In this document: piece by piece, positions 1 through 16,595 of the stretch | Numbering within the stretch: the first letter of the stretch is position 1 | Layout: the number at the start of each line of letters is the position of its first letter | Source of the DNA: an uncultured delta proteobacterium | GTDB lineage: Bacteria; Myxococcota_A; Polyangia; Haliangiales; Haliangiaceae | DNA: 16,595 nucleotides | Reading direction: 5' to 3' | Assembly (NCBI GenBank): GCA_963848295.1 | Contig: CAWKDB010000008.1 | Span: forward strand, 1-16,595 | The notes under the pieces: generated by a model | The model's input: the letters and a program-made list of their open reading frames with translations, nothing else | What the model was told of the DNA's origin: nothing | Databases searched by the model: none | Translations under genes and position numbers: made by a program

Positions 1-1
1 G

Positions 2-34
2 AAATATCACGACGGCGCGGAGACGTATCACTAG
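2..34 (+). CDS. possible 3' end of an upstream gene (KYHDGAETYH*)
   Basis: Open frame from the window edge to TAG at 32-34; too short to verify. Confidence 0.3.
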   Translation, partial: KYHDGAETYH

Positions 35-46
35 CGCCGCCCCCTC

Positions 47-215
47 GCGGCAGCGTGCGCTGGAGCGGTGACCTTGGGTCCCTGCGCGCGGCGCGCGGTG
101 CGCGGTGCGGGACAACGGGCAGCGCATCGCGTTTTGATGCGCCGACGCATGATGATCGGCTTGGAAGCTACGCGCTTGGCACCCAAGGTACCGCTCTGGT
201 CGCGCGCGCTGCCGC
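47..215 (+). repeat. structured intergenic repeat / candidate ncRNA, copy 1
   Basis: Long closing stem (47-60/202-215, 61-69/190-198, 71-79/181-189). Positions 76-175 match the reverse complement of 4999-5097 at about 89/100 by hand alignment, including 36 identical nt (140-175). Confidence 0.85.
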
Positions 216-314
216 TCATGCCGTCGACGCACGACGCCTGACGATATTTGGCAGCTCGGGTGACGTTCTTCGGCCATGTGTTCGCCGGATCGACGCTAGG
301 AGACCGCTTGACGC

Positions 315-330
315 CGGCATGAGTGGTGCA
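315..330 (+). promoter_or_regulatory. putative sigma54 -24/-12 promoter
   Basis: CGGCATGAGTGGTGCA has GG-N10-GC spacing and resembles TGGCACG-N4-TTGCW; it ends 14 nt before the ATG at 345. Confidence 0.5.
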
Positions 331-344
331 CGTCGGATCGACGC

Positions 345-2042
345 ATGAGAGCACTCACGTGGTTGGGGTCGGTCGCGGCGTTGGCTCTGTTCATGGCGTG
401 CGGTGATTCGGTCACGCCTGAACAGCTCGTCGCAACGATCGCCGAGCCGGCGGGAGCTAATTGCGCTGCCGGTGGTGTAGCGATCGAGACCGGGCGCGAT
501 GACAACAGCAACGGCGAGCTCGATCCCTCCGAGGTCACGAGCACGACGTACGTCTGCCAGCCGTTGCCGGCCGCGCCGCGCGAGCTCGTGACGGTGGTCA
601 ACGAGCCCGCGGGTGCGAACTGCGCCGAGGGCGGTGAGGCGATCGAGATCGGGCTCGACGTGAACGACAATGGCACGCTAGACGCCGGCGAGATCACGAG
701 CACGTCGTACGTCTGCGCGGCGGCGCCGGGAGTCGCGGTGCTCGTCGCAGTGGTCGGCGAGCCGGCGGGCGATAACTGTCCGGCGGGCGGACAAGCGATC
801 GAGACCGGCGCGGATACGAACGGCAACGGCGTGCTCGATGAATCCGAGGTCGCGTCGACGTCGTACGTGTGCAGCGGTGCCGACGGCTCGAACGGCTCGA
901 ACGGCGAGCGCGCGTTGGTACGGGTCGATGCCGAGCCGGAGGGCCCGAACTGCAGTGGCGGTGGCAGCGCGATCCACGTCGGGCTCGACACGAACAACGA
1001 CGGCATCCTCGAGAACAACGAGATCACCGCGACGACGTACCTGTGCGGCCCGCCGCCGAATCCGACCGTGATCTATGGCGATGTCACGGTCGTAAACTCG
1101 CAACAGCTCGCGCAGCTCGACGGCGTGCAGGTGGTCACCGGCAGTCTTTCGATCAACGTGCCCGCGCCGATCAGTTTGCCATCGCTACAGCACGTCGGTT
1201 ACATGGCGAGGATCGATGGCACCGGTGCGGTCTCGCTGCCGAACCTGATCGATGTCTCGAGCGCGCTCGAAGTGACGACGGGCGGATTGCTCGACCTTTC
1301 GAGCTTGGTGTCGGCGCAAAGCGTCAGCTTGAGCGGAACGATGACCGGGGTCTCGCTGCCGGTGCTCGGAACCAATTCGTTCGGTTTCGGTCAGGTCGTG
1401 ATTCAGGGCGCGAGCCTCACTTCGGTGTCGTTGCCGCAGCTCACGAACGGCAGTATCAGCATTGACTCCAACTGCACGACCGAGTGCGCTCCGCAGCTCA
1501 CGTCGATCTCTCTGCCGGCGTTCGAGTCTGGCGAGGTGGAGATCGCAGGAGCAGGTGCGACCGCGGTAGCGCTGCCCGCGATGACGAGCGGGTCGCTAGC
1601 GGTGCAGTACTCCCCGAACGCTAGCTCGATTTCAGTCCCGCTGCTCGCCAGCGGCGGCGTCGACGCCACCTCGCTGCCGTCGCTCGCCGAGCTCGACTTG
1701 CCGTCACTCGTCACCGGTGGGTTCTACATTAACGATGACGCAATACTCACGACGATCTCAGCTCCACTGTTCGTCGGCGATGCGACGAGTAGCGTGACCG
1801 CGTTCAGCGCTCCGCTGCTGTCCGAGCTGCATCTCGAAGGTGTGCAAGCGCTCGAATCGCTCCATGTCCAGCAATGCCCGGTGCTCACCGCGATCGACGC
1901 GGCCGACCTCACCGCGGTTACCTATTTCACGATCGAGAACAACGCGACGTTCCCGACGTGCGCGGCACAAGCGCTCGCCGCGCAGGCCGACGCCACGAAC
2001 ATCACGATCTCCGGCAACGACGACGCGGCGATCTGCCCGTAG
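345..2042 (+). CDS. lipoprotein with four Cys-containing repeats (DUF7151-type) and a C-terminal LRR/receptor-L-like solenoid
   Basis: 565 aa; signal peptide ending FMAC; four EPxGxNCxxGGxAIxxGxDxNxxGxL(D/E)xxE(V/I)xxTxY(V/L)C repeats; recurring (V/I)SLPxL units in the C-terminal half. Confidence 0.85.
   Translation: MRALTWLGSVAALALFMACGDSVTPEQLVATIAEPAGANCAAGGVAIETGRDDNSNGELDPSEVTSTTYVCQPLPAAPRELVTVVNEPAGANCAEGGEAIEIGLDVNDNGTLDAGEITSTSYVCAAAPGVAVLVAVVGEPAGDNCPAGGQAIETGADTNGNGVLDESEVASTSYVCSGADGSNGSNGERALVRVDAEPEGPNCSGGGSAIHVGLDTNNDGILENNEITATTYLCGPPPNPTVIYGDVTVVNSQQLAQLDGVQVVTGSLSINVPAPISLPSLQHVGYMARIDGTGAVSLPNLIDVSSALEVTTGGLLDLSSLVSAQSVSLSGTMTGVSLPVLGTNSFGFGQVVIQGASLTSVSLPQLTNGSISIDSNCTTECAPQLTSISLPAFESGEVEIAGAGATAVALPAMTSGSLAVQYSPNASSISVPLLASGGVDATSLPSLAELDLPSLVTGGFYINDDAILTTISAPLFVGDATSSVTAFSAPLLSELHLEGVQALESLHVQQCPVLTAIDAADLTAVTYFTIENNATFPTCAAQALAAQADATNITISGNDDAAICP
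420..1046 (+). repeat. four intragenic ~50-aa tandem repeats
   Basis: Visible in the translation; each contains a DxNxxGxL(D/E)xxE Ca-binding-like loop and two Cys. Confidence 0.9.
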
Positions 2043-2061
2043 CGCCGGCTCGCGCATCACG

Positions 2062-2412
2062 CTAGTACTCCGCCAGAGAGATTTTGATCGGTTGCCAACG
2101 CAGCGACCGAGCGGTCGCCCACGATCGCTTCGAGCGGCGCGGCGATCGCGCTAGCGCGCGAGTTGGCGTGTGGACCGCGTGGCCCAGCGTCTCCTCGCGC
2201 GCCTGCCCGCGCTCTCCGCGGGCTTTCCCTCGCGGCGCGCCGCGCTCAGCCACCCGCGCGCAGGCGTTGGCGCGGCGGTGGGCGCCGCTCCGTACATCGG
2301 ACGACGGCTCACCCGGTTTCGCTCGCGATCTCGCCAACGCGCGGCGCGGCCAGCGAGGCGGTCCCCTTCAACCCGCGAGGGCTCGAAGCGCTCGCGCGCT
2401 CGCGCAGTTTAG
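2062..2412. mobile_element. candidate MITE related to the 9390-9908 element
   Basis: CTAG-TACTCCGCCAGAGAGATTTTGATCGGTTG matches the right end of the 9390-9908 element. A degenerate inverted end (8/10) lies at 2399-2408, followed by TTAG. The interior folds into a long hairpin. Confidence 0.5.
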
Positions 2413-3240
2413 TTGGCGAGCGGTTCCGAATAATGCTGCTGGACGATCCGCCAGCCCGCCTTCTCGTTCTGGAGCACGAGCAGCGTCCGGTACGTCGTGC
2501 ACAGCTGCGCCGGCGCGGCGACGGCGAGCGCGATCCACATCAGCTCGCCGTCGGGCCCACTGCCGGCACGCGCCGGCAGCTCGTCAACGGGGGCGAGCGA
2601 GTAGGCCCCGATCGACCATTTCTTGAAGATCGACTTGATCGACGCGCCGCCGGTGAACAACTCATCGGGCGCGCTGCCGATCACGAGCGCGTTCTTGTCG
2701 TCGGACAGCACCTTGACGAAGCGGTTGTCGCGCAACGCCTCTAGAACAGACCGCACCGGCGCTTCGAGATCCTTGGGCACGCTCGGCTTGACGTTCCACT
2801 CGTTCATGACCGCGCCGCACATCTCGACGACCCGGTTCGGCACCGCAACCGACCAGTGCGTGGCCGTCACCTGCCAGCCGTTCGCGGCGAGTACGAGGAA
2901 CGCACTCACTCGCATGATCTCGCGTTCCGGAGGTTTCGGCCACGAGCCACGCCGACTTGCCGGTTCTCGACGTGACGACCGTGGTCACTTTGACCTTTAC
3001 CTTGGCGACCAGCGTCCGCAATTTCGACAGGTCCTTGGGGACAGGATCGTCGTCGTGATACGGCGTGATGAAGGTATCGACCGAGCTGGGCATCGGCTGA
3101 TTCGCGGCCAAGCCCTCGACGAACGCGGTGAACGCTTTAGTTACGTCGGCGGCCGGATCAGCAGCGGCGATCGAGGGCGCGAGCAGCAGGGCGAGCAACG
3201 CGATCCGCGTCGAGCCATCGTACCTGGTCTCGCTCGTCAC
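2409..3240 (-). pseudogene. secreted double SnoaL/NTF2-like protein, frameshifted near 2935 (pseudogene or sequence error)
   Basis: ORF 2662-3240 has a signal peptide and runs to ...AWLVAE; ORF 2409-2915 continues RVSAFLVLAANGWQVTATHWS. The second domain ends GWRIVQQHYS, typical of NTF2/SnoaL C-terminal strands. Confidence 0.7.
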
Positions 3241-3281
3241 CGCCGGAGCGCACGCTCGTTATGGCGACGCTGCCCTGCAAG

Positions 3282-3290
3282 TGATACGGT
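3282..3290 (+). promoter_or_regulatory. extended -10 box, leaderless-type
   Basis: TGA-TACGGT lies 7 nt before ATG 3298; no Shine-Dalgarno sequence. Confidence 0.55.
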
Positions 3291-3297
3291 CCGGGCC

Positions 3298-4785
3298 ATG
3301 CGGGCCCTCGTTTTCGCGCTGATCGCGGTGGCGCGGACCGCCGCCGCCGGCCCGACGAAGTGCCCGACGGGCGGGAACCGGTCGACGTGCCACGCACTCG
3401 CCGTGCGCGCCCACCTAGGCGTCGGTGGCGGAGTCGATCTCACAGCCGCCAAGAGCCTGTACGCCGATGCGTGCGCGCAGCGCATGGCGGCGAGTTGCAA
3501 CAACCTCGCGGTGCTCGCACTGGTCCATCCCGAGCTCGGCAAGGATGTCGAACCCAAAGGGCTGTTCGAGGCGGCGTGCAGCCAGCTCGAGAGTGTCGCC
3601 TGTGACAACGCGCGACGGCTCGCGAGTCACAAGGAGCTCGCGATCCAGCTCGCGCTCCCCGGCTCGTCACTTACAGAGGGCGCCGATTGCTGGCACGAGC
3701 TGGAGCGCGCCGCGTGTCACGAGGGTGACGTGTTCCGCTGCGACGACCCGACGTCTCGCGCGAGGGTGGCCGCAGCTCTCGCGGAAGAGTGCCGGTCCGG
3801 CGTCTCTGCGACGTGCTTCGATGCCGCGACGCGTGCCACTGACGATGCGACGATCTCGAGTCTGCTTGGCCTCGCCTGCACCGCGCACGACGGCAAGGCA
3901 TGCCACGTCCTCGCGACGCGCAAGGCGGCCGCCGGCGCCAAGGACGAGGCGTTAGTCGATCTCTGGAAGGGCGCCTGCAGTGACAAGGACTTCGCGCTCA
4001 CCGACGAGGATGCAGCGGCTCGGAGCGCGGCGTGCGCGCGCTGGGGTACAGCCACGCGCAAGCGAGCCGACCAGCTCCAGGCCGCCGCACTCGCGGCGGA
4101 GTACTGCACGGCCGGCAAGCCGGGCGCGTGCGCGGTCGGCGAACAGCTCTACGACCGCACCGGTGATCACGCGAAGGCGTTCGCGATCGTCAAGCTGCAG
4201 TGCAACGACGATCCTCAAACACCGGCATGTCGCGACCTCGGCGAGCGATATGTCGTTGGCAACGGCACGGCGATCGATGTCGCCAAGGGTCTGGCTGTGC
4301 TCGGCGGAAGCTGCCCGAAAGATCTCGCCTGGCCCTCGTGCAAGCGGATCGGGCGATACCTCGAAGGCCAGAAGCAGTGGCTCGATGCGGGGACCGCGTA
4401 CAACATCTACTGCGACGCAGGCAACGTCGAAGCCTGCTATCTGAGGGCGCGCGCGATCGAGGCCGATCCAAGTGACGTCACCTGCGCGCAGAAACCGTCG
4501 GTACCCGAGCTCAAAGCGATCTACGACGAGCTGTGCGCGAAGAAATATCAGGACTCGTGTCGACGCAGTGCCGGGATGTGCGCGCGCGCGATGACCGACT
4601 ACCTCAAGCCGGCCTCGTGCGGCAGTGGGGTGGGTGACGGGGTCGCTCGGTTTGGCCCGCGCTACCACTCGGTGATCGAGTTGTGCCCCAAGACCTCGTG
4701 GACGCCGGCGGTCCGCAAGGAGATGGACAAGGTCGACGCGTACTGTCGACAGTTCGAGCTCTCCGGCGGTCAATGCGATCGTTAA
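3298..4785 (+). CDS. secreted Cys-rich Sel1-like (HcpB-type) repeat protein
   Basis: Start moved to ATG 3298 (MRALVFALIAVARTAAA signal peptide), 495 aa; repeated AC-x(5-7)-C-xxL(A/G) helical units, e.g. ACAQRMAASCNNLA and ACRDLGERYVVGNGTAIDVAKG. Confidence 0.85.
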   Translation: MRALVFALIAVARTAAAGPTKCPTGGNRSTCHALAVRAHLGVGGGVDLTAAKSLYADACAQRMAASCNNLAVLALVHPELGKDVEPKGLFEAACSQLESVACDNARRLASHKELAIQLALPGSSLTEGADCWHELERAACHEGDVFRCDDPTSRARVAAALAEECRSGVSATCFDAATRATDDATISSLLGLACTAHDGKACHVLATRKAAAGAKDEALVDLWKGACSDKDFALTDEDAAARSAACARWGTATRKRADQLQAAALAAEYCTAGKPGACAVGEQLYDRTGDHAKAFAIVKLQCNDDPQTPACRDLGERYVVGNGTAIDVAKGLAVLGGSCPKDLAWPSCKRIGRYLEGQKQWLDAGTAYNIYCDAGNVEACYLRARAIEADPSDVTCAQKPSVPELKAIYDELCAKKYQDSCRRSAGMCARAMTDYLKPASCGSGVGDGVARFGPRYHSVIELCPKTSWTPAVRKEMDKVDAYCRQFELSGGQCDR

Positions 4786-4960
4786 CAAGGCCAGCGGAGC
4801 ACGATCAGTCTCACGCCAGCGCGCGCTGTTGCGTTCGTTACGTTCATCGCCGCAAACGTGAATGCGCGTTCGCCGTGATCGTGATTGCTCATGACGGCAT
4901 CGGTGGAAACAGCCGCGGTGATTCGACGAACCCGTCGAAACGTCAGCGTTCGCGATCTCG

Positions 4961-5125
4961 CCAGCGCGCGCGACAGGCGGAGCTGCGCAGGGTCCCGTGC
5001 GCGTAGCTTCCAAGCCGATCATCATGCGTCGGCGTACCAAAACGCGTTGCACCGCCCGTCGTCCCGCGCCGCCCTTCGCGCGCCGCGCGCGGGACCCTGT
5101 GACAGCGCAGCCAGCGCGCGCGTTC
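4961..5125 (-). repeat. structured intergenic repeat / candidate ncRNA, copy 2
   Basis: Inverted copy of 47-215; own stem CAGGGTCCC/GGGACCCTG (4988-4996/5091-5099); lies just downstream of the sigma factor stop. Confidence 0.85.
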
Positions 5126-5148
5126 GCGGTCTCCACGGCGCGAGAAGG

Positions 5149-6024
5149 CTAGCTGTCTCGCAGGAACCGCGTGACACTGGCTTCGAGCTTGCTCTGGACG
5201 AGCCGGATCACGCTCGCGACTTCTTCGACCGGCAGCTCGAGGCGATCGGCGAGCCGGCGGTGCGTGCACGATACGAGCGATGCGCGCGCGCGATTGATCC
5301 AGCGCGCGGCGGTGGCGCGATGCACGCCGAACGCGGCGCCGATCTCGTCGATCGACATGTCGTCGACGATTTGCTGGCGCAGCACCATGCGATCCTCCAG
5401 CGTCAAGTCGTTGACCGCTTCGTGCAGCGCGGCCGCGAATTCGGCGCGGTATTCGGCTTTGAGCATCTCGAAGCCGGGGTCGATGCCGCTGGTCAGCAGC
5501 AGATCGAGCGTGCGATCGACCGGTTGTTCGCGCAGGTACTTCTTCTTGACCCGAATCAGCTCGCGCGTCGCGGTGATCCGGAGCCAGCCGCCGAGCGGGC
5601 CGCGGCCGCGATAACCGGCGATCCCGGGCGGCTTGTCGTTTTGCGCGACGAGCAGCTGCAGCCGCAGCATCTGTTTGACCTCGCTGATCTGATCGGCGGA
5701 GGCCTGGGTCGCACCGCCGGCGGCATCGACCTCGACGAGCACCTGCTCGAACGCGGCGATCGCGGTTTGCTCGTTAGCGGTGCACGCTGCGGCGAGTGCG
5801 AGATCGGCGGCGGGCGCGGCGGCGAGTGCGACCCCGAGCTCTTCGCCATAGATCCGCTCGGCGACAAACGGGATCAGCTGCGCCTCGGTCAGCTTCACGC
5901 TCGGCCAGCGCATGCGCGCCGCGGCGAACAGAGCTTCCCAAGCGGCCTGCGCCGCAACATCAGACGCGACAGACAGTTTGCTCAGTTCGGCGAGCTGGCG
6001 GACGACCTCGGACACCGCGGTCAT
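5149..6024 (-). CDS. ECF-type sigma-70 factor, myxobacterial family (TIGR03001-like)
   Basis: Motifs DLALAAAC, YRGRGPLGGWLRITATR and region-4 HTH MSIDEIGAAFGVHRATAARW; likely ATG at 6024, 291 aa. Confidence 0.85.
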   Translation of the reverse strand: MTAVSEVVRQLAELSKLSVASDVAAQAAWEALFAAARMRWPSVKLTEAQLIPFVAERIYGEELGVALAAAPAADLALAAACTANEQTAIAAFEQVLVEVDAAGGATQASADQISEVKQMLRLQLLVAQNDKPPGIAGYRGRGPLGGWLRITATRELIRVKKKYLREQPVDRTLDLLLTSGIDPGFEMLKAEYRAEFAAALHEAVNDLTLEDRMVLRQQIVDDMSIDEIGAAFGVHRATAARWINRARASLVSCTHRRLADRLELPVEEVASVIRLVQSKLEASVTRFLRDS

Positions 6025-6050
6025 TGTCGCATGTGTCAGAATGCGAAGCG

Positions 6051-8156
6051 GTGGACTGTCTGGACGCAAACGCCGTGCAAGACCTCATGTCGGGGTCGCT
6101 CGACGTCGCGGCCCGTCATTCGGTGCTGCTTCACCTCGACGGCTGCGACGACTGCCGCGAGCTGTTGACCGTGACCGCGAAGGTCGCCTCGCGCGAAGGG
6201 CTCGGCGGCACGTTGCCGCTGCCGGAGCGGTTGCGGCCGCCGGCCGATATCGGGCTCGATGCGACGATCGCTCCCGCGCTCGGCGACACCCAGCTCGCGA
6301 GCGATGCCGCGCTGGCTCACACGATCGCGCCGCTGCCGATGAGCCACGTCCGCGCGATCACGCAGCCCGGCGCGACCGGGACGCCGTTCGGGCGCTATCA
6401 ACTGATGGAGCGGCTCGGCGCCGGCGCGATGGGCGTGGTCTTTCGCGCGCGCGATCGCGATCTCGATCGCGACGTCGCGGTCAAGCAGCTGCGCAAGCCC
6501 GACATCGCGCTGACCGAGCGCCTCATGCTCGAGGCGCGCTCGATGGCGCAGGTCAACCATCCGAACGTCGTCCATGTCTACGACGTCGGCGTGGTGTCCG
6601 GCTCGACGTACATCGCGATGGAGCTCGTCGAAGGTCAGAGCTTGCGCCAGTGGCAGGGCGCGAAGGATCGCACGCTGCCCGAGATCGTCGCGGCGTATGT
6701 CGCGGCGGGGCGCGGGCTGGCCGCGGCGCACGCCTCCGGCATCGTTCACCGCGACTTCAAGCCGGACAACGTGTTGGTCGGCACCGACGAGCGCGTTCGG
6801 GTCACCGACTTCGGGCTCGCATCGGCAAAGCCGACGCCGGGTCGACCGTCGTTGACCGGCGACGTCAACCTGACGACTGAAGGCTCGGTGCTCGGCACCC
6901 CGGCGTACATGGCGCCGGAGCAGTTCGCCGGCGGCAACGTCGACTCGCGCACCGATCAGTTCAACTTCTGCGTCGCGTTGTACGAGGCGCTGTACGGGCA
7001 TCGCCCGTTCGACGGCAAGACGTTCATGGAGCTCGGCGACAACGTCGCTGCGGGCAAGGTCAAGTCACCACCGGCAAACACGCGGGTCAGCGGCGGGTTG
7101 CATGCGATCGTGTTGCGCGGGTTGGCGGTCAAACCGGGCGACCGGTTTCCGACGATGGATCACTTGCTCGAGCAGCTCGGTCGCGATCGCGCGCGACCGT
7201 GGCGGAGGACCTCGATCACCGCGCTCGCGATCGCCGCAGCACTCGGCCTCGGGCTCGTAGCCGACTACGTGGTGCGCGATCGCGTCGACGGCGACATCAA
7301 GCAATCATTCGAGGCGACCGGGAAGCAGTTCGAGCGCGCGGTCGGCCTCCAGGCAAAACAGTTTCGTGCGCTGTCGAGCCTGGTCTCTCAGCTCAAGGCG
7401 ATGCTCGACGTCTCGAGTCACCGCGATCAAGCCGACTTCGGGCTCGCGACTCCGGAGCAGGACGAGCAAGATCTCGCCGACGTCCGTGCGGAGTTGCTGT
7501 CGCAAGACTGGAAGCGATTGACCGGGCTCGGCCAGGGCTCGCTCGCGGTGATCGACTACAAGGGTCGGCTCCTGTACTCGAGTGCCGCGCCGACCGAGTG
7601 GAAGGGCAGGCTCGGTACTCTGCCCGCGGTCAAGCGCGCGCTCGACGCCGGCAAGGGCGACTTCGTGACGATGGTGCGCTACGACGAACCGGCACTCGCG
7701 AGGGCCAAGGTGTTCGGGGCGAAGCCACCGCAGGGCGTCGCGATGATGTTCACGCGTACGCTCGATCACGGCGGCGAGCCGGGCGGCTTGTTCATGCAAT
7801 TCGTCGATGGCAACGATCTGCTGTCCGTGATTCGCCTCGACGGCACCGCGCTCGGGCTCGTCGCGATGGACGGCACCGCGATCGGCGAGGTCCCGATCGC
7901 GCTCGTGCGCAGCGCTCCGGCGAGCGGCAAGATCGCGCATGTCACGCTCGATGGCGTCGTGTACGAGGTCCAAGCCCGGCCGTTACCCGACTTCTCGGGA
8001 CAACCGATCGGGCTCATGGTGATGGCGCAACCGCTCAGCGGCGTGCTGTCGGGGTTGTTCCCGGGCGCGCGTACGGTGTTCGCGCTCGCTGCGCTCGCTG
8101 CGCTCGTGCTGTTCGGCGCGACCGCGATGCGCGCGCGCAAGATCGCCGGCGCCTAA
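6051..8156 (+). CDS. Ser/Thr protein kinase with N-terminal HxxxCxxC zinc finger and TM-extracytoplasmic (Cache-like)-TM C-terminus
   Basis: HLDGCDDC; kinase motifs GAGAMGVV, VAVK, HRDFKPDN, DFG, GTPAYMAPE; hydrophobic segments near 7209-7274 and 8072-8130. Start GTG 6051 (alternative 6033). Confidence 0.9.
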   Translation: MDCLDANAVQDLMSGSLDVAARHSVLLHLDGCDDCRELLTVTAKVASREGLGGTLPLPERLRPPADIGLDATIAPALGDTQLASDAALAHTIAPLPMSHVRAITQPGATGTPFGRYQLMERLGAGAMGVVFRARDRDLDRDVAVKQLRKPDIALTERLMLEARSMAQVNHPNVVHVYDVGVVSGSTYIAMELVEGQSLRQWQGAKDRTLPEIVAAYVAAGRGLAAAHASGIVHRDFKPDNVLVGTDERVRVTDFGLASAKPTPGRPSLTGDVNLTTEGSVLGTPAYMAPEQFAGGNVDSRTDQFNFCVALYEALYGHRPFDGKTFMELGDNVAAGKVKSPPANTRVSGGLHAIVLRGLAVKPGDRFPTMDHLLEQLGRDRARPWRRTSITALAIAAALGLGLVADYVVRDRVDGDIKQSFEATGKQFERAVGLQAKQFRALSSLVSQLKAMLDVSSHRDQADFGLATPEQDEQDLADVRAELLSQDWKRLTGLGQGSLAVIDYKGRLLYSSAAPTEWKGRLGTLPAVKRALDAGKGDFVTMVRYDEPALARAKVFGAKPPQGVAMMFTRTLDHGGEPGGLFMQFVDGNDLLSVIRLDGTALGLVAMDGTAIGEVPIALVRSAPASGKIAHVTLDGVVYEVQARPLPDFSGQPIGLMVMAQPLSGVLSGLFPGARTVFALAALAALVLFGATAMRARKIAGA

Positions 8157-8220
8157 CACGAGTGTGTCGGCGCCATCGCGAGTCTACCGTTTGCCCGCGA
8201 GCCCGATGTAGTGTGCGAGC

Positions 8221-9384
8221 GTGATTGATCCCTATCGCGATGCTGCGACGCCACATTGCCCGGCGTGCGGCGCGCCACTGCGTTCGTTTGCAGGACGCCT
8301 CTGCTGCGACGCGTGCAGCGGTATGCTCGTCACCGAGCCCGATCTGACGAGCGCGATCACCGAGCACTCGGACATGCCGCCGACGCTCGGGTTCATCGAG
8401 CCGGTGCCGCCGCAGCGCGAGTCGGCGCGCCGGTGCCCACGATGTGATCGCGCGATGATCGCGTGCCGACTCGAGGCGACGTTCGAGGGCGAGCGCGTCG
8501 TGGTCGCCGTCGAGCTCGACCGCTGCGCTGCGCACGGTATGTGGTTCGACGCGAACGAGCTCGCCGCCGCGCTTGAAGCGACCGCGCGCGTCGAGCCCCC
8601 GCGGCGCAAACGGCCCGGCTTCCTGCGCCAACTGTTCCACGGCCGCGATCCCGGCTGGGACGAAGGCGTTAACATCGAGGACGCAATTCCGCTACCACGA
8701 CAACCGCCGGCCGCCCGCGCACAAACTCTGCCCCCGGCCGCCGACCCCGACGCGGCGCTCGCGCGTTTCGCCGAGGAGGGCCAACGACGCACGCAAGCCG
8801 CGCACGACGCGCGCACTCGGCGTTACGAATGGGTGAGGCTCGAGCGCTTGTGCGACGCGATGAAGCTGATGCCGGTTGCTCGCGTCGCTGGCGACGTCGC
8901 GGTTCCAACCACCGACGAGTTTCCGCTCCCCGAAGAGCTCGTCCTCGGACAGGAAGACTCCACGACCGAGCCGTCGCAGGAGCTCGTCGCGTCGGCCGCG
9001 CGAAAGGCCGCCGCGGAACGAGCGTGGCTCGCATCGCTGGCATTCGCCGTCGACCACTACTTCGCCGTGCTCGCCTTGGCGCCGCGCGCGATCTTTCGCC
9101 TTACGTTCACGATTCACCTCGCCGACTCGGAGCGAGCGCCCAGCCTCGACGTGCTACGCGACATCGTCCATGTCCATGACGTTAACGCGGACGTCGGGTT
9201 GCGCGACGACGGCATGATCGCGATCGAGTGCGACGAAGACGCAGTCTCCTTACCCGGTTATTTCCCGTACACGGTCCAGAACATCGCGCCCTACATTCAC
9301 GGGCTCGTGGACAAGGTCCTCGTACCGCTGCACGCGAGCCATCCGATCGCGCGTGTGGCGATTGCGCGCGTCGACAACTACTAA
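8221..9384 (+). CDS. zinc-ribbon (zf-TFIIB-like) domain protein with unknown C-terminal domain
   Basis: CPACGAPL...CDACSG and CPRCDRAM...DRCAAHGMWFDANEL; 387 aa; TAGTGT lies 6 nt before the GTG. Confidence 0.8.
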   Translation: MIDPYRDAATPHCPACGAPLRSFAGRLCCDACSGMLVTEPDLTSAITEHSDMPPTLGFIEPVPPQRESARRCPRCDRAMIACRLEATFEGERVVVAVELDRCAAHGMWFDANELAAALEATARVEPPRRKRPGFLRQLFHGRDPGWDEGVNIEDAIPLPRQPPAARAQTLPPAADPDAALARFAEEGQRRTQAAHDARTRRYEWVRLERLCDAMKLMPVARVAGDVAVPTTDEFPLPEELVLGQEDSTTEPSQELVASAARKAAAERAWLASLAFAVDHYFAVLALAPRAIFRLTFTIHLADSERAPSLDVLRDIVHVHDVNADVGLRDDGMIAIECDEDAVSLPGYFPYTVQNIAPYIHGLVDKVLVPLHASHPIARVAIARVDNY

Positions 9385-9428
9385 ATTAGTACTTCACCAC
9401 TGTGAAGATGACTGGTTCGATCTTCTTT

Positions 9429-9455
9429 CGAGCCCGAGCCCGAGCCCGAGCCCGA
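9429..9455 (+). repeat. (CGAGCC)4.5 tandem hexamer array
   Basis: Read directly; 9431-9455 is the exact reverse complement of 9846-9870. Confidence 0.95.
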
Positions 9456-9497
9456 AATCGTAAGCAACCCCCATCACGACGGGCCGATACACCCGAC

Positions 9498-9872
9498 GTG
9501 AACGAGTTCGAACACGAGCGTCTTGACGTCTATCAGGCCGCGATTCAGTTCCTTGTCCTTGCCGATCGAATTGCTGGCAATTTGCCGCGTGGAAACGGTT
9601 ATCTCGCCGACCAGCTGAGGAGAGCGGCCAGTTCGATCTCGTTCAACATCGCCGAGGGAGCCGGCGAGTTCGCCGCCGCTGACAAAGCTCGCTTTTATCG
9701 AATGGCTCGCCGTTCGGCGACGGAGTCAGCGGCGATTCTCGACGCATGTCGGGCGCTCTCGCTCTCGAGCGACGAAGGTCCGCACGCCGGACGCGCTGTT
9801 CTGTTGCGCATCGTGGCGATGCTCACCGCGATGGTCGTCAAGAGATCGGGCTCGGGCTCGGGCTCGGGCTGA
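9498..9872 (+). CDS. four helix bundle protein (23S rRNA IVS protein / TIGR02436-like)
   Basis: FEHERLDVYQ...LADQLRRAASSISFNIAEG...KARFYRMARRSATE. Probable start is GTG 9498 (124 aa); the longer ORF from 9402 only translates the repeat. Confidence 0.9.
   Translation: MNEFEHERLDVYQAAIQFLVLADRIAGNLPRGNGYLADQLRRAASSISFNIAEGAGEFAAADKARFYRMARRSATESAAILDACRALSLSSDEGPHAGRAVLLRIVAMLTAMVVKRSGSGSGSG
9846..9870 (+). repeat. (TCGGGC)4 tandem hexamer array
   Basis: Encodes the C-terminal SGSGSGSG up to the TGA; inverted partner of 9431-9455. Confidence 0.95.
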
Positions 9873-9908
9873 GCGCGTTTCAACCGATCAAATCCTTGTG
9901 GCGAAGTA

Positions 9909-10952
9909 TTAGTGCGCGTGGCCGTGGTGGATGTCCGGCGCGTGGTCGTGTGCGTGCTCGACCTCGGTGTGGTGATGCGGATGCGCGTGCTCGCCGATGA
10001 CCGCCGGCTCGTGGACATGATCGTGGTGGCCGTCGTCGTGGCGATGGACATGATCGTGATCGATCGCGTGATGGTGGTGCGGGTGAACGTGGCGCTCGGT
10101 CGCGTGCAACCACACCCCGGTTGCGAACAACGCGGCGGCGCCGAGCGTCCAGCCATCGAGTGCGCGATCGCCGAGCGCGATCGCGACCGCCGCACCGACG
10201 AACGGGGCGAGCGCGAACACCGAGCCCGTGCGGCCTGCGCCGATCCGCCGTTGTGCGAGCAGGTACAGCCGTAGCGATAAGCCGTAGCCGACCGCGCCGC
10301 ACGCCACGACCGCGAGCGCCGGCCCGATCGGCGGTAGCGCCTCGCCGACGATCGCCGCGGCGGTCAACGAGAGCGTCGCACCGAGCGCGCCCTTGCCCGC
10401 GATCACGGCGAGCGGATCGCGCTCTGCGAGCGGCCGGGTCAGCGTGTTGTCGAGTGCCCAGCCGAGCGTCGCACCGGCGACCGCGATCGCGCCGACCGCG
10501 CTCCACTCGCCACCGCGCGCCGCGGCGAGCACGAGCAACGCACCGCCGGCGGTCATCGCGGCGACTGCGAGCGCGACGCGGCCGCCGATCGGCTCGCGAA
10601 ACGCGACGCGCGCGAGCGCGACCGTGAACACCGCTTCCAGGTTGAGCAGCAGCGAGCCGATCGTCGCGCCCGAGCGCGCGAGCCCCCACGCGAGCAACGC
10701 CGGGGCGACCGCACCGCCGACCACGGCGATCGCGACGAGCCGGCCGAGGTCGCCGCGAACGAGCGGTCCGCCGCTACGGCCGAACGCACGCAACGCGATC
10801 GCGGACGCGGCTGCGCCGGCATAGAGCAGCGCTGCGGTCACGATCGGGCCGACCCAGCGCTGGGCCCACGCGACGATCGGCGTCGTCACGCCGAACGCGA
10901 TCGCCGCCGCGGCTGCGAGCGTCACACCACGAGTGATCGCGCGCGGGGTCAC
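9909..10952 (-). CDS. EamA/DMT family transporter with His-rich C-terminal tail
   Basis: About ten hydrophobic helices, SLLLNLEAVFT, WALDNTLTR, IGAGRTGSVFALAPFVGA and an HxHxH tail; GTGA overlap with the upstream gene. Confidence 0.9.
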   Translation of the reverse strand: MTPRAITRGVTLAAAAAIAFGVTTPIVAWAQRWVGPIVTAALLYAGAAASAIALRAFGRSGGPLVRGDLGRLVAIAVVGGAVAPALLAWGLARSGATIGSLLLNLEAVFTVALARVAFREPIGGRVALAVAAMTAGGALLVLAAARGGEWSAVGAIAVAGATLGWALDNTLTRPLAERDPLAVIAGKGALGATLSLTAAAIVGEALPPIGPALAVVACGAVGYGLSLRLYLLAQRRIGAGRTGSVFALAPFVGAAVAIALGDRALDGWTLGAAALFATGVWLHATERHVHPHHHHAIDHDHVHRHDDGHHDHVHEPAVIGEHAHPHHHTEVEHAHDHAPDIHHGHAH

Positions 10953-11506
10953 GGCACGCTCACCGTCAGCGAGTAGCTGCCCGAGCCGATCGGCGAGACG
11001 CTATCGACGACGACGAACTGCTCGCCCGCCGTTGCGGCGGTGACGACGATCGGGAGATCCTCGACCGCGCCGGTCTCGCCTTCGCAGGTCGGCGTCGCGG
11101 GCGTCGCGGCGCAGGGCGCGAGCGCGTAGGCCGCGACCGCGTAGTCGCCGCTGATCGAGATGTGGAGCTGCGCGCCCGCGGCCACGGTGATGCGATAGAC
11201 CGCATCGGGGCCGTTCATGATCGCGCCGCCACACAGCGCCGACATCTGGCTCGTCCGGCCGGCGGTCGAGCCGGTGACCGTGCCGCCGGCGCTCGCGAAC
11301 AGCCCTGGATCGGCGCAGGTGAGCGCCGCTTCGCTCGTCGTGTCAGGGCTGCCGCCATCGCCGGCGCTCGTCGTACATTCACCAGCGACGCACTGTTCGC
11401 CAGTCGGGCACACCCCGTCGCTGCACGTGTAGTGCCCGCCGCGATAGTCGGCATCGAACCAGCAGCCGCTCGCGAGCAGTGCACACAGAACGGCGATCCG
11501 CGGCAT
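10949..11506 (-). CDS. lipoprotein with Cys-rich segment and PPC-like beta-sandwich domain
   Basis: Lipobox LASGC; CSDGVCPTGEQCVAGEC; GPDAVYRI...FVVVDS...GSYSLTVS. Confidence 0.8.
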   Translation of the reverse strand: MPRIAVLCALLASGCWFDADYRGGHYTCSDGVCPTGEQCVAGECTTSAGDGGSPDTTSEAALTCADPGLFASAGGTVTGSTAGRTSQMSALCGGAIMNGPDAVYRITVAAGAQLHISISGDYAVAAYALAPCAATPATPTCEGETGAVEDLPIVVTAATAGEQFVVVDSVSPIGSGSYSLTVSVP

Positions 11507-12971
11507 GATGTCGACCGTGTCCGCATCCTACCAAATCGCCGACGGCGAGCGAGCACCGACCCGGCTCGGGCGGTACGAGCTGCTCGGCAAGCTCGCGGTG
11601 GGCGGGATGGCGGAGATCTACCTCGCGCGGCTCGCGGGCGAGGCGGGGTTCGAAAAGATCGTCGTGGTCAAGCGCCTGCTGCCCGAGCTCGTCGCGTCGC
11701 GTGCGTTCGTCACGATGTTCCTCGACGAGGGCAAGCTCGTCTCGCGACTCGACCATCCGAACGTATGCGAGGTGTTCGAGCTTGGTCGCGATGGCCGAGA
11801 CTACTTCATCGCGATGCCGTACCTCGACGGCGTGTCGGTCGCCGAGCTGATCGCGCGCCCGAGCGCCGCGCTGCGCGAGCGCGAGCGGATCGCCGCGGCG
11901 ATCGTCGTGCAGGCGTGCGCGGGGCTGCACCACGCGCACGAGCTCGGGGTCGTCCATCGCGACGTCTCACCCTCGAACCTGTTCGTCACGACCGCCGGGG
12001 TCGTCAAGGTGCTCGACTTCGGCATCGCGAAGGTGTCGGGCGCGACCGCCGAGACCGAGGCCGGGATGGTCAAGGGCAAGGCGGCGTACATGGCGCCGGA
12101 GCAGGTGCTCGGCGGTGCGCTGGATCGAAGGTGCGACGTGTTCTCGCTCGGCATCGTGTTGTTCGAGCTGGTGACGCGCACTCGCTTGTTCGGCCGCGAC
12201 AGCGACTACCTCACCGCGCGCGCGATCCTCGAGGACTTGATCCCGCGCGCCGACGAGATCGTGCCGGGCGTGACGCCTGCGCTCGCCGACGCGATCGCCC
12301 GCGCGCTCGCTCGCGATCCGGCGGCGCGCCCACGCGATGCGCGCGAGCTTGCACGCGAGCTCGAAGCTGCGGTGCCGAGCCTCGCGAGTCAGGCGCAGCT
12401 CGCGGACGTCCTCGCGAGCGAGCACGTCGTCGAGCTCGGCGCGCAGAGGACGCGGCAAGCGACCGCGATCGCGTTGGCTCGCGCGCATCACGCGAGCTCG
12501 GCGGTCGAGACGAATCCGCTGACCGCGGCGCGCCGTCGCCGACGGATCGCACCATGGCTCGCCGGTGCGGTCGCGCTCGCTGCGGTCGTCACCATCGCGT
12601 ACGAGCTCGGCAAGGGCACGTCGCCGGCGACGGCCGCGAGCCATGACGCGGCGCCGCTCGCGCAGGCGCAACCGCAGCCCCAGCCCGAGCCTCCACCGGC
12701 CGATCGCGCGGAGCCGCCCGAGATCGAGATGCCGGGCGACGCGCCGCGACCGCGGGCGCCGACGCCGCCGGGCCAGATCAGCATCGACTCGAGCCCGTGG
12801 GCGACCGTGACGATCGACGGCCGCGCGCTCGGGATCACGCCGTTGCTCCATGTGTCGCTGCCCGCCGGTAAGCACCGGTTGCACGCCGTGCTCGGCGACG
12901 GCAGGAGTCGCGACATCACGGTCGCGATCGAAGCGGGCCGTGTCGCGCCGCCGCTCGTCCTCCACTGGTAA
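11505..12971 (+). CDS. membrane Ser/Thr protein kinase with C-terminal PEGA-like domain
   Basis: GGMAEIY, VVVK, HRDVSPSN, DFG, GKAAYMAPE; TM after RRRRR; Pro-rich linker; GQISIDSSPWATVTIDG...LPAGKH. True start may be GTG 11517. Confidence 0.9.
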   Translation: MMSTVSASYQIADGERAPTRLGRYELLGKLAVGGMAEIYLARLAGEAGFEKIVVVKRLLPELVASRAFVTMFLDEGKLVSRLDHPNVCEVFELGRDGRDYFIAMPYLDGVSVAELIARPSAALRERERIAAAIVVQACAGLHHAHELGVVHRDVSPSNLFVTTAGVVKVLDFGIAKVSGATAETEAGMVKGKAAYMAPEQVLGGALDRRCDVFSLGIVLFELVTRTRLFGRDSDYLTARAILEDLIPRADEIVPGVTPALADAIARALARDPAARPRDARELARELEAAVPSLASQAQLADVLASEHVVELGAQRTRQATAIALARAHHASSAVETNPLTAARRRRRIAPWLAGAVALAAVVTIAYELGKGTSPATAASHDAAPLAQAQPQPQPEPPPADRAEPPEIEMPGDAPRPRAPTPPGQISIDSSPWATVTIDGRALGITPLLHVSLPAGKHRLHAVLGDGRSRDITVAIEAGRVAPPLVLHW

Positions 12972-12980
12972 GCTGCCTCG

Positions 12981-13913
12981 GTGCGTGCGCCGCTAGCATT
13001 GGGGATCGCCGCCGCGATCACGATCGCCGCGCGACGTGCAGGCGCCGACGATCTCGACGACGCTCGCAAGCTCGCGGCCGAGCTCGACTACGATCGAGCG
13101 CTCGTGTTGGTCGAGCACGTGCTCGCCCGCGGTGGCAACGATCCGGCGCGCGTCGTCGAGCTGCACGTGCTCGCGGGCGAGCTCGCCGCCGGGCTGGACC
13201 GCGCCGACGCCGCGGAGCAGCAATTCGCGATCGCGCTCGCGCTGCGCCCCGAGCTCGAGCTGCCGCGCGATCTGTCGCCGAAGCTCACCGCCCCGTTTGC
13301 GGCGGCGCGCGCTCGCCAGCTGCGGCCGTTGCGCGTGCACGCCGATGTCGTGCCGGGCCTCGCCCGAGTCGCGATAGACGACGACGCGCTCGGCGTCGTC
13401 AGCGGCATCGCGGTCGATGTCGTGGACGCCGCGGGCGTTCACGCGGAGCTCGGAGCGCGCGATGCGACGCGGGTCGCGATCCCGCCGGGTGCGATCGTGG
13501 TCGAGCTCTCCGCGCTCGACGCCACCGGTAATCGCGTGTGGATCGGGCCGGTCGAACGCGTCGCACAACCCGTGGCGATCGCAGACCATCCGGCGTGGTG
13601 GTCGAGCTGGCCGACCTGGGCGATCGTCGGCGGCGCGGCCGCCGCCGGCGCCGCGGCGTTTGCGTGGCGCGAGCAGGTCGCACAGAGTGAATGGAATCAG
13701 CTGCGCGCCGATGGCACGCACGACTACTCGCAGCTCGCCGCGGTGCAGTCGCGCGGCACGAGCTATGCGATCGCCGCCGATATCGGGTTTGGCGTCGCGC
13801 TCGGCGCAGGCGTCGCCGCGGTCGCGCTCGCGGTTCACCGTCACCGCGATCGGCCGTCGCTCGTCGTCACGCTGCGCGGCGGGATCGGGCTGGGCGTCGC
13901 CGGCGCATTCTGA
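12981..13913 (+). CDS. exported TPR-like helical protein with hydrophobic C-terminus
   Basis: Signal peptide, helical N-domain (YDRAL...A...F..ALALRP...LSPK), two hydrophobic stretches; starts 9 nt after the kinase stop. Confidence 0.75.
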   Translation: MRAPLALGIAAAITIAARRAGADDLDDARKLAAELDYDRALVLVEHVLARGGNDPARVVELHVLAGELAAGLDRADAAEQQFAIALALRPELELPRDLSPKLTAPFAAARARQLRPLRVHADVVPGLARVAIDDDALGVVSGIAVDVVDAAGVHAELGARDATRVAIPPGAIVVELSALDATGNRVWIGPVERVAQPVAIADHPAWWSSWPTWAIVGGAAAAGAAAFAWREQVAQSEWNQLRADGTHDYSQLAAVQSRGTSYAIAADIGFGVALGAGVAAVALAVHRHRDRPSLVVTLRGGIGLGVAGAF

Positions 13914-15012
13914 GCGCGAGCGCCGAGGCGACGAACAAACCGCCGAGCCCGCCGCTCCCGCCTGCGTTGCAGCCGCTCATCGTCGATCCGCCGCTGCCAC
14001 CAACGTCCGAGCCCGCGCCCGTATCGGAGCCCGAGCCCGTATCGGAGCCCGAGCCGCCGCCGCCGCTACCGAGGAGCCCGAAGAAGTCCGCGGCGCGCAG
14101 CGTCGAGCAGATCTGCTCGTCGGAGAAGTACGAGCCGGTCGAGCCCGGACACGTGCCGAGCGGATCATTGCCGACCGCGACAGCGTGGCCCATGCCGTTG
14201 ACCAGGTACTCCTCGACGACGACCTGGGCGCCGCTCGAGTACTGCGTGCGCGTCGCGGTGCTGATCGTGTCGGTGGCGCTCGGCGTCTGATCGATGCCGT
14301 GCACCGCGGTCCATTGCTTGACGAGCTCGGTCGCGTTCTGATCGTACACCGTGTAATCGGCGGTGCCCTGCCAGATCTGAACGCGCGGCCACGCACCGGA
14401 GAATCCCGCATCGGCCGCGGTGACGAGCGCGCTCCACGCGGCCGGCGTCTTCTCGGACGTCGTCATCATGTCGGTGCACGAAAACGCCGACGTCTCGTCG
14501 GTCGCGCACTTGTACGCGATGCCGGACATGATGCTGCCGGCGACGAACCGATCCGGATATGTCGCGAGCATCACCCCCGTGTACGCCGCGCCAGCCGACA
14601 GCCCGGTGACGTAGACGTGGGACGTGTCGATGCCGTTCGTCATCGCCATCTGATCGACCATCTCGATGATCGATGCCGCCTCGCCCGCGCCGCGCTGCTG
14701 ATCCGCGGTGCCGAACCAGTCGAAGCAACTCTCGATGTTGTTCGCCGAGCGCTGCTGCGGATACAGCACCGCGAACCCGTTCGCGTCGGCGAGCGTGTCC
14801 CAGCCGGCGTTCTGCATCGATGCAGCGGTTTGCGTGCAGCCGTGCAGCACGACGACGAGCGGACTGCCGGTCGGCAAGTCCGATGGCACGTGCTCGTACA
14901 TGTCGAGCGCGCCCGGGTTGGCGCCGAAGCTCGCGACCTGGGTGAGCGCATCGGCGCCGGCAACCGAGGGTGCGAACGCGAACGCGAGGGTGAGCAGACG
15001 TGAGAGACGCAT
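13867..15012 (-). CDS. PHB depolymerase-family (LpqC-like) esterase with MYXO-CTERM-like anchor
   Basis: GGAGG Shine-Dalgarno before ATG 15012; LHGCTQ, lipase box GLSAG, WQGTADYTV, GMGH; Gly/Ser linker then GC-hydrophobic-RRRR; 381 aa. Confidence 0.9.
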   Translation of the reverse strand: MRLSRLLTLAFAFAPSVAGADALTQVASFGANPGALDMYEHVPSDLPTGSPLVVVLHGCTQTAASMQNAGWDTLADANGFAVLYPQQRSANNIESCFDWFGTADQQRGAGEAASIIEMVDQMAMTNGIDTSHVYVTGLSAGAAYTGVMLATYPDRFVAGSIMSGIAYKCATDETSAFSCTDMMTTSEKTPAAWSALVTAADAGFSGAWPRVQIWQGTADYTVYDQNATELVKQWTAVHGIDQTPSATDTISTATRTQYSSGAQVVVEEYLVNGMGHAVAVGNDPLGTCPGSTGSYFSDEQICSTLRAADFFGLLGSGGGGSGSDTGSGSDTGAGSDVGGSGGSTMSGCNAGGSGGLGGLFVASALALRMRRRRPARSRRAA

Positions 15013-15035
15013 CGTGAACCTCCGGCCCAGCGAAT

Positions 15036-15051
15036 AGCAGCCGCCGTGCCG
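15036..15051 (-). promoter_or_regulatory. sigma54 -24/-12 promoter of the esterase
   Basis: Minus strand reads CGGCACGGCGGCTGCT versus consensus TGGCACG-N4-TTGCW; it ends 23 nt before the ATG. Confidence 0.7.
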
Positions 15052-15099
15052 TGTCCGGTGCGCGGACATTCGCACAGTTCGCGAGCTCGTGCGCGGGGG

Positions 15100-15119
15100 C
15101 TGTTGGCGGTGGCCAACAG
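15100..15119. promoter_or_regulatory. palindrome, candidate upstream activator site
   Basis: CTGTTGGC-GGTG-GCCAACAG is a perfect 8-bp inverted repeat about 50-70 bp upstream of the -24 element. Confidence 0.4.
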
Positions 15120-15211
15120 GCCCTAGCCGACGGCGACCGTCGTCGATGGAAGCGGTGCGGTTCCGTCGAGTTTCGCAGCTCGCGCGTGCGGTCGCTGCTA
15201 TCGTGCACGGC

Positions 15212-16525
15212 GTGACCGAGGTCCCTCGCACGAAGCTGCAGCCCCGCGCGGTGCGGGTCGTGCACAAGCTTCGCGTCGCGGTGGTCGCCGGCGTCGACCT
15301 CGGGGTCGCGGTGGCGCCCGACGACGACGCGACGATCACGATCGGGACGAGCGCAGACAACACGCTGGTCCTGACCGACCCGGTCGTCAGCCGCTATCAC
15401 CTCGAGCTGCGGCGCGCGCCCGCCGGGATCGAGGTCGTCGATCTCGGCAGCCGCAACGGCACCTGGCTCGGCGCCGTGCGCCTCGAGCGCGCGATCGTGC
15501 CGGCCGGCACGCGGCTGCGGCTCGGCGACACGACGATCGCGGTCGCGGATGCCGGCTCGCCGCTCGCGCCGCCTACGCCGAGCCGGCGCGGATCGCCGAG
15601 CTGGTCGGCGACAGCGAAGCGATTCGCGAGGTCACGCGGCTCGTGCATCGACTCGCGCGCGTCGACTCGGCGGTGCTGATCCAGGGCGAGACCGGCACCG
15701 GCAAGGAGGTCGTCGCGCGCGCGCTCCACGAAGCCGGCCCGCGCCGCGCGGGCGAGCTCGTCGTCGTCGATTGCGGCTCGATGCCGGCGACGCTGATCGC
15801 CTCGCTGCTGTTCGGCCACGAGCGGGGCGCGTTCACCGGCGCCGATGAGCGCCGCGCCGGTGCGTTCGAGCGCGCGCGCGGCGGCACGATCCTGCTCGAC
15901 GAGATCGGCGAGCTACCGCTCGAAGTCCAGCCGGCGTTGCTCGGCGTGCTCGAGCGCCGCAGCGTTCACGCGCGTCGGCGGCGACCAGGCGCTGGCCGTC
16001 GACGCGCGCGTGCTCGCGGCGACCCACCGCGATCTGCGCGCCGAGGTCAACGCCGGTCGGTTTCGCGCCGACCTCTACTATCGCCTCGCGGTCGCGCGCA
16101 TCGTGATCCCGCCGCTGCGCGAGCGCCCGGAGGACATCGCGCCGCTGGTCGGGCACTTCGTCGCAGCGCCTGACCGGCAGTCGCGGAGCTCGGTCCGCTC
16201 GCGGGCGCGCTCGATGCGCTGCGCGGGCAGCCCTGGAGCGGCAACGTGCGCGAGCTGCGCAACGTCGTCGAGGCCGCGATGGTGATGGGCGAGCTCGCGC
16301 TCGACGACCCCGCGCCGCCGCGCGTCGCCGCGCCGACCGGATCGCCGCGGTGCGATCGCGACGTACCGCGAGGGCCGGGCGGCCGCGCTGCACAGTTCGA
16401 AGCCGAGTTCTTGCGCGAGCTGATCGAGCGCGCCGAACGGCAACGCGTCGGAGGCCGCGCGGCTCGCTCGCATGGATCGGCCGTACTTGCTCACGCTGCT
16501 GCGCAAGCACGGCCTGCGCGGCTAA
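15212..16525 (+). pseudogene. FHA-domain sigma54-dependent Fis-family activator, at least six frame switches (probably assembly errors)
   Basis: FHA (VSRYH...DLGSRNGT), [39 protein letters not shown] and HTH GNASEAARLARMDRPYL are spread over alternating frames. Confidence 0.85.
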
Positions 16526-16595
16526 GCCGCTCGGCCGCCGAGGAGTGCGCCGATCTGCTCCGGCGTGAACCCGTACTCGGCGAGCACCTCGAGCG
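16522..16595 (-). CDS. 3' end of a convergent gene, possibly CaiB/BaiF CoA-transferase family III
   Basis: LEVLAEYGFTPEQIGALLGGRAA* resembles the usual C-terminus of that family; only 23 residues are visible. Confidence 0.45.
   Translation of the reverse strand, partial: LEVLAEYGFTPEQIGALLGGRAA

Follow-up and report, generated by a model that had tools for sequence, protein, structure and literature searches.

Genes of the PF05635 family, which encode four-helix-bundle proteins, are abundant and patchily distributed and, to our knowledge, have no known function. One of them lies in a short cassette between two convergent genes of an uncultured delta proteobacterium of the Haliangiaceae, and it raises the question of what kind of element this is, what moves it and why it carries such a gene. 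The stretch of DNA that was analysed, called the window below, comprises 16,595 nucleotides and is the whole of contig C8 (CAWKDB010000008.1) of an assembly (GCA_963848295.1, here G000) that is 85% complete. An earlier note, made from the sequence of the window without database searches, had proposed a transposase-less mini-element, mobilised in trans and typical in its target site of the IS701 family. The features of the locus are collected in Table 1. Two unpublished genomes (G010 and G057) enter only the tallies and the screened sets of loci, and no specific claim is made on them alone.

Table 1. Features of the cassette and its surroundings (positions in the window)
Feature	Position	Strand	Basis
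Solitary relic of the 5' end of the IS630 family, 7.3 kb from the cassette	2063..2158	+	similarity to L130
Zinc-ribbon protein gene (TFIIB-type), left flank, outside the element	8221..9384	+	PF13453; missing from the C10 counterpart
TA target duplication, left copy (T-TA-G target)	9387..9388		sequence; family end-pair test
Left terminal inverted repeat, IS630 type; nearer to the end downstream of the transposase	9389..9420	+	31-nt family pattern matched exactly
Left (GAGCCC)n arm, 5' strand of the inner stem	9428..9455	+	complementary pair; predicted folds
Promoter-like motif (GCAAC-N14-GCCGATA), 8 nt upstream of the start codon	9464..9489	+	conservation; spacing
Gene for the four-helix-bundle protein (PF05635/TIGR02436; 124 aa), its final codons overlapping the right arm	9498..9872	+	profile scores; 2GSC
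Right (GGGCTC)n arm	9846..9870	+	complementary pair
Right terminal inverted repeat; nearer to the end upstream of the transposase	9878..9909	-	alignment
EamA transporter gene, His-rich tail, right flank, outside the element	9909..10952	-	PF00892
TA duplication, right copy; together with base 9909 it makes up the minus-strand EamA stop codon	9910..9911		sequence

The setting of the cassette

Three blocks of contig C8 are 86-92% identical to a stretch of contig C10 (G000:C10:3590178-3595286), in which a kinase gene is followed directly by the EamA gene, the zinc-ribbon gene and the cassette both being missing there; the similarity of the two EamA copies begins at 9911. From this comparison, C8 may derive from a sister lineage that was binned with G000. 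Contig C7 is 98.6% identical to the same C10 stretch, and the three contigs taken together suggest that a mixing of strains or species in the assembly is likely. The window also contains an inverted repeat of about 165 bp (53-214 versus 4959-5121, 80% identical), of which there are more copies on C2 and C10.

Ends and target duplication

The cassette, between its two convergent neighbours, is 521 bp long (9389-9909). TTAG stands at both borders (9386-9389 and 9909-9912), and this had been taken as a 4-bp target duplication around a 519-bp element with 11-bp inverted ends. The 4-mers and the inverted ends, with 10 of 11 positions matching, are present in the sequence, and the weaker complementarity noticed further inward is confirmed; the true length of the inverted ends is, however, about 32 bp. 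The duplication itself has to be read differently. Across 36 distinct end pairs, taken from loci picked by a pattern that requires YTAR at one end and including one pair (the first at L160) that is probably spurious, the inner base is always G at the left end and C at the right end (36/36) and TA is present on both sides in 33, while the flanking 4-mers are equal in 24 pairs and unequal in 12; in one genome, G102, they are equal in five of 14. The target duplication is thus TA, within a preferred CTAG, and it is this that sets the bounds of the element at 9389 and 9909. Taken by itself, the window locus is ambiguous, a 4-bp TTAG duplication being an equally good fit there, because its terminal base has changed: the 4-mers match only since the last base on the right is T instead of the family's C. 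The sequence predicted for the empty site is unaffected by the correction. A CTAG preference of IS630 was reportedly described by Tenzen and Ohtsubo in 1991. That IS630-family elements duplicate TA is stated in a report on ISY100 (PMC2170065).

The two ends differ in what they resemble. The left one shares 23 of 33 positions with the 3' end of a complete element (L130) and 20 with its 5' end; compared with the ends of the elements in G016 or G018 it shows no preference for one side. The right one, in which the alignment reveals a 1-nt deletion besides the terminal C-to-T change, is identical at 25-27 of 32 positions to the 5' ends of three complete IS630 elements; for the element in G018 the figures are 27 of 32 (one gap) for the 5' end and 22 for the 3' end. 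The terminal change is silent, in that the EamA gene stops with TAA instead of TAG. All four complete copies of the cassette have a long frame ending at the insertion site, although 1427 of the 3070 CTAG sites in G000 pass the same crude test, so that no enrichment for stop codons is apparent. Elsewhere, a MITE (L226, G102:C36:33060-33410) lies inside the apparent CTAA end of another IS630 family; that end is re-formed when the MITE is taken out together with one TA, but not when a 4-bp duplication is assumed.

IS630 elements with the same ends

The ends of about 32 bp were found again in 41 of the 147 genomes searched from the order (the reversed 31-nt pattern, as control, gives 0), and a shorter end pattern is far above control in G063 and G102. 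A longer pattern identifies 57 loci in GTDB contigs, where the named records are mostly titled Kofleriaceae. Six of these loci are elements of 1.4-1.5 kb with the end at both sides or nearly so, and five of the six have transposase-like ORFs; L130 scores 238 bits on NF033545 (cut-off 100), which makes it IS630. Within the genus, a homologue is found at E ≤ 1e-30 in 16 of 91 genomes, and complete IS630 elements flanked by CTAG occur in the congeneric genomes G016, G018 and G099 (L241, 248 bits on NF033545). Because the contig set and the genus set may overlap, they were kept unsummed. The search for a transposase gene with the same ends, which had been suggested as a check, was successful: complete 1.5-kb IS630 elements are bounded by them.

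No matching transposase was found in G000, which has five near-identical IS630 copies with other ends and three further matches whose ends are unclear, nor in five other cassette-bearing genomes, which are incomplete assemblies. The relic in the window is identical at 28 of 32 positions to the L130 end (the next-best sites in G000 reach 22) and 75% identical to L130 over 104 nt; relics of the 5' end are also present in G083 and G104. After the relic comes a repeat of about 120 bp (2134-2250), of which G000 contains more than 10 other copies. The autonomous elements also carry a divergent ORF for a LexA-type HTH protein (L130:141-563; likewise L241, L242, L243, L248, L150 and L154), the last residues of which are encoded by the terminal repeat and the stop codon of which is made by the YTA of the target. 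The four-helix-bundle ORF in G007 ends in the same way.

Mobility and dispersal

Complete homologous cassettes are found in unrelated flanks in the window, in G083 (frameshifted), in G007, where the copy is on two overlapping contigs, and at L300 (intact), the single match of a metagenome scan. Single ends are present in G104, G093, G076, G089 and G008, and frameshifted or truncated copies in G083, G089, G008 and G104. For the G083 copy, a sister of the window cassette, there is an exact empty site: in G015:C63 one CTAG joins the two genes that flank the cassette in G083, with 175 identities, 45 mismatches and 15 gaps across the junction. This site is compatible with either reading of the duplication; what it shows is presence and absence. 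MITEs that have ends of the cassette type and lack the ORF account for 41 end matches in G063 and 63 in G102. The element is real and mobile, and it belongs to IS630 and not to IS701. The proposal of a non-autonomous cassette mobilised in trans is supported, indirectly, by the same ends in unrelated flanks, the exact empty site of the sister copy and the transposase-bearing elements that share the ends.

There is no second copy of the cassette in G000, where the 31-nt end pattern has two matches, both in the window. Nor was an empty zinc-ribbon/EamA junction seen: contigs of three sequencing runs, with coverage too patchy to be informative, contain no joint across the element, and the listed matches to the zinc-ribbon protein in 138 genomes include no full-length orthologue but the N-terminal part only. 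A plasmid collection gave no match. The window copy is probably old and, with its damaged right end, may be immobile. In G008, the gene that borders the G083 cassette has at its 3' end, where the contig stops (L414, G008:C29:1-165), a different run of hexamers (GTAGTC-type), possibly another module at the same spot.

The four-helix-bundle gene and its arms

The likely start codon is GTG at 9498. The product scores 63.5 bits on PF05635 (cut-off 33.8) and 62.2 on TIGR02436 (cut-off 24), and it matches PDB entry 2GSC with E 5e-10; in this sequence search 2GSC was the only one of the two relevant structures to be recovered, Avd not being found. Comparison with five homologues, the frameshifted G089 rows being set aside, gives dN/dS values of 0.057-0.153, which indicate purifying selection and are rough because dS is mostly near saturation.

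The gene had been described as the only cargo. It is indeed the single PF05635/TIGR02436 ORF, but the inverted hexamer arms and the promoter-like motif had been missed. The inner parts of the arms (9431-9455 and 9846-9870) form 25 bp of complete complementarity that enclose the ORF. Fold prediction gives a two-tier stem for the strand (z = -6.1, with 0 of 100 shuffles as stable), and a stable fold for the L300 copy as well (z = -7.5), and the ORF would accordingly lie within a stable terminal stem. Covariation of the arms, based on three sequences only, is unfavourable (term +5.4), with no compensatory change. A better sign of a stem comes from distant homologues, in which the hexamer unit differs between clades yet stays inverted.

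The promoter-like motif

In the loose form GCAAC-N14-GYCGATA the motif precedes 22 of the 24 homologue rows examined (out of 33), mostly 8 nt before the start codon, and it was not seen in four upstream regions of the family called C below. In G000 the motif is spacing-specific: there are 24 sites with a spacer of 14, whereas each of 13 other spacers gives 0-5, and in 19 of the 24 a start codon follows 7-9 nt downstream; GCAAC is correctly placed in 17 of the 36 GYCGATA-N8/9-ATG sites. The strict pattern is found in 23 of 41 genomes, with one control match; a genome has between 0 and 42 matches, and there are none in G007 despite its cassette.

The genes behind the motif in G000 include a comF-type gene, comEC (one mismatch), a gene for a contractile-injection tube protein (spacer 13 or 15; C10:3244407), two AAA ATPase genes, a gene for a lamin-tail protein and two Y1-transposase-like genes (Pfam matches below cut-off), and seven of 19 have no Pfam match. 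The motif also stands before comF-like genes in G004 and G017 and a comEC-like gene in G018, all named by resemblance. The motif was not found at dprA, radC, comM or comEA, which tells against a full competence regulon. Two gene clusters (G000:C10:556937-570245 and C10:3497406-3502704) have each gene behind the motif, several of them divergent, and include AAA ATPases with a WHD domain.

Scans for sigma-70 promoters and terminators gave none. The promoter of sigma-28 (FliA), as found at flagellin, combines a TAAA -35 box with a GCCGATA -10 box. TAAA-N12..18-GCCGATA has no site in G000, and the 75-kb stretch that holds flagellin contains no site of the motif. FliA/WhiG was rejected as the reader of the motif, since matches are found in all 41 genomes, their presence does not track the motif counts and flagellin lacks the motif. 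The individual FliA-type genes of G000 (C10:3367235, 3436647 and 3339182), one a FliA in a flagellar cluster and two orphan FliA-like paralogues, are candidate readers. The distance from motif to start codon points to a promoter for leaderless mRNA, and the gene is probably transcribed in this form by an alternative sigma factor. The motif would be a first handle on when a four-helix-bundle gene of this kind is expressed, and it marks a small regulon in uncultured soil myxobacteria; none has been described in the literature searched. Neither the motif nor cassettes of this kind were the subject of any paper found by that search, which left most subscription papers outside.

One gene family on several kinds of ends

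At least four end types serve this one cargo family in one genus, and some members have none. Arms and motif without recognisable ends are seen in close homologues from G011, G074 and G077; in G064 and G096 the ends are of a different type, with what looks like a TAA duplication, and a fourth type is seen in nine of the 10 G018 regions examined. In G000, a multi-copy cassette family has 10-bp duplications centred on CTAG, and its ends match those of IS4 elements from the genus (L273, 258 bits); the IS4 partner was found in congeners and not in G000. That mobility explains the scattered paralogues, as the earlier note supposed, is true only in part: there are several end types, some close homologues are end-less, and the other paralogues in G000 are members of two different element families. 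That a single genus uses several end types for this cargo suggests that it is the module which persists. In a tree of 22 rows, of which two family-C rows are the same sequence, the six IS630-ended rows fall on one side of a weak branch (60/47), and the tree gives no order for module and ends.

The IS4-ended cassettes of G000 are about 540 bp long, with arms of the GTTGAC/CTTGAC type and copies that are 91-99% identical (among them C2:270988-271526, C2:797062-797603 and C10:3467455-3467986), and there are internally deleted forms of 70-80 bp (C10:2116766 and C10:4408269). At C10:4056361, C10:2647168 and C2:436771, such a cassette is fused in mid-gene to reverse transcriptase-like sequence, presumably of the group II intron kind from its motif, which suggests rearrangement or misassembly. 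A GGGCTC arm beside an IS4-type end in G007 (L294, G007:C78:1-150) suggests that the same arm type is also used with IS4 ends there. In the third family of G000 (family C; C2:1461100-1463400 and about eight similar loci), the four-helix-bundle genes stand in divergent pairs that lie amid long satellites of hexamers.

Origin and maintenance of the cassette

It is very probable that the cassette is a 521-bp non-autonomous IS630 derivative, of the mobile-insertion-cassette type, in which a pre-existing module lies inside IS630 ends. The module, consisting of the inverted hexamer arms, the promoter-like motif and the four-helix-bundle gene, would have replaced the interior of an IS630 element of which the ends of about 32 bp were kept, and an IS630 transposase acting in trans would cut and paste the cassette. 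There is a precedent in ISY100, for which cut-and-paste transposition with 30-bp ends has been shown in vitro (PMC2170065). Insertion at CTAG or TTAG would often hit stop codons and leave them intact, and for this reason such insertions would be tolerated.

The assignment that has to be replaced is that to IS701, with a 4-bp YTAR duplication. TTAG does stand on both sides in the window, the IS701-type elements of the genus sit in YTAR (one, L117, has TTAG on both sides), and the end pattern ---YACT-Y--YR, published for IS701 (PMC2266710 Table 1), can be read into the cassette if its start is moved 3 nt outward; a cassette started there has no flanking 4-bp repeat, however. A DDE_5 search of 91 genomes yielded 21 IS701-type loci, none with a cassette end (the end pairs inspected in 17 of them being of other types or not clear), and every transposase found between cassette-type ends is IS630-like. 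IS701 has a duplication of exactly 4 bp (PMC2266710), and the inequality of the 4-mers in 12 of the 36 family pairs speaks against that, so that we regard an IS701 derivative as very improbable. Somewhat less improbable, but still a poor prospect, is that the module moved by its own route (for example by hairpin and protein, or by a RAYT-like Y1 enzyme) into a resident IS630 MITE, the ends being incidental. The end-less homologues with arms and motif, the abundance of MITEs with cassette-type ends and the two Y1-transposase-like genes that share the motif would all be in keeping with this, the last with Pfam scores below cut-off; the layout and orientation of ends and arms are, however, identical in the window, G083, G007, L300 and G104, which fits one capture followed by joint spread, and at the G015 empty site the ends and the module are both missing.

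Least probable of all is a fixed, host-domesticated hairpin, a terminator or processing site between convergent genes, that is immobile in every lineage. Its single copy, the damaged right end, the purifying selection on the ORF and the stable predicted RNA fold could be so explained, and for the window copy today this description may hold. As an account of the family it meets the absence of flanks common to the copies, the frameshifts or truncations in several of them and the empty site for the sister copy. The IS630-derived cassette with a captured module remains the preferred explanation.

Why the gene is kept can be answered more tentatively. The protein is predicted to be a nucleic-acid-binding pentamer like 2GSC, and the predicted stem might be processed by an enzyme of the RNase III type. 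The protein is dispensable for transposition, since ORF-less MITEs with the same ends are abundant (41-63 end matches per genome). The leading suggestion, though one we would not press, is that this 2GSC-like protein is maintained because selection acts on the persistence or spread of the module itself. Benefit to the host is a less likely reason, and a role elsewhere, with mere hitch-hiking here, is rather less likely again. More speculative still is an unlikely scheme in which a selfish module that captures whatever transposon ends are available is wired to an alternative-sigma programme with the comEC, comF, Y1-transposase-like and contractile-injection genes; an Avd-like protein would then be made while foreign single-stranded nucleic acid is being handled, and would aid capture or spread.

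Comparison with known systems

The cassette shares with IS630/Tc1/mariner elements (IS630, ISY100) the TA duplication and a partner with an IS630 transposase (NF033545, DDE_3), and its inverted ends are of similar length to the 24 bp of ISY100 (PMC2170065). Unlike IS630 elements it has no transposase and carries a passenger gene, and its autonomous partner adds the LexA-type HTH ORF. In having two IS-derived inverted repeats around a coding sequence and no transposase it is like the mobile insertion cassettes, of which MIC231 is an example (PMC6199540, PMC2266710). The MIC231 cassettes are moved in trans, as the present one would be; they have IS231/IS4 ends, whereas the ends here are of IS630 and the cargo is a self-contained hairpin module (PMC6199540, PMC2266710). 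At 521 bp the cassette is also below the range of about 700 bp to 3 kb given for such cassettes (PMC6199540), and it is best called MIC-like.

Two systems with related proteins were rejected as identities for the cassette. The 23S rRNA intervening sequences of Coxiella and Leptospira, with their S23p ORF, place the same protein family inside a long stem of terminal complementary arms and are of similar size (428-444 nt; PMC4990558). In contrast to these, the cassette lies outside rRNA (the window has no Rfam match) and has arms of hexamer repeats, transposon ends and a promoter-like motif of its own. PF05635 proteins resemble Avd, the accessory protein of diversity-generating retroelements (2GSC versus 4DWL; PMC10053308); unlike these retroelements, the window has no reverse transcriptase among the 13 ORFs scanned. 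A further source for comparison is a preprint (bioRxiv 10.1101/2024.02.27.582315).

What appears to be new is the IS630 partner, the four end types in one genus and the promoter-like motif with its other target genes. Horizontal spread of the rRNA-embedded form of PF05635 has been proposed without a vehicle (PMC4990558). For the gene described here a vehicle has been identified, with named IS630 partners, a TA/CTAG target and an exact empty site, and this makes its mobility testable.
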